Shown in pieces: positions 1 through 64,000 of a stretch of 64,000 nt of DNA. The notes under the pieces are model-generated. The model did not search any database. It had not been told where the DNA came from and was given only the letters and a program-made list of their open reading frames with translations. The stretch is from a virus, in IMG/VR virus record IMGVR_UViG_3300010354_000045, positions 32,001-96,000 of that record. One strand, given 5' to 3'. The position numbers and the translations under genes were made by a program. Position 1 is the first letter of the stretch, and the number at the start of each line of letters is the position of its first letter.

Positions 1-1636
1 AAGAACCACTTGCATCTGGTAGCGCTTTAGTTTGTACAACATCGTCTGTAGCAATAGTGACTCGTTGTGTTCCAGCTGATCGAGCGCCGGTGTTCATAGC
101 AATTGCTTGGCCGTTTAGTTGAGTTAAACTTGTTACTGTACTAACTGTTCCAATATTACCAATTGAATTTGTACCTGTTGGTAATCCAGTGTTAGGACTA
201 AATGTTACAACTAAACTAGGGTCAGCAGCAACAGCAGCAGCACTAGCTGCTTTCACAGCCGCAGTATTAGTGCCATCTGTTATTCTATGAAAAACTCCTC
301 TTGCAGCAGCATCTCCGGTTGGCATTGTGTTAGTGCCGTCTGTAACACGAACATATACACCCGAACCGATTGCATTGTTAATTGTTACATCACCTATATC
401 AACACCGTCATTTGCCGTTAACTTACCGATGGCATTAGTACCTGCTGGTAGTGCGTTAGTTATAGAAGTTACTGATGTAACTGTATTGATATTCCATGTA
501 CCACTTTGACTTGCTGGCACTACATCATCTGTGGCAATAGTAACTCGCTGTGTGCCTGCGGTACGGACTCCAGTTCCCATTGCTATAGCTTGTCCGCCAA
601 GTTGAACTAAGTTATTAATATTCCAAGTACCGCTTTGACTTGCTGGCACTACATCATCTGTGGCAATAGTAACTCGCTGTGTGCCTGCTGTGCGAACACC
701 AGACCCCATGGCAATAGTCTGCCCTGCTAATTGTGCTAGATTAGATATGTTTTGAGGTGTGTTAATTGTACCAGAAAGACCAGAAAGACCAGAACCTGCT
801 GTAGTGACTATAGCAGTTCCGTCTAAATTTACTAATGTAAATGTTGTAGATCCGTTTGTAACACTAATTCTATAAGAAGTTGGATTTGCATAACCTGTGA
901 TAATTCCTTGTACTGCGCCAGATGGTGCAGTGCCGCTTAATGTAATTACTTGACCTACAAATAATGTCGTTGCACTTGCTGAAAATTGTCCAGCAGTGCC
1001 GGTAATTTGAATACTCGAAACGGTAGTAGTAGCCAAATTAGCAGTTACACCCCAGGCACCTGATTGAGTAACTGCTAGGGTTGCGTTGTTGATAGTAACA
1101 TCGCCAATATCAACGCCATCGTTGGCAGATAACTTTCCAACTGCATTTGTGCCGGAAGCTAGTTTTACTTCAGTATTAGGACTTACAGAAACTACTAATG
1201 CTGTGTCAGCAGCCACTGCTGCTGCACTAGCTGCTTTTACTGTTGCTGTATTAGTGCCAACTGTTATTCTATGAAAAACTCCTCTTGCAGCAGCATCTCC
1301 TGTTGGCATTATATTTGTCCCGTCTGTAAGACGAACATACACGCCCGATCCGATCGCGTTATTAACTGTTACATCACCTATATCAACTCCATCATTAGCT
1401 GCTAGTTTACCTATAGCATTAGTACCTGCTGGTAGTGCGTTAGTTATAGAAGTTACTGATGTAACTGTATTGATATTCCATGTACCACTTTGAACAGCAT
1501 TAACACTGAACGCTGTATTGTCACTGGCGATTGTAACACGCAGTGATCCTGTTCCTGTTACGCCGTTGCCAGTTAACAGGTCGTTGCTTTTAACTTTTAG
1601 TAAGTTAACTAATCCAATCGTTCCGCCTGCTGCCAT
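1..1636 (-). CDS. Repetitive Thr/Ala/Gly-rich virion fibre-like protein, truncated by the window edge (absent from the ORF track)
   Basis: ATG at 1636, just after the stop of the 109-aa gene. Open to position 1: MAAGGTIGLVNLLKVKSNDLLTGNGVTGTGSLRVTIASD..., with internal repeats (LPAGTNAIGKL.ANDGVDIGDVT; GVRTAGTQRVTIATDDVV). Confidence 0.8.
   Translation of the reverse strand, partial: MAAGGTIGLVNLLKVKSNDLLTGNGVTGTGSLRVTIASDNTAFSVNAVQSGTWNINTVTSVTSITNALPAGTNAIGKLAANDGVDIGDVTVNNAIGSGVYVRLTDGTNIMPTGDAAARGVFHRITVGTNTATVKAASAAAVAADTALVVSVSPNTEVKLASGTNAVGKLSANDGVDIGDVTINNATLAVTQSGAWGVTANLATTTVSSIQITGTAGQFSASATTLFVGQVITLSGTAPSGAVQGIITGYANPTSYRISVTNGSTTFTLVNLDGTAIVTTAGSGLSGLSGTINTPQNISNLAQLAGQTIAMGSGVRTAGTQRVTIATDDVVPASQSGTWNINNLVQLGGQAIAMGTGVRTAGTQRVTIATDDVVPASQSGTWNINTVTSVTSITNALPAGTNAIGKLTANDGVDIGDVTINNAIGSGVYVRVTDGTNTMPTGDAAARGVFHRITDGTNTAAVKAASAAAVAADPSLVVTFSPNTGLPTGTNSIGNIGTVSTVTSLTQLNGQAIAMNTGARSAGTQRVTIATDDVVQTKALPDASGS
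281..1490. repeat. Intragenic near-identical DNA duplications
   Basis: ~281-507 matches ~1264-1490, with 436-507 identical to 1419-1490. 508-559 is identical to 637-688. Confidence 0.85.
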
Positions 1637-1637
1637 G

Positions 1638-1967
1638 TTATGTTATCTCCACGCCAAAAGCGCTAAATGAAAGAGTTGCTAGAGTAGCATAGACTCTTAT
1701 TCGATCAGTTGCTGCCAAGGTCATTCCAATGGTTGCTGTAAAACTAGAATTTCCATCGATCAATTGATCATAAAAAATATATTGTTGTGGAACATCAGCT
1801 GCATTTGCAATAGCAACACTAATCCTAAATCTTGTTTCTGTTGCTGATCTATTAGCTACAACTAATGTACTAACCGTTGTACTGGTATTAGCCGGAACTG
1901 TGTACAAATCTGTTAGTGTTGCTGCTACTGGATTTGCTTGCCCTAAAACTTTAAATGCTTCTGCCAT
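1638..1967 (-). CDS. Small beta-rich virion structural protein
   Basis: 109 aa, KVLGQANP..TDLYTVPA..STLVVANR pattern; similar to 8694..9011. Confidence 0.6.
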   Translation of the reverse strand: MAEAFKVLGQANPVAATLTDLYTVPANTSTTVSTLVVANRSATETRFRISVAIANAADVPQQYIFYDQLIDGNSSFTATIGMTLAATDRIRVYATLATLSFSAFGVEIT

Positions 1968-1968
1968 A

Positions 1969-2574
1969 TTATCCTCCCATTAGAGCAAACGTCCTTGCCC
2001 AACTATTTGAATTTAATGTTCCTATTCCAATTGAACCTATATATCTATAACCGTAAATGTAAATTACACTTGATCCAGTCATGCCAGCCGGAATAGTACC
2101 ACCAAAAAAGTGTAATATACCTGCTTGATAATCAAAATACCATTCACCTGTGCCGCCGCTACCGTCGGCAAATATTTGTGTCCCGCCCGAAGATGCAGGA
2201 TTTGATAAGCTAGCAGCTCCGTAATATACTTGAACTCGATAGCTATTAGTTAAGTTTACAGTGTCAAATTCTGGAGGTATCCAGTTAGTTAATCCTGTTT
2301 TCCATGTTGGATAGACACTGCTGATTGTTTGAGTTGTTGTATCAGCTGTACATTGTATTCTGTTAGTTGTTACATATGCTTGAACAATATTAGCTGTGGC
2401 TGCTGCTGTTGTCGGTATCCTATAAGAATCTAACCAAAGCGTATCGCCTCTATTGAGCGTAGGACTAGCTATAGCTTCATTACTAGGACTTTTATTTGCA
2501 GCCGTGTCAGTTTTGGCAACTCCGTAAAGTTTCTTAAGTAATAAATCTGTTTTAACTGCATCTGAAACTGCCAT
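1969..2574 (-). CDS. Virion structural protein, unknown function
   Basis: 201 aa; AGGA SD; tightly packed in the fibre cluster. Confidence 0.55.
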   Translation of the reverse strand: MAVSDAVKTDLLLKKLYGVAKTDTAANKSPSNEAIASPTLNRGDTLWLDSYRIPTTAAATANIVQAYVTTNRIQCTADTTTQTISSVYPTWKTGLTNWIPPEFDTVNLTNSYRVQVYYGAASLSNPASSGGTQIFADGSGGTGEWYFDYQAGILHFFGGTIPAGMTGSSVIYIYGYRYIGSIGIGTLNSNSWARTFALMGG

Positions 2575-2586
2575 TTTATGTTCCTA

Positions 2587-5500
2587 TTATACTGTTGAAG
2601 CACCTAGATAAAGTGCAGTTATAGATTGTCCTTGATTCAATCTTATTCTTATCCATATTTCATTATTAGTTGCATCTGTTGAACTTAATGTACCAAATGA
2701 ACAATTAAGCGATATCGTTCCTGTAGATGCTGGATTATGGTTTCCGCCCAATGCACATCCACCAGCTAAACTGTTATCAATTCCTAAATCTAACCAACTA
2801 TTAACGTGCCCTGATTTTAAACTGGTACCGTTAGCACCAGGCATAGCACAATATATTTTTGCGACACCGGTAGTTGTGGCATAGGTAATATTAAATTTAC
2901 TAACCGCAGTTCTAACAAATCTAAATGTAAAATATTGTGGGTTAGCTGCTGTTCTTCCACTGAAGTTTGGTCCAGCTGGCAAATAGCCAGTTGAATAATT
3001 TATAACATTATGTGCAATTGCATGGGTACCAGTACCAGTACCTGCAAGAATTGCATCGGTAACATATAATGTACCTGTTTGACTATTAAACGCTGCTGCA
3101 CCTGCTGTATATGCAGGGGTATCAGTACCTGTGCCAGCATCTGGATTTTGACATCTTAATCCCCCCGGGGTAGTGCTCCCGCCTACTGCTGAGTTAAAGA
3201 AAATGTTTGTTTCGTCTATGAATGTAGTTGAACTAGTAGTTCCAGTTTTGTACAGTATAATTGCATTGAGTGCAGGTAATGAACTAGATCCAGTTAGATA
3301 ACTATTGTCCGCAGTAAACACAGGTACAGTAGTAGTTGTTGTCCAAGCACCAAATCCTGTTACAATGTTTACTGCAAATGAACTAGCATTGGGCCCAACT
3401 CCATTAGTGACAGTTAAGGTTGTGGGTAAAGTTGTATAACCTAGTGCTGTGTAAGATTCATTGCCTGCACTAGTAAATGGTCCCACAGCAGCAGTTGTAA
3501 TGATATTATCTGATGTAGCAGAATGACCAGTTTGACCGGCGTTCCATGTTAGGGTAAAGCTAGGATTAAATGTTGTTGAACTGTTATAATGCGGAACAGT
3601 ACTAGAATAAGTTAAGCTGCTAGTTCCAATAGCAAAAGATTGAGATGCAAATGTAGGAGCAACACTTGAACTATTATCGTAATACCAAATACCAGTATTT
3701 GTAGTTGTTGCTCCTATTGTAGTAGATCCTGCACCACTATGTGTAATCTGCACTGTGTTCCATCCGGCCGGCACCGATGTTCCACTCACTGCTACATCTA
3801 TTGTTTCATGGAATCCTGGCGTACCTACAGGAAATGCCACATTATTTGATATAGTCAATGTTGTGTTGTTGTTAACAATCGACCCGTTGTCACTAGTAGA
3901 TGTAAAACTTAAACTACCTGTAGTTGTACTAGTGCCGTTAAATGCGGCACCAATTGCACCTGTAGTTGTGTTATATAGTGATAATGTTATGGTAGTTGCT
4001 GTTACTGCTGTGATATAATATGCTGTTGAGTTAGATAGTCCACCAAATGCCCCACTAGCGGCTGTTGTAATTAAATATCCTGGAACTAAAACACCTACTG
4101 TTGGTGGTGTAAACGCAACTACATTACTGTTTAATGTTGTACCGGTTATAGTTGCCGTAATTGTTTGTGTTGTATTCCCATAAGTTAAAGTTTTTGTAAC
4201 CGCTGCCGTACCGTTTCTATTAACTGTTAGCAGTCCTTGAGTACCTGGGCCTGTAGCAGAAATAGTCACTGTTGAAAAAGTAGTTGACCTTCGAACACGA
4301 ACTATTGTTCCAGCAGCCGGTGCAGTAATTCCAGTACCATTTAACACCTGAGAACCGGCAGCAAGATTCATTATTCTAGCAGTTGTAGTATTAATAGATA
4401 AACTACTACCTCCAGGAAATGCAGTTGGAGCAGCCGGAGTTAATAAAGTTAACACTTGATTTAATTGTGCAATACCATCAGTTACGTTTGTTGCTGTTGT
4501 CATAGTTACTGCGCCTGTTAGTGTTCCCAATGCTGGTGTTCCTACAGCAATGCCAGTTGCACTATTTGTTGTTAATAGTCCTGATACTGTTGTGTTTGCG
4601 TTAACAGTAACTATTTCACCTGTTGCCGGGTCTATATTAATTGGTCCAACTGTTGAACTAATAGTATTACCTGCAATAATAATATTGTTTGCAACTAAGC
4701 CAGTTGCTCCTACGGTAGTAATATTAGTACCATCATTAAATGTTAAACTGTTAATTGAACTTACATCTAAGGCACCAGCAGCAAAACTAACTGCACCAGA
4801 ATCATAATTTACTGTAAATAGATTACCAACTCTAAAATTACCGCTTTGATCTATGGAGTTGTAATAAACTTTGCCGTTATTGACTTGTATAACTTCGTTG
4901 GCCTGTACAACCGCAGCTTCGTCATTGGTTAAGTCTGCTCCTGTTCCTATGTAAGCAAAATTCCATGACATTAACTGTAAACTTACACCATATCCATCGG
5001 CTTTGATGCCTTGATTACCGTAAATGAATGCACCAGAGACTGCTCGCATCTCTGCACCAAATTCAGTTGTGTCATATCTAGTAATACCAGTGGCCGTACC
5101 TCCACTGGTTACTCGAATATCTTGAATAGTAATACCGTCGTCTAAAATTGTTGTGCTGTTATTTGCACCGTCAAAGTGTAACAGTGCAACTGTATAAATG
5201 TCGCCAGTAAATGCACTTGTAGCAGGAGTAAATGTTGAAGTATATCTACCAATTCCTTTAGATATTCTAACTTCATCGATATATCCATTCCACCCCGTAC
5301 TGCCTGTCCACGACGAGCCAATGACAACTGGTCGAGCAGCATAATTATTGCTATCGGTATAAGTTGTAGGTGTTAACGTGCCACCGACAAACATCCTAGT
5401 TGTTCCTGTATTTCTAGAAATAGCCACATGTGTCCATGTGTTTTGAGAAACTGCTACACTAGAAGTTAATACATATCCGCCATTAACAAACATTCTTATG

Positions 5501-7275
5501 TTACCAGCAGCATTAGATTCTAAGTAAACTGATATGTCAGTACCAGCAGTGCGTTGATCTAATAGAACTTGTTGGGTAGCAGCAGTTTTATATACCCAAC
5601 ATTCAAATGTAAAATCTCCGGTACCGTATCCAAAATCTGGATCAGAGTTTATAGATATGTAGTCGCCGGTGCCGTCTAATAATAAGCTAGTAGTTCCAAA
5701 TTGTGGACTAATTGTATTACTTAACTTAGCATTGCCACCGACATTAATTACCTTGTTATCTCTATTAGCGTTTGTTTTTAACCCAGTTACGTTTCCAGTT
5801 AATGAAATTTTACTACCGTTTATAGCAGCAATTGTGCCAGACCCTAATACTGTAGGAAATATAGAATAAAGAGTTAATGTATCACCAATATTATAAGTAC
5901 CAGTCTTTCCAGTTAGCGTTATGTATGTCTGTCCAGCCCCGCCATATCCGCTTGCACCCACTACCCCTTCAACGTGCAAGTCGGCAAAATAAGTAAAACA
6001 ATTTAACCATTCAGTTCTAGCACCATTAGTTAAAATCAATCCTCGACTATTTGGTACAATAAATGTACATTCATTAAACAACATAGCTGCTTCGATACTT
6101 CCACCGCTGGCAATAGTACCTTTTTGCACTTTTGATCCATCAACTAACACTGCTCGACCTGCGTCTGCGCTAACATATCCATATGGATCAGTAGTATTAT
6201 TTGCACTAGTTCCTTTGTTAAGAACAGTAATTCTTTGAATATATGGACTTCTTTGAGAAATCTGTACCGGTGTTGCGTTAATTGATGTACTAATAGTAAA
6301 TGTTAGATCATTGGTGCCATCTACTCCACCTAAATAACTACCACTAAGTGTAACTGTATTGCCTACAGCATAATTTGCGCCTCGATTAGCGCCTAAAGAT
6401 ACTGTTATAACACTGGTGTAATTTGTACCAACAGTTTTTGTTATGTTAAAACTGGCGTTAGATCCGCTGCCGTTAGTAGATTTTTGAGGAACATTTGTAA
6501 ATGACCCAGCAGCATTAACACCTGTGCCTGTAATACTTGTGAATGTAGTTGTAGTTCCTAAACTGTTGCTAGCATATCTAAATGCGTATCCAGTATTGTT
6601 ACCGGAACTATAGAACATGTCTTTAACTGTTAGATCACTAACCGTAGTTTCGCCATTTAATAAAAAACAATCTTTATTATTTGTACCAACCGTTGGTGCT
6701 ATTTGAGTTTCTCTTAGGCCTGCACCGCGCACCGATACACCTTTAGGAATAACTAATGGAAAATCTTCTTGGTAGTTACCAGGTAATATATAAACAGTAT
6801 CACCATTATTAGCCTGTGTTAATGCGTACTTGATTGTCCTTAGCGCATTCATTTCGCTATGGCCGGCATTGGTGTCAACTCCGACGCTGTCAGAAACATA
6901 CCAAACCGTAGAGTCGCCGGCTCCAAATACAACACCATTGATAATAACTTTACCAGTACCAGTGGTTGTTAGTGTTAAATTATTGTTAGTTGCAGCGGAA
7001 AGATCTAGTGCTCCTGTTGTCGAGCTTAGACTGTTGCCGTTTAATTGTAAATTTCCCGCAGTTACAGTAGTACCTAAGAGAGATGTTGCGCGAGCAGTAC
7101 CTGTAACATCTAAAGGATAAGCTGGGTTTTGATTCTTAATGCCAACAAAGTGGTTGGCCGTGCTGGTAGTGTCGCTAACTAGCAAATAAAGTAGGTCATT
7201 TTCAAAAGCTAAGTTTGAACCTTTACGGGTCAAGTTGTCTTTTAAAAGCTGTCCCGAAATTCTTCCTACAGACAT
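2587..7275 (-). CDS. Large tail fibre/adhesin-like protein with LamG (concanavalin A-like) domain
   Basis: 1562 aa, Thr/Gly-rich. LamG motifs DFTFECWVY...WTHVAISR...GYIDEVRISKG. N-terminal WYVS..G.D.N.G...LRTIKYAL..A..GDTVYILPGNYQE segment typical of beta-helix leaders. AGGAG SD. Confidence 0.7.
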   Translation of the reverse strand: MSVGRISGQLLKDNLTRKGSNLAFENDLLYLLVSDTTSTANHFVGIKNQNPAYPLDVTGTARATSLLGTTVTAGNLQLNGNSLSSTTGALDLSAATNNNLTLTTTGTGKVIINGVVFGAGDSTVWYVSDSVGVDTNAGHSEMNALRTIKYALTQANNGDTVYILPGNYQEDFPLVIPKGVSVRGAGLRETQIAPTVGTNNKDCFLLNGETTVSDLTVKDMFYSSGNNTGYAFRYASNSLGTTTTFTSITGTGVNAAGSFTNVPQKSTNGSGSNASFNITKTVGTNYTSVITVSLGANRGANYAVGNTVTLSGSYLGGVDGTNDLTFTISTSINATPVQISQRSPYIQRITVLNKGTSANNTTDPYGYVSADAGRAVLVDGSKVQKGTIASGGSIEAAMLFNECTFIVPNSRGLILTNGARTEWLNCFTYFADLHVEGVVGASGYGGAGQTYITLTGKTGTYNIGDTLTLYSIFPTVLGSGTIAAINGSKISLTGNVTGLKTNANRDNKVINVGGNAKLSNTISPQFGTTSLLLDGTGDYISINSDPDFGYGTGDFTFECWVYKTAATQQVLLDQRTAGTDISVYLESNAAGNIRMFVNGGYVLTSSVAVSQNTWTHVAISRNTGTTRMFVGGTLTPTTYTDSNNYAARPVVIGSSWTGSTGWNGYIDEVRISKGIGRYTSTFTPATSAFTGDIYTVALLHFDGANNSTTILDDGITIQDIRVTSGGTATGITRYDTTEFGAEMRAVSGAFIYGNQGIKADGYGVSLQLMSWNFAYIGTGADLTNDEAAVVQANEVIQVNNGKVYYNSIDQSGNFRVGNLFTVNYDSGAVSFAAGALDVSSINSLTFNDGTNITTVGATGLVANNIIIAGNTISSTVGPINIDPATGEIVTVNANTTVSGLLTTNSATGIAVGTPALGTLTGAVTMTTATNVTDGIAQLNQVLTLLTPAAPTAFPGGSSLSINTTTARIMNLAAGSQVLNGTGITAPAAGTIVRVRRSTTFSTVTISATGPGTQGLLTVNRNGTAAVTKTLTYGNTTQTITATITGTTLNSNVVAFTPPTVGVLVPGYLITTAASGAFGGLSNSTAYYITAVTATTITLSLYNTTTGAIGAAFNGTSTTTGSLSFTSTSDNGSIVNNNTTLTISNNVAFPVGTPGFHETIDVAVSGTSVPAGWNTVQITHSGAGSTTIGATTTNTGIWYYDNSSSVAPTFASQSFAIGTSSLTYSSTVPHYNSSTTFNPSFTLTWNAGQTGHSATSDNIITTAAVGPFTSAGNESYTALGYTTLPTTLTVTNGVGPNASSFAVNIVTGFGAWTTTTTVPVFTADNSYLTGSSSLPALNAIILYKTGTTSSTTFIDETNIFFNSAVGGSTTPGGLRCQNPDAGTGTDTPAYTAGAAAFNSQTGTLYVTDAILAGTGTGTHAIAHNVINYSTGYLPAGPNFSGRTAANPQYFTFRFVRTAVSKFNITYATTTGVAKIYCAMPGANGTSLKSGHVNSWLDLGIDNSLAGGCALGGNHNPASTGTISLNCSFGTLSSTDATNNEIWIRIRLNQGQSITALYLGASTV

Positions 7276-7283
7276 CTGCGCTC

Positions 7284-7382
7284 CTAAGTACCCCGTGTTT
7301 CACGGTTAACCAAATTTGCAGCTTTCGCTCTTTGCTGGTTTACCACAGTTTAACATCTCAGCCTTTTGGCATGAGCAACTGT
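7284..7382 (-). ncRNA. Candidate structured 5' leader of the 1562-aa fibre gene
   Basis: Lies between ATAAATA (7382-7388) and the SD. Helices ACAGTT/AACTGT, CTCA/TGAG, GCC-AAAA-GGC, AACCA/TGGTT enclosing AGC-GAAA-GCT, and CCGTG-AAA-CACGG. Confidence 0.45.
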
Positions 7383-7388
7383 ATTTAT
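7382..7388 (-). promoter_or_regulatory. Late promoter ATAAATA
   Basis: T4 TATAAATA-like, intergenic, oriented toward 7275. Confidence 0.6.
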
Positions 7389-7408
7389 GTGATTGGTAAG
7401 TTTAGGAG

Positions 7409-8692
7409 TTATCGGTCAAAGCCGTGTAAGACTGTTACGTTTTTGCCTAGCGGAACTGGTTCGGTAAATTGTAGATAATATCCTGAGCCAACATTAGAAC
7501 CATCAACAATGGTATAAGTCATGCCGATTGGAATTGTCTGGCTTGTTACGTTGGCACTTAATGTAGCACTAGTCAATGCCCCATCGATGCCATCAGTAGT
7601 ATAACTAGTTATAGTTGTTCCATTAGGAATATAAGTAGCATATGCATTGCTAACTTTCGAACTAGCAGTCACGACACCTGCTTGATTTGTTAATGCAAGT
7701 GTATAAGATACAGATGTTGCACTAGGCGCAGGGCTTGCTAACACAGTAAATGTGCCATTGAACAAATTAATGCCTGTGACTGTTATGCTTTGTCCAGCAA
7801 CAAACGGTGTACTTCCTAAGTTAGTAAATGTCAGTGTTGCTACATTACCACTAACTGCGGCAGTTAAAACTGTTAATGAAGTAGCTGTAGTAATTGTAGA
7901 ACCAGTAAGCACAACAGAAGGATATATCAACACACCGTTAACACTAGTTGCTACCATTCTAGTAGTACTAGGCACTGCTGCAAATGCTTGAGAAGTATTA
8001 ATTGTATAACTTCCTGCGCCACCGCTGCCAGCTGTAATAGTTCCGTAAATAAAATTAGTTTCACTATTGGCAACTTGTTGACCAACTGCTAGTTGTGCTT
8101 GAGAACCTGTGCTAACAGCACCAACAGTCATAGTAACTGATTGATTAGCAGCCGAGCTTGCTCCAATGCTAGCAGTAAAAAATGTGCTGAAATAAAGAAC
8201 GTTAGTTCCAGATGCTATTGATTTAGAACTAGAACCCGAATATGTGTTGCCAGCAATGGTTGGATTTTGTGTTACCAAATAATTTATGTCAGCAAGCTGT
8301 ATAACATTTTCTACCACAACTAATAAATTTTTTGCCATTTGAGTAGTATCCCAAGTGACACCGCTTTGTGCTGTAGCAGTAGGAGCCGGATTTAATGGTC
8401 CAAAATAAATTGTTGCGCCATCGCCTGCGCCTAAACTTTGTTGTGTAATTAATCCTGGTTCTTTAAATCTTACACTACGCCATACACCTGTTGATCCTTG
8501 ATAAATTTCAACTTCTTCACTGGTTGTATTATAACGCATCTGGCCTGTCACAGGTCCTGTAATAGCAGAATTGCTCTTTGGTAAAACAAGACTTCTACTT
8601 TCGGTCATTTGAATGTCATTGTTAATATCCAATGCCATGCGGCCATCGTATATTTGTCTACGATTAAGTTGAAGTGTTTTTAAAAATCTCAT
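7409..8692 (-). CDS. Virion structural/fibre-associated protein
   Basis: 427 aa; GQMRYNTTSEEVEIYQG..W fibre motif; Thr/Ser-rich beta repeats. Confidence 0.6.
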   Translation of the reverse strand: MRFLKTLQLNRRQIYDGRMALDINNDIQMTESRSLVLPKSNSAITGPVTGQMRYNTTSEEVEIYQGSTGVWRSVRFKEPGLITQQSLGAGDGATIYFGPLNPAPTATAQSGVTWDTTQMAKNLLVVVENVIQLADINYLVTQNPTIAGNTYSGSSSKSIASGTNVLYFSTFFTASIGASSAANQSVTMTVGAVSTGSQAQLAVGQQVANSETNFIYGTITAGSGGAGSYTINTSQAFAAVPSTTRMVATSVNGVLIYPSVVLTGSTITTATSLTVLTAAVSGNVATLTFTNLGSTPFVAGQSITVTGINLFNGTFTVLASPAPSATSVSYTLALTNQAGVVTASSKVSNAYATYIPNGTTITSYTTDGIDGALTSATLSANVTSQTIPIGMTYTIVDGSNVGSGYYLQFTEPVPLGKNVTVLHGFDR

Positions 8693-8693
8693 A

Positions 8694-9011
8694 TTAAACT
8701 GCCAATGTGCTAACTGTTGCTGTTAAGCCGGCTGCAGAACATATTGCTCTAATTTCATCGCCTGTGCCTAACACCATTTTTTCTTGATCAAAACTAACAG
8801 TATCTCCAGCCGGAACTGAAAGAGCATTAACAATCATAGTTCCGTTGCCCGGTGAACTTCCATTAGGAACTGCATACAACGTAACTGTTTGGGCCGATGC
8901 GCCTGTATTACAAACTATAATGGTAGTAATAGCACGATTGCCAGATCCAGAAGCTAGTGTATTTGCACTACCAACTACTGTTGCTGTAATTTGTGTATTA
9001 AAAATTGGCAT
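8694..9011 (-). CDS. Small beta-rich virion structural protein
   Basis: 105 aa, AITTIIVCNTG..TVTLYAVP; resembles 1638..1967; AAGGA SD. Confidence 0.6.
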   Translation of the reverse strand: MPIFNTQITATVVGSANTLASGSGNRAITTIIVCNTGASAQTVTLYAVPNGSSPGNGTMIVNALSVPAGDTVSFDQEKMVLGTGDEIRAICSAAGLTATVSTLAV

Positions 9012-9020
9012 TTCTTATCC

Positions 9021-9989
9021 TTAAAATAACATACTAAACAAAAGCGCTCTATTTTTAGCAACTAATTCATCACTGACTGTAGTGTTAGTGAAATATAAAC
9101 CGCTCGATCCTGGACCTATAGTTGCTAGAGAATACACTTTATTTCTTCCAGATTCAAATGCAGGAGCACTTGCCCTATTAACTATATTTAAAGAAGCGTC
9201 TACTTCAACAAGAGCATTAGTGGCAGTCAAAATTAATTTTTGAGTTGGAGAAATGTTTGTAATAGTATTATTTAAAATATTAACTTGACTGCTTACAGTT
9301 AGACCGCCTGAAGTAACTGTGGCAATTAAATTTGAATTAATAACAAAATCAAGAGACGAAGTTGTAGCCTGGGCTCTTGATTGTTCAACGCCTAAAACAA
9401 CTTTACTAATTTTTTCTAAACTAGCACTAGCAAGATAATCTGCAACATAAGTTGTTACAAATCTTCTATTAGGAATGTCGCTATCATTAATAACTCGTTC
9501 ATGATAATTAGTTGCATTTGCAATTTTTAATACGCCGGTTCCGGCTTGCATATCAAAATTTAAATTAGTGTTTTGTGGTGCAGAAATACTATTAAGTTGT
9601 AGTCCTGTTTGTCCTTCTACTCCTAAATCACTGATAGTTTTTAATACAAAAGATCCAGTTCCTACACTGTTAGTATTAGAATTCCAATGTGTAATATTTT
9701 CTTTAAATAACAAGTACGCATCTTGTTGTGCGCCGCGTTCTATTTGAATACCTGCTTGATAATTTAAAGTTCCGCTTATTCCGTTACCGGTTTCTCCAGC
9801 ATTTATAACAACTATATTATCATTAATTGTTGTAACTGTAGATTGAACTGTTGTAGTGGTACCTCGAACATCAAGATTACCTGTAATGACTACTGTTCCA
9901 GCCGTAGGACCAGTATCAAAAGTAATAGTACCACCATTTGATACTTTTACTCTATAATCAGGTTGGTCAATTCTCAGTATTCTTGACAT
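9021..9989 (-). CDS. Virion structural/fibre protein
   Basis: 322 aa; VITGNLDVRGTTTTVQST.TTINDNIVVIN..GIQIERG motif, also seen in 55391..57253. Confidence 0.6.
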   Translation of the reverse strand: MSRILRIDQPDYRVKVSNGGTITFDTGPTAGTVVITGNLDVRGTTTTVQSTVTTINDNIVVINAGETGNGISGTLNYQAGIQIERGAQQDAYLLFKENITHWNSNTNSVGTGSFVLKTISDLGVEGQTGLQLNSISAPQNTNLNFDMQAGTGVLKIANATNYHERVINDSDIPNRRFVTTYVADYLASASLEKISKVVLGVEQSRAQATTSSLDFVINSNLIATVTSGGLTVSSQVNILNNTITNISPTQKLILTATNALVEVDASLNIVNRASAPAFESGRNKVYSLATIGPGSSGLYFTNTTVSDELVAKNRALLFSMLF

Positions 9990-9999
9990 TATAAATCCT

Positions 10000-10025
10000 T
10001 AAAATGGGGGAATAAATCCCCCATA
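10000..10025 (-). terminator. Intrinsic terminator-like hairpin
   Basis: Minus strand ATGGGGGA-TTTAT-TCCCCCAT-TTT just after the 10033 stop; ATAAATA at 10024-10030 overlaps its 5' side. Confidence 0.55.
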
Positions 10026-10032
10026 TTTATTT

Positions 10033-10752
10033 TTAGTGGTTGCTAATCTGAACTCTACCGCTAACAGCAGCATCAAACGACCATTTTGCAGAAGCACCGC
10101 TGGCAAAAGCAGTACCTGCAGAACTAGTGCCACCGTGTGTATTAGCTACTGGAACTAATACTGCTCTGTATGCAGTTAATTTTGACACAAGGTAAGTGCC
10201 GCCTGCACTGTCAGTAGCCATAATGCTCATTTCGTTTGCACCTAACGTTCCGTCAACAGTAGTAACTAATTTACAGACTGCGGTGCCGTCAGCAGTAGTA
10301 ACTTTATAACGACGAGATCCTGTTTGTTTAACAATATCACCCACTAGTACTTCTGATCCAGCACCAATTTGTGCTTCACACTTAATACTATTTTGACGAG
10401 CGTTTGCACCGCTAGTTAAAGTTGCTACAGGTGTAGCGCTACCAGATCCACCTGCAATACTACCGTTAAATGTAATTGTTGGAGCACTTGTATAACCAGA
10501 CCCTGCTGAAACAACTGTTACAGTATAAGCTGTTGCACCTGTCACTGTTACAGTTAATACTGGTTTTGCACCACCGGTTAAATCCGGTGCACCAATACTG
10601 GCTGCTGGAATTGTGTATGTACCATTTACTAGAGTTGCTAAAGTACCTGCTGGATTTGTTACGCTGGCAATTGCTTCGCCGCCCACGTTAGCTCCACCAA
10701 ACTTAGCGTAGTTTGTATTTGCAAAATATTTTTTCTGAATTGGACGTCCCAT
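10033..10752 (-). CDS. Probable capsid decoration/accessory virion protein
   Basis: Start revised to ATG 10752 (MGRPIQKK) behind AGGAG. Follows gp23 and contains a SAGSGYTSAPTITF module. Confidence 0.55.
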   Translation of the reverse strand: MGRPIQKKYFANTNYAKFGGANVGGEAIASVTNPAGTLATLVNGTYTIPAASIGAPDLTGGAKPVLTVTVTGATAYTVTVVSAGSGYTSAPTITFNGSIAGGSGSATPVATLTSGANARQNSIKCEAQIGAGSEVLVGDIVKQTGSRRYKVTTADGTAVCKLVTTVDGTLGANEMSIMATDSAGGTYLVSKLTAYRAVLVPVANTHGGTSSAGTAFASGASAKWSFDAAVSGRVQISNH

Positions 10753-10761
10753 TTGTTTCTC

Positions 10762-10834
10762 CTTGTGTTGACGTTCTAGGTCTACGCTGTGGGGTACAGC
10801 ATAAGTCTCTTTCGAGCTCATTTATTAGACATAG
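10762..10834 (-). ncRNA. Candidate structured 5' leader
   Basis: After CTAAATA (10835-10841): CTC-GAAA-GAG, TATGCTGT-ACCCC-ACAGCGTA and a GAC...GTC closure, then the SD. Confidence 0.4.
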
Positions 10835-10841
10835 TATTTAG
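10835..10841 (-). promoter_or_regulatory. Late promoter CTAAATA
   Basis: NTAAATA immediately downstream of the gp23 terminator. Confidence 0.55.
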
Positions 10842-10850
10842 CCGTAAATG

Positions 10851-10875
10851 AAAAAGGGCTCCTAAGAGCCCTTTT
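10851..10875 (-). terminator. Intrinsic terminator after the major capsid gene
   Basis: AAAAGGGCTC-TTAG-GAGCCCTTTTT, symmetric; preceded by a GAAA-loop hairpin at ~10885-10904. Confidence 0.85.
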
Positions 10876-10905
10876 AAAGAACACAACAACCTTTCGGTAT
10901 GTTGA

Positions 10906-12072
10906 TTAGCTAAACTTAACGTTTGCGTCAGTAATAGCAACTTTACCTAGATAGTCAGCTGCGTTACCTAGAGAAGAAGCTGTGTTGCTTAACTCTACAT
11001 AACCATAACGTGTCATGAAGCTAACTACTGGCTCAAATGTTGCTGGATCTAGAACAACACCACTGCTCATCAATGGAATGTATGGGCAATAGAATGCTGC
11101 TGCGTCACTTTCGCTTGAACCTTTGTAACCGATTAGAACTGCGGTTCCGTCTGTGGCATAGCTGTTTACATATACCTTCATTGCGCCATTTAGAGTACCA
11201 ACAAACTTGGTGTTTGTAGGTGCTTCGAATGTGCCTTCGGTTGTACGTGCAAAAGCTGATGTTGTTGCTGACTGAAGAATTGTAAGTGCAAATGGACTTA
11301 CAACTGCCCAGTTACCAGCACCACGACGTGTACGCTGAGCGATCAAGTTGCTTACGCGATTGATCTGAACAGCAAGTGCAGCGTGCTCGTCACCAACGAA
11401 TGTAGCAGTACCGCTTACGGCTGCTTGATCATAAGTTTGTGTAGCTGTGCCAGCTAGTGTTGCTAGAGAAGCTAGAATCTCTTGGTCAATTTCAGCTGTG
11501 ATTTCTTGTGCTAAAGCAGCCATAATTTCTGCTTCAACGTCGATACCTTGCTGAGCTTGTGCATCTTGAGCAGCTTCGAATGTCCAACGTGCGCTTAGTT
11601 TGCGTGTTTTGGCTTCGACTGTCTGCTTTAAGATTTGAATGCTCATACGCTTTCCAGCTTGACCTTCAAGCGTAGCTGTAGAAACAGCCTTACCTGTAGA
11701 ATCAGCTGAATAGCCTTCAGCAATCTTGAATGGGCTTAGTGCCTCTTCACCGGCTACAACGCCAGCATTGCTGCTTGTATCAGCATAGCGAACACGTAGA
11801 GTGTGAATTTGGCCAACTGGGCCTGTCATTGGCTGTACGCCGACCAACTCGTTAGCAATAACGGTTGGCATAACACGACGGATCACTGGAAGGATCACGC
11901 GGTTAAGTGTGGAAATGTTGCCAGCAGAAGTAGCACCAGCAGTTGGACTTTCCATTAGATACTTACGTGTATTCTCTAATGTAACTCCCATAACTGATCT
12001 CTTAGTGCCTTGTAAGCCTTCTAGTAGGGCTTCTCTAGTTTCTGCCCAACGTCCTGTAAGTAGTTCAGACAT
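10906..12072 (-). CDS. gp23: Major capsid protein (T4 gp23-like)
   Basis: GVQPMTGPVGQIHTLR, VEAKTRKLSARWTFEAAQD, LAQEITAEIDQEI, FYCPYIPL, FMTRYG motifs; AGGAG SD. Confidence 0.95.
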   Translation of the reverse strand: MSELLTGRWAETREALLEGLQGTKRSVMGVTLENTRKYLMESPTAGATSAGNISTLNRVILPVIRRVMPTVIANELVGVQPMTGPVGQIHTLRVRYADTSSNAGVVAGEEALSPFKIAEGYSADSTGKAVSTATLEGQAGKRMSIQILKQTVEAKTRKLSARWTFEAAQDAQAQQGIDVEAEIMAALAQEITAEIDQEILASLATLAGTATQTYDQAAVSGTATFVGDEHAALAVQINRVSNLIAQRTRRGAGNWAVVSPFALTILQSATTSAFARTTEGTFEAPTNTKFVGTLNGAMKVYVNSYATDGTAVLIGYKGSSESDAAAFYCPYIPLMSSGVVLDPATFEPVVSFMTRYGYVELSNTASSLGNAADYLGKVAITDANVKFS

Positions 12073-12083
12073 TTAATTTCTCC

Positions 12084-13187
12084 TTAAATTTTTAGTCCTG
12101 CGAGTTTGCGAATATCGATGATGTTCGTGTCTGCCTCGCTGCTACGGTTGGTGTTGGTAATTGATTTATTACCTGTTACTTCTTTTGCCTCTACTAGTGC
12201 CTGTTTCTTCTGCGGAGCTTTGCTGTTGCCAGCAATTACAGATGGAAGATATCTATTAAAACTTTCGTTTAGTTTGACAGTCTTCACACTCTCCAATAGT
12301 TCTTTCATGATGTCACGTTGCTCAACACTAAGTGGAGCTAGTAATTCACTCATGATTACTTGTCTTTCTTGCGATTCTTTTAGATTCGCAATTTCTGCTT
12401 TTTTGCTTTCTATTACTTCTTCAGCTTTAACTACGGCTTCTGCAGCCTCTTTAATAGCTAAATCTTTCAGGTCTATGACTTTGAGCAATTTTGCAGTTTC
12501 TGATTTTTCATTTAGGTAACTGGACTGATATTCTTGGGCAAAAGCTTCGAATAACTTACGTCCAAAATCTGCACGTCGAGCAGCTTCGATGTCTTCTTTA
12601 AGTGATGTAATTTCAGTACGTAGACCTTCTGTTACTACACTTTCAACCATCTGAGCAGCACGTTGTACAAACTCTTGTTTTACCTTCTTGATCTGTTCAC
12701 GTCCTTCACGGATCAAACGAACCTTGGTTTCTGCAAGGTCTTGTTTGTCTTTGTAGAACTCTGTAATTTCTTGAGCTAGAGCCTCAACTACAAATTCTTC
12801 TAACTTGCTGAACTTGCTAGCCATTACTACTTGATCTTCATGCAATTCTTTAACTTCAGAAGCTAGTTGACGAGTAACAAATTCTTTCATTACGTTAGAA
12901 TCTTTTTTCATCTTGACAGCATATTTGGCTTTCATTTCGGCCAACTGTCTACGATCGTCAGCAAATTCAACTAGTTCTGAGGCTAGTTGCTCGCTGAGCA
13001 TACGATCTACTGCTTCAATCATTGCATTCTTATCATGCTCGTAACGCTGTGCAAACTCTTCGCGTAGTTGTTGAGTTACTTGTTCACGGTTCTCGTTAAT
13101 ACGAGCTTCCCATGCTTGTTCGATTGACTCTTTGATCTCTTCAGAAATCACATTGTTCTCAAATAACTGTTTTAGCGCATCCAACAT
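12084..13187 (-). CDS. gp22: Prohead core scaffold protein (gp22-like)
   Basis: 367-aa Glu/Lys-rich coiled coil between the protease and the MCP. Confidence 0.8.
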   Translation of the reverse strand: MLDALKQLFENNVISEEIKESIEQAWEARINENREQVTQQLREEFAQRYEHDKNAMIEAVDRMLSEQLASELVEFADDRRQLAEMKAKYAVKMKKDSNVMKEFVTRQLASEVKELHEDQVVMASKFSKLEEFVVEALAQEITEFYKDKQDLAETKVRLIREGREQIKKVKQEFVQRAAQMVESVVTEGLRTEITSLKEDIEAARRADFGRKLFEAFAQEYQSSYLNEKSETAKLLKVIDLKDLAIKEAAEAVVKAEEVIESKKAEIANLKESQERQVIMSELLAPLSVEQRDIMKELLESVKTVKLNESFNRYLPSVIAGNSKAPQKKQALVEAKEVTGNKSITNTNRSSEADTNIIDIRKLAGLKI

Positions 13188-13200
13188 GTGATTCTCCTTG

Positions 13201-13829
13201 TTATTGGAGTTTGCTTATTATTGATAATAAGCTCTCTTTGAGATATTTCTGTGCCTTTGGGTCGCCCTTCACCTCCTGCGCTATACGCAAGGCGTTGAAT
13301 CCACCGCGATTATTCATCAGGTGTTCATAGATTGGCGTAGGATACGCCCCCGGGGCACTGGGTTGAGCTACCATATCTACGGTGATAATCTCAAAATCCG
13401 AAACTTCACCGGAACCGTCTGCTTTGACGTTACCGGATCCGCGACTGCTAACTCCCAATTTGACTCCTGACTCTAACATAGTTCTAATCAGTTGCCCCAT
13501 TGGGGTAGGAAGTATTTTCAACTTCCCATAACCGTTAGGACCGTCCATCCACATATTAACAATCATATGAGACACACGGTCCAGGTTAATTTTTAGATCA
13601 TCAGGATGATCTACTTCTCCGAGAACTGAATAGCCGTTCTGAATCTGATCGTTTAAGGTTTTGACAGCCTTGCCAATCTCTTGAACAGGATAACACGCTG
13701 ATTAGCGTTTCTTATACCGCCCTGAATACAAATTCCGGACATGTATAAGTTTTTCCCTTCTTTGTCATCAGATTCAACGACCATTTTGGCTTCGTTGAAA
13801 CTGAGATTCTCTCGGAGGTATTGCGACAT
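13201..13829 (-). CDS. gp21: Prohead protease (gp21-like), broken by a 1-nt frameshift at ~13692
   Basis: N-part GICIQGGIRNANQRV continues in the -1 frame as YPVQEIGKAV...LGEVDHP...KILPTPMG...GVSSRGSG...DMVAQPSAPGA. One extra T restores a 209-aa protein. Confidence 0.9.
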
Positions 13830-13835
13830 TATCAA

Positions 13836-14654
13836 TTAGCCTTTGCTACCAATAAGGCTCTTTTTGTTCTGAGCAGTTTCTCCAGCACCTTTCTTTTCAG
13901 CACCGTGACCTGGCTCTTTCTTTTTAAATGCTGTTTTACCAGCATTGCCGCCTGGAACATTAATATTTCCAGCATTGTCTTCTTTAGTTGCAGGATTTAG
14001 CAATCCGCCTTTTGTACCTGCACCTTTTTCTTCGTGACTTTGTGCAATGTTCTTGTTAGAACCGCCCATGTCATTTTTCATATTGTCAATAAGAGACTTG
14101 GTGTTAGTACCGTTATCGCCGTGTTTTGGTGCTGGAACTTTGTTAACATATTCCATAACAGGTGCAGGTGCTACCATTTCACCTTCTTCACCCATGCCAC
14201 CTTGCATCATAGCATCAAGGTCGCCACCTTCTTCACCACCTTCTTCACCTGCCATTAGAGCTTCAAATTCTGCTTTTAGGTCTTCTAGTGCATCTTCAAG
14301 GTCAAGAATACGATCGGTTTGTTCTTCGTCGGACATATCGGCACCTTCTTCGTCACCCATATCACCTTCTTCGTCACCCATATCTCCTTCTTCGTCACCC
14401 ATATCACCTTCTTCGTCACCCATATCACCTTCTTCGTCACCTTCTTCGTCACCGAACATTTCTTCAACGGCTTCTTCTTCAGGTGCGGCTTCTCCTTCGC
14501 CTTCTTCGGCTAAGTCAAAGTCTTCGCTTAATAATTCTTCGTAGATTTCACGAGATTTTGCTACTACGATATTGTGAAAAATCTCTTTTGCTTTTTCTTG
14601 ATCCTCATTAATGAGAGCTTCAAGCATTGCTTCAAATTGAGCGCGGTCAGTCAT
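13836..14654 (-). CDS. Acidic prohead core protein (gp67/68 position)
   Basis: Start revised to ATG 14654 (MTDRAQFE) behind CAGGAG. Very acidic; lies between portal and protease. Confidence 0.65.
   Translation of the reverse strand: MTDRAQFEAMLEALINEDQEKAKEIFHNIVVAKSREIYEELLSEDFDLAEEGEGEAAPEEEAVEEMFGDEEGDEEGDMGDEEGDMGDEEGDMGDEEGDMGDEEGADMSDEEQTDRILDLEDALEDLKAEFEALMAGEEGGEEGGDLDAMMQGGMGEEGEMVAPAPVMEYVNKVPAPKHGDNGTNTKSLIDNMKNDMGGSNKNIAQSHEEKGAGTKGGLLNPATKEDNAGNINVPGGNAGKTAFKKKEPGHGAEKKGAGETAQNKKSLIGSKG
14342..14453. repeat. 21-nt coding tandem repeat (GDMGDEE x~4-5)
   Basis: TCACCTTCTTCGTCACCCATA units on the + strand. Confidence 0.9.
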
Positions 14655-14688
14655 GTTTGTTTCTCCTGTATTAGACAAGGCTGTATTA

Positions 14689-14695
14689 TATTTAC
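14689..14695 (-). promoter_or_regulatory. Late promoter GTAAATA for the head core genes
   Basis: NTAAATA ~35 nt upstream of ATG 14654. Confidence 0.45.
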
Positions 14696-14759
14696 ATTTA
14701 ATTTGAAAAAATGTGCTGAAATGCCGCAAAAACGACAGATTTTTTGCGGATTTTAAAAA

Positions 14760-14999
14760 TTACTGAGCAGGAGCCGACGGTGTTGCGTACATAGAGTGAA
14801 TAAATTCTAATTCTGTCTCTTGTTCTAAAATATGTGCTTCACTACTCTTACGTAATTCATTAAGTTGTTTTAATGTTAATCTAGTTTTTCTTGTGTCATC
14901 TCGTTTTATAGACGTAATGTCACGACTAGGTTCGTAGCGTAAATCATTAGCTACTTGCCTAGTATCTGGATCAATATAAAACAACTCTCTTAGAATCAT
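14760..14999 (-). CDS. Small head-module protein
   Basis: 79 aa (MILRELF...DTRKTRLTLKQLNELRK), directly after the portal gene. Confidence 0.65.
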   Translation of the reverse strand: MILRELFYIDPDTRQVANDLRYEPSRDITSIKRDDTRKTRLTLKQLNELRKSSEAHILEQETELEFIHSMYATPSAPAQ

Positions 15000-15007
15000 G
15001 TTATTAT

Positions 15008-16756
15008 TTATGCAGCTGGTGGTGTTGCAGGGCCTGCTGCCGCAGCAGGAGCAACAGGTGGAGTTTGACCTTCTGCACTAGGTTCAGCAGCTATGTCATC
15101 AGGTGCAGATAAATCTCCAGCCATACCTAAGTCGCCTTCAATACCAGCAGCACTTAGGCCTGCTGAACGTAATTCGCCGGCAGCATCGGTATGTGTGGGT
15201 TGTCCTTTACCTTGTTCTTCGCCCCACATGCGTTCATTTTCTGCAATTTCTTCTTCACTTAGACCTAAAAATCTACGTAAAGCAAATCGTTTTGACATGT
15301 AGGGCACTTGTTGAATTGTGTTAAATGTATTAATTCTTTCTGTATCAATTGCTGCTTGACGGCTGCTGGCAAAATTCATCGGTGGATTAAACTTCAATTC
15401 AAATAAATTTGAATCGATATTAACTCCCCTGCTGTGCATATACATCTTAAATTCTTCGTCAAAAACAGCAGTTAACAAAGATTGTAAACGTTCGCAGTAC
15501 TTGTTAAAACGTAGTTCTTGAATGTATGCAGTACCAACACGACCGTCATTAAACGAAGCTTGACTATCATCTGCGCCAGTTGGCAGGTAGCTACTAGGTA
15601 TACGCAGACCGCGGAATAATTTATTGGTAAAATATTTTAAGTCATCTATTTCACCTAAATTTGTGCCGCCTGGCAATGTTTCAACTTTTGATCCTCGTCC
15701 TTCTGCGGTTGTTGGAAAGAAATAATCTTCATTAATGCTTAAAGGATTGTAAGCCGAATCAATCACATTTTGACCGCCACCTGTTTGGCTAGGAATTCGT
15801 CGTTGATGGATTTCATTTTTAACACGCTCTACAAAGGCCATAGCCATGTGACTGGGCATATTACCGACATCAATGTGGAACACTCTACGTTCTGGAGCAC
15901 GTTGTATACGATAGATTAAAATAGCATCTTCAAGCAACTCTTTTTGCTTGTATACTTTAAAAATATTTTCTAGTAAGCTGTTACCAAATGGATAGTTATT
16001 ATCTAATCCTTCTGATAAGCTTAAATGGACCATATGCTCAGAGTTAATAGCATATTCTGTTTCACTTAATCCAAATCGACTACCTGAAGTTGAGCTTGGA
16101 TAGGGTCCAGCAGTTCCTCGTTGTATTCCTGGTGCGCCTAGATAACCCGAGTTTCCTGGAACTCCGGCATTATTACTTCTTGGATTAATATTAGGTGTGA
16201 TCTGTGTTGCAACTAAATCTACAAAATTTGGTGCTAGATCTTTAACTACATACTGTTCAGGTGCTTTACCTTCACTTTCGTTAACGATAATTTTAACAAT
16301 TTTTGTTGGATCTACATAACTCCACTTTTGTGTTTCAGGATCTCTAATAAAAAATGCATCGCCGTATTTGTAAATGTTACGTACAATTCTAAATATTCTA
16401 GTGTCAAATTGTTGTAATTTAACCCACTGCTGTAGATACTCACTTAAAATTCTAACTTCACTGTTTGTAGCTTTATGCCGCCACTGAACAGTAAACGGAC
16501 TTTTTCCGTCTTTAGATTTTTGTGTACAAAATTCTGCAAGTATATCTAAGGCAGCATTGACTTCAGGATCACTGTCCATTACTTCGTACTGTTGATATCT
16601 TTCAATTCTATTAGGGCTACCTGTATAGACATCAGGCAAATACGAACTATAATTTGTTCGTGCTGGGCCTGGTCTTGAACCAGATTCAATACCAGAAATT
16701 GGACTTAGGCTTGTTCCTTTAACAGGAACTGGGGTGAAATATTTTTTCCAGCTCAT
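15008..16756 (-). CDS. gp20: Portal vertex protein (gp20-like)
   Basis: LLEDAILIYRIQRAPERRVFHIDVGNMP, EDYFFP..EGRGSKVETLPGGTNLGEIDDLKYF motifs. Confidence 0.95.
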   Translation of the reverse strand: MSWKKYFTPVPVKGTSLSPISGIESGSRPGPARTNYSSYLPDVYTGSPNRIERYQQYEVMDSDPEVNAALDILAEFCTQKSKDGKSPFTVQWRHKATNSEVRILSEYLQQWVKLQQFDTRIFRIVRNIYKYGDAFFIRDPETQKWSYVDPTKIVKIIVNESEGKAPEQYVVKDLAPNFVDLVATQITPNINPRSNNAGVPGNSGYLGAPGIQRGTAGPYPSSTSGSRFGLSETEYAINSEHMVHLSLSEGLDNNYPFGNSLLENIFKVYKQKELLEDAILIYRIQRAPERRVFHIDVGNMPSHMAMAFVERVKNEIHQRRIPSQTGGGQNVIDSAYNPLSINEDYFFPTTAEGRGSKVETLPGGTNLGEIDDLKYFTNKLFRGLRIPSSYLPTGADDSQASFNDGRVGTAYIQELRFNKYCERLQSLLTAVFDEEFKMYMHSRGVNIDSNLFELKFNPPMNFASSRQAAIDTERINTFNTIQQVPYMSKRFALRRFLGLSEEEIAENERMWGEEQGKGQPTHTDAAGELRSAGLSAAGIEGDLGMAGDLSAPDDIAAEPSAEGQTPPVAPAAAAGPATPPAA

Positions 16757-16765
16757 CGATTGTCC

Positions 16766-18997
16766 TTAGGCCAGTGCTCTATTACCAGTAGCTTTGCCAG
16801 CTAATCTTGCTGTTTTTGAACTAGCTTCACTTATGTCAGACATATAAGATAACATTTGACCCATTGTTTTATTTAACAGATTTATACCATCAAGTGTTTG
16901 GAGTTGAATATCTTCTTTAGGCCCGGCTGTTATTTCTGATGCAGTTGTTTCTGCTGCTGGTTTACCTGCACCCATTTCTTGTTCAGGTTCAGGTTTAGCA
17001 GCTTGTTGTCTTTGAGGTGTGGCTGCTGTTGATATTGTTGTTTTTAAATTATCTAGCATGCCGCCTAAGTTCATGCTTGGCATTTTAATTTCAGGCATCT
17101 GAGGCATTGAAGGTGCCTGCGGCATTTCAATTTTTGGCATTTCTGGAAGTTTAAATTCCTTGCTAGAAATTTGTGCTAGATTCTTTTGCATCATATCTTG
17201 TATACTAGCAAAATTAAACTGCCCTTGTGACTGTGCTTGGCCTGGTTTACCGGCATTTGCTTCGCTGACTATGTCTTTTACAAAATCAAATCGTTTATCA
17301 AATGGAACCACAGCTTCTTTTTTGTGTAGTTGCATCATAGTCCCTAATCCAAAATCTTCAAACCAGTTGCCTGTTGCTGCTTTTGAACCTATTTCTCGAT
17401 TAGTTGGACGACCTGTTGCAAAAGGTGTATTTGGATTTATTGTAGGTGCATTAGTACTTCTACCTGATGTTGAATCTATACCTAAGGCTTCTTTCAATTT
17501 ATCTGGTGTTTTACTAAGTTCATTGGATTTTTGTTCTACAGTTCCTCCAATTTTTCCACCAAATAGTGTTTCAATACCTTGTCTTGTGGTATTGACGAAT
17601 TCTGGACTTTTACCTAAAGTAGTATTAAGTTTACTAAACTGATCTGTAAGAGCAGCAGTATTCTTTCTAGCTTCTTCCTGAGCAGTGTTTAATAATCTAG
17701 TTGCTGCCTGGTTAGTATCAACTTTTCCAGCATCGGGTCCGACTCCAATTTGACCTTGTTGTTCTCTTCTAATACGGTCTTCTTGTAAGCGCAATGCTTG
17801 TGCAGGATCGACACCTGCTTCTCTAGCTTGTGTTTCTGCTCCGGCTCGTCGTTGATTTTCTGCTATTAATCTTCTTTGTGTTTGTGCAATTTCGCCTTCA
17901 CCTTGTAGTGCTAATCTAGCATAACGTTCACTACTTTGAAATTCATTTATTTTAGCAACTGCTGCTTTCATAGCAGCATCAGCTTGCATTTTTTGTGCAT
18001 CTGTAACAGCACTTTGTTGCATACGAACAGCACGTTGAAACTCAACACCTGCTGGTCCTAATGCAGCCATAGTATTGAGATTATCTTTAGTCATTCTACC
18101 GCCAGAAGCAATAGTCTGTGCAAGATTGTTAATAGATGGACCCATTCCTGATAAAGATGCTTGAGTTTTTACAAACTGTTGTCTTTGTTGCTCGCTCATC
18201 ATGTTCATGGCTAAGATAGCCTCTGGGCTTTTCATTCTTTCTTTTAATTCAGCTTCGATTGCGTCTCTGCTTTTGCCTGTTGCCCTTGCTTGTTCGTCAA
18301 TAGTTTGTGCAAGATAAGCACTTGCTTGAGCAAGTTCGGCGCGGCCTTTTAAGTCTGTTTGTAAGTTCACTTTAGTGTTAGATGCCATAATGGCAGTAGC
18401 ACTTTGTAACCCATCCACATTACCTTGAAATTGAACGACTTGCTGTCCTATGTCACTTTCTATAGCGTCTCGTGTTAGTTTTAAAAATCGTTGTGATCCT
18501 TCCTGTGCTGTTGCGCCGAGTCCTGTGATACTAGGGCCTTGTGCTTTAAGCAACTTGCCGTATTCGGCCATTTCAAACCCAGCAGCTCGAGTTTGTGCCA
18601 TAAATTCTGGAAGATTAGTTCCGCCAATGCCTTGCCTACTTGCTTGGTTAATTGACTCTCTGCCCGCTTCCATTGTTTTTACAAATCCTGTTAACGCTCC
18701 TCCAATCTGTGGATTAACTTTGTTTACAACACCTGCAATAAATTCCATTGCTGCCGCAGCTTCTTTGCCCTGTGCAGACAACCCTAAAAATGCTGTGCCT
18801 AAAGGTGTAGCAGCATTTAGTAGTTTTACAAATTTGTCAGTCACACCGCCTGCTGCTTCTGATAATGCAGCCATTACACTGTTACCTTGTGACGACGGGG
18901 CAGCGGCACCAGCAGCTGGTCTACTATTACCACCAAAATACGGTTTTAATGCTTCGGAAAAAGCATTTGTTAAATCAGTAAGACTAAAATTAGCCAT
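16766..18997 (-). CDS. Probable tape measure protein
   Basis: 743 aa, Ala/Gln-rich helical; LH..EAVVP motif; divergent from a gp26-like chaperone. Confidence 0.55.
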   Translation of the reverse strand: MANFSLTDLTNAFSEALKPYFGGNSRPAAGAAAPSSQGNSVMAALSEAAGGVTDKFVKLLNAATPLGTAFLGLSAQGKEAAAAMEFIAGVVNKVNPQIGGALTGFVKTMEAGRESINQASRQGIGGTNLPEFMAQTRAAGFEMAEYGKLLKAQGPSITGLGATAQEGSQRFLKLTRDAIESDIGQQVVQFQGNVDGLQSATAIMASNTKVNLQTDLKGRAELAQASAYLAQTIDEQARATGKSRDAIEAELKERMKSPEAILAMNMMSEQQRQQFVKTQASLSGMGPSINNLAQTIASGGRMTKDNLNTMAALGPAGVEFQRAVRMQQSAVTDAQKMQADAAMKAAVAKINEFQSSERYARLALQGEGEIAQTQRRLIAENQRRAGAETQAREAGVDPAQALRLQEDRIRREQQGQIGVGPDAGKVDTNQAATRLLNTAQEEARKNTAALTDQFSKLNTTLGKSPEFVNTTRQGIETLFGGKIGGTVEQKSNELSKTPDKLKEALGIDSTSGRSTNAPTINPNTPFATGRPTNREIGSKAATGNWFEDFGLGTMMQLHKKEAVVPFDKRFDFVKDIVSEANAGKPGQAQSQGQFNFASIQDMMQKNLAQISSKEFKLPEMPKIEMPQAPSMPQMPEIKMPSMNLGGMLDNLKTTISTAATPQRQQAAKPEPEQEMGAGKPAAETTASEITAGPKEDIQLQTLDGINLLNKTMGQMLSYMSDISEASSKTARLAGKATGNRALA

Positions 18998-19023
18998 AAG
19001 TTAAAAATCCAAAAAACTACGTA

Positions 19024-19047
19024 TATAAATACCTATACTATATTTAT
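19024..19047. promoter_or_regulatory. Face-to-face pair of late promoters
   Basis: TATAAATA on + at 19024-19031 and ATAAATA on - at 19041-19047. Confidence 0.7.
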
Positions 19048-19059
19048 CCGGAGTCTTAT

Positions 19060-19881
19060 ATGGCCATTAACCCTTTACAAAAATACTTTAGACAACCAAA
19101 AATTTTTATAAATTTGCCTAGTCACGGTATCTATTGTAAAGAAGGGACTCTACAAGGAGATCCTATTAATATGCCAATCTACGGCATGACTGGTATGGAC
19201 GAAATTATTAGTAAAACTCCCGATGCATTGTTAACAGGGGAAAGTTCTGTAAAAGTAATAGAAAGTTGCTGCCCGTCAATTAAAGATGCTTGGGGGTTAA
19301 GTGTGCTTGATACTGATGCAATTTTTGCAGCAATTCGTATTGCTACATACGGAAATATTTTATCTGTAACACACAAATGTTCTAATTGTGAAACTGAAAA
19401 TGATTATGATTTAGATTTAAATCGAGTAATAGAGCATTTTTCAACTTGCAAATACGATAACACTGTTATTTTTAAAGATTTAGTTATTAAAACTCAACCC
19501 ATTACCTACAAACAATCTACGGATTTTAATTTGCAAAATTTTCAATTACAACAAAAATTAAGTCAAATTAGATCAATGGATGAAACACCTGAGCAACAGG
19601 CAGCTATTAATAATTTATGGAAAGAATTAGCAGACAGTCAAAAAATTATTTTTGCTGCATCAATTGAATCTGTTGAAACACCTAATGGCACAGTAACTGA
19701 AAGAGGTTATATCACTGAATGGTTAGAAAATTCTGACAAAGACTTGTTAAATGAACTTAAATTGCATATAGAAAAAAATAGGGAAATTTGGACAATGCCT
19801 AAATTTCCTATCAAGTGCAATAACTGCGGGCATGAAGAATCTATTACTATAAACTTGGATCAATCTAATTTTTTCGACTGA
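19060..19881 (+). CDS. gp26: Baseplate hub assembly chaperone (gp26-like)
   Basis: NPLQKYFRQPKIFINLPSHG, D.DAIFAAIRIATYG, two CxxC pairs (CSNC, CNNC), ending in NFF. Confidence 0.7.
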   Translation: MAINPLQKYFRQPKIFINLPSHGIYCKEGTLQGDPINMPIYGMTGMDEIISKTPDALLTGESSVKVIESCCPSIKDAWGLSVLDTDAIFAAIRIATYGNILSVTHKCSNCETENDYDLDLNRVIEHFSTCKYDNTVIFKDLVIKTQPITYKQSTDFNLQNFQLQQKLSQIRSMDETPEQQAAINNLWKELADSQKIIFAASIESVETPNGTVTERGYITEWLENSDKDLLNELKLHIEKNREIWTMPKFPIKCNNCGHEESITINLDQSNFFD

Positions 19882-20108
19882 GCCTAATTAGTCTTTCACC
19901 CGGTGAAATAGAAGAAAAACTAGTTAGGCTAGATCAAGAAGTTAAAAAATTTAAAGAAGAATTATTTCGACTTACTTGGTACATGCGAGGCGGGGTAAGT
20001 ATAAATGATTTATTATTTGTATACACCTATGATGATAGGCAAGCAATTTATACTGTAGTACAAGAAAATTTTGAGTTAACTAAAGAAACTCGAATGCCTT
20101 TACTTTAA
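19869..20108 (+). CDS. Unannotated -1-frame ORF; probable frameshift extension of gp26 (gp51/gpT-like)
   Basis: 79 sense codons: FFRLSLISLSPGEIEEKLVRLDQEVKKFKEELFRLTWYMRGGVSINDLLFVYTYDDRQAIYTVVQENFELTKETRMPLL. Opens on T TTT TTC; first ATG is at 19983. Confidence 0.75.
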   Translation, partial: FFRLSLISLSPGEIEEKLVRLDQEVKKFKEELFRLTWYMRGGVSINDLLFVYTYDDRQAIYTVVQENFELTKETRMPLL

Positions 20109-21286
20109 CGGCCCCTATCTCCAACATAGCCAAAATCAACTTTTTTAGTTACTGGATCTTGTATAAACCCCGGTGCATAATAAACCCACTTGTCTCTAGG
20201 ACTTGGAGTTAATTTTGACGGATCTGGTTGATCTCCGATACGGGGTGTTGTTTGTCCGGCACCGGAAGCTGCATTTGCTGCATTTTGTGAAGACTGTCCA
20301 GGTCGTTGCGAACTAGGTGGTTCACTAGTTCCCCCAATGTCAGTTTTTGAATCATCTGCTGGCCTAGCACCTTGACCACTAGACGATGGTTGACTAGACG
20401 CACCAGCTGCTTGTGCAATTTTAGCAGCTTCTTGGTCGTAGGTAGTTGTAAACATACTTAAGATCATATCTTCTAAAGTAGTTAAAAGAGGAGCAGCTCC
20501 TCTTTGAATTAAACCAGGAGGACATTTTCCTTCTTCAGCTGTTGTTGAACAAGCAAACCAATTTCCTATAGCTTTGGCATTTTCTTCGGAGTTGGCTAAA
20601 GTCATAAACATTGCCGCTAATACCTTATTTGGCAATTGAGTTTTTTCTTTCACCCATGCTCCTGCTCGTGTACTAAAAATCCCTATAGTTTTTGCAGCTA
20701 TAGCGGCAGGCATTTTTGCTAAAATACCAGTTCCTATTAATACTGTAACACGACCGGCTAATTTTGTAATCTGTTGATTTCTGTAGGCTTGGAAACTTTC
20801 AAGCATTTCTGGAGTAGGATTTTTTTCTAGTTCTTTTAATGCCCATTGCATATCTTGATAATAATCAATAAAGGGTTCTGCAAATGCATAGGCTATAGCA
20901 ACTCCGGATGTAGCGGAAACTAAATTTCTTACTATACTGCCTGTTTTTACTACACCTGATTTAGCTCCCGAAACAGCTGATGCTATAGAGGCACCTGCTC
21001 TCCTTAATCCGCTAGGAGCTCTAACTTTATTTGCTTGTTTAACAGCAGTATCTAATATACCAGGATTTTTTGCCACTAGCCTTTGTGCTTCAGGGCCTAA
21101 TCCTTTAGCAACAGCTTCTGCTTCGGCTCTTGTGGCAGGCCCTGCCCACTTGCCAGCAGAAACTAGCCCATCTTTAATAGCAGTAAGTAATTGTGATGAT
21201 TTAGTTCCAAAGAGACTTCCTAATGTTCTAGCGACTGCGCCATATTCATTTATTTGCTCTTTGTGAACGATGTCTAATATTTTCAT
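20105..21286 (-). CDS. Probable internal/ejected virion protein
   Basis: 393 aa; own late promoter; N-terminus MKILDIVHKEQINE; hydrophobic helices; low-complexity tail. Confidence 0.45.
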   Translation of the reverse strand: MKILDIVHKEQINEYGAVARTLGSLFGTKSSQLLTAIKDGLVSAGKWAGPATRAEAEAVAKGLGPEAQRLVAKNPGILDTAVKQANKVRAPSGLRRAGASIASAVSGAKSGVVKTGSIVRNLVSATSGVAIAYAFAEPFIDYYQDMQWALKELEKNPTPEMLESFQAYRNQQITKLAGRVTVLIGTGILAKMPAAIAAKTIGIFSTRAGAWVKEKTQLPNKVLAAMFMTLANSEENAKAIGNWFACSTTAEEGKCPPGLIQRGAAPLLTTLEDMILSMFTTTYDQEAAKIAQAAGASSQPSSSGQGARPADDSKTDIGGTSEPPSSQRPGQSSQNAANAASGAGQTTPRIGDQPDPSKLTPSPRDKWVYYAPGFIQDPVTKKVDFGYVGDRGR

Positions 21287-21302
21287 AGGAATCTCTTTTT
21301 GA

Positions 21303-21309
21303 TATTTAT
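21303..21309 (-). promoter_or_regulatory. Late promoter ATAAATA
   Basis: 16 nt upstream of ATG 21286. Confidence 0.6.
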
Positions 21310-21314
21310 CGAGA

Positions 21315-21800
21315 TTTAAAAGAAGAACTACGTTCTTCTGTTCTTCGCTATCGCTCGAACTTTTTTGTATTTTTAATGCGAAGCATTTAAATATTATCTA
21401 GATTGTTCAGTCACACTTAGCCCGTTAGGGCTAAGAAACATTATCTGAGTCGAACATGTCACACAGCGTTAGGACTATAAATGTTTGCTATTCTGTACAA
21501 AATAACACTATATTGTATAGAATAGTTAACATTATGCATAGGCGGTTGTCCGGTACCTACTCATCCCGTCTTATCACAACGGCAGGCCTGTACTGATACG
21601 CTATCATCTGTACAGCCGTTAGGGAGTTACCCTTCTTTTAGCCTTTTTAAAATTTTCCTGTATAGCAAATCCGGTTGTGTGTAGGCATATCCGAACATCG
21701 TCCTGTAAAGGATAGTTGCTATAAACTCACAACGGCGAGAGATTTCCTTACCCTGCGACATCACCAGGGATTCGGGCGCCCGAAATTAGCTGACGCTTGC
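21315..21800 (-). ncRNA. Large structured non-coding element (candidate ncRNA and/or replication origin)
   Basis: The only ~0.5-kb gap in the window. At least 10 helices can be read by eye. It starts at the GIY-YIG stop codon. Confidence 0.6.
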
Positions 21801-21801
21801 T

Positions 21802-22245
21802 TTAACCGTTTGATCGAGCCTGTGCTTGTTCTTGTAGGCGCTGCCTTAAGATGTTTGACCCACCAATTCTACAGTTGATAATACCGTTATAGTATTCGTC
21901 TGTTTCAAGAACTCTGCGTTCAAACTGTTCTCTTGCCTCTAGATATGACATTTCTGCCTTAGATTTGCAGTAATAAAGTATTTCTCTAGTAAATTTTTCC
22001 GGACCTAATGCGTGTACGTCTGCCTGTAGTTTGTCTGATGAGCCCCAATAATTTCGCCAATCGCTTTCGACGGTACTACGTCTTTTAAGTTTTTTGCCTT
22101 TGAGAGGAGGTCGTGTTTTTTTAAATTGGGCTAGTTTTTTGCCTATATATTTTTGTCCGGTTGTAAGGTTGGTAATAAGATAAACAAAGCCAATATAGCC
22201 TTCAGGAATTTCTTCTACTAATTGATTTTGATGTGTCCATGACAT
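21802..22245 (-). CDS. Stand-alone GIY-YIG endonuclease (T4 endonuclease II-like architecture)
   Basis: GFVYLITN...KYIGKK, YWGSS, F.REIL, catalytic-type E in YLEAREQ, YYN. No C-terminal DNA-binding module. Alternative GTG start at 22248. Confidence 0.85.
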   Translation of the reverse strand: MSWTHQNQLVEEIPEGYIGFVYLITNLTTGQKYIGKKLAQFKKTRPPLKGKKLKRRSTVESDWRNYWGSSDKLQADVHALGPEKFTREILYYCKSKAEMSYLEAREQFERRVLETDEYYNGIINCRIGGSNILRQRLQEQAQARSNG

Positions 22246-22248
22246 CAC

Positions 22249-22503
22249 TTATGTATTATCTTGAGACTGATCCTTCAGTTGTTTTTGAGCCTCTCGATAC
22301 TTTGGACTTTTTATTTTAGGTTTCTTTTTTCGTATTTCTAAAATTTCTTCCCTCATAGCCAAAGCAATGCGCCTTATTTCATATAGATGTTTTCTTAGCC
22401 TAATTCCGCTAGCATGTGATTCGTAGTTTTCCCATGTTTGATTTTCCTCAAAGTAGGCTCGAAACTCTTTCATCAATGCTTCATGTAAATGCCTAGTGGT
22501 CAT
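22249..22503 (-). CDS. Small basic helical protein, possibly Hc1-like nucleic-acid binder
   Basis: 84 aa; ASGIRLRKHLYEIRRIA..REEI resembles the AAGTRARK pattern; Lys-rich tail. Confidence 0.4.
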   Translation of the reverse strand: MTTRHLHEALMKEFRAYFEENQTWENYESHASGIRLRKHLYEIRRIALAMREEILEIRKKKPKIKSPKYREAQKQLKDQSQDNT

Positions 22504-24275
22504 TCTTCAATTTCTATGTCGTTAGCATAACTGGTAAAGCCATTTTCTTTGATAACTTTAAGTACATTATTAACTCGACCAATTAATTCATCTTTGTGAC
22601 TGATTAAGAAAACATTTTTCTTACGTTCACGTGATATTTTTTTAAGTACTGCTAAAGCGCTTTCAACACCGCTAGCATCTAAACCGTTATCAATTAATTC
22701 ATCAATAAACAATAGATTGATACCTTGATATAAACTTTCCCATACATCTCTAAATGCCCATGATAACGATAGTATTAACCTATTTCGTTCGCCCCGTGAC
22801 AAGTTGTCAAAATCTAAATCTTGACCAAGTTGCATAATTTCGACTGTTAAATCATTTAAGAACGTAACAGTATGTGGTAATCCCATTTTATCTAGATAAT
22901 AAGTTAGTCTATTGTTAAGATAAGCTAGGTTTTGATCAATAATCTTTTTACGAATAAAGCTATCTTTACTAGTTAATAACTTTAACAGAAATTCTTGATG
23001 ATCCTTGAGAGTAGTTAGTTCATTTATACTATCCCAAGATATCTCTTGCATAGCAGTATTACGAAGTTCATCAATTTGCTCTTGATAAGGGTCAGTCTCA
23101 CCTGCCTTAACAGTTAATTGTGTTTCAAGAGTTTGAATAGTATTTTGATGTTTTAATGCTTCTTCAACAGTATCGTAATAGGTAACAGGCCTGCCATTAA
23201 TGTCTCCTATTTCATCAAGTTCTGTAATAATTTTAGCTAGATCATTTGTGACTTTAGTTAGATATTTGTTAGCTTCATCGAGTTGCGACTGAGCAGTGCT
23301 AGTCATTTCTGTATGCTTGTGATCTTGTAGTTGCTGTTCACAAGCATGACATTTTTTATTAGCTAATTTTTCTAATTCACCTGCATATTTTTTAACAGTT
23401 CGTTCTGCTTGGGCTACTGCACTTTCTAAAGTAGCACGTTCTTTGTTTAGACTTTTTAATTTTGCCGCCTGTTCGTCATAAATTTTTAATTTTGCATGTG
23501 CATCTAATTCAACGGCAATGTCTACATTTTCAAGTTCGATAATTGCTCGACCTATTTTTTCTAAATCGTTATCTCGCTGAGTGTTCCATGCATTTTGTCT
23601 AATGATTAATGCATCGATACTTTGTTGAATCTTGTCGTTTGATTTTTTAGTAGCTTCTAAATTGGCAGTTTCTTGAGTGATTGCTTCTTTAGTTTGTCTA
23701 ATTAATTCTTTAAGAGTTTCTGCCTTTTCAGAAAGTAGGGTAATGCCTAACAATTGCTCAATTACAGCACGTTGATCTGCTGCTTTCATTGAAAGAAACG
23801 GTTCAGTGTAGGTATTAAGTGCAATAATATGCTTAAACATATCATGACTCATGCCTAACAAATCATCTAAATCTTTTTGTGTTTCTCTCATATCTCCTTG
23901 AGAGTCATCATTTTCTTCTGAAGTCTGCTCTTCGTTATTGACAAAGAACTTTAACACATTAGGTTTTCTTCCTCTTTCTATTCTATAATCAATGCCATTA
24001 TTTTCAAAAGTCAATGTTACTAACATATTTTTGTTGTTAATCTTATTAATAAGATTGTCTTTTTTAATGTTAGTAAGTGCATTACCAAACAGTGCATAAC
24101 TTAGTGCATTGACAATAGTAGTTTTACCAGTACCGTTACGAGCACCGCTGTCATCCCCTCCTTGGTCTAAATTTTCGCCTAGCACAAGTGTTAGATTTTC
24201 TTTGGCAAAATTAACAGCTTGAGTTTGATTGCCAACACTCATGAAATTTTTAACAGTTAATTCTTTTATTTTCAT
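22500..24275 (-). CDS. gp46: Recombination ATPase (gp46/Rad50/SbcC-like)
   Basis: KNFMSVGN, Walker A GARNGTGKT, zinc hook CHAC, signature LSRGE, Walker B LLFIDE, ISH. Confidence 0.95.
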   Translation of the reverse strand: MKIKELTVKNFMSVGNQTQAVNFAKENLTLVLGENLDQGGDDSGARNGTGKTTIVNALSYALFGNALTNIKKDNLINKINNKNMLVTLTFENNGIDYRIERGRKPNVLKFFVNNEEQTSEENDDSQGDMRETQKDLDDLLGMSHDMFKHIIALNTYTEPFLSMKAADQRAVIEQLLGITLLSEKAETLKELIRQTKEAITQETANLEATKKSNDKIQQSIDALIIRQNAWNTQRDNDLEKIGRAIIELENVDIAVELDAHAKLKIYDEQAAKLKSLNKERATLESAVAQAERTVKKYAGELEKLANKKCHACEQQLQDHKHTEMTSTAQSQLDEANKYLTKVTNDLAKIITELDEIGDINGRPVTYYDTVEEALKHQNTIQTLETQLTVKAGETDPYQEQIDELRNTAMQEISWDSINELTTLKDHQEFLLKLLTSKDSFIRKKIIDQNLAYLNNRLTYYLDKMGLPHTVTFLNDLTVEIMQLGQDLDFDNLSRGERNRLILSLSWAFRDVWESLYQGINLLFIDELIDNGLDASGVESALAVLKKISRERKKNVFLISHKDELIGRVNNVLKVIKENGFTSYANDIEIEE

Positions 24276-25285
24276 AGGCTATTATAAATTGCAAGCAATG
24301 TATTTTTGTCGTAGGTGTCGGAATCGATGTTTATGATTTGACTAGACACAATTTGATCAACACTTTCAAATGCTTGTATATCAATGTTTGTGTTAATTTC
24401 AACTTCTTTTCGTTCTGTGATTAAAGTAAGTTCTCGAATGTCATAGTCTTCGATAAATTTTTCTTTAATAAAACTTGCTTCTTCGTAAGTGATATCAATA
24501 TCTAGTGTAACACGTAGATGCTGTTTTGGTTTAATTAGTGTATCTGCTTCATCAATAAGTTGACTTAATTTTACAGTTCTAAATGTTGGTTGAGAATCCC
24601 AACTGTAAAATACAGGCTTTTTACCCCACTCAAGAATCATCATTCCTCGATCGTCATCCCATGCATCAGCATAGTTATGGGGAAAGGCATTGCCTATGTA
24701 ATGCATATTCTTTTTACTCTGTCGTTTATGAAAATGTCCACTAAACCCCATTTCATAATTTTGAAAAGCATCTAATTGTATCTCGCCGTGATCAGGCATT
24801 TGAACCATGGCGTTCATGTAAAAATGTGGTAATTCAAAGTGTCCAAATATGTATCTTGCTTTTGTTTTTCCTATAGCTTTCCACTCTTCGCCGACTAACC
24901 AAGGACACATAGTAACGTCACCTACAGTCATAGGCTTGTGAACAATGGTTATGCCGGGAATATATTTGCCAAACTCGACAGAGTGGATATCACGTTTATC
25001 TTTATAGTATAAATCATGATTACCTGGAAAAAAGAAAAACTGATCAAATGCTGCACCTAATTTTTCTAAAGCTCTAAGGCTATAGTCCATGGTGGTGATA
25101 TTAAGACTATTGCGATTATGGTGCCAGTCACCAAGGAAAATTCCTGTATCGCAACCTTCTTCCTTTGCTTTGGCAATGAACCAATCGACAAATTCTTCAC
25201 AGTCTTGATTATGTACTTGACTGTTAGATTTAAGACCGAAATGTATGTCTGTAAAACAGGCAACTTTTTTAAACAAATTAGTCAT
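24272..25285 (-). CDS. gp47: Recombination nuclease (gp47/Mre11/SbcD-like)
   Basis: TDIHFG, LGDWHH, PGNHD, GHFE, SGHFH. Start revised to ATG 25285. Confidence 0.95.
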   Translation of the reverse strand: MTNLFKKVACFTDIHFGLKSNSQVHNQDCEEFVDWFIAKAKEEGCDTGIFLGDWHHNRNSLNITTMDYSLRALEKLGAAFDQFFFFPGNHDLYYKDKRDIHSVEFGKYIPGITIVHKPMTVGDVTMCPWLVGEEWKAIGKTKARYIFGHFELPHFYMNAMVQMPDHGEIQLDAFQNYEMGFSGHFHKRQSKKNMHYIGNAFPHNYADAWDDDRGMMILEWGKKPVFYSWDSQPTFRTVKLSQLIDEADTLIKPKQHLRVTLDIDITYEEASFIKEKFIEDYDIRELTLITERKEVEINTNIDIQAFESVDQIVSSQIINIDSDTYDKNTLLAIYNSL

Positions 25286-26108
25286 CTCCGCCCTCAGAAT
25301 ATCTTCTAACAGCAGCTTCATGTTCGCCCTGTCCTGTTCTACTATAACTGGGATTCATACCGTTAATTTCTAAAATATCGTCTCTAATGTTTTGATTGCG
25401 TTTTTCAATGTTGATAACTCTAACGAATGAATTAGTGACAGCAGCAGTAAAGTAAGCAAAAGGATTATCAGATTTACTTTCATCGAATTGTAGTCCTATC
25501 TGTGTTAGTTGTAAAATTGCTTGGCCTTTCATTTCGTCGTTATAGGTATAACCACGCACGTTGCCTCTTGTGGCATAACGCTCGCAAAGTTTGATCATCA
25601 TTCTTGCTAGATTATTTGTAATTTGTCCAGCATCTTTGTCAAAATGTCCTTTTATAAGATCACCTTTCCAATGAGACTTTCCTACACACTCTAGTTCATC
25701 AGATTCATTAAATTTCCAATGCTGAAAAGGAGGAAAGTTAACTTTGTCTCTATGATCAGCTTGACTTTTAGGATTTTTCTTTCTGGTACTGTTCATAGGA
25801 ATATGATCGAAAGTCATAATCCTAAAGATTAAATCTGTCTTAGGAATTTTTTTGTAGTCTATTTCGCAGTCAGCTTGTTTGACTTTTTCGCCCGCGGATT
25901 TACGACGTTCATAGTCTTCTTGTCCCAATCGTTTGGCTCTATTGCGTTTAGCTTCTGCTATAGTCCTAATATTAATTTTTTCTAAACTTGGTAAGATAAT
26001 GTCGTATTGGTGATGTTCGGGTTGAGTAAAACTACAATACGAGCTTTTCGATTTATGTATTTCTGATAACATATCCTTGTTGTTTAGATAGTTTATTTTT
26101 GTAGTCAT
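25278..26108 (-). CDS. gp55: Late-transcription sigma factor (gp55-like)
   Basis: NYLNNKDML, RGYTYNDEM, FDESKSDNPFAYFT..SFVRVINIEK. Adjacent to gp47/gp46 as in T4-like phages. Confidence 0.9.
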   Translation of the reverse strand: MTTKINYLNNKDMLSEIHKSKSSYCSFTQPEHHQYDIILPSLEKINIRTIAEAKRNRAKRLGQEDYERRKSAGEKVKQADCEIDYKKIPKTDLIFRIMTFDHIPMNSTRKKNPKSQADHRDKVNFPPFQHWKFNESDELECVGKSHWKGDLIKGHFDKDAGQITNNLARMMIKLCERYATRGNVRGYTYNDEMKGQAILQLTQIGLQFDESKSDNPFAYFTAAVTNSFVRVINIEKRNQNIRDDILEINGMNPSYSRTGQGEHEAAVRRYSEGGDD

Positions 26109-26131
26109 CTAGATATTCCTATGCTTTAAAT

Positions 26132-26160
26132 ATTATAAAGTACGTACATTATAAAGTCAA
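26132..26160 (-). promoter_or_regulatory. Near-consensus sigma70 promoter for the gp55 operon
   Basis: TTGACT (26160-26155), 17-nt spacer, TATAAT (26137-26132); AGGA SD downstream. Confidence 0.8.
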
Positions 26161-26167
26161 ATAAATA
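26161..26167 (+). promoter_or_regulatory. Late promoter ATAAATA for the baseplate operon
   Basis: 23 nt upstream of ATG 26191. Confidence 0.65.
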
Positions 26168-26190
26168 ATGTACCAAAGAGGGAAACTATT

Positions 26191-27144
26191 ATGGCATTTA
26201 ATATTGGCCAAGGATTAAATTCAACAATAGGTGCTGCAACTAGTGCAGTGGGGGCGATCGGAAGTGCTTCAAACTTGTTGTCAAACATTCGTCTTGATTC
26301 AGCTGGCCTTACTAATATTGCCGAAGGTATCGGTGATATTGTTGACGCAGTTGCAGCGTTTGATGACGATAATGCTAATGATTGGCGTGTCAGGTTAAGT
26401 CTTCCTTCTAGGGCAGCATTTAGGCAAAGTCCAGTTTTTGCACCATTAAAGGATGCCGGGGGTTGTGTTTTTCCATATACTCCGTCAATTACCATCCAAT
26501 CAAGTGCTAATTATACTGCAATACCTACAGTTCATACAAATTACACTTTCCAAGCATATAAGAGCAGTGATCCAGGTTCAATCGGTATTACTGCACCAAT
26601 GTACGTAGAAGATCAAACACAAGGATTGTACTGGGTAGCTATGGTACATTATTTACGTAGCTTAACCAAAATGTTTAGCGGATCTGATCCTAAGGCAGGT
26701 AATCCACCGCCTATTGTTTTTCTAAATGGTTATGGAAACTATGTGTTTAAGAATGTCCCTGTGGTAGTAAAAGATATGAAAGTTACCATTGGTAATCAAT
26801 GTGATTATATTGGAGTTGAAGTAGTTGGATCAGCAGCAGGTGCAATTGAAGGAGTCTCCGATAGTTTAGGCGGACTCGCAGACACATTAGGTGGTGCCCT
26901 TCCTCAGTTATCGGGAATTACCAGCACTGTAAGTTCTATTGCAGGTGGTGTTGGCCAAGTAGCTGGCATTTTAGGTAGTTTAGGATTAGGCGGAAAAACT
27001 AGTGGCGGTATCACTCATGTTCCGACTAAGAGTGAATTCACAGTTACGTTAATGCCTGTTTACAGTAGAAACAGCGTCCGTAAATTTAGTCTTGAAAGAT
27101 TTGCTCAAGGCGGATATCTAAACAATCCATTTGGTTATATTTAA
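26191..27144 (+). CDS. Tail tube initiator/baseplate-tube junction protein (gp48/gp54-like)
   Basis: VFPYTPSI, GNPPPIVFLNGYG.YVFKNVPVVV, VPT motifs; first gene of the baseplate operon. Confidence 0.55.
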   Translation: MAFNIGQGLNSTIGAATSAVGAIGSASNLLSNIRLDSAGLTNIAEGIGDIVDAVAAFDDDNANDWRVRLSLPSRAAFRQSPVFAPLKDAGGCVFPYTPSITIQSSANYTAIPTVHTNYTFQAYKSSDPGSIGITAPMYVEDQTQGLYWVAMVHYLRSLTKMFSGSDPKAGNPPPIVFLNGYGNYVFKNVPVVVKDMKVTIGNQCDYIGVEVVGSAAGAIEGVSDSLGGLADTLGGALPQLSGITSTVSSIAGGVGQVAGILGSLGLGGKTSGGITHVPTKSEFTVTLMPVYSRNSVRKFSLERFAQGGYLNNPFGYI

Positions 27145-27147
27145 ATT

Positions 27148-27447
27148 ATGTCTACATATACATCAACAAGTCCTTGGTACTTAACAGAATTAAAACAAGA
27201 TTATTTAGATGTGCTGACTATTAGGCCAGTTAGTGCAGAACCTGATGATTATTTGTTTACAATAGTTCCTCAATATGCCTACAGGCCAGATTTATTAGCA
27301 CATGATTTATACGGTGAAGCAGGCCTGTGGTGGGTGTTTACTCAAAGAAATTTAGATGTACTACAAGATCCTATATTTGATTTTATTCCTGGTAAAAAAA
27401 TTTATTTGCCTAAACCGTCTAGTTTAAAAGAAGTGCTTGGATTATAA
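27148..27447 (+). CDS. gp53: Baseplate wedge LysM-like protein (gp53-like)
   Basis: YRPDLLAHDLYG..LWWVF..N..DPIFDF.PG..IYLP. Confidence 0.8.
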   Translation: MSTYTSTSPWYLTELKQDYLDVLTIRPVSAEPDDYLFTIVPQYAYRPDLLAHDLYGEAGLWWVFTQRNLDVLQDPIFDFIPGKKIYLPKPSSLKEVLGL

Positions 27448-27448
27448 T

Positions 27449-29677
27449 ATGTCTTTAATTAATGCAGCTACTAATGCTGTCAGTACTGTTACAAATACAT
27501 TATCAAGTTCAGGCCCTGCAACAGCGTTGTCGGGCATAGCAAATTCATTAACTGGCAAACTAAGTTCTTTAGGATCAATTTTTAAAACTGTTCCTGGTAT
27601 TAAGTTGCCTTTACCGAATCCATTGTTTAATTATGCAACCTATGATTATGTTTTGACCTTAGGTTGTCTAACAGATAAAGAAATTAACAATCCGGATTCG
27701 ACATACCTTGCAGGCAAACCGTTTAAAATTATTTGTAAATCTGCTAATGCTGACCCTAATAATCGAGTTAATACACCCTACGGTAAATTTGATTTTTTCT
27801 TTGATCATTTACAAATGAAAAGTCAAATTGGTCTAGATGCTGCTAGTACAACAAATGTTACTAATTTAGAATTTACTATAAGAGAACCTTATAGTATGGG
27901 AATGTTTATTATTTCATGCCAGACGATAGCGCAACAATTAGGCCATAACAATTTTAGAGAAGCTCCGTTTATTTTGACTATAGAATTTAGAGGTAATAAA
28001 GAAACGGGGCAAATGAATAATATACCTGGAACAAAAAGATTTTTAGCTTTTAATTTTAGTGATATTTCAATGAAAGTCAGTGAAATGGGTAGTATCTATA
28101 AATGTATAGCTATGCCGTTTAATCAAGGTGCGTTAGCTGATGTAACAGCTAATTTTAAAAGCGATGTTAGTATTACAGGAGATACAGTTCGAAGCATACT
28201 TCAAACTGGAGAAAACAGTTTACAAGCAGTTGTTAATAAAAAATTTAAAGAAATGGCACAAACTGCTAGTAATAAAGAAGCTGGTATTGTAACAGTACCA
28301 GACGAAATTGTAATTTTATTTCCTCAAGACATAGCATCTAACTCTACTCCGACAGAATCTAAATCTGAAAATAATTCATCAGCAACTACTACGCCAACAG
28401 AATCAGATGCGGCTACTATTTTTAAAAAATTAGGAGTTAGCAGAAGCACCGTCAATGAAACTTTAGTTCAACAGGCAGGTGATTGTAACGCAATTGGGCA
28501 AGCAGAATTAGGATTTAGCGCTGCTAGAAGAGGCGATTCCCCTTCGGGTAAAGATAATCTTGTCTGGGATCCTGCTAAAAAAGTATATGTTCGATCGGAA
28601 AATCCTATAAATTTAAAAATGTCCGATATGAAATTTGCTCAAGATACTGATATTCCTAATGCTATTAATCAAACTATTCTTTCAAGTAAATTTGTTGTTG
28701 AAACATTAGATGTAAACAATTTAACTAAAGAAGGCATGCGTAATTGGTGGAGAATAGATACGCAAGTTTATAACATAGGCGAAGTACAAAAAGCAACCGG
28801 AGTAAAACCTAAACTGTATGTTTATAGGGTAGTTCCGTATGAAGTACACGCTAGTAGAATGATAGCCCCAAATTTAAAAGCTCCAGGGTTTGATGCTTTA
28901 AAAGCTCAAGCAGTTAAACATTACAACTACTTTTATACCGGTAAAAATGTAGATGTTATAAGTTTTGACATTGATATTAATCAAGGATTTATCAGTACAA
29001 TGAGTGCTGATGGTTTAGAAAAGTCACAAGATGTTAAAACAGCAGCACAATCTAGCGCCGATGCTGATCCAATACCTACTGGAAATCCTGTTGGTCCGGG
29101 AGAGCTTCCTTCTAATGAATTAGGAACTACGCCAACTATTGTAAAATATATCGGAACTAATACAAGTTCTGATAGAAAAGGTGGAGGCGGCAAAGAAACA
29201 CCTGGTCAACGTGCTGCTAGAAATTTCATGGATGCCGTTACAAATTCAAATAATTTATATAATTTAAACATGAAAATAATTGGCGATCCTTATTTTATAG
29301 TTCAAAGCGGCATTGGAAACTATACAGCCAAAGCAACTCAGTACAAGAATTTAAATTTAGACGGTACTGTAAATTATCAAAACGGTGAAGTTGATATTTT
29401 AGTTAATTTTAGAACACCAATTGATATCAATCAAACTTCCGGTATGTATGATTTTGGAAAAAATGCTAAAAGTGCCCCAGTAATGCAATTCAGCGGATTG
29501 TATAATGTTACCGAAGTAACCAGCACATTTAGTAACGGACAGTTTACTCAGGTTCTTACAGGGTTCAGAAGACCAAGTCAAGAAAACAAAACAGAAGCCA
29601 CACCAAATCAAACGTTCAATACAGGTAATCAACGAGTCGACACTACTAACCAATATGGAGATAATTTAAGTGAGTAA
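27449..29677 (+). CDS. Probable baseplate hub protein (gp27/gpD-like)
   Basis: Lies between gp53 and gp5; MKIIGDP and FSGLYNVTEVTSTFSNGQFTQVL motifs. ATG 27449 preferred over TTG 27437. Confidence 0.6.
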   Translation: MSLINAATNAVSTVTNTLSSSGPATALSGIANSLTGKLSSLGSIFKTVPGIKLPLPNPLFNYATYDYVLTLGCLTDKEINNPDSTYLAGKPFKIICKSANADPNNRVNTPYGKFDFFFDHLQMKSQIGLDAASTTNVTNLEFTIREPYSMGMFIISCQTIAQQLGHNNFREAPFILTIEFRGNKETGQMNNIPGTKRFLAFNFSDISMKVSEMGSIYKCIAMPFNQGALADVTANFKSDVSITGDTVRSILQTGENSLQAVVNKKFKEMAQTASNKEAGIVTVPDEIVILFPQDIASNSTPTESKSENNSSATTTPTESDAATIFKKLGVSRSTVNETLVQQAGDCNAIGQAELGFSAARRGDSPSGKDNLVWDPAKKVYVRSENPINLKMSDMKFAQDTDIPNAINQTILSSKFVVETLDVNNLTKEGMRNWWRIDTQVYNIGEVQKATGVKPKLYVYRVVPYEVHASRMIAPNLKAPGFDALKAQAVKHYNYFYTGKNVDVISFDIDINQGFISTMSADGLEKSQDVKTAAQSSADADPIPTGNPVGPGELPSNELGTTPTIVKYIGTNTSSDRKGGGGKETPGQRAARNFMDAVTNSNNLYNLNMKIIGDPYFIVQSGIGNYTAKATQYKNLNLDGTVNYQNGEVDILVNFRTPIDINQTSGMYDFGKNAKSAPVMQFSGLYNVTEVTSTFSNGQFTQVLTGFRRPSQENKTEATPNQTFNTGNQRVDTTNQYGDNLSE

Positions 29678-31181
29678 TACTGATTTATACCATATTTCTA
29701 GCGGCGATCCTGCCCCAAGGCCAGGACCTTATCTAGCAAGAGTAATCAGCCATCTTGATCCTACTTATATGGGAATGTTAGAAGTAGAGTTATTAAGACC
29801 GGGGGGTAACAATCCTAGTTCTGGATCAATACACATGGTAAGTTATATGAGTCCTTTCTACGGAGTTACTAGTATTTCCTATGCTAAAGAAATTAATGAT
29901 TATAATAATACACAAAAGAGTTATGGTATGTGGATGGTTCCTCCGGATCCCGGCACAGTAGTTGTTGTTATTTTTATTGATGGTAATTTTAAGTACGGGT
30001 ATTGGATAGGTTGTGTTCAAGATGAATTTATGAATTTTATGGTCCCGGGACTAGCAGCAACTAGTCAAGTAGTTGATGAAACTGACAGAATGCCTACCGG
30101 AGAATACAATAGAAAAGCTACAGAAGGTCAAACAGTAATTGTTTCAGATCCTGAAAAATTAAAAAAACCTCGACATCCGTTAGCAGATGCGTTAGAAGCA
30201 CAAGGTTTACTTAAAGACGACATTAGAGGAATAACAACATCAAGTGCTAGGAGAGAAACTCCCAGTATGGTGTTTGGTATTAGCACTCCCGGACCTTTAG
30301 ATAAACGTCCAGGCGCTCAAACAGGAACAAAGGGAAAAGTAGACAATTTAATTGTTAATGCACCAGTTAGTCGGTTAGGCGGAACAACTTTTGTAATGGA
30401 TGACGGTGACGACAAATATATTCGTAAGACATCGGCTAGTGACGGCCCTCCAGAGTACGAAGCAGTTGAGCAATTAGGTGAAGGAGAAACTCCAACGGGC
30501 GACGAAACTATTCCTCATAACGAGCTGTTTAGAATAAGGACAAGAACTGGCCATCAAATTTTGTTACATAATAGTGAAGATTTAATTTATATTGGTAATG
30601 CTCGCGGTACTACTTGGATTGAATTAACTAGCGACGGAAAGATTGATATCTACGCAGAAGACAGTATTAGTTTACATACAAAACAAGATTTAAATTTTTA
30701 TGCAGATAGAGATATTAACATTGAAGCAGGTAGAAATTTTAATTTAAAAGTTGCCGAACGCCATCAGACTGAAGTTGGCGCAGATAAAATTTTAATTGTT
30801 GATAATGATAATTTTATTAGAGTAACAGGAGTTAATAATACTACAGCAGGCGGGTTATTTCAGGTAAAAGCTGCCGGAACAAATATAGACGGTGGTGAAA
30901 TACACCTAAATTCTAATAACTTTGCCGGAAATAATTCAGAAGATGTTCCGCCTTTAACAACTTTTGCGAACCCAACAGAAAATTCTGAAACAACTATAGA
31001 AAGTATTATGTTACGTATACCTAGCCATGAACCATGGCCACATCATGAAAATTTAAATCCTATAGATTTTAAACCAGCAATGACTGATAGGGAAATAGGA
31101 TCATCAATTTCTATACCAGATTCGTGGAAAGAGTATACAACAACAACTGACACATTTCAAAAAATTAAAGGAGCGGGATAA
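29670..31181 (+). CDS. gp5: Baseplate central spike (gp5/VgrG-like), no lysozyme domain evident
   Basis: OB-fold DPTYMGMLEV...GMWMVPPDPGTVVVVIF...YWIG; beta-helix repeats after RTRTGHQI; His-rich HEPWPHHE. Confidence 0.75.
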   Translation: MSNTDLYHISSGDPAPRPGPYLARVISHLDPTYMGMLEVELLRPGGNNPSSGSIHMVSYMSPFYGVTSISYAKEINDYNNTQKSYGMWMVPPDPGTVVVVIFIDGNFKYGYWIGCVQDEFMNFMVPGLAATSQVVDETDRMPTGEYNRKATEGQTVIVSDPEKLKKPRHPLADALEAQGLLKDDIRGITTSSARRETPSMVFGISTPGPLDKRPGAQTGTKGKVDNLIVNAPVSRLGGTTFVMDDGDDKYIRKTSASDGPPEYEAVEQLGEGETPTGDETIPHNELFRIRTRTGHQILLHNSEDLIYIGNARGTTWIELTSDGKIDIYAEDSISLHTKQDLNFYADRDINIEAGRNFNLKVAERHQTEVGADKILIVDNDNFIRVTGVNNTTAGGLFQVKAAGTNIDGGEIHLNSNNFAGNNSEDVPPLTTFANPTENSETTIESIMLRIPSHEPWPHHENLNPIDFKPAMTDREIGSSISIPDSWKEYTTTTDTFQKIKGAG

Positions 31182-31627
31182 TGAGTTCTAGTGCTAATCT
31201 ATACAATAAAATTACTTTACCGGCTGCTCCTAATAATCTTAAAGAAATTTCTCCTAAGATGTACAAAGGGTTTAGTTCTGTATCTGTAGATACAGAAAAT
31301 TTTAAGCTATATGATTTAGATTTAATCAAACAAGATTTGATTAATCATTTTTATGTACGTCAGGGCGAGAGATTAATGCAGCCAGAATTTGGAACAATCA
31401 TATGGGATCTATTATTTGAGCCCCTTACTGAACAGGTTAAAGATCTTATTTTACAAAATGTTAACAACATCATTAATTATGATCCTAGAATAAAAGCAGA
31501 AAGAGTTATAGTTACAAGTTACGAAAGCGGCATACAAATTGAATGTTATCTAACGTATAGGCCGTATAATCTTAGTGAAGTGTTAAAGCTACGGTTTGAT
31601 CAAGCAAACGGATTGCTTGCACAATAA
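31181..31627 (+). CDS. gp25: Baseplate wedge/sheath initiator (gp25-like)
   Basis: LIKQDLINHF..RQGERLMQPEFGTIIWDLLFEP, YDPRI. Confidence 0.9.
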   Translation: MSSSANLYNKITLPAAPNNLKEISPKMYKGFSSVSVDTENFKLYDLDLIKQDLINHFYVRQGERLMQPEFGTIIWDLLFEPLTEQVKDLILQNVNNIINYDPRIKAERVIVTSYESGIQIECYLTYRPYNLSEVLKLRFDQANGLLAQ

Positions 31628-31649
31628 ACTACCCAGAAAATTTTATTCA

Positions 31650-31656
31650 ATAAATA
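31650..31656 (+). promoter_or_regulatory. Late promoter ATAAATA
   Basis: Upstream of gp6. Confidence 0.6.
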
Positions 31657-31674
31657 TAAGATATAGGATAAATT

Positions 31675-34600
31675 ATGAGTTCAATCGATAGACAAAATAG
31701 ACTTTTAGTCGCAGAAGATTGGAAAAAAGTATACCAATCATTCCGTAATGCTGACTTTCAAAGCTATGACTTTGAAAATTTGCGTCGTACGATGATCGAT
31801 TATATTCGTCAAAATTATCCAGAAGATTTTAATGATTACATTGAATCTAGTGAGTATCTTGCACTCATTGATCTAATAGCGTTTTTAGGCCAAAGCATAG
31901 CATTCCGTGTTGATTTAAACGCTAGGGAAAACTTTTTAGAACTAGCAGAACGTAGAGAAAGTGTGTTGCGTTTAGCTAGATTAATCAGTTACAATGCAAA
32001 AAGAAATATTGCAGCTAAAGGTTTATTAAAGTTTACTGCTGTTTCAACAACTCAAAATGTAATAGATTCAAACGGTCGCAACCTATCCGGGCAGGTAGTG
32101 TCATGGAACGATCCTAGTAATGTTAATTGGTATGACCAATTTATAAAAATAATAAATGCAGCTATGGATCCAAATCAACAATTTGGAAATCCTAGCGATA
32201 AATCCACCATTTACGGAATACCTTCAGAGCAGTATAGATTTAACTCATCTAATAACAATATTCCTGTGTTTGGATTTACAAAATCAATTGCAGGTCGTTC
32301 AATGAATTTTGAAATTACCAGCACAAGTTTTAAAGGTCAAAATTACATTTACGAAGAATCTCCTAAGATAGGTAATCCTATGGCCTGTGTTTATAGAAAC
32401 GACGGCCGCGGTCCCTCAAGCGCCGGAACTGGTTTTTTTGTTAATTTTACACAAGGTACATTAAATCAGGGAACTTTTACTATTAGCCAGCCTAGCAGTA
32501 ATGAATCAGTAGACATCGATAGTCAAGGCATTAATAATACAGATGTTTGGTTATACAGATTAGATAAAGACGGTAACGAGTCAGAAGAATGGACTAAAGT
32601 TCCTAGTTTTGAAGGCAATAACATTATATACAATAGTTTAAATAAAAATATAAGAAATATTTTTAATGTTGTTACTAGAGTAAACGATGCTATCAGTCTA
32701 TCCTTTAGCGACGGAACTTTTGGTAATTTGCCACTAGGCACTTTTAGAACATATTATAGAGTGTCAAATGGCCTAAGTTATACGATTAATACTCAAGATA
32801 TTAGAAATGTAGCTATATCTATTCCTTATGTTTCTGCACAGGGACAGCCTGAAACATTATCGATTACGCTTTCTTTAGCATCATCTATTTCTAATTCTGA
32901 ACCAGCTGAAACAAACGATAGTATTAAGAGTAACGCACCTCAGACATATTATACTCAGAATAGAATGATAACTGGTGAGGATTACAATATTAGTCCCTTA
33001 TCAAGTAGTCAACAAGTTTTAAAAGTTAAAGCAGTTAATAGAACTAGTTCTGGTATAAGTCGTTATTTTGATTTAATTGACCCAACAGGCAAGTATAGTT
33101 CTACAAATTTATTTGCTGATGACGGTGTCATTTATAAAGAAGTTTATACTGCTACTAATAGATTTTCTTATGTAAGTAAGACTGATATTGAGGGTGTAAT
33201 TTATAACGATGTTTATTCTATATTAAAAAAACAAGAGTTGAAAAATTTTTATTATTCAAATTACATTAGTTATGTTAGTGCAAGTTTAGATACTTATTGG
33301 TTTAATGTTACAACAGATAGTCTATCGTCATCGGGTTATATAGGATCATTAACTGATTCAACAGTCTATAAAGTTGGCGGATTTACCACAACTGAATTAA
33401 AATATTTAACAGTGGGGTCGTTAATAAAATTCTCTGCACCAACAGGTTATTATTTTGACACACTTAATTTAAATAAGCTTGTTTTTGGATCTAGTGCAAA
33501 TATACTCGGAGCAGTGACAAGTTTGTGGGCATCTGTAGTTTCTGTTGAAACCGACGGTACTGCTAACGGTACAGGCAAACTAAGCTCAGGTACAGGCCCA
33601 ATTGTTTTAAATATACCTTTGCCAGGCGGGTCTTCAGCAGCACCTAAAATAGAACAAATTATTCCAAGGTGGAGAACTATTATTGATAATAGTGTTATTA
33701 CTGCAATGATAGATCTAATATTTGCTAATAAACCATTTGGTCTTAGATATGATGCTAAAAATCAAAAATGGTCTATTATCTTTGAATCAAACTTAGATGC
33801 ATATTCTAATTTTAGTTTAGGTAAAGAAGGCGACTCAACTAACCAACAACAAGATTCTAGTTGGTTGTTGTTGTTTACAACTGATAACGAATTCTACACA
33901 GTAACTAGCAGAGAGCAACGATATGTGTTTGAAAGTGACAAGCAAATAAAATTTTATTTTGACAGTGCAAATAAAATTTATGACAGCAGATCAAATCAAG
34001 TAGTAAAAGACTCGATTAATATATTAGGCATTAATACATTAAATCAATCTACACAGAGTTTTACTACAGATTTTAAATGGGAAATTATTAATTCATTTAT
34101 TGGGTTAGATGGATATGTAGATAATAAAAAAATAGTCGTGTCGTTTGCTGATTCTGACAATAATAGCGTAGTTGATGATCCTGAATTGTTTAATAAAATC
34201 GTCGATCCAACTAATAATGCTGTTTTGTTAAAAAACAAATATATTGTTTTAGAAAAATATTTAATTTCATTAGGACAAGAAGATTACAAATATTTTGATA
34301 ACAGTTCTAATCATATCTTAATTAAAGAAAATCAAGCTGCGGTAATAGGTACAGAAAAAATAACTGGAACATATTTTTATTTTATAGATACAAATACTGT
34401 TGTTAGATACGATGCTACAAAAATAAATCCGTATGTTCCTACTTTAGATTATAAAGTTTATCAGGGTAGGGATAAGTTAAAATTTCAGTATATTCATAAT
34501 TCAGATTATGAATCAAGAATTGATCCTAGTATCAGTAACATAATTGATATTTTTGTCTTATCAAAAGGATATGATACACAGTTTAGACAGTGGTTATCGG

Positions 34601-35163
34601 GAAGTCTTACAACAAAACCTCTTCCGCCTAGCACAGATGAACTGTATAACATATTATCTCCAAATTTAAATTTAATAAAATCAGTCAGTGATGAAATAGT
34701 ATATCATCCTGCAAATTATTCTGTTTTATTTGGTAGTCAAGCAGACAGTAACTTACAAGCTACTTTTAAAGTAACAAAAGCAATAGGTCAAGTTATTTCA
34801 GATAATGATATCAAGTCTAAAGTAATTACGGCAATTAATGAATTTTTTGCTTTAGAAAATTGGGATTTTGGTGACACTTTTTATTTTAGTGAACTATCTG
34901 CTTATGTTATGAAAGAGCTATCCCCAAGTATTTCAAATTTTGTTATAGTTCCAAAACAAACAGGTTTAAATTTCGGTAGTCTATTTGAAATAAAAAGTGC
35001 AAGTGATCAATTATTTGTTAACGGAGCAACAGTAGATGACATTGAAATTATATCGGGCATCACATCCAGTAACATCAAATCTGTAAGTAACACAACAATA
35101 ATGTCAAATTCAGAAAGCCAGCAAACAGTAACAAGTTCAACTTATGGAGTAACAAATGGCTGA
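31675..35163 (+). CDS. gp6: Baseplate wedge protein (gp6-like)
   Basis: DFENLR, RENFLELAERRESVLRLARLISY, FSDGTFG.LP, IKSNAP..YYTQNRMITGEDY. Confidence 0.85.
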   Translation: MSSIDRQNRLLVAEDWKKVYQSFRNADFQSYDFENLRRTMIDYIRQNYPEDFNDYIESSEYLALIDLIAFLGQSIAFRVDLNARENFLELAERRESVLRLARLISYNAKRNIAAKGLLKFTAVSTTQNVIDSNGRNLSGQVVSWNDPSNVNWYDQFIKIINAAMDPNQQFGNPSDKSTIYGIPSEQYRFNSSNNNIPVFGFTKSIAGRSMNFEITSTSFKGQNYIYEESPKIGNPMACVYRNDGRGPSSAGTGFFVNFTQGTLNQGTFTISQPSSNESVDIDSQGINNTDVWLYRLDKDGNESEEWTKVPSFEGNNIIYNSLNKNIRNIFNVVTRVNDAISLSFSDGTFGNLPLGTFRTYYRVSNGLSYTINTQDIRNVAISIPYVSAQGQPETLSITLSLASSISNSEPAETNDSIKSNAPQTYYTQNRMITGEDYNISPLSSSQQVLKVKAVNRTSSGISRYFDLIDPTGKYSSTNLFADDGVIYKEVYTATNRFSYVSKTDIEGVIYNDVYSILKKQELKNFYYSNYISYVSASLDTYWFNVTTDSLSSSGYIGSLTDSTVYKVGGFTTTELKYLTVGSLIKFSAPTGYYFDTLNLNKLVFGSSANILGAVTSLWASVVSVETDGTANGTGKLSSGTGPIVLNIPLPGGSSAAPKIEQIIPRWRTIIDNSVITAMIDLIFANKPFGLRYDAKNQKWSIIFESNLDAYSNFSLGKEGDSTNQQQDSSWLLLFTTDNEFYTVTSREQRYVFESDKQIKFYFDSANKIYDSRSNQVVKDSINILGINTLNQSTQSFTTDFKWEIINSFIGLDGYVDNKKIVVSFADSDNNSVVDDPELFNKIVDPTNNAVLLKNKYIVLEKYLISLGQEDYKYFDNSSNHILIKENQAAVIGTEKITGTYFYFIDTNTVVRYDATKINPYVPTLDYKVYQGRDKLKFQYIHNSDYESRIDPSISNIIDIFVLSKGYDTQFRQWLSGSLTTKPLPPSTDELYNILSPNLNLIKSVSDEIVYHPANYSVLFGSQADSNLQATFKVTKAIGQVISDNDIKSKVITAINEFFALENWDFGDTFYFSELSAYVMKELSPSISNFVIVPKQTGLNFGSLFEIKSASDQLFVNGATVDDIEIISGITSSNIKSVSNTTIMSNSESQQTVTSSTYGVTNG

Positions 35164-38100
35164 TAATGTCAATCCATATGAAGGTAAAGTATCAAGTTCA
35201 AATTTCTTACCAAGATTTTATAAAACTGATTCTAATAAAAAGTTTTTAAATGCAACCCTTGACCAATTAATACAACCAGGGCAAGTAAAAAAAATTAATG
35301 GATTTGTCGGTAGACAAAATTCAAAATCAACAGTTAAGTCAGACATTTTCTTAAATGCTCCAACCTCCACTAGACAAAATTATCAATTTGAGCCAGGTGC
35401 AGTCATTAAAGACGATCTAGGCAATACAACATTTTTTAAAGATTACCAAGACTATATTAATCAGTTGTCAGTGTTTGGTGCTAATGTTACTAATCATTCT
35501 AGATTAAATAGCCAAGAATTTTATAGCTGGGATCCACATATTGACTGGGATAAGTTTATTAATTTTCAAAATTATTATTGGCTACCTTACGGACCTGATA
35601 CAATTAAAATTTATGGCAAAGAACAAGAAGTTGCTAGTACATATTCAGTTTACGTAGAATCTCAAGGCGATGCCAATGCTTATATATTTCTTCCAGACGG
35701 TGTGACTAGAAATCCGACAATAAAATTATACAGAGGAAAGACATATACGTTTAGCATTAATAGCCCTGGAAATCCTTTTAGTTTTAAGACTGTAAGAACA
35801 CCGGGAAATCTTGATAGATATGTGACTTCAGGTCTTACAGGCGTTGCAGTTGAATCCGGATTAATTACTTTTAATATTCCAGTTAATTGTCCTGATATTT
35901 TATATTATGTCAGTGAAAATGATGTAGACTTAGGTGGCACAGTACATATTTTATCTGAAAATGAAAATACATATATTGATGTTAACAAAGAAGTACTTGG
36001 CAAAAAAACATACACATTAAAAGACGGAACAAAACTCAGTAACGGTATGAAAGTATCGTTTGGCGGCAACGTATTTCCTGTCAATTATGCCAGTGGTGAA
36101 TATTACGTAGAGGGTGTCGGGGCTGCAATTAAATTAGTTAACGATCAACTTTTAAATTTTGTTAGTTCGTATACGATTACTAAATCAATACCTTTTGAAT
36201 CTGAGCCATATGGCCAAGGTGCGTTTAGTGATACAACTGCTTATGCTGGAGTTCTCGACTATATTGTAATTAATAGAGCTAGTAAAGATCGAAATCCTTG
36301 GTCTAGGCATAACAGATGGGTTCATAAAAACGTAATAGATGCTAGCGCAAAGTTCAATGGAAAAGTTGCTGACATTGATCAATCTTTTAGAGCAGTAAGA
36401 CCTATTATTGAGTTTGAAGCAGATCTTAGACTGTACAATTTTGGTACAGTATCAGCAGGTGAAGTAGATTTGATAGATACTTACACTAAAGATGTTTTTT
36501 CAACAATAGAAGGCACTGCTGGATATAATATAGACGGTGTATCATTAGCGGCTGGACAAAGAATATTGTTTGTAGCCGATACTGACTCTTTCGTAAAAAA
36601 TAAAATTTTTAGAGTCGAGTTCATTGATGTTCAACATTTGTCTAATGGTAGTAGACAAATACATTTAGTATTAGAAGCTGAACCAGAAGTAGATCAGACT
36701 GTTCTAGTTAAACAAGGCACTATTAATCAAAATAAAACATTTTGGTATAATGGCACAGACTGGAAAGAAGGACAACAAAAACTTGCTCCTAATCAGCCAC
36801 CGTTATTTGATGTAGTTGATCAAGATGGTATTAGTTTTGGCAATGCAGAAACATATAATGGAACTAGTTTTACAGGAACAAAATTATTTTCCTATAAAGT
36901 AGGAGCTAGTGGAATAACAGATTCTAAATTAGGATTTAAATTATCTTATAAAAATATTTCTAACTTTGGTGATATAGTTTTTAGTTTTAATTTATTGTCG
37001 GATACTTTTCAATATAAAGAATCAGTTGATGTGTTTACAAAAAGTATTAGCACTGGGTATCTTTCAAAATTAAATGTAACTAACAATATAGTTTATGTTA
37101 ACGGCTGGCAAACTAGCGATGTATCAAGATCGCAAGCTGCCGTAAGAATATTTAAAAATTCGACATTAACAAACAATTTTGATATTGATATTTTTGATGA
37201 TATCAATGATTTAGATGACTTAATTGTAAAAGTCTACATTAACGGCATCAGGCTCGATAGTTCTAAATGGTCTATAGTAAACGGTAATGTTTATAAAAAG
37301 ATAGTTTTAGATCATGATATAGGATCGAATGATGTATTGTCATTAAGGGCATTTGCTAAACAACCAATTAATAATAACGGGTATTATGAAATACCTATTA
37401 ATCTGCAAAATAATCCTTTAAACAGTCAACTTGAAGAATTTACTTTAGGAGAAGTAAGTGACCATGTAAATTCTATCGTAGAAAATCTTAACGATTTTAG
37501 TGGAGTATTCCCAGGAGAAAGTAACATAAGAGATCTTGGAAATATAACTTGTTTTGGCACAAAATTTATTCAGCACAGTGGACCTGCAGGGCTATCTCTT
37601 TATCATATTACATCTCAAGATAATAATGTTATTAGAGCAATAGAAAAATCTAGAGATGATTATAATACATTTAAAAGAAATTTTATTTCTATAGCAAATT
37701 CTTTAGGGTTGGACGCATCACCTGAATTACAAGTAAATGAAATATTACGAATTTTAAACAAAGATAAACCAAAAGAATCACCTTATTATTTTAGTGATAT
37801 GGTTCCGTATACTGGGTGTGTTAAAAAAATATTTACTATTGCAGATCCAAGAATTAAAACATATCCTTTGGTAACTGTATTTGATTTAACTTCTTTATCT
37901 AATAAATCGGTTATTGTTTACTTAAATGATAATCAACTGCTGTACGGAAAAGAATACGATTTTGATAACCAAGGATTTGTTGTTATTAAGGCCAACATGT
38001 CTGTTGATGACAAATTAACAGTTTGTGAATACGAAACAACTGACGGCTCTTTTGTGCCAGAAACTCCTACAAAATTAGGAATTTGGCCAAAGTATGAACC

Positions 38101-41100
38101 AAAGATTTATAAAGATACAACATTAGTAACACCGCGTTGGATGATACAAGGCCATGACGGAAGCCAGGTGCTAGCTTATGGGAATTATGATCAGGGTGGT
38201 CTACCTGATTTTAGAGATGCTTTAATTTTAGAATTAGAAAAACGTATTTTTAATAACATTAAAGTTAATTACGATTCTAAAATATTTGATATCTTTGATA
38301 TTATTCCAAGTTATAACAGACAGACAGAATATTCCTTAGAAGAATTTAATGAAATTCTAGCACCTAGTTTTTATAAATGGACAACGTTAATAGACAGAGA
38401 TTTTACTAAACCATTAACTTTTGATAGAAATAATCCACAGACTTTTAATTATAAAGGTCACGTCGCACCTGACGGCAGAGTAGTTCCAGGATACTGGAGA
38501 GGAATTTATAGGTGGATTTATGACACCGATCGCCCAAATCTTTGTCCATGGGAAATGCTAGGTTTTACATTAGAACCAAGTTGGTGGATTGATCAGTACG
38601 GGCCTGCTCCGTATACTAAAGACAATCTAATTATGTGGCAGGATATTTCAGAAGGTATTGTTAGAGAACCCGGTAAACCTGAGATACGACTTACAAAATT
38701 TGCCAAACCATTTTTAATGAAGCATATTCCGGCGGATGAAAATGGATTGTTGTTGAGTCCGATTATTTCAGGAGTTGCTCAGGGAATAATATCTCAATCT
38801 ACAGGAGGCGATTTTATATTTGGTGATGTTAGCCCTATCGAAGGAGCGTGGAGAAGAAGTAGTCATTATCCGTTTAGTGTTCTAATAACATCATTGCTAA
38901 TGTTTCCATCAAAAGTATTTGGAGCATTACTAGATAGATCTAGAGTAGTTAGGAATAAAACTAATCAGTTAGTTTATTCAGAAACTCAGTTAAGAATAAC
39001 ACCAAAGAGTGTAGTATTACCTAATATCTATTCTAGTGATAAGAGGTTGCAAACTTCGGGGATTATTAACTATATTATAAATTATATTATAAGTGATAAT
39101 TTAAAATCTTATAAATCATATAGATATGATTTAGATAATATTAATTTTAATTTAAGTTATCGACTTGCAGGTTTTAGTAGTAAAGAAAAATTTAATCTTT
39201 TATTAGATTCTAGATCTCCTGCATCATCTGGCAGCGTATTTGTACCAAAAGAAAACTATAATTTAATATTAAATAGCTCGAGTCCTATTAAAAAAATAAC
39301 ATATAGTGGTGTTATAATAACAAAATTATATGACGGATTCGAAGTTAAAGGATATAGTCGAACACAACCATATTTTAAATATTATGAGTGGACTGATCCA
39401 GGATTAGAAATTAATATTGGCGGAATTTCAGAAACTTTTTCAGTCTGGACTTCGAATCAAAGATATTATCCTGGAAAAGTAGTACAGTACAATAATAGAT
39501 ATTATCGTGTTGTAGTTGATCACACATCAACCGCGTCCTTTGAATCAGAAAAATTCCAAATATTATCACAACTTCCTATCATAGGCGGTAAAACATCTTA
39601 CATCAGAAAAGGATGGGATAGGACATCTACCATAACAGTGCCTTACGGAACTAAATTTAGAACTATTCAAGAAATTGTTGATTTCTTATTAGGATACGGT
39701 GAGTGGTTAAAAGATCAAGGATTTGTTTTTGATGAGTTTAATAATAATATATCTACAATAACAAATTGGGAAACCAGTGCTAAAGAATTTTTATTCTGGA
39801 CTACTCAGAACTGGTCAGTGGGGCAAGATAAATGGAAAGAATGGTTACCAAATGCAGCAACCCCATATGAGTCTATTGTAAGATATAATGGAGATTATTA
39901 TAGAGCAATTAGGCTATCGCCACCTAGTGAAACATTTATTCAAGATGATTTTGTAAAGTTAGATGGTCTAAGCACAATCGGTAGTAGCGTTATTAGTCTT
40001 AGTCCAGCCGCCGCAAAATTAATATTTGAAACAGAATATTCTGTTGTTGATGATATTAAAAATCAATTTAATGGATATGAAATTTTTAAAGTAGATGGCA
40101 CTCCTATTGAACCTAAATTTTTAAACTCTTACAGAGAAGATAATGCTGTTAGTTATTCTCCACAAGGTGATGACGGAATTTACGGTGCAACTTTTTATCT
40201 TGTACAAAAAGAACAAGTATTATTAGTTGATAATTCTACTATGTTTAATGATACTATCTATACTTTAGAAAGTGGTTATAAACAAGACAGAATAAAAGTT
40301 TCTGGTTATGTGAGCATAAACTGGGATGGATCGTTTAATGCCCCAGGATTTATCTTTGATCAAGGAAAAATCAGTAACTGGGAGTCATGGAAAGATTATG
40401 CGCTCGGCGACATAGTAAAGTATAAAGAGTTTTATTACAGTGCATTAAAATTCTTACCAGGATCAGAAACATTTGTTTCTTCGGATTGGGTAAAATTAGA
40501 ACAGACACCTGCACCCGCATTGTTACCAAACTGGAATTATAAAGCCAGCCAATTTGAAGATTTTTACAGTCTTGATAGCGACAATTTTGACTCAGGACAA
40601 CAAAAAGTAGCTCAACATTTAATAGGATATCAAAAACGTCAATATCTTGAAAACATCATTAAAGATGATGTAAGCGAATTTAAGTTCTATCAAGGAATGA
40701 TTATTGAAAAAGGGACTCAGAATGTTCTTAATAAACTTTTTGATGTTCTAAGTGCAGAGGGTGAAGAAAGTCTAAAATTTTATGAAGAATGGGCGTTGCG
40801 TGTTGGGCAGTACGGCGCCAGCGGCTCATTTGACAATATTGAGTTTGTGTTAAATGAGGACCTGTTTAAAAATAATCCTCAAGGATTTGAATTAGTAAAA
40901 CAGATTGATAAAAACAAAGTTGATTTTGTAATTAGACAAACACCTAACGATGTCTACTTAAAACCTTTAGGGTACAACTCTAATCCATGGCCAGAATTAA
41001 AAACTTATAATTCATTTTTAAGATCTGCAGGTCATGTAAGACAAGATGAAGTTTTAATGACAGTTAAATCTTTAAACGATTTGTTGTCTTCTGATATTAC

Positions 41101-44100
41101 AAAATTTACAGACGGTGATTGTGTTTGGTGCACCTTTGATAAAGATTCTTGGAATGTTTATAGATATACAAATACAAATTATGTAGTGAAAGATGCAGTA
41201 TATAATTCTTCTCTCAAACAAGTTATATTAACCATTGACGGTGTTGTTAATCAAATAGTTGGCGATTATCTAGGAATAGATAATGTCACTGGGTTTAGCG
41301 GGTTTTACAAAGTTGAATCTGTTACTGTTAATACAATAAACTTGTCTACTACAAAATCAGTATCAATTGCCAGTCCGTTCATCGAACAAAATAAAATTAT
41401 TATTTCTAAGTTTGTATCTCAACGTGTTTCTACAATTGACAACATTGATTCTGCAATAAGTAGTAAGTTAAAAACAGGTGATTTAATATGGGCCGACGCT
41501 CACTCGTCTAATTTTTGGACCACATGGGAATACAAGGCTGTTTATAGTTCAGGAGCCTTATCTGCTCCAGAATTTACTGATAGATTAAATTTTGGTAAAA
41601 ATATTTCTGTTAATACTGCCGGAACAGTCCTTGCATCTCAAGTAAGCTCGGGGCAAGTATATGTTTTTAACAAAGCAGGTATTTCAACACCTTGGATACA
41701 AAAACAAGTATTGTCTAAAATTTATTCTGGCACTACGTCTGCAATAGACATAGCAACGGTGTTATCAATAAGTCCTCGGGGCACTTGGTTAGTTACTGGC
41801 ACACCAACAGCTAGTCAAGTTAAAACAACAACATTGGGAACATTAGTAATTGCTAGTGAAACAGGTTCTAATAATTTGCTAAACAATCACGGAGCAGTCT
41901 CAATATATCAACGAGATGTTAACGGTTTTTACACTTTAATAGCAACTGTATTAAATTCTACACCAACAGATGGTGAAAAATTTGGAAGCAGTATTGTAGT
42001 TTCGGAGGAAGTAATTTATATTGGGGCTCCTGGAACAAACAAAGTATGCAAATTAATTTATAACGGAACTAGTTGGAATTATAGCACAGTAATTTCAGGA
42101 ACAGGAACTAACTTTGGATATAAGTTGGCTCTCAGCTACGATGTATCTACATTAGCAGTATCGTCATTTAATCAAGATTCTGGAGTGGTAAGAGTTTATA
42201 AAAATGACACTTTAGAGGATACTATTAGTACTCCTAGCAGTACTTTACAAAATAAATTTGGTTTAAGTATAACATTAAATGATGACGGCTCATATATTGC
42301 AATTGCTGATCCTGAAGATGAATCAGCAAATTCTGTATTAGTCAATCAAGGTGCAGTTTTTGCATATAGATACAACACAATAACATCGTCGTACGAATTA
42401 TATCAACGGCTAGTAAATTATAATACAGAAGGTGCTCAGTTTTTTGGAACTACTATAAGTTTTATGAATAATGATAAAACTTTAGTAATTTATAGTTCTA
42501 ACGCTGACAGTAGATCCTTTACTATATTTGATGCGAATTCAACTACATTTGATTCAGAACAAACTGAATTTGTAGAAAGACAACCAGATAGTGGCAGAGT
42601 TGATATCTACGACATGTATTTGACTAAATGGGTTTACAGTGAAAGTCTAAATAATCCTGGCAATAATACTGACGGTTTTGCAGTAGGTTTTTCTGTAGCG
42701 TCAAATAATATTATTTTAGGATCTCCTTATTCAATTACACAAGGATTGATTACTGGAAAAATTTATTCATACACAAAAAATGTTGGCGACTATTCTTGGA
42801 ATAAAAAACATTACGAAATTAGTAAGCCTGACGTATCAAAAATAAAAAGAGTTTTCTTATATAATAAGCGAGAAAACAATCTTTTAGATTACTTAGATAC
42901 CGTTGATCCTAATCAAGGAAAAATACCGGGTATTGCAGAAAAAGAAATAAAATATAAAACTTTTTATGATCCTGCCATTTACTCTTTAGGAACATCTTTA
43001 GTCAACGTTGACGAAGGTGCTGCTTGGGGTAAAGAACAAGTTGGTGCCTTATGGTGGGATTTAAGATCTGCAAAATTTATAAACAGTTATGATGCTGATG
43101 TTGTTTATAGAAATAATACATGGAATACGTTAGCAGTTGGTGCAAGTGTTGATGTATATGAATGGGTACAATCTACATTAAAACCATCAGAGTGGGATAA
43201 TCAATCAGATACTGAATCTGGAATTGCTTTGGGAATTAGTGGAACGTCTCTATACGGTGATTCTGTTTATGCTACTTCTATAAAATATGACAACATAAGT
43301 AAATCTAAAAAAACAACTTATTACTATTGGGTAAAAAATAAAAAAACTGTGCCTAACACATTAGGTAGATCTATGTCGGCCAGTGATGTATCTCTTTTAA
43401 TTTCTAATCCTAGAGGACAAGGATATAGACATATTGCATTTACAGGATTAAACTCGTTTAGTTTAGTTAATGTTAAAGAATTAGTAGTAGACAAAGATAC
43501 AATATTGTCTGTAGAATATTGGACTTCAATAAAAACAGATCAAAACATACATACTCACTGGACAATCGTAAGTGAAGATACTGTTAATTTACCATCGTCA
43601 GTGGAACAAAAATGGTTTGATAGCCTTTGCGGAAAAGATTCGTATGGTAGATTAGTCCCCGATACTTCATTACCTCCTAAGTTAAAATATGGTATTGAAA
43701 ATAGACCTCGTCAGGGAATTTTTGTTAACAGATTTGAAGCATTAAAACAATTTATTGAAAAAACTAATATTGAATTACTTTCTAGACAAGTTATAGGAAA
43801 TAAAGATATTTCTCCATTAGAGGAATATGACAAAGAACCTTCGTTAGTATCAGGACATTATGATGTTTCCGTTTTAACAGATGCTGAACTTTCATTTACT
43901 AGTTTATCATCTTTTACAAAACCAGTATTATCTCCAATTATTTCTAATGGCAGAATAACTGGAATTGATATAATTTCTTCGGGTAGCGGATATGTTGTAG
44001 CACCATATTTAGATATTTTTGGATCAGGTACTGGTGCAGTAATTAGATCTAAAATTAATACAAAAGGACAGATTGTAGGCGTAGATATAATTTCTTCAGG

Positions 44101-47100
44101 CTACGGTTATAATGATTCTACTACTGTTTCTGTAAGGAATTACTCAGTTTTAGTACAGGCCGACAGTCAAACATCTAATACCTGGGCAATTTATTCGTAT
44201 GACCCTAATTCATCTTCGTGGTCAAGATCTAGATCTCAAACTTATGATGTTCGCAAATATTGGTCGTATGTAGATTGGTATGCAAATGGATATAATCAAT
44301 TTACGGCTATTGATAGATTAGTTGATAATTTTTCTAATCTAATTGATCAAGATATTAAAATTGGTGAAACAATAAAAGTTACAACTACTAATTTAGGAAC
44401 ATGGGTTTTATTAGAAAAATATGCAAATTCAAATTCAGTTGACTGGACACAATCTTATAAAATTGTAGCTCAGGAAAAAGGTACAATACAGTTTAGTAAA
44501 TCTATTTACAGCTTCGAAGGAACTACTATTGGATACGACGGCGCCGCATACGACGGAAGTATTTTTGACAATGTTGCTTCATACGAACTTAGAATTATCT
44601 TAGATACTATTAAAAATAATATTTTTATAGATGATTTAAGATCAATTTATATGAGTTTGTTCTTTTCTAATGTTCGATATGCTCTTAGTGAACAATATTA
44701 CATTGATTGGATTTTTAAAACTAGCTTTGTTAAAGCAAAACATATTGTCGGCGGATTAAAAAATTCAGTTACATATCAAAACGACAACTTAGAAAATTTT
44801 GAAGATTATATTTTAGAAACAACTCCCTATAGAACAAAAGTGAGAGAGTTTGTAAGTTTATACTCTAAAACAGATCCTAGTCAAGTTTCAGTAACTGACT
44901 TTGATTTACAACCAATTTATGATAATAATACTAAACAATTAAAATCTATCGATTCTTTTGTATCAGCTACTGGTGAAATTAATGTCAGTGATTCAAGCAT
45001 AAATTTATATCCATGGAAACATTGGTTAGATAATGTGGGTTATAAAATTACAGAATTAAAAATTGTAGACAACGGATCTGGATACTTACTGCCACCGACA
45101 GTTACTATTGTTGGGGATGCTAAGATAAAAGCAACTGCTAGAGCATTTATTGCTAACGGGAAAGTCAATAGGATAGTTCTTCTAACATTCGGTGAAGGAT
45201 ATATAAAAGCTCCAACTGTTGTTATCGACGGCGGATTATCTACTAATGGAGTTAATGCTAGAGCCGTAGCAATAATTGGAAACGGTGTTGTAAGATCTAA
45301 TTTTATTAAAATAAAGTTTGATAGAATAACAAAAAATTATTTTATTACAAATTTACAAGAAACAGAAACATTTGCAGGTACCGGCTCAAGGAAACAGTTT
45401 AACTTAAAATGGGCCCCAGACACTCGAGTAACTGTTAGTTCTGTTGTAGTAGACGGGGTTGACGTATTAAGAGATGATTATACTTTATCATCAATTAAAA
45501 TTACTACAGCTACGGGCTATACTTCATATATCGGATCAATATTATTTGAAAATGCGCCTAGCTTAGGTTCATCTATTTCTGTAACATATATTAAAGATTG
45601 GGACATGCTTAATGCAGCCGATAGGATTCAATATTATTATAATCCGACTACAGGACAACTTGGAAAAGACTTATCACAACTAATGACTGGCATTGATTAC
45701 GGTGGTGTTATAGTTAATAGTTTAGGATTTGAAACCGGTTCGGGATGGGGATCTGGCGGATTTTATACTGATAAATGGGATTCCTATGATTCCACTTTTG
45801 ATGATTATATTACAACTACATCTGCAGGGCAGTATATTTTTACGTTACCGTATACTCCTCAAATAAACACAGTATTAAATGTCTATCATGCTAAGAATAG
45901 TTCAACAACAGTAATAGCTAATGGTACTCAGAAAGAGTATACTTTTGATTATAGAATAACAAGGCCTACAGTAACAGTTAGTAAATCTACAACAACTGCC
46001 GGAACAAATACGTCAGGATCTACTACTTTAACTTTATCTAGCACGGCTGGTATAGTTGCCGGAGACCTTGTAATAATGACAGTTAATTACAACAGTGTAA
46101 ATTATACACCTATTGTTTATGGAACAACTGTTAAATCTATTACAAATAGTACACAAATTATTTTAGATCAAATTATAACTAATTATGGACCTAACCCTCT
46201 AGCACCTCAAACAACAATACCGGCTGGGACCGCAGTTACTTTCATAAGAACATTAACTAGGGGAATCAATCTAGATATATTATCTAACGGAACAGCAATT
46301 CTTAAAGATATTCCGGTCAGCGGATCGTCTGTAACTATATCAGGTCTATTAACTCCTGTAAGAATAGATGATCCATTTTACGGAACCGTAAATCAAACAA
46401 ACCCAGCCGCAGTAATGCAGTCAATTCTAGCTACTGGCACTTCTAATCAAGTTTCGATACCTCAAACATATGTTGTTGCCAACGGTGATCAAATCATTAT
46501 TAGAAAAATTACCAGCGACGGTTCAGTAAAACCAAATGAAACAGATTATGATACATCATTAACTGGCGGAGAATTAGCAGAATATAGTTCGGCAACAGGA
46601 CTTGCTGCTGACGACATTATTGTTGATGGTGATGAATTTGTATCACCAATTAACAGTTCTGCACCAGAAGAAGTAGTACCCGGGCAGGTTGTTGACAGCG
46701 TTGCTATTAAAGTTTACGATAGACCTCAATCTGCATCAGTTACTGTACTTGTTGATAACTATTTTGGCAATGGATCAAATAAAACATTTGCAATTAGCCA
46801 GACTCTTAATAGCAATCAAGCAGTATTAGTTAAAGTTGGATCTTCAATTAAAACTATTGTTGATGATTATACAGTTGATTATTCAAAGAAAGAAATTAAT
46901 TTTGTCGTAGCACCTACAGCTAATAGTAGTGTTACTATAATTTCTTTTGGATTTGCAGGGCAAAATCTGTTAGATGTAGATTATTTTGTTGCTGATGGTA
47001 TAACAACAGAATTTATAACTAAAGCCCCGTGGTTATCTAGTGTTAATTCGTTAGTATACGTTAACGGAAATCAGACAACACCTCTTTTATTTAAAACAGA

Positions 47101-48955
47101 TACAACTTATGATTCTGCAAATTTAATCGGATTAAGATTCCCAACAGCTCCGCCTGCAGGATCAGTTATCAACTACATTATCGCAAGCGGACAATCTCAA
47201 TCATTTGTAGCTACTAAGATTGAAAGGATTGCTGCAAATGGAGGAACATCGTATTTACTAACTAATCCAATTGGAAATTCAAAACCTTACGAAAGTAGCA
47301 TGATAGTTAGGGTAAACCAAGAGATACTTAAAGGTCCTGACACTAGTTACTTTACAATTAAAAATAATAGATTAAATTATCAATTAGATGTTACTAGATT
47401 TCCTCCGTTAAGCGTAGATGCAAATACAATTAAAGTTTATGCAAATGGAGAGGAGTTAGCAGTCGGTACTGATTATATTCTTGACTTACAAGGTGTTACT
47501 GTTAAGATTAATAAATCCACTTATTCGAAATATTCTGGAAAATCATTAGCTGTATCAACAAGTCAAGATAGTCAATATGAATACAATCCTTCAACTAAAA
47601 CTATTACATTTGATAATTCTTATTCTTCGTCGGATGTAGTTGAAGTAACAACATTCTATAGACATGATATATTAGAAATTGGAAGATCAAATGTTAAAGT
47701 CCAAACAAATTCAGTATTAGTGGCAGACTCGGTTGAATATTTTAATTACAGGAATGTGTTAGGCGGTGAAGTTATTTTAGATCGTCCAGTATTAAGTGAC
47801 GCATATGTATGGATAACAAAAAATAATCTATTATTAACTCCCGGGTATGATTATAAACTATTAGATAATAAACAAACTGTAAAATTAACAGTAAACCCTG
47901 TATTAAATGATGAAATTACTGTTATAACCTATAGCAGTAATATTGTAATTTCTGGAATAGCATATATGCAATTTAAAGATATGCTTAACAGGGTACATTT
48001 TAAAAGATTAAGTTTATCAAAACAAACTCAGTTATCAGCGGCATTGAATTATAATGATTTAACAATTCAATTAGTTGATGCAACAAATTTTGATACTCCA
48101 AATCCAGCTATTAATAAACCTGGTATAATTGAAATACACGGTGAAAGAATAGAATATTTTACTAAAACCGGAAATATTTTAGGACAACTTCGTAGGGGAA
48201 CTTTAGGTACAGGTACTAGAAAACAGTATCCTGCTGGTCAGTATGTACAAAATATTAGTTCGTCGGAGAATTTGCCATATACTGAAGATTTAGTTGTAGA
48301 GCAATTAACATCGGATGGCACTAACTTATTAAATATTTCTTTTGTTCCAAAAAAATCATCAGCTTCTTGGACATACGATGCGGGTTATGTTTCTTCAATA
48401 CCTTCTAATTACGGTCAAGCAGATGACATTGAAGTGTTTGTTGGAGGATATGATACTACAGCAACTTGGGAAACAAACACTCAATATGCAGTAGATTCTA
48501 TAGTTAACTATGGAAGTTATATGTACATCTGTCTAACTTCACACACAAGTTCAAATACATTTAAAGAAGACTATGCTAAATGGAAATTATTCATAGGGAA
48601 TATTCGATTACAAAAGAAACCTTACAAAATCTTTAATATCAATAACGGTCCAACAAGTCCGGCAGCAGATGTACAATTAGATGCTGATTTTGCTGTTGAT
48701 GGCACATCAACACAAATTCGATTAACCACAAAATTAACTGCTGGTGTTAAAGTTACAGTTGTAAGAAGGACTGGAAAAATTTGGGATAGTTCAACAAACA
48801 TTTTAAATGAAACAAATGCAATCGCAGAATTTTTAAAAGCTGAGCCTGGCATTTGGTATACAAATGTAGATAGAGCAGAACAAGCAACAGCATCATCGTG
48901 GGATAACACTAACGTTACGTTAGATGCTAACAATGTAACATTTGACAAAGGATAA
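35156..48955 (+). CDS. Giant baseplate wedge/virion protein (gp7 position), 4599 aa
   Basis: Follows gp6. FLP.FY.TD..KKFL and FINFQNYYWLP start; GSGY..AP modules; FG-x propeller-like repeats; Trp/Tyr CBM-like repeats. Confidence 0.65.
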   Translation: MADNVNPYEGKVSSSNFLPRFYKTDSNKKFLNATLDQLIQPGQVKKINGFVGRQNSKSTVKSDIFLNAPTSTRQNYQFEPGAVIKDDLGNTTFFKDYQDYINQLSVFGANVTNHSRLNSQEFYSWDPHIDWDKFINFQNYYWLPYGPDTIKIYGKEQEVASTYSVYVESQGDANAYIFLPDGVTRNPTIKLYRGKTYTFSINSPGNPFSFKTVRTPGNLDRYVTSGLTGVAVESGLITFNIPVNCPDILYYVSENDVDLGGTVHILSENENTYIDVNKEVLGKKTYTLKDGTKLSNGMKVSFGGNVFPVNYASGEYYVEGVGAAIKLVNDQLLNFVSSYTITKSIPFESEPYGQGAFSDTTAYAGVLDYIVINRASKDRNPWSRHNRWVHKNVIDASAKFNGKVADIDQSFRAVRPIIEFEADLRLYNFGTVSAGEVDLIDTYTKDVFSTIEGTAGYNIDGVSLAAGQRILFVADTDSFVKNKIFRVEFIDVQHLSNGSRQIHLVLEAEPEVDQTVLVKQGTINQNKTFWYNGTDWKEGQQKLAPNQPPLFDVVDQDGISFGNAETYNGTSFTGTKLFSYKVGASGITDSKLGFKLSYKNISNFGDIVFSFNLLSDTFQYKESVDVFTKSISTGYLSKLNVTNNIVYVNGWQTSDVSRSQAAVRIFKNSTLTNNFDIDIFDDINDLDDLIVKVYINGIRLDSSKWSIVNGNVYKKIVLDHDIGSNDVLSLRAFAKQPINNNGYYEIPINLQNNPLNSQLEEFTLGEVSDHVNSIVENLNDFSGVFPGESNIRDLGNITCFGTKFIQHSGPAGLSLYHITSQDNNVIRAIEKSRDDYNTFKRNFISIANSLGLDASPELQVNEILRILNKDKPKESPYYFSDMVPYTGCVKKIFTIADPRIKTYPLVTVFDLTSLSNKSVIVYLNDNQLLYGKEYDFDNQGFVVIKANMSVDDKLTVCEYETTDGSFVPETPTKLGIWPKYEPKIYKDTTLVTPRWMIQGHDGSQVLAYGNYDQGGLPDFRDALILELEKRIFNNIKVNYDSKIFDIFDIIPSYNRQTEYSLEEFNEILAPSFYKWTTLIDRDFTKPLTFDRNNPQTFNYKGHVAPDGRVVPGYWRGIYRWIYDTDRPNLCPWEMLGFTLEPSWWIDQYGPAPYTKDNLIMWQDISEGIVREPGKPEIRLTKFAKPFLMKHIPADENGLLLSPIISGVAQGIISQSTGGDFIFGDVSPIEGAWRRSSHYPFSVLITSLLMFPSKVFGALLDRSRVVRNKTNQLVYSETQLRITPKSVVLPNIYSSDKRLQTSGIINYIINYIISDNLKSYKSYRYDLDNINFNLSYRLAGFSSKEKFNLLLDSRSPASSGSVFVPKENYNLILNSSSPIKKITYSGVIITKLYDGFEVKGYSRTQPYFKYYEWTDPGLEINIGGISETFSVWTSNQRYYPGKVVQYNNRYYRVVVDHTSTASFESEKFQILSQLPIIGGKTSYIRKGWDRTSTITVPYGTKFRTIQEIVDFLLGYGEWLKDQGFVFDEFNNNISTITNWETSAKEFLFWTTQNWSVGQDKWKEWLPNAATPYESIVRYNGDYYRAIRLSPPSETFIQDDFVKLDGLSTIGSSVISLSPAAAKLIFETEYSVVDDIKNQFNGYEIFKVDGTPIEPKFLNSYREDNAVSYSPQGDDGIYGATFYLVQKEQVLLVDNSTMFNDTIYTLESGYKQDRIKVSGYVSINWDGSFNAPGFIFDQGKISNWESWKDYALGDIVKYKEFYYSALKFLPGSETFVSSDWVKLEQTPAPALLPNWNYKASQFEDFYSLDSDNFDSGQQKVAQHLIGYQKRQYLENIIKDDVSEFKFYQGMIIEKGTQNVLNKLFDVLSAEGEESLKFYEEWALRVGQYGASGSFDNIEFVLNEDLFKNNPQGFELVKQIDKNKVDFVIRQTPNDVYLKPLGYNSNPWPELKTYNSFLRSAGHVRQDEVLMTVKSLNDLLSSDITKFTDGDCVWCTFDKDSWNVYRYTNTNYVVKDAVYNSSLKQVILTIDGVVNQIVGDYLGIDNVTGFSGFYKVESVTVNTINLSTTKSVSIASPFIEQNKIIISKFVSQRVSTIDNIDSAISSKLKTGDLIWADAHSSNFWTTWEYKAVYSSGALSAPEFTDRLNFGKNISVNTAGTVLASQVSSGQVYVFNKAGISTPWIQKQVLSKIYSGTTSAIDIATVLSISPRGTWLVTGTPTASQVKTTTLGTLVIASETGSNNLLNNHGAVSIYQRDVNGFYTLIATVLNSTPTDGEKFGSSIVVSEEVIYIGAPGTNKVCKLIYNGTSWNYSTVISGTGTNFGYKLALSYDVSTLAVSSFNQDSGVVRVYKNDTLEDTISTPSSTLQNKFGLSITLNDDGSYIAIADPEDESANSVLVNQGAVFAYRYNTITSSYELYQRLVNYNTEGAQFFGTTISFMNNDKTLVIYSSNADSRSFTIFDANSTTFDSEQTEFVERQPDSGRVDIYDMYLTKWVYSESLNNPGNNTDGFAVGFSVASNNIILGSPYSITQGLITGKIYSYTKNVGDYSWNKKHYEISKPDVSKIKRVFLYNKRENNLLDYLDTVDPNQGKIPGIAEKEIKYKTFYDPAIYSLGTSLVNVDEGAAWGKEQVGALWWDLRSAKFINSYDADVVYRNNTWNTLAVGASVDVYEWVQSTLKPSEWDNQSDTESGIALGISGTSLYGDSVYATSIKYDNISKSKKTTYYYWVKNKKTVPNTLGRSMSASDVSLLISNPRGQGYRHIAFTGLNSFSLVNVKELVVDKDTILSVEYWTSIKTDQNIHTHWTIVSEDTVNLPSSVEQKWFDSLCGKDSYGRLVPDTSLPPKLKYGIENRPRQGIFVNRFEALKQFIEKTNIELLSRQVIGNKDISPLEEYDKEPSLVSGHYDVSVLTDAELSFTSLSSFTKPVLSPIISNGRITGIDIISSGSGYVVAPYLDIFGSGTGAVIRSKINTKGQIVGVDIISSGYGYNDSTTVSVRNYSVLVQADSQTSNTWAIYSYDPNSSSWSRSRSQTYDVRKYWSYVDWYANGYNQFTAIDRLVDNFSNLIDQDIKIGETIKVTTTNLGTWVLLEKYANSNSVDWTQSYKIVAQEKGTIQFSKSIYSFEGTTIGYDGAAYDGSIFDNVASYELRIILDTIKNNIFIDDLRSIYMSLFFSNVRYALSEQYYIDWIFKTSFVKAKHIVGGLKNSVTYQNDNLENFEDYILETTPYRTKVREFVSLYSKTDPSQVSVTDFDLQPIYDNNTKQLKSIDSFVSATGEINVSDSSINLYPWKHWLDNVGYKITELKIVDNGSGYLLPPTVTIVGDAKIKATARAFIANGKVNRIVLLTFGEGYIKAPTVVIDGGLSTNGVNARAVAIIGNGVVRSNFIKIKFDRITKNYFITNLQETETFAGTGSRKQFNLKWAPDTRVTVSSVVVDGVDVLRDDYTLSSIKITTATGYTSYIGSILFENAPSLGSSISVTYIKDWDMLNAADRIQYYYNPTTGQLGKDLSQLMTGIDYGGVIVNSLGFETGSGWGSGGFYTDKWDSYDSTFDDYITTTSAGQYIFTLPYTPQINTVLNVYHAKNSSTTVIANGTQKEYTFDYRITRPTVTVSKSTTTAGTNTSGSTTLTLSSTAGIVAGDLVIMTVNYNSVNYTPIVYGTTVKSITNSTQIILDQIITNYGPNPLAPQTTIPAGTAVTFIRTLTRGINLDILSNGTAILKDIPVSGSSVTISGLLTPVRIDDPFYGTVNQTNPAAVMQSILATGTSNQVSIPQTYVVANGDQIIIRKITSDGSVKPNETDYDTSLTGGELAEYSSATGLAADDIIVDGDEFVSPINSSAPEEVVPGQVVDSVAIKVYDRPQSASVTVLVDNYFGNGSNKTFAISQTLNSNQAVLVKVGSSIKTIVDDYTVDYSKKEINFVVAPTANSSVTIISFGFAGQNLLDVDYFVADGITTEFITKAPWLSSVNSLVYVNGNQTTPLLFKTDTTYDSANLIGLRFPTAPPAGSVINYIIASGQSQSFVATKIERIAANGGTSYLLTNPIGNSKPYESSMIVRVNQEILKGPDTSYFTIKNNRLNYQLDVTRFPPLSVDANTIKVYANGEELAVGTDYILDLQGVTVKINKSTYSKYSGKSLAVSTSQDSQYEYNPSTKTITFDNSYSSSDVVEVTTFYRHDILEIGRSNVKVQTNSVLVADSVEYFNYRNVLGGEVILDRPVLSDAYVWITKNNLLLTPGYDYKLLDNKQTVKLTVNPVLNDEITVITYSSNIVISGIAYMQFKDMLNRVHFKRLSLSKQTQLSAALNYNDLTIQLVDATNFDTPNPAINKPGIIEIHGERIEYFTKTGNILGQLRRGTLGTGTRKQYPAGQYVQNISSSENLPYTEDLVVEQLTSDGTNLLNISFVPKKSSASWTYDAGYVSSIPSNYGQADDIEVFVGGYDTTATWETNTQYAVDSIVNYGSYMYICLTSHTSSNTFKEDYAKWKLFIGNIRLQKKPYKIFNINNGPTSPAADVQLDADFAVDGTSTQIRLTTKLTAGVKVTVVRRTGKIWDSSTNILNETNAIAEFLKAEPGIWYTNVDRAEQATASSWDNTNVTLDANNVTFDKG

Positions 48956-48958
48956 AAA

Positions 48959-50080
48959 ATGACACAACAAATTATTAATGTTGGAAATACAACTAATGAT
49001 GGCACTGGAGATACCTTAAGGGTTGGCGCTCAAAAGATTAATAATAATTTTACAGAGCTATACGGCACCGTTAATTACTTGTCTAATTACACTTTTAGCA
49101 TACCAACAGCTTCAACTTCTGTAGCTGGACTAGTAAAAGTTGACGGTAGCTCAATCACAATTACAAGTGGAACAATATCTGCGACCCCCTATACATTGCC
49201 AACTGCAACTACTTCAGTACTAGGTGGTGTCAAAGTTGACGGAACATCGGTTACTATATCTAACGGTGTAATATCGGCTACTGCACCTTATATATTGCCA
49301 ACTGCAACTACTTCAGTACTAGGTGGTGTCAAAGTTGACGGAACATCGGTTACTATAAACGGTAGCGGAGTTATTTCTGCAGTCACTTCGTACTCATTAC
49401 CAACCGCAACTACTTCAGTACTAGGTGGTGTCAAAGTTGACGGCACTACTATTACTATAAACGGTAGCGGAGTTATTTCTTCAGCCGCAGCTTATTCATT
49501 ACCAACCGCAACTACTTCAGTACTAGGTGGTGTTAAAATTGATGGAACATCAGTTACTATAAACGGTAGCGGGGTAATTTCCGCCGTTACTTCATATTCA
49601 TTGCCTACAGCTAGTACTTCGGTGCTAGGTGGTGTTAAAGTTGACGGTACTTCAATTACTATAAACGGTAGCGGAGTTATTTCTACCGTAGTAACAGGAC
49701 TTAGTTCTAGAATAAGCCAAAGTGGAACAACTGCAAACATTGCAAACAATGCTTCAGATGAAATTAGAATAACAGGATTTAAATCTTATATGTTGTTACA
49801 GATTCAAACTTCTGCAGCGGCTTGGGTAAGATTATACACATCTCCTGCAACACGTACTAGTGATTCTGGCAGAACACAAGGTCAAGATCCTAATCCAGGA
49901 TCAGGAGTTATAGCAGAAGTAATTACAACAGGCGCTCAAACATTATTAATGAGTCCTGGGGTTCTAGGTTTTAACAGTGAATCCCCTGTATCAACAGATA
50001 TTCCAATGACTATAACTAACCTTAGCGGCGGATCTGCTGCAATAACTGTTACATTGACATTATTAAAATTAGAGAACTAA
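48959..50080 (+). CDS. Fibre protein with gp9/gp10-type N-terminus and six repeats
   Basis: INVGNTTNDGTGDTLRVGAQKINNNFTELY followed by LPTATTSVLGGVKVDG repeats. Confidence 0.7.
   Translation: MTQQIINVGNTTNDGTGDTLRVGAQKINNNFTELYGTVNYLSNYTFSIPTASTSVAGLVKVDGSSITITSGTISATPYTLPTATTSVLGGVKVDGTSVTISNGVISATAPYILPTATTSVLGGVKVDGTSVTINGSGVISAVTSYSLPTATTSVLGGVKVDGTTITINGSGVISSAAAYSLPTATTSVLGGVKIDGTSVTINGSGVISAVTSYSLPTASTSVLGGVKVDGTSITINGSGVISTVVTGLSSRISQSGTTANIANNASDEIRITGFKSYMLLQIQTSAAAWVRLYTSPATRTSDSGRTQGQDPNPGSGVIAEVITTGAQTLLMSPGVLGFNSESPVSTDIPMTITNLSGGSAAITVTLTLLKLEN
49093..49690 (+). repeat. Six tandem ~96-102-nt coding repeats
   Basis: YSLPTATTSVLGGVKVDGTSVTINGSGVISA units, near-identical at DNA level. 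Confidence 0.9.
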
Positions 50081-50081
50081 A

Positions 50082-51761
50082 ATGAGTGAATTAAAAAAGT
50101 TTATTGTAACATTATATCATCATGAAGATCTAGATCAATTTTATAATGATATGGAGACCCCTGGCGGGGGTCTGTATTATCCTGATAGAGAAGTTGACGT
50201 AGCAGCAAGAAGACCTAACAGCAGGAATACACATTATTGGTTAACTACTGAAGAAGCAGAGCTAATAAAAATGGATCCAAGAGTTATGGATGTAGTCCCA
50301 GAAGAACTAATAACTTTGACTAGACGTCCGGCATACACACAAACATCCTCAAATTGGAATAAACAGTTTGTTAACACAAACACTCATGTTAATTGGGGGT
50401 TATTAAGATGTTTTGAAGGACAGCAACGAGCTAATTGGGGAGAGAATGGTACTCTAACACAAACAGGAACAATAACAATTAATGCAGAAGGCCGAAATGT
50501 TGATGTTATTGTTGTTGACGGTCATGTTAATCCCGATCATCCAGAGTATGCAAAAAATTCCGACGGAACCGGTGGTTCGAGAGTAAATCAATATAATTGG
50601 TATCAACACACAAATGCAATAACTGGCAGCTCAAATGGCACATATGTTTATACACCGTATGTTGATCCTAGCTATCCAGATTATGATCTTGATGGTGAAT
50701 CAGACAGGACCGGTGATAACAATCACGGAGCTCACGTTGCAGGCACTGTTGCAGGAAACACACAAGGTTGGGCAAGGTCCGCTAATATTTATAATATAAG
50801 CCCATATTCAACAAATCAAAATGCCGATGCGGTTACCTATCTTTATGATTATATAAAAGAGTTTCATAATAATAAAGCCATAAACCCAGCAACGGGTAGA
50901 AAGAATCCAACTATAATGAATTGTAGTTATGGTTCATCTATACAATGGAACCAAGGAGTTTTTGGTGTTATAACTCGTGCTGTTTACAGAGGTGTCGACA
51001 CCGGTGTTGTCGCAGGAGGACTATCGACTGCACAATTAAATGCTAACGGTATATATGACCGTTTAAATAATAAAAGTCCTGTAGTTCCTTACTACTCATC
51101 GGCTGACCAAGTTGACATAGAAGATTTAATCAATGCCGGAGTTATCATAGTAGCTGCTGCCGGCAATGATTTTTTCTATACATCTAATGTTACCGATCAA
51201 GATTGGAATAATTATTTTTATGCTACTTATAACGGTGTTAATTACATTTGGTACTACCATAGAGGTTCGGCACCAGCAGCTATAAGTAATGTAATTTCAG
51301 TTGGTGCAGTTGGAAATACAGTTAATGAAACTAAAGCAACTTTTAGTAATAATGGTCCCGGCGTTGATATATTTGCCCCAGGCCGTGCCATTATGAGTTC
51401 CTTGAATGATGGTGGCACCACAGACCCAAGAAATGTCAGTTATAGGATAGGAAAGTATCAAGGAACTAGCATGGCTAGTCCTCAAGTTTGTGGGTTACTT
51501 ACCTGTGTATTAGAGACATATCCAAGTATGACTCAAGTAAAGGCTAGAGAATACATTACAGCAACAGCTAAAACTGGACAAATGACCGATACTGGCGGAA
51601 GTTATACAGATCAAACTTCTTTAAATGGAGCACCAAATCGTTATCTTTCGTATAAACAAGAACGTCCAACATCGGGAGATGTTTATCCAAAAAAAGATTA
51701 TTTTATAAGACCATCTACAGGAAGTGTTTATCCAAGAACTCGCATTCGAAGGACATTATAA
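50082..51761 (+). CDS. Subtilisin-like serine protease (S8)
   Basis: Triad motifs VIVVDGH, NHGAHVAGTVAG, GTSMASPQVCG; oxyanion AAAGN; N-terminal prodomain-like segment. Confidence 0.9.
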   Translation: MSELKKFIVTLYHHEDLDQFYNDMETPGGGLYYPDREVDVAARRPNSRNTHYWLTTEEAELIKMDPRVMDVVPEELITLTRRPAYTQTSSNWNKQFVNTNTHVNWGLLRCFEGQQRANWGENGTLTQTGTITINAEGRNVDVIVVDGHVNPDHPEYAKNSDGTGGSRVNQYNWYQHTNAITGSSNGTYVYTPYVDPSYPDYDLDGESDRTGDNNHGAHVAGTVAGNTQGWARSANIYNISPYSTNQNADAVTYLYDYIKEFHNNKAINPATGRKNPTIMNCSYGSSIQWNQGVFGVITRAVYRGVDTGVVAGGLSTAQLNANGIYDRLNNKSPVVPYYSSADQVDIEDLINAGVIIVAAAGNDFFYTSNVTDQDWNNYFYATYNGVNYIWYYHRGSAPAAISNVISVGAVGNTVNETKATFSNNGPGVDIFAPGRAIMSSLNDGGTTDPRNVSYRIGKYQGTSMASPQVCGLLTCVLETYPSMTQVKAREYITATAKTGQMTDTGGSYTDQTSLNGAPNRYLSYKQERPTSGDVYPKKDYFIRPSTGSVYPRTRIRRTL

Positions 51762-51783
51762 ATTTTTATTTTAAAAGGTTAAC

Positions 51784-52539
51784 ATGAAAGAAAATTTTAT
51801 AGAAGGAGAAGGTATAAGTTTGACTTTAGTAAATGGCAAAATAGCTATTACTAATACTATGCCAAATAGAAATACATTTTCTTCTGTGATAATAAACAAT
51901 GATCTAGTAGTAAATTCTTCCTCACATACTGATAATCTTAAATTATCAAGCAGTAACTATATTAATATTACTGTTGACTCAAATGTAATAAATTTTTCTT
52001 TAGATACAACAAATATTAAAGCCAATGTAACTAGTGAATATATTAGTGCAAAAAATTTAAAAATTTACGGCAATACTGAAAAATTAAAAGAAGATCATAG
52101 ATTACTAGCTGAAGAATTATATGCTCTTAATCAGATTATAGAAAGTTTAAAAACAACAATAGCAGCTACTTATAATCAAATAATTTATTGGTCAAAAGAA
52201 GATACTTTACTTGGCGAAGAGCAGAGAGAAACTTTTAAAATTCAATATGCAGATTTAAATAAAGAACTAGGAAAACTTAACGATCAAGCATTTAAAAAGA
52301 TGCAAAGATTAACTAAATTAGAAAATTCGTTTTTTTCGCCTAGCGTTGATTTAACTTACAATACAGAAAATGCCGAATTGCAATCAAACAAAGTATTTAG
52401 ATCTCCGTTTGTTTTAGAAAATCTTACAGAAAATCAAAAAGCGGCAATTATTGATCCTACTACTGGTAGAATGATTTATAATACAACAACGAACAAAGTT
52501 CAAGTTTTTGCCAAAAATACATGGATTGATTTGCATTAA
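51784..52539 (+). CDS. Hypothetical protein with coiled coil and fibre-type C-terminus
   Basis: 251 aa; ends PTTGRMIYNTTTNKVQVFAKNTWIDLH. Confidence 0.5.
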   Translation: MKENFIEGEGISLTLVNGKIAITNTMPNRNTFSSVIINNDLVVNSSSHTDNLKLSSSNYINITVDSNVINFSLDTTNIKANVTSEYISAKNLKIYGNTEKLKEDHRLLAEELYALNQIIESLKTTIAATYNQIIYWSKEDTLLGEEQRETFKIQYADLNKELGKLNDQAFKKMQRLTKLENSFFSPSVDLTYNTENAELQSNKVFRSPFVLENLTENQKAAIIDPTTGRMIYNTTTNKVQVFAKNTWIDLH

Positions 52540-52559
52540 ACTAGCATATTTGACTATTG

Positions 52560-52566
52560 ATAAATA
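52560..52566 (+). promoter_or_regulatory. Late promoter ATAAATA
   Basis: Upstream of ATG 52587. Confidence 0.6.
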
Positions 52567-52586
52567 TAGAATAAAGAGAGATTACT

Positions 52587-53195
52587 ATGGAAAGTAAAGA
52601 TTTAACTGGTGTACATGTGGAAGGACATATTAAAATATGGTATCCTGAGACAGGTGAAATTGCCGTCAACAAACGTAATGCAATTCATTATGAAAACATG
52701 AGTATTGCATTAGCTCAAAGTTTGGGAAATAGCGGTTCTGGTTTTATCTACCAACTTGCTTTAGGTAATGGCGGAACAACAGTGGATCCTACTGGAATTA
52801 TCACGTACCTAACACCTAACAGTTCTGGATCAAATGCTAGTTTATATAATGAGCAATATGCAAAAGTAGTTGATGATAGATCGACTAACAATGTTGATCC
52901 TACAAGAAATTATATTGAAACAAGGCATGTTACAGGAACAAATTACACTGATGTATTTGTCACATGTTTATTAGATTACGGTGAACCATCGGGACAATCA
53001 GCATTTGATAATGCTACAAACAACGACGGTAATTTTGTTTTTGATGAATTAGGGCTAAAAAGCTATAGTACATCAGGTACAGGTCTTTTACTAACACATG
53101 TAATATTTCATCCAGTTCAAAAATCGTTAAACAGATTAATACAAATTGATTATACTGTTAGAATTCAAAGTTTGACAGGTCTAGCAGGAGTTTAA
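52587..53195 (+). CDS. Baseplate/tail-fibre attachment protein
   Basis: 202 aa; FDELGL..LLTHVIFHPVQKS.NR.IQIDYTVRI; heads the fibre cluster. Confidence 0.55.
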   Translation: MESKDLTGVHVEGHIKIWYPETGEIAVNKRNAIHYENMSIALAQSLGNSGSGFIYQLALGNGGTTVDPTGIITYLTPNSSGSNASLYNEQYAKVVDDRSTNNVDPTRNYIETRHVTGTNYTDVFVTCLLDYGEPSGQSAFDNATNNDGNFVFDELGLKSYSTSGTGLLLTHVIFHPVQKSLNRLIQIDYTVRIQSLTGLAGV

Positions 53196-53198
53196 TAA

Positions 53199-55391
53199 AT
53201 GTCATATCTAGTTAATTACACTGAAACGACAAATCCAGCTAAGCCTGCTATTACAGTTGCAGATTTGTCTCTTAATACACAAACAAGTTTAACATTTCCT
53301 GGAAAAAATTATGCAGGTTACGCTCCAGTCATAGCAGAAAATTTTTTACATTTGTTAGAAAATTTTGCTAAAAATACAGCACCGTCAAATCCAGTTGAAG
53401 GACAGTTATGGTATGACAATTCTGCTGGAGTAGAATTATTAAAAGTTTATGATGGGACTACTTGGAATCCTACAGGATCAGTTAAAAAAGCAGCAACCGC
53501 TCCTACAAATAATAGTGTAGGTGACTTATGGGTAAACACTGATTTAAAACAATTAAATGTTTGGGGCGGATCTAGTTGGCTTTTAGTTGGACCCGAATAT
53601 AGCACTGGATCGTTAACTGGCACTAAATCTGAACAGATTGTAGATGTTAATAATGTAACTAGAAATGTTGTTTCTTTTTATGTAGGAAATACTAGAATAG
53701 CGATAGTAAGTAAATCTTCGTTCACACCAAAAGCACAAGTTACAGGATTTTCAGTAATTAATAGGGGTTTTAATTTAACATCTATTAATATTGATGACAC
53801 AGATAATTCAGCAGCTAATACCAAGATGTGGGGCACTGCCAGCCAAGCTGAAGCATTATTAGTTGGTTCAAGCACTGTATCTGCTGAAAACTTTTTAAGA
53901 AGTGATGTATCAAGCACTTCAAATTTTCCAATTAACATTAGAAATAGTGGCGGTCTAAGCATTGGTACAGATCTATCATTTAATATAGGACAAGGCGCAA
54001 GTTCTACTATTTTATATAGTAAAACATCCGGAAAAAGTATCGAAATTAAATTAACTAATGCAGGATCTCCCTTTACTTCCATTTATCTAGATGCTACTGG
54101 TAAAATTGGAATGGGTGCAAATAACACTAGTCCGTCAGAAGTTTTAGATGTTATTGGAAACATAAAGACTACAGGAATTATTACTACTACGTCAACTCAA
54201 GAATCAACTGGATTAGGTATAGGAAGTATAGCCACAAGTGGTGGTTTATCTGTTACAAAAAAATCTAATTTTGGAGGTGACGCAACATTTGCAAGCCCTA
54301 TATATCTAAGTAATCTAACAGGTATAATTCCTAATGATAATGTAGCAGTAATTCTTCCAAGTTCTGATTCTGCTAGTGAAAAATATAATATTGGATCTCC
54401 TACTAGGAAATTTAAAAACATATATGCTACTAATTTTATTGGTAGTTTTAATGGCGCATTTACTGGTAGTCTAGCAGGAAATATTTCAGGGTCGGCAGCT
54501 AGTTTAGCAAATTCGACTACTTTTCAAATTGCAGGCGACGTTACTACTACGGCAGGATTGTCATTTAATGGAATTACACAAAACGGAACAGCAACATTTA
54601 ATACGGTTGTTAGTACCAGCGTAATAAGTGGTAAGACAGAAACAACAACATCTGAATCTGGTGATAAGTTATTGATCTATAGATCATCAGGCGGTGGAAA
54701 CTTATTTCAAACTTCTAAACAAACATTTTTATCAAATGTAGCTACGGTACCGGTAGGTACTATTTTACCTTGGGCTGGCCCAGTAAGTCAAATACCTTTA
54801 GGATATTTGTTGTGTGATGGTGGTGAAGTAGCAATTTCAGATTTTACTAAGCTATGGCAACTTATAGGTTATACTTATAGAGCACAGAGTGATTTAAAAG
54901 GATATCAAACTTTTGCTTTACCAGATCTGAGAGGTAGATTTCCTCTTGGTATAGATAGTATGGATAACCAGCGCGAAGTTTATGATAAAACAGCACCAAT
55001 TGGTGGTAATGGATTACCAACTGTAACTATAAATGCTGGCGGCAAACGCAACGGTGTCAATCCTGCAAGTGATCCTGCAAATAGAGTAACTGATGTTACT
55101 GCTGATGTACTCGGAGGATCGTCCGGTGTGCAAAGTGCTCAGCTTGCACTAGCAAATCTTCCTGATCATAAACATGATTTAAAATCTGGATCAGATCAGT
55201 TTTATGCTGCTGGCATTGCTGTATCAGGTAATCCTAATGCAGTACCTAATGCAGGTATAAGTGCGGGTAACGGCAGTCAAGGCATTAATAACAGCGGAAG
55301 TGTAATTGGAGGATCAGCAACACCAACTCCGCTGACGGTAATGAATCCGTATTTGGCAATTAATTATATTATTTTTACAGGTGAACTATAA
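53199..55391 (+). CDS. Tail fibre with tail-collar domain
   Basis: PVGTILPWAG..IPLGYLLCDG...FALPDLRGRFPLG; C-terminal MNPYLAINYII. Confidence 0.8.
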   Translation: MSYLVNYTETTNPAKPAITVADLSLNTQTSLTFPGKNYAGYAPVIAENFLHLLENFAKNTAPSNPVEGQLWYDNSAGVELLKVYDGTTWNPTGSVKKAATAPTNNSVGDLWVNTDLKQLNVWGGSSWLLVGPEYSTGSLTGTKSEQIVDVNNVTRNVVSFYVGNTRIAIVSKSSFTPKAQVTGFSVINRGFNLTSINIDDTDNSAANTKMWGTASQAEALLVGSSTVSAENFLRSDVSSTSNFPINIRNSGGLSIGTDLSFNIGQGASSTILYSKTSGKSIEIKLTNAGSPFTSIYLDATGKIGMGANNTSPSEVLDVIGNIKTTGIITTTSTQESTGLGIGSIATSGGLSVTKKSNFGGDATFASPIYLSNLTGIIPNDNVAVILPSSDSASEKYNIGSPTRKFKNIYATNFIGSFNGAFTGSLAGNISGSAASLANSTTFQIAGDVTTTAGLSFNGITQNGTATFNTVVSTSVISGKTETTTSESGDKLLIYRSSGGGNLFQTSKQTFLSNVATVPVGTILPWAGPVSQIPLGYLLCDGGEVAISDFTKLWQLIGYTYRAQSDLKGYQTFALPDLRGRFPLGIDSMDNQREVYDKTAPIGGNGLPTVTINAGGKRNGVNPASDPANRVTDVTADVLGGSSGVQSAQLALANLPDHKHDLKSGSDQFYAAGIAVSGNPNAVPNAGISAGNGSQGINNSGSVIGGSATPTPLTVMNPYLAINYIIFTGEL

Positions 55392-57253
55392 TGAGTTATA
55401 TTATAAACAAAACTGATGGTTCTACTCTAACAGAATTGGTAGACGGAACAATAGATCAGTCGACTACTGATTTAACTCTTGTTGGTAAAAATGCAGTTAC
55501 ATACGGTGAAGCATTTAATGAAAATTTTATTAAATTATTAGAAAATTTTGCAAATATATCAGAACCGTCAAATCCTATAGAAGGGCAGTTATGGTATGAT
55601 ACTGCTGATCAAAGATTAAAAGTTTATAACGGTTCTAGTTTTAAGGCTACCGGCGGAACAATTATTTCTAGTAGTATACCCTCATCAATTGCCGCAGGAG
55701 ATATATGGATTGACAGTCTAAGACAACAACTATATTTTAATGACGGTACTTCAACAAAGTTAGCCGGGCCAATTTATTCATCACAGCAAGGTATAAGTGG
55801 CTTTATAGTAGAAGAAATAATAGACACAAACAACTTGCCTCATAATGTTGTTTTTCTCTACGTTTCAGGAACATTACTAGGTCTCTTTAGCAAGGACAGT
55901 TTTACTCCTAGAAGTGCTATACCCGGATATGGAACAGATCCAACTACTTCTCTTTCTTATCCTATAGCAGTAGGATATAATGAAACTAAAATTTTAACTA
56001 ATAAATTTGATGTTGCTTCTAGTAAATCCTATGCACTGATACAAACAGATGGAACATTGAGAACTGCTGAAACGTTTTTATCTGGGATTGGTAATTCTTC
56101 TACATCAGGAACTATTTCTATTCAGAATACTTTACCTTTGGTATTAGGTGTTGGCGGCGCTGTTAACGGACAATCAGAAATTAGAGTACAAGGTAACGAA
56201 TTTCAGATTAATGCCAATACACAAAATCAAAATTTTAATATTAAATTATTTTATGCCACCCAATTAACATCAATGATGTTTATAAACGGTGCTCAAAAAA
56301 GAATTGGCTTATTTACAAATACTCCTACAACAAGTTTAGATGTTGACGGGGATGCTAGAATAAGAGGAAGTCTAACAGTAGAAGGAAATTTAACTACTAT
56401 TAGCACTACAAATTTAGAAATTACAGACAAATTAATTGAAATAGCCAAAACAGCAACCCCTACAGATGTTAATGCCAACGGCGGCGGAATATCATTAAAG
56501 GGCACAACTGACAAAACTATAACTTGGTCTAGTACAGGATCTAATTGGACCTCCTCAGAAAATTTTAATCTAGCTTCGGGTAAAACTTTTAAAATTAATA
56601 ATGTTGATGTGTTATCTGCAACTAGTCTTTTAGTAACCAGCGCACCCGGCATTACTTCGCTAGGTACACTAGTTAATCTAGATGTTGATCAACTAAATTT
56701 AAATAACTCGACTATTAGTTATGTAAATCCTTCGTCTAGTAACGGAACAATAACTTTAGCTCCAAAAGGAACAGGCACTGTAGATGTAAGTTCAAAAAAG
56801 ATTTCAAATCTTGCATTACCAGATGTTAGCACAGATGCAGCTAATAAATCTTACGTAGATTCAACGGTATCTACAGATACACAAACAGTTTCTTTAACTA
56901 CAACTAATTTAGTAAATACAGCTATTGCTGTGTTGTTAGGAAAAATATTTCCAGTCCCGAGTGAAAGATTACAGAATACAAAGGCCAGGGTTTTATGTTA
57001 TGATTTAGGAACAGACCCAAGTGCTCCTAACACTAGCACAATATATGCTACCGCAGCACAGACCGGAATTACATATGTAATTACTTCAATTAGCGGAACT
57101 GATTTTACAGCAATTGGCTCACCAAATAATAACGTTGGTCAAGTGTTTACTAAAAATAGTAATTCTGCATCCGGTACAGGAACAGTTACACCATACATAA
57201 GACAGTTTTCTGTTAATGCTGGTTTAATTTGGCAATTTGATACAAATTTATAA
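55391..57253 (+). CDS. Tail fibre paralogue
   Basis: Shared N-domain GKN..YGE..NENF..LLENFA..P..GQLWYD. Confidence 0.7.
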   Translation: MSYIINKTDGSTLTELVDGTIDQSTTDLTLVGKNAVTYGEAFNENFIKLLENFANISEPSNPIEGQLWYDTADQRLKVYNGSSFKATGGTIISSSIPSSIAAGDIWIDSLRQQLYFNDGTSTKLAGPIYSSQQGISGFIVEEIIDTNNLPHNVVFLYVSGTLLGLFSKDSFTPRSAIPGYGTDPTTSLSYPIAVGYNETKILTNKFDVASSKSYALIQTDGTLRTAETFLSGIGNSSTSGTISIQNTLPLVLGVGGAVNGQSEIRVQGNEFQINANTQNQNFNIKLFYATQLTSMMFINGAQKRIGLFTNTPTTSLDVDGDARIRGSLTVEGNLTTISTTNLEITDKLIEIAKTATPTDVNANGGGISLKGTTDKTITWSSTGSNWTSSENFNLASGKTFKINNVDVLSATSLLVTSAPGITSLGTLVNLDVDQLNLNNSTISYVNPSSSNGTITLAPKGTGTVDVSSKKISNLALPDVSTDAANKSYVDSTVSTDTQTVSLTTTNLVNTAIAVLLGKIFPVPSERLQNTKARVLCYDLGTDPSAPNTSTIYATAAQTGITYVITSISGTDFTAIGSPNNNVGQVFTKNSNSASGTGTVTPYIRQFSVNAGLIWQFDTNL

Positions 57254-57266
57254 GAGAGCTTGAAAC

Positions 57267-58685
57267 ATGCCTTATGCTATAAACAATTATTTTGGAACTC
57301 AGGTAGCAACTGTTGCAGACGGCACAGTTAACAAAAACTTCTCTATTAGATTTATAGGAAAAAACTACTCTGGGTTTGGAGAATATATTAACGAAAATTT
57401 TTTACATTTGTTAGAAAATTTTGCAGGAACAACTGCACCTAAAGAAACTCCAGTTACTGGACAACTGTGGTATGACTCTACAGCAAGTTTATTAAAATTA
57501 AAATACTATACTGGGACCAAGTGGAGTTCATTGGCTGTTAATAACATAACTACTACTGCTAATAGTGTAGCACCGTCGGATTCTAAAGTAGGAGATTTTT
57601 GGTACGATCAACAGACAAATAGATTATCTATATATACTGGATCTGAATATGTTCTTGTAGGTCAACAGTCTGTTCTTGGATTTAATTCTACACAATTAGA
57701 AAGTACTAGTGTAAAACCAATTGATTCTGCTAATAAAAAAGCAATTATTAAAGCTAGTGTAAACGGGATAGTTTCTTACGTCATATCGTCAAATGCTGAA
57801 TTTACTTTAGATGGAGTTGTTAATGCCATTGACGGATTTACAGTTATCAAACCTGGCATAACTTTAAGAAATAGTTCTACCGGTGTAACTTCTAGCAATG
57901 ATAGATTTTGGGGAACTGCCAGTAACTCTGATAAGCTAGGCGGGTTGGCAGCAAATGCCTATGCATTAGCTTCGGGTGGAACATTTACATCTGCTGTATC
58001 TTTTGCAGATACTGGGTTTACTGTAGGCACAGAATTAAAGATTTTTAATGATCAATCTACAGAACCTACAATACAAAATTTAATTGGAAATAAAATTATT
58101 TTTAAAACTAGGTATAATAATGCTGATGTTACTCCATTACAGATAGTAGATAGAGATTTACTACCCGGAGTTAATAATTTTACAAATCTTGGCTCTCCTT
58201 CACTAAAGTTTGCTAACATATATGCTGGAAGCATTTATGGTATATCTGAAAAAGCAGATTCTTTAAATGTTGGCGGAGTCTACAGAACTGCTAGCACAGC
58301 GTCTGGACCAAACACAATTGTTGTTAGAGACGGATCAGGAGTTATTGCAGGGTCAGTTCAAAGTGCAAATGAAGCAGTGAAATTAAAAAATCCTAGAAAT
58401 ATCAACGGAGTTACATTTGACGGAACTCAAAGCATTGAAATACCATTTGATGCAAGTTTACTAGGCGGAACTACTATTAAATCGACGGTAGTTAACTCAA
58501 GTTTAACTAGTGTAGGTACATTGACTAATTTAAGAACTTCTGGATATATGAAAATGCCGGTTTATACTAATGAAACAGCTAGAAATTCTTCTATTACATC
58601 TCCTGAAGAGGGTATGGTTATTTTCTTAAGTAGTACTAAAAGATTTCAAGGATTTAATGGAACATCTTGGGTAGATTTACACTGA
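57267..58685 (+). CDS. Tail fibre paralogue
   Basis: Same N-domain; KLKNPRNINGVTFDGTQSI repeat; ends WVDLH. Confidence 0.7.
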   Translation: MPYAINNYFGTQVATVADGTVNKNFSIRFIGKNYSGFGEYINENFLHLLENFAGTTAPKETPVTGQLWYDSTASLLKLKYYTGTKWSSLAVNNITTTANSVAPSDSKVGDFWYDQQTNRLSIYTGSEYVLVGQQSVLGFNSTQLESTSVKPIDSANKKAIIKASVNGIVSYVISSNAEFTLDGVVNAIDGFTVIKPGITLRNSSTGVTSSNDRFWGTASNSDKLGGLAANAYALASGGTFTSAVSFADTGFTVGTELKIFNDQSTEPTIQNLIGNKIIFKTRYNNADVTPLQIVDRDLLPGVNNFTNLGSPSLKFANIYAGSIYGISEKADSLNVGGVYRTASTASGPNTIVVRDGSGVIAGSVQSANEAVKLKNPRNINGVTFDGTQSIEIPFDASLLGGTTIKSTVVNSSLTSVGTLTNLRTSGYMKMPVYTNETARNSSITSPEEGMVIFLSSTKRFQGFNGTSWVDLH

Positions 58686-58695
58686 TAAAAACATC

Positions 58696-58702
58696 ATAAA
58701 TA
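58696..58702 (+). promoter_or_regulatory. Late promoter ATAAATA
   Basis: Upstream of ATG 58728. Confidence 0.55.
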
Positions 58703-58727
58703 TACAAGCAACAAGGAAAAGAGCGAA

Positions 58728-60278
58728 ATGGCATATACTATAAACAAGTACAATGGAGCACAACTAACAGTCGTAGCTGACGGTACTATAGACACTACCT
58801 TAGATATCAAGCTGATTGGTAAAAATTATGCTGGATACGGCGAAGTTCAAAATGAAAATCTTGTGTTCATGCTTGAAAATTTTGCTAACGCTTCTCCACC
58901 GCCTAGGCCAATTTCTGGACAATTATGGTACGATACAGGATCTAGTAAATTAAAATTTTATGATGGTAGTAAGTTTAGAACAACTGGCGGGGCCGAGGTA
59001 AGTACAACTGCTCCTACAGGATTGACAGAAGGCGATTTTTGGTTTAATACTGCTACAAGACAATTATTTGCTTGGAGTTTAACCGGTGCTGCTAATGGAA
59101 CTGCTCCTGGATTTGTTCTAGTAGGACCACAATCAGTGGCAAACGCTGGAACTACTCAAATGAGGTCAAGAACTGTTGTTGGTCGTCCAGTAGGTAATCC
59201 AGCCGGCACCCCTTTTAATAGACCAATTATCGAAGCTGTAGTAAATGATGCAACTATATTCATTATTAATCCAGACGGTGACTTTGATCTTGATTCCACT
59301 AACCAAATAACTGGTTTTACAACAATTAAACAAGGGGTCACACTTTGTTATACAACAACAGGTGGGGGGAGCCTAGGACAAACTACATCTAGTCATAGAT
59401 TTTGGGGAACTGCTAGCAATGCAGAGCGTTTAGGTGGATATTTAGCTAGTGATTTTTCTAGATCCAATAATGCAGCATTTACAACATTAGTAAGTTTTTC
59501 TGATGCTGGTTTTACTGTTGGTGATGTTCCTAGATTGAGGGTGTTTAACGAAAGTGCATTAGTACCTACTATTCAAAATCAATTAAGTGATAAAATTGTA
59601 TTTCAAACAACAGTAGCATCGGCAACTAAAGTACCAATGCAATTAATTGGATTAAATATACTTCCGGGTACAGATGGCACAAATGACATTGGATCTTTAA
59701 CTGCTGGGGCAGGTAACACTCCATTAAAGTTTAATAATGTATACGCTGCTAATTTTAAAGGACTTGCAGATTCAGCTAGTGCTCTAAGATTTAGTGGATC
59801 GGATATTTTCCCTGTAGATGCAGTAGGTGGTGGCGGAGTTACAACAGTAGCAGTTAGAGACGGAGTCGGCCATATTAAAGCTGTTCAATTTAACGGTGTT
59901 GCACTTCAAGCTCAATACGCTGACTTAGCTGAAAAATATCTCGCCGATCAAGAGTACGAACCCGGAACTGTTGTTACAGTCGGTGGAGAAAAAGAAGTAA
60001 CTCAGTCATCGAACGGATCGTTGGCAATTGGAGTAGTATCGACTAATCCTGCTTTTAAAATGAATAGTGATCTTGAAGGTGGAACATATATTGCACTAAA
60101 GGGTAGAGTACCAGTAAAAGTTTTTGGACCTATTAGAAAAGGAGAACACCTTTTAGCCGGCCAAGAAGGGTGCGCTGTGGCCGCAGGTTCATTATTGCAA
60201 TCTCGATTAGTATTTGCAGTTTCTTTAGAAGATAATACTAGTGATGGAATAAAATTAGTCGAATGTGTAATTCTCTAA
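58728..60278 (+). CDS. Tail fibre paralogue with C-terminal intramolecular-chaperone (peptidase G2-like) domain
   Basis: Same N-domain; YADLAEKY..EPGTVV...IGVVSTNPA..MN...ALKGRVPVKV.GPIRKG. Confidence 0.7.
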   Translation: MAYTINKYNGAQLTVVADGTIDTTLDIKLIGKNYAGYGEVQNENLVFMLENFANASPPPRPISGQLWYDTGSSKLKFYDGSKFRTTGGAEVSTTAPTGLTEGDFWFNTATRQLFAWSLTGAANGTAPGFVLVGPQSVANAGTTQMRSRTVVGRPVGNPAGTPFNRPIIEAVVNDATIFIINPDGDFDLDSTNQITGFTTIKQGVTLCYTTTGGGSLGQTTSSHRFWGTASNAERLGGYLASDFSRSNNAAFTTLVSFSDAGFTVGDVPRLRVFNESALVPTIQNQLSDKIVFQTTVASATKVPMQLIGLNILPGTDGTNDIGSLTAGAGNTPLKFNNVYAANFKGLADSASALRFSGSDIFPVDAVGGGGVTTVAVRDGVGHIKAVQFNGVALQAQYADLAEKYLADQEYEPGTVVTVGGEKEVTQSSNGSLAIGVVSTNPAFKMNSDLEGGTYIALKGRVPVKVFGPIRKGEHLLAGQEGCAVAAGSLLQSRLVFAVSLEDNTSDGIKLVECVIL

Positions 60279-60284
60279 TAAATA
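60278..60284 (+). promoter_or_regulatory. Late promoter ATAAATA
   Basis: Upstream of ATG 60312, in an A-rich context. Confidence 0.45.
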
Positions 60285-60311
60285 AAAAAATATTGAAAAA
60301 AGGATCTTAAA

Positions 60312-61628
60312 ATGCCAACAGGTGTAGGACAAAAAATAGAAGCGCAGCATTATAATGATATACAAGGTATCATTAATCCGATATTAGGTCGTTCGTATAA
60401 TCCTTTCAATGCTGCATATAATTTAGGATATGATAATGTACCTGTTGCATCTCAAGTAGCACAACTTGCTATTATTAGTGCTCAACAATGGGCTAATTTA
60501 AGAACTGATATTTCTAGAGCCAGGGGCCATCAAACAGGAACAGATTTACTTGCTGCTGCCACCCCGGGCGCATTAACAGTACCGAATCCAAGTGTGGCAA
60601 TTACTGCAACCATTTCTGGAACTACTATGACAGTAACTGCTGTTACTGGCGGAAATATTCAATTAACATCAGAATTAACATTTACAACTAACGGTCAACC
60701 AATAGGCGGTGCCGGAACAAAAACAACTATAGTTTCTCAAACTAGTGGAACTTCTGGTAGCACAGGAAATTATACAATTAGTCGTACTTTATCAATAGGC
60801 GTGGCCACTGCTATAACTGCTACGCTTTTTGTTAAGATATCCGAAGCAGATAGAAGTGCATATCAGGTTATGGCAGAAGCAGCTAGAGACAACAGATTAA
60901 TTGGTCCCGGAGCAAGCATTAATCAAATTCCTGGAACACGAAGTGCTGTTGTAAATCTTTTTACACCCAGTGTTAGAACTGCGGTATGGAATGGAACAGT
61001 GCAAGAAACAATTACAGTTAGATTTCCTGCTGAAACTAGCGGAACTGTTCCTAACACTCAACCACCCGGTCATATAAGGGCTTTTTTTAATACAGGCGGA
61101 GAAATACTTTTTTCAGCATCGTTTGTACCAAATAATTCAGAAACAAAAAATACATCTTGGCAAACTTTATGTAGTCAATTAGGTACGATCCGATTTGGTA
61201 GAGATGCAATTGATGCAGGGTCTAACACTTCAATAACAACAGTGACAACAGCAGCAGTTGGTTATAGTAATCTAACACAATCAGGTTCACCTCCGGCACT
61301 TCTAGTTGAAAGAAAATTAGTGCAAGTTACTACAAATCCACCAGCTGATGTAGGAAATTATTTTCCAAATTCTATTAGATTGTACGGGTTTAAAACATTA
61401 AATTCTGGCGGTTACGATATTCTAACGTTTTACTTGCAATTTAGAGACGATGCTGCCGCCGACACACCACCGACTCCGGCAGTGTTCCCTGACACACCTA
61501 TAGACGAAGATGTCAATGGAACGTTAACATCAACTGTTTCTTGTCGTTATGCTGCTAATGCAACTTATATTCAAGTAAGTCCTCCAACTAGCGCAAATAC
61601 CGGTTCAAGCACAACCGGAATTGTCTAA
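60312..61628 (+). CDS. Virion structural protein
   Basis: 438 aa, Thr-rich; RAFFNTGGEI motif; AAGGA SD. Confidence 0.55.
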   Translation: MPTGVGQKIEAQHYNDIQGIINPILGRSYNPFNAAYNLGYDNVPVASQVAQLAIISAQQWANLRTDISRARGHQTGTDLLAAATPGALTVPNPSVAITATISGTTMTVTAVTGGNIQLTSELTFTTNGQPIGGAGTKTTIVSQTSGTSGSTGNYTISRTLSIGVATAITATLFVKISEADRSAYQVMAEAARDNRLIGPGASINQIPGTRSAVVNLFTPSVRTAVWNGTVQETITVRFPAETSGTVPNTQPPGHIRAFFNTGGEILFSASFVPNNSETKNTSWQTLCSQLGTIRFGRDAIDAGSNTSITTVTTAAVGYSNLTQSGSPPALLVERKLVQVTTNPPADVGNYFPNSIRLYGFKTLNSGGYDILTFYLQFRDDAAADTPPTPAVFPDTPIDEDVNGTLTSTVSCRYAANATYIQVSPPTSANTGSSTTGIV

Positions 61629-61684
61629 TATCTGATAGTTAAAAGATAATTATGTAGTGTTATTAAAACTCTACAGGTTTATCT

Positions 61685-62035
61685 ATGGACGAAAAAATTG
61701 AAAAAGCATTGTCTGTAGCCAATTATATGGCTACACTTTCTAATCAAAGAAGGATCATCTTTGAAGAATTTAATCAAAAAACTTTGTATTATATAAACGG
61801 TGCAACCTTTAAAATTACACCAAATTTAATTTCTCATGCTAAAACTACAGTTGATCTAGGTTATACTTCCGACGTAGCATTTTTAGATTCAAATAACTTT
61901 CCAATTATTATAAATGATGTTCAAAAATTTCTTGAAGATATCCAAGAAATTTATTTTTCTGCATTAAATGAATACGCAGTCAAGTATACAGATATAAAAT
62001 CTAAAAGAAAAATAGACGATATTATAAATCTATGA
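61685..62035 (+). CDS. Hypothetical protein (possible fibre assembly helper)
   Basis: 116-aa ORF coupled to the next gene. Confidence 0.5.
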   Translation: MDEKIEKALSVANYMATLSNQRRIIFEEFNQKTLYYINGATFKITPNLISHAKTTVDLGYTSDVAFLDSNNFPIIINDVQKFLEDIQEIYFSALNEYAVKYTDIKSKRKIDDIINL

Positions 62036-62880
62036 ACGTTGGCGCTGTTATAATTGCTCAAAATAATCAACTAATTGATTATACTAAGTTGGCAGTTTTT
62101 TCTGCTAGTAGGGTAAAAAAATATTTAGGTATACCTGTATCGTTAATTACAGATAATGTACAATGGTTATCTGAAGAATATCCAAACCACCCTTTTGAGA
62201 ATGTAATAGAGATACCGTTCTATGATGTTTTTTCTATGAAAGAATTCAATGACGGCTCTTTCTCGGCATCAACTCACGAATGGAAAAATTTATCTAGGCC
62301 TAAAGTCTACGAATTGTCTCCTTATGATAAGACTCTTGTTATCGATAGCGATTATATTATTTGTTCTGATAATTTAAAAAATGCTTTGGATTTAGATTAT
62401 CATTTGCAGATTTATAAAACTAGTTTAGATTTAGCCTATTTAAGAAACACAGGAGAGTTTGATAGAATCAATTGTTATTCTATACCATTTTATTGGGCAA
62501 CAACTTTTATTTTTCAAAAAAATTTAGTTACTGAATCTTTTTTTAATTTAGTGTCGTATATTCAAACAAATTGGTTATATTTTAGATCATTATATAATAT
62601 ACAGAGTCCTGCATTTAGAAATGATTTTGCTTTTAGCATAGCAATACATATCATGAACGGAAAGACCAATGGGGAATTTGCTATTGATCTTCCAGGTAAA
62701 ATGAATTTTTTATTAGATAAAGATTTTCTAATGTCTATAGATAACGATAAAATAAAATTTCTTGTAAGTAAAAAAGATCATTACGGAGAATATATTTTAG
62801 GATCTACAAAAGGATTAGATGTTCATGTTATGAATAAACAAAGTTTAACTAGAGTTATTGATGGGGTATTAGGTGTCTAA
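62032..62880 (+). CDS. GT-A fold glycosyltransferase-like protein
   Basis: LSPYDKTLVIDSDY (DxD), FYWAT, FRNDFAFSIA. Confidence 0.6.
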   Translation: MNVGAVIIAQNNQLIDYTKLAVFSASRVKKYLGIPVSLITDNVQWLSEEYPNHPFENVIEIPFYDVFSMKEFNDGSFSASTHEWKNLSRPKVYELSPYDKTLVIDSDYIICSDNLKNALDLDYHLQIYKTSLDLAYLRNTGEFDRINCYSIPFYWATTFIFQKNLVTESFFNLVSYIQTNWLYFRSLYNIQSPAFRNDFAFSIAIHIMNGKTNGEFAIDLPGKMNFLLDKDFLMSIDNDKIKFLVSKKDHYGEYILGSTKGLDVHVMNKQSLTRVIDGVLGV

Positions 62881-63706
62881 AGGATTTGTTGTATTAGCAC
62901 AAGGTGAGTCTTATATTAGGCAGGCTTATGCATTGGCACTGTCAATTAAGTTTAGTCAAAAAACTTATAAGAATATTTCTATTATCACTAATGACGTAGT
63001 ACCGGATGAATATCAACATATTTTTGATAAAATTATCACAATACCTTGGGGTGATGATTCTAATCAAAGTAGATATCGTGCTGAAAATAGATGGAAGATT
63101 TATCATGCAAGTCCTTATAATGAAACAATAGTACTTGATACCGACATGTTAGTCCTTGAAGATATATATTCATGGTGGGATTACTGTTCAAAATATCCAA
63201 TTCATTATTGTTCAAATATTAAAAATTATAAATTAGAGTCTGTAATAGATACTATTCACAGAAAGGCATTTATTCATAATAAACTAACAAGTCCATATTC
63301 AGCATTGCACTATTTTAAAAAATCTGACGAAGCATGGAATTTTTATAAAACTTTAGAATTTGTTTGTAAAAACTGGGAATATTGTTATACCATCTTTGCG
63401 CCAAATGAATATCAAAATTGGCTTAGTATGGATTTAGCTGCGGCTATTGCTATAGAAATAACAGGTATGCATAATATAGCAATAGGTAAATTTTCACCTT
63501 TAGAGTTTGTTCATATGAAAATACCTTTACAAGGATGGACTATGATTCCCGAATCATGGAAAGATAATGCACCTTATTTTTTAAATTCTAAGGGTGATTT
63601 AGTAGTAGGGAATATTAAACAAACAAAGATTTTTCACTATGTAGAAAAAGAATTTTTAACCAATAGGATCATTTTTCAATTTGAAAGATTATTAAATAAT
63701 GAATGA
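62873..63706 (+). CDS. GT-A fold glycosyltransferase-like protein (paralogue)
   Basis: ASPYNETIVLDTDM (DxD), FVHMK, FHYVEK; GTG start. Confidence 0.6.
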   Translation: MSKGFVVLAQGESYIRQAYALALSIKFSQKTYKNISIITNDVVPDEYQHIFDKIITIPWGDDSNQSRYRAENRWKIYHASPYNETIVLDTDMLVLEDIYSWWDYCSKYPIHYCSNIKNYKLESVIDTIHRKAFIHNKLTSPYSALHYFKKSDEAWNFYKTLEFVCKNWEYCYTIFAPNEYQNWLSMDLAAAIAIEITGMHNIAIGKFSPLEFVHMKIPLQGWTMIPESWKDNAPYFLNSKGDLVVGNIKQTKIFHYVEKEFLTNRIIFQFERLLNNE

Positions 63707-64000
63707 AGATATTGTTTACATACCACAACCTGAATCGTTAAGGTATTATGTATATTATAATAAAGACACTGGCAGAATAGATGGGATATCTTGTGGACTC
63801 CTTACATTAAAAGGTTTTGAAACATATTTAGAGATATCTTCAACATTATACGAAAAGTTAGATAAGAGTGCTGGAAAATTAGAAAAATATGTAGTTGCAC
63901 TAGATCCTAATTCTTCCATGCAACAGAATGGCAGTACATTTATTGAAACAGATAAAATTATATCTCCAGAAGTAGTTGATAAAATCACAAAAGAAACTGC
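63699..64000 (+). CDS. Hypothetical protein, truncated by the window edge
   Basis: ATG 63699 overlaps the end of the previous gene. MNEDIVYIPQPESLRYYVYYNKDTGRI... stays open to 64000. Confidence 0.65.
   Translation, partial: MNEDIVYIPQPESLRYYVYYNKDTGRIDGISCGLLTLKGFETYLEISSTLYEKLDKSAGKLEKYVVALDPNSSMQQNGSTFIETDKIISPEVVDKITKET

What the first reader, a model, noticed from the sequence alone, without database searches (positions are those of the whole stretch)
21315..22245. Compact GIY-YIG nuclease followed directly by a ~490-nt highly structured non-coding element
Seen: the only long non-coding stretch in 64 kb begins at the nuclease stop and is almost all helices. On the minus strand: palindrome TTCGGGCGCCCGAA (21771-21784); CCCTG/CAGGG; CTCGC/GTGAG; TATAGCAA/TTGCTATA (21716-23 with 21661-68) closing a junction with TCCT/AGGA and TTCGG/CCGGA; AACGGC/GCCGTT enclosing CTGTAC/GTACAG and TGATA-GCG-TATCA; GTAGG..CGG-ACAA-CCG-CCTAT; a long AT-rich hairpin (~21480-21535); CTTAGCCC-TAAC-GGGCTAAG. 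Three G-U pairs favour the minus strand and one favours plus. It sits at the 3' end of the sigma70 gp55-47-46 operon, so it is probably transcribed early. The nuclease has a basic loop (KKTRPPLKGKKLKRR) and no DNA-binding domain. Inference: a large phage ncRNA that I cannot match to a known family, possibly partnering the nuclease as an RNP or forming an R-loop primer. RNA guidance is speculation.
Basis: partly seen in the sequence, partly recalled or inferred. Interest (0 to 1): 0.82.

Follow-up and report, generated by a model that had tools for sequence, protein, structure and literature searches.

The report
Phage origin-like RNA beside resolvase-like nuclease
The folded stretch after this small phage nuclease is a real, partly catalogued RNA that most likely helps start copying of the phage's own DNA and is also carried by small helper-dependent phages, while the nuclease looks like a swappable branch-cutting enzyme, not an RNA-guided one.

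Summary
The ~500-nt element is real. It folds on the minus strand, with covarying helices and two pseudoknots. Its 5' 141 nt match Rfam Polynucleobacter-1 (74.6 bits, cut-off 37); the rest matches no family. A specific GIY-YIG RNP is not supported. The same gene slot often holds an unrelated PD-(D/E)XK nuclease (PF24608, resolvase label) beside an equally similar RNA, and 0 of 40 records carry both nucleases. One complete 32-kb siphovirus has the RNA with endonuclease VII instead, and cultured phages have the nuclease without the RNA. The nuclease is therefore probably a junction resolvase stand-in. The element's 3' end holds two direct repeats whose 6-8-nt tags change together as identical copies (187 of 188), then DNA-type mini-hairpins on both strands. 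31-kb siphoviruses with no late sigma or recognisable replication genes keep it behind a T4-type late promoter. Best reading (0.45, inferred, untested): an R-loop-primed, ColE1-like origin that satellites borrow. Expression is not shown. This scan met the system before on four other genomes (unchecked AI notes); nuclease swapping, satellites and the mini-hairpin counts were tested here.

The parts
25278..26108 (-). T4 gp55-type late sigma factor, first gene of the operon
   Evidence: PHROG 12791, E 3e-74
24272..25321 (-). gp47-like metallophosphoesterase nuclease
   Evidence: Pfam Metallophos; gp47 name inferred from context
22500..24275 (-). gp46-like SMC/AAA ATPase
   Evidence: Pfam AAA_23, SMC_N; gp46 name inferred from context
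22249..22503 (-). small basic protein, weakly Hc1-like
   Evidence: PF07432 E 5e-4, under cut-off; the ORF in the same slot of L573 scores 6e-9
21802..22245 (-). 147-aa GIY-YIG nuclease (PF19835, PHROG 447), inferred junction resolvase stand-in
   Evidence: mutual exclusion with PF24608
21815..21823 (-). AGGC motif at the inferred RNA 5' end, inside the nuclease's last codons
   Evidence: inside the ORF in 98 of 101 loci that have it; follows TAAATA in 10 of 11 siphovirus loci
21660..21801 (-). 5' domain = Rfam RF01718 Polynucleobacter-1
   Evidence: 74.6 bits, gathering 37, model 1-141
21463..21645 (-). central domain with two pseudoknots (21598-21604 with 21463-21469; about 21575-21579 with 21545-21549) and the conserved GGTAC..ACCGCC junction
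21481..21532 (-). AT-rich hairpin, lineage-specific insertion
   Evidence: 87% gaps in 38 relatives
21439..21464 (-). twin repeat copy 1 (ACTC plus tag AGATAAT)
21416..21435 (-). hairpin between the twin copies
   Evidence: pair 21432-21419, E about 0
21392..21416 (-). twin repeat copy 2 (ATCT plus tag AGATAAT)
21375..21387 (+). DNA mini-hairpin GCGAAGC (21378-21384) on the template strand
   Evidence: motif class from PMC13037366
21347..21354 (-). DNA mini-hairpin GCGATAGC on the non-template strand
   Evidence: listed in Table 1 of PMC13037366
21321..21339 (-). terminal hairpin with a C-GTA-G triloop, then a short T run
   Evidence: covariation, loop census; not called a terminator by the scan
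21303..21310 (-). late promoter (TAAATA type) of the next gene
   Evidence: TAAATA precedes 30 of 142 ORFs in the record, 3.6 expected
20105..21286 (-). 393-aa ORF of no known family; this slot varies among relatives

Best explanation
The element is a transcription-primed replication origin that works like the ColE1 RNA II origin. RNA polymerase reads through from the nuclease gene, or from a late promoter in the small siphoviruses. The 5' ~400 nt fold into a pseudoknotted RNA (folding shown by covariation; transcription inferred). The twin repeats let one RNA copy pair with the template DNA strand of the other copy and so start a persistent R-loop (inferred). The RNA then primes leading-strand synthesis near the AT-rich stretch after copy 2. 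The mini-hairpins exposed on both single strands serve as loading or priming signals (inferred from the motif class). Replication-less 31-kb siphoviruses keep the element to use a helper's replisome (inferred). The GIY-YIG protein is not a dedicated partner: it is a branch or junction resolvase that stands in for PF24608 or endonuclease VII (about 0.7 on its own). It may act at the origin's branched intermediates, but nothing shows this.
For: Twin tags are identical within an element but differ across lineages: 187 of 188, 14 tags, shuffled 0.23, best pair picked per locus. Alignment-based check: six tag positions identical in 81 of 81. Two positions show 14 joint changes each, E about 0. No complementary third partner in the RNA or nuclease gene (50 sequences). 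C(GNA)G triloop hairpins in the last 150 nt: 62 sense and 97 template in 153 elements, against 0 and 2 in 145 controls. The middle motif's loops include 65 GNYA against 58 GNRA, matching the DNA mini-hairpin set described at phage priming sites. Three complete ~31-kb siphoviruses carry the element, lack the late sigma, show no polymerase, primase or replicative helicase family among the ORFs scanned, and have TAAATA before the RNA. One copy in the own record. Nuclease: 0 of 40 records have both PF19835 and PF24608; G021 has endonuclease VII instead; 8 of 10 cultured PF19835 phages lack endonuclease VII over the cut-off.
Against: No transcript, R-loop or origin activity is shown. Fourfold-site skew follows the coding strand on both sides, so there is no independent origin signature. 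The 3' motifs found no plasmid match. The twin copies differ at three fixed middle positions, which a simple RNA-DNA hybrid does not explain, and the few mismatches do not settle which copy invades. T4 origins need no structured RNA (PMC3016281). The satellites also keep a trans-acting nuclease, so retention alone does not prove a cis role. G021 has an unassigned AAA ATPase, and many small ORFs have no family. Two cultured phages have both PF19835 and endonuclease VII. Many IMG/VR records are fragments. The resolvase role of PF24608 rests on a PHROG label.
Confidence: 0.45

Rival explanations
1. A trans-acting large ncRNA (packaging, transcription control or helper interference). The twin tags are two binding sites for one protein or one target, and the terminal hairpin is a terminator.
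For: Ornate pseudoknotted fold; own promoter in siphoviruses; moved 180 kb from the nuclease in G013; terminal hairpin with a T run.
Against: Does not explain DNA-type hairpins on the template strand. No partner or target found in the locus or genome. Frequent joint A/G switches in both tags are hard to get from a protein site (inference).
Confidence: 0.22
2. The whole element folds as single-stranded DNA (origin, packaging or recombination signal), and any transcript is incidental.
For: DNA-type loops at the 3' end; GNYA loops also occur between the twins (16 against 35 GNRA); G-T wobble can also give a strand bias.
Against: About 8% G-U cells and two pseudoknots are more typical of RNA (general knowledge). 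A promoter sits right before the 5' motif in 10 of 11 siphovirus loci.
Confidence: 0.12
3. A specific GIY-YIG ribonucleoprotein, RNA-guided or RNA-inhibited, with the tags as short guides.
For: 66 of 68 RNA-first viral loci with room have PF19835 within 1.5 kb, not dereplicated. Small siphoviruses keep the pair in swapped order, 26 nt apart. The RNA overlaps the ORF end; the protein has a basic hairpin.
Against: The RNA beside PF24608 in L673 is as close to the window's (78% over 422 nt) as one beside a GIY-YIG (L003, 77% over 425 nt). 39 of 62 PF24608 loci have the RNA downstream. G013 and G021 have the RNA and no PF19835. Melnitz, nested in the RNA-linked protein clade, has no RNA by three searches. 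No guide slot, no target match, no tag avoidance.
Confidence: 0.08
4. A cis-regulatory UTR of a flanking gene, as first listed for Polynucleobacter-1.
For: PMC2864571 lists the motif as probably cis-regulatory; it lies between two same-strand genes.
Against: The downstream gene varies in identity and strand and has its own late promoter after the terminal hairpin. The upstream gene is swappable or absent.
Confidence: 0.07

Closest known systems
Polynucleobacter-1 RNA motif (Rfam RF01718; Weinberg 2010, PMC2864571)
   Same: The 5' 141 nt match the full model above the cut-off. Some rows of the paper's own alignment run on to about 300 nt, through the central junction.
   Different: The full element is ~500 nt with two pseudoknots, twin tags and DNA mini-hairpins. 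It lies in uncultured large T4-like phages and small siphoviruses. Four marine-type loci (L060, L069, L073, L078) escape the model. No function was given in the parts of the paper I could read.
ColE1 RNA II primer origin with downstream n'-pas (passages in PMC3640518)
   Same: A long transcript upstream of single-strand priming signals. The idea that an upstream RNA segment pairs with a downstream template segment is recalled from Masukata and Tomizawa 1990 (title seen only).
   Different: No RNA I or other ColE1 family match, no plasmid sequence match, phage context, lineage-specific twin tags, mini-hairpins on both strands.
T4 oriF/oriG R-loop origins (PMC3016281)
   Same: Transcript-primed initiation in a T4-like phage, an AT-rich stretch downstream, and a position near a transcription strand switch (about 4.5 kb away here).
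   Different: T4's origins are ~100 bp, a middle promoter plus an unwinding element, with no specific sequence needed. This element is a conserved folded ~500-mer.
T4 endonuclease VII and PF24608/PHROG 244 (labelled RusA-like resolvase)
   Same: PF24608 fills the same slot after gp46 and never co-occurs with PF19835 in 40 records; endonuclease VII is present in G021, which lacks PF19835.
   Different: Unrelated folds. The window protein is GIY-YIG, nearest I-TevI catalytic domain (Z 8.4, rmsd 2.7, 82 residues). Its activity is untested.
OMEGA systems (TnpB/IscB with omega-RNA, HEARO) (recalled)
   Same: A compact nuclease with a structured RNA that overlaps the gene end.
   Different: No variable guide, no exclusive protein partner, GIY-YIG and not RuvC/HNH, single conserved copy.

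Membership tests
Rfam RF01718 Polynucleobacter-1 | score over the gathering cut-off across the model | tested here: met
   74.6 against 37 bits, positions 1-141
Rfam RF01718 Polynucleobacter-1 | cis-regulatory link to a fixed flanking gene | tested here: not met
   flanking genes vary on both sides
GIY-YIG, PF19835 | profile match over the cut-off | tested here: met
   120.9 against 25 bits
GIY-YIG, PF19835 | GIY-YIG fold and invariant catalytic-type residues | tested here: met
   pLDDT 92.9; I-TevI Z 8.4; G19, Y22, Y33, G35, E103, N120 invariant in 36; mapping to catalytic roles is recalled
Seg-type homing endonuclease | separate C-terminal DNA-binding domain | tested here: not met
   147 aa, one domain plus a terminal helix; longer forms were not searched
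Holliday junction resolvase | takes the place of other resolvases in genomes | tested here: met
   0 of 40 records with both PF19835 and PF24608; G021 has endonuclease VII; 2 of 10 cultured phages have both PF19835 and endonuclease VII
Holliday junction resolvase | homodimer | not tested
   no complex prediction was obtained
Holliday junction resolvase | symmetric cleavage of four-way junctions | not testable with these tools
   needs the purified protein
RNA-guided nuclease (OMEGA-like) | variable guide segment | tested here: not met
   the only variable run of 10 nt or more in 38 sequences is the inserted hairpin; no significant match elsewhere in the own record
RNA-guided nuclease (OMEGA-like) | RNA tied to one protein family | tested here: not met
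ColE1-type RNA II origin | long structured transcript upstream of the start site | tested here: inconclusive
   structure shown; transcript not shown
ColE1-type RNA II origin | antisense RNA I | tested here: not met
   no such Rfam match
ColE1-type RNA II origin | downstream single-strand priming signal | tested here: inconclusive
   mini-hairpins strongly enriched, no plasmid match
ColE1-type RNA II origin | persistent RNA-DNA hybrid and autonomous replication | not testable with these tools
   needs in vitro transcription or a replicon assay
T4 oriF/oriG | middle promoter plus AT-rich unwinding element | tested here: inconclusive
   AT-rich 21355-21392; promoter-like sites not above chance
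Phage satellite (for G001, G002, G021) | lacks functions it uses: late sigma and replication genes | tested here: met
   no PHROG 12791 in 3 complete records; no replication family in the ORFs scanned (28; 62 of 99 listed, the rest left out as structural or already scanned)
Phage satellite (for G001, G002, G021) | growth only with a helper | not testable with these tools
   uncultured

The most novel reading that the evidence does not exclude
A self-targeting origin RNA. A ~500-nt pseudoknotted transcript uses one of two co-evolving tags to invade its own DNA at the other tag. Whichever junction-cutting nuclease sits beside it (GIY-YIG, PD-(D/E)XK or endonuclease VII) processes the branched R-loop into a replication start. 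Replication-less 31-kb siphoviruses carry this module to parasitise the replisome of large T4-like phages. If the tag sets the site, it could be re-aimed.
Probability: 0.18. Interest if true: 0.9.

Novelty: new variant of a known kind. Interest (0 to 1): 0.68.

Why it matters
If right, an orphan Rfam motif from 2010 becomes the front part of a defined, sequence-specific replication origin in an abundant group of aquatic large T4-like phages, whereas T4's own origins share no motif. It would also point to a class of helper-dependent siphoviruses that take over such an origin. Separately, a family found in 474 phage records, often mislabelled 'NAD synthetase', gets a testable role as the junction resolvase of phages that lack endonuclease VII. 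Both claims can be tested with simple in vitro assays.

Tried and rejected
Expression: five RNA-labelled runs held small shares. Four were laid, all contigs, and the listed pieces at depth 2-6 fell on the RNA and on flanking genes alike, so they say nothing about ends or level. Guide search: 21 twelve-mer matches elsewhere in the own record against 41 +/- 17 for control stretches; the longest (15 nt) lies in coding DNA. Tag avoidance: own tags at expected frequency in four genomes. Third pairing partner for the tags: none. Skew: the cumulative G-C minimum lies near the strand switch, and fourfold sites follow the coding strand. Plasmid search with the 3' motif: only chance hits. No blastn match of the element in cultured phages. 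No PDB sequence relative for either nuclease, and Foldseek gave no E <= 0.001 match. Group I or II intron, RNase P, tmRNA, hammerhead and C/D-box readings were considered from recalled motifs; Rfam and ARAGORN gave no support. The 5' pattern scan was mostly chance, as were 37 of 44 genome contigs pattern hits and L582, L585, L591. A dimer prediction for the nuclease was not obtained. The first FW twin count had an index error and was redone. No covariance model was built.

Full report
Observation. The window lies in a 161,493-nt virus record, 43% complete, with T4-like portal, baseplate and late-sigma genes. The ORF at 21802-22245 is PF19835 SegE_GIY-YIG and PHROG 447, labelled 'NAD synthetase'. 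The gap after it is the longest ORF-free stretch of the record, 515 nt. Both strands fold better than 100 shuffles (z -3.4 and -3.6). Rfam gives one hit at gathering level in the window: Polynucleobacter-1 at 21660-21801, minus strand, 74.6 bits. A permissive scan of the gap adds only chance matches. So the element is partly catalogued.

Conservation and structure. 576 of 599 candidate viral stretches encode a relative. Among 104 loci with room, most have 450-600 nt before the next long ORF. I scored covariation with my own APC G-test against 20 tree-based simulations. In 63 central-domain sequences, the 15 column pairs with E <= 0.1 were 12 canonical pairs, 2 identical-letter pairs and 1 neighbour artefact. 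They include two pseudoknots. On a separate 21-sequence alignment, 84% of cells pair and 28 of 41 pairs change on both sides; 0 of 500 shuffles reach this and slid controls pair 38-45%. That structure was drawn from one of the rows, and the shuffles ignore relatedness. G-U outnumbers A-C 128 to 11, which fixes the minus strand. The 5' helix that overlaps the stop codon is 92% paired but not significant (E = 17).

Is the nuclease a partner? At first it looked so. In an RNA-first scan, 66 of 68 viral loci with 700 nt upstream had PF19835 nearby, not dereplicated. In L181 and L245 the order is swapped, RNA then nuclease. A second RNA pattern changed this. Of 28 unique, well-supported elements with 1.5 kb on both sides, 18 had PF19835 and 10 did not. 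In 8 of those 10 the slot after gp46 holds a different nuclease, directly or one gene away; four such proteins tested are PF24608 / PHROG 244, labelled RusA-like resolvase. Among 40 records, 28 carry PF19835 (10 of them cultured, found by tblastn), 8 carry PF24608, 4 neither and none both; many are fragments. From the other side, 39 of 62 unique PF24608 loci have the RNA within 1.5 kb downstream, 22 do not by HMM and 1 is too short. The RNA beside PF24608 in L673 is as close to the window's as one beside a GIY-YIG (78% over 422 nt against 77% over 425 nt). G013 (330 kb, 93%) has the RNA 180 kb from PF24608 and no PF19835. Complete G021 has the RNA, no PF19835, and endonuclease VII. Ten cultured phages have the nuclease with no long gap beside it; 0 of 5 tested hold RF01718, and Melnitz, whose protein nests in the RNA-linked clade, was negative in two more searches. 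Endonuclease VII passes the cut-off in only 2 of those 10. The fold is GIY-YIG, nearest the I-TevI catalytic domain. I infer that PF19835 is a branch or junction resolvase, the job endonuclease VII does for T4 packaging (PMC3016281, passages), and not an RNA-guided enzyme.

The twin tags. Two imperfect direct repeats (21439-21464 and 21392-21416) flank a hairpin. The letters after ACTC in copy 1 and after ATCT in copy 2 are identical for 6 nt or more in 187 of 188 elements, over 14 different tags; random pairing gives 0.23. The best pair per locus was picked, which favours identity. An alignment-based count without that choice gives 81 of 81 at six tag positions, and 89 marine-type elements show no mismatch there. 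Two positions switch together 14 times each on the tree. No third column in the RNA or gene is complementary, no target stands out in the genome, and the tags are not avoided. Identity without a partner is what strand exchange would need: the RNA of one copy pairing with the template strand of the other. This is inference, and the fixed three-letter difference in the middle is unexplained.

The 3' end is DNA-like. After copy 2, C(GNA)G triloop hairpins occur 62 times on the sense strand and 97 times on the template strand in 153 elements, against 0 and 2 in 145 control stretches. The conserved middle motif has loops GATA 30, GCAA 25, GTTA 25, GTAA 16, GAA 12, GAAA 9, GACA 7, with 36 of 185 not matched. 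These are the stable DNA mini-hairpins of PMC13037366, which reports them at G4, St-1 and alpha3 priming sites, in ssiA and in the N4 promoter, and finds the RNA version far less stable (section 2.3 read; passages). The window has one on each strand, 24 nt apart.

The small siphoviruses. G001, G002 and G021 are complete 31-32-kb records with terminase, portal, capsid and tail genes. They lack the late sigma. No polymerase, primase, replicative helicase or integrase family was found among the ORFs scanned (28; 62 of 99 listed), although G021 has an unassigned AAA ATPase and many ORFs have no family. TAAATA is the large phage's late promoter (30 of 142 ORFs, 3.6 expected). It precedes the RNA's AGGCAAA start in 10 of 11 siphovirus loci and in none of 101 large-phage loci, where the motif lies inside the nuclease ORF in 98. 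I read them as helper-dependent satellites. A satellite must keep what works in cis, which fits an origin, but it also keeps a nuclease, so the argument is not tight.

Verdict. The best model is an R-loop-primed origin that works like ColE1 RNA II (PMC3640518, passages) and T4 oriF without being a member of either: no RNA I, no plasmid match, and far more structure than T4's origins. Shown: structure, strand, twin identity, mini-hairpin enrichment, nuclease swapping, satellite-like carriers. Inferred: transcription, R-loop, priming, helper dependence, resolvase activity. Skew gives no independent support, and RNA contigs were uninformative.

Literature. Polynucleobacter-1 appears in one paper of the library. 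There I saw table passages, supplement hits and part of the alignment file; Additional files 1 and 3 could not be read and may describe the gene link. Searches for the pairing, a resolvase role or such satellites listed nothing relevant (listings only). Four earlier AI notes of this scan describe the same system on other genomes. Their 'neighbours, not partners' reading agrees with my tests, and one named the ColE1 comparison that I reuse. Gene names gp46 and gp47, the OMEGA features and the ColE1 hybrid mechanism are recalled.

Noticed in passing
G001, G002, G021, G031 (L423-L426, L747-L750): About 31-kb siphoviruses with T4-type late promoters but no late sigma or recognisable replication genes: candidate satellites of large T4-like phages.
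   Followed up: partly
PHROG 447 and the phage records: The family is labelled 'NAD synthetase' in many records but is a GIY-YIG nuclease.
   Followed up: yes
L362, L363, L369 (upstream of the nuclease): The nuclease is inverted, so the RNA lies upstream on the opposite strand.
   Followed up: partly
L356 and L352 (upstream of the nuclease): Small-phage nucleases of one clade sit behind different RNA versions: L356 has another twin repeat, L352 a short (~330 nt) hairpin form.
   Followed up: no
window 22890-22901: Exact 12-nt copy of twin 2 within gp46, antisense to its mRNA. Other tags would not fit the same codons, so probably chance.
   Followed up: partly
window 22249-22503: Small basic, weakly Hc1-like ORF; a small ORF sits between gp46 and either nuclease type in many loci.
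   Followed up: partly
L713, L717, L742, L744 (after the PF24608 gene): Non-coding, apparently structured stretches that my HMMs missed; possibly further diverged or different RNAs.
   Followed up: no
L547, L558 (5' part of the RNA): Several AGGCA repeats in an extended 5' leader; also three in L181.
   Followed up: no
L301, L306, L310, L313, L331, L333, L342: Seven Endozoicomonas hits of the RNA pattern that are not the element by HMM; probably a repeated element of that genus.
   Followed up: no
L081-L085, L316, L323, L335: Bacterial MAG contigs that carry the phage locus, probably binned phage DNA.
   Followed up: no
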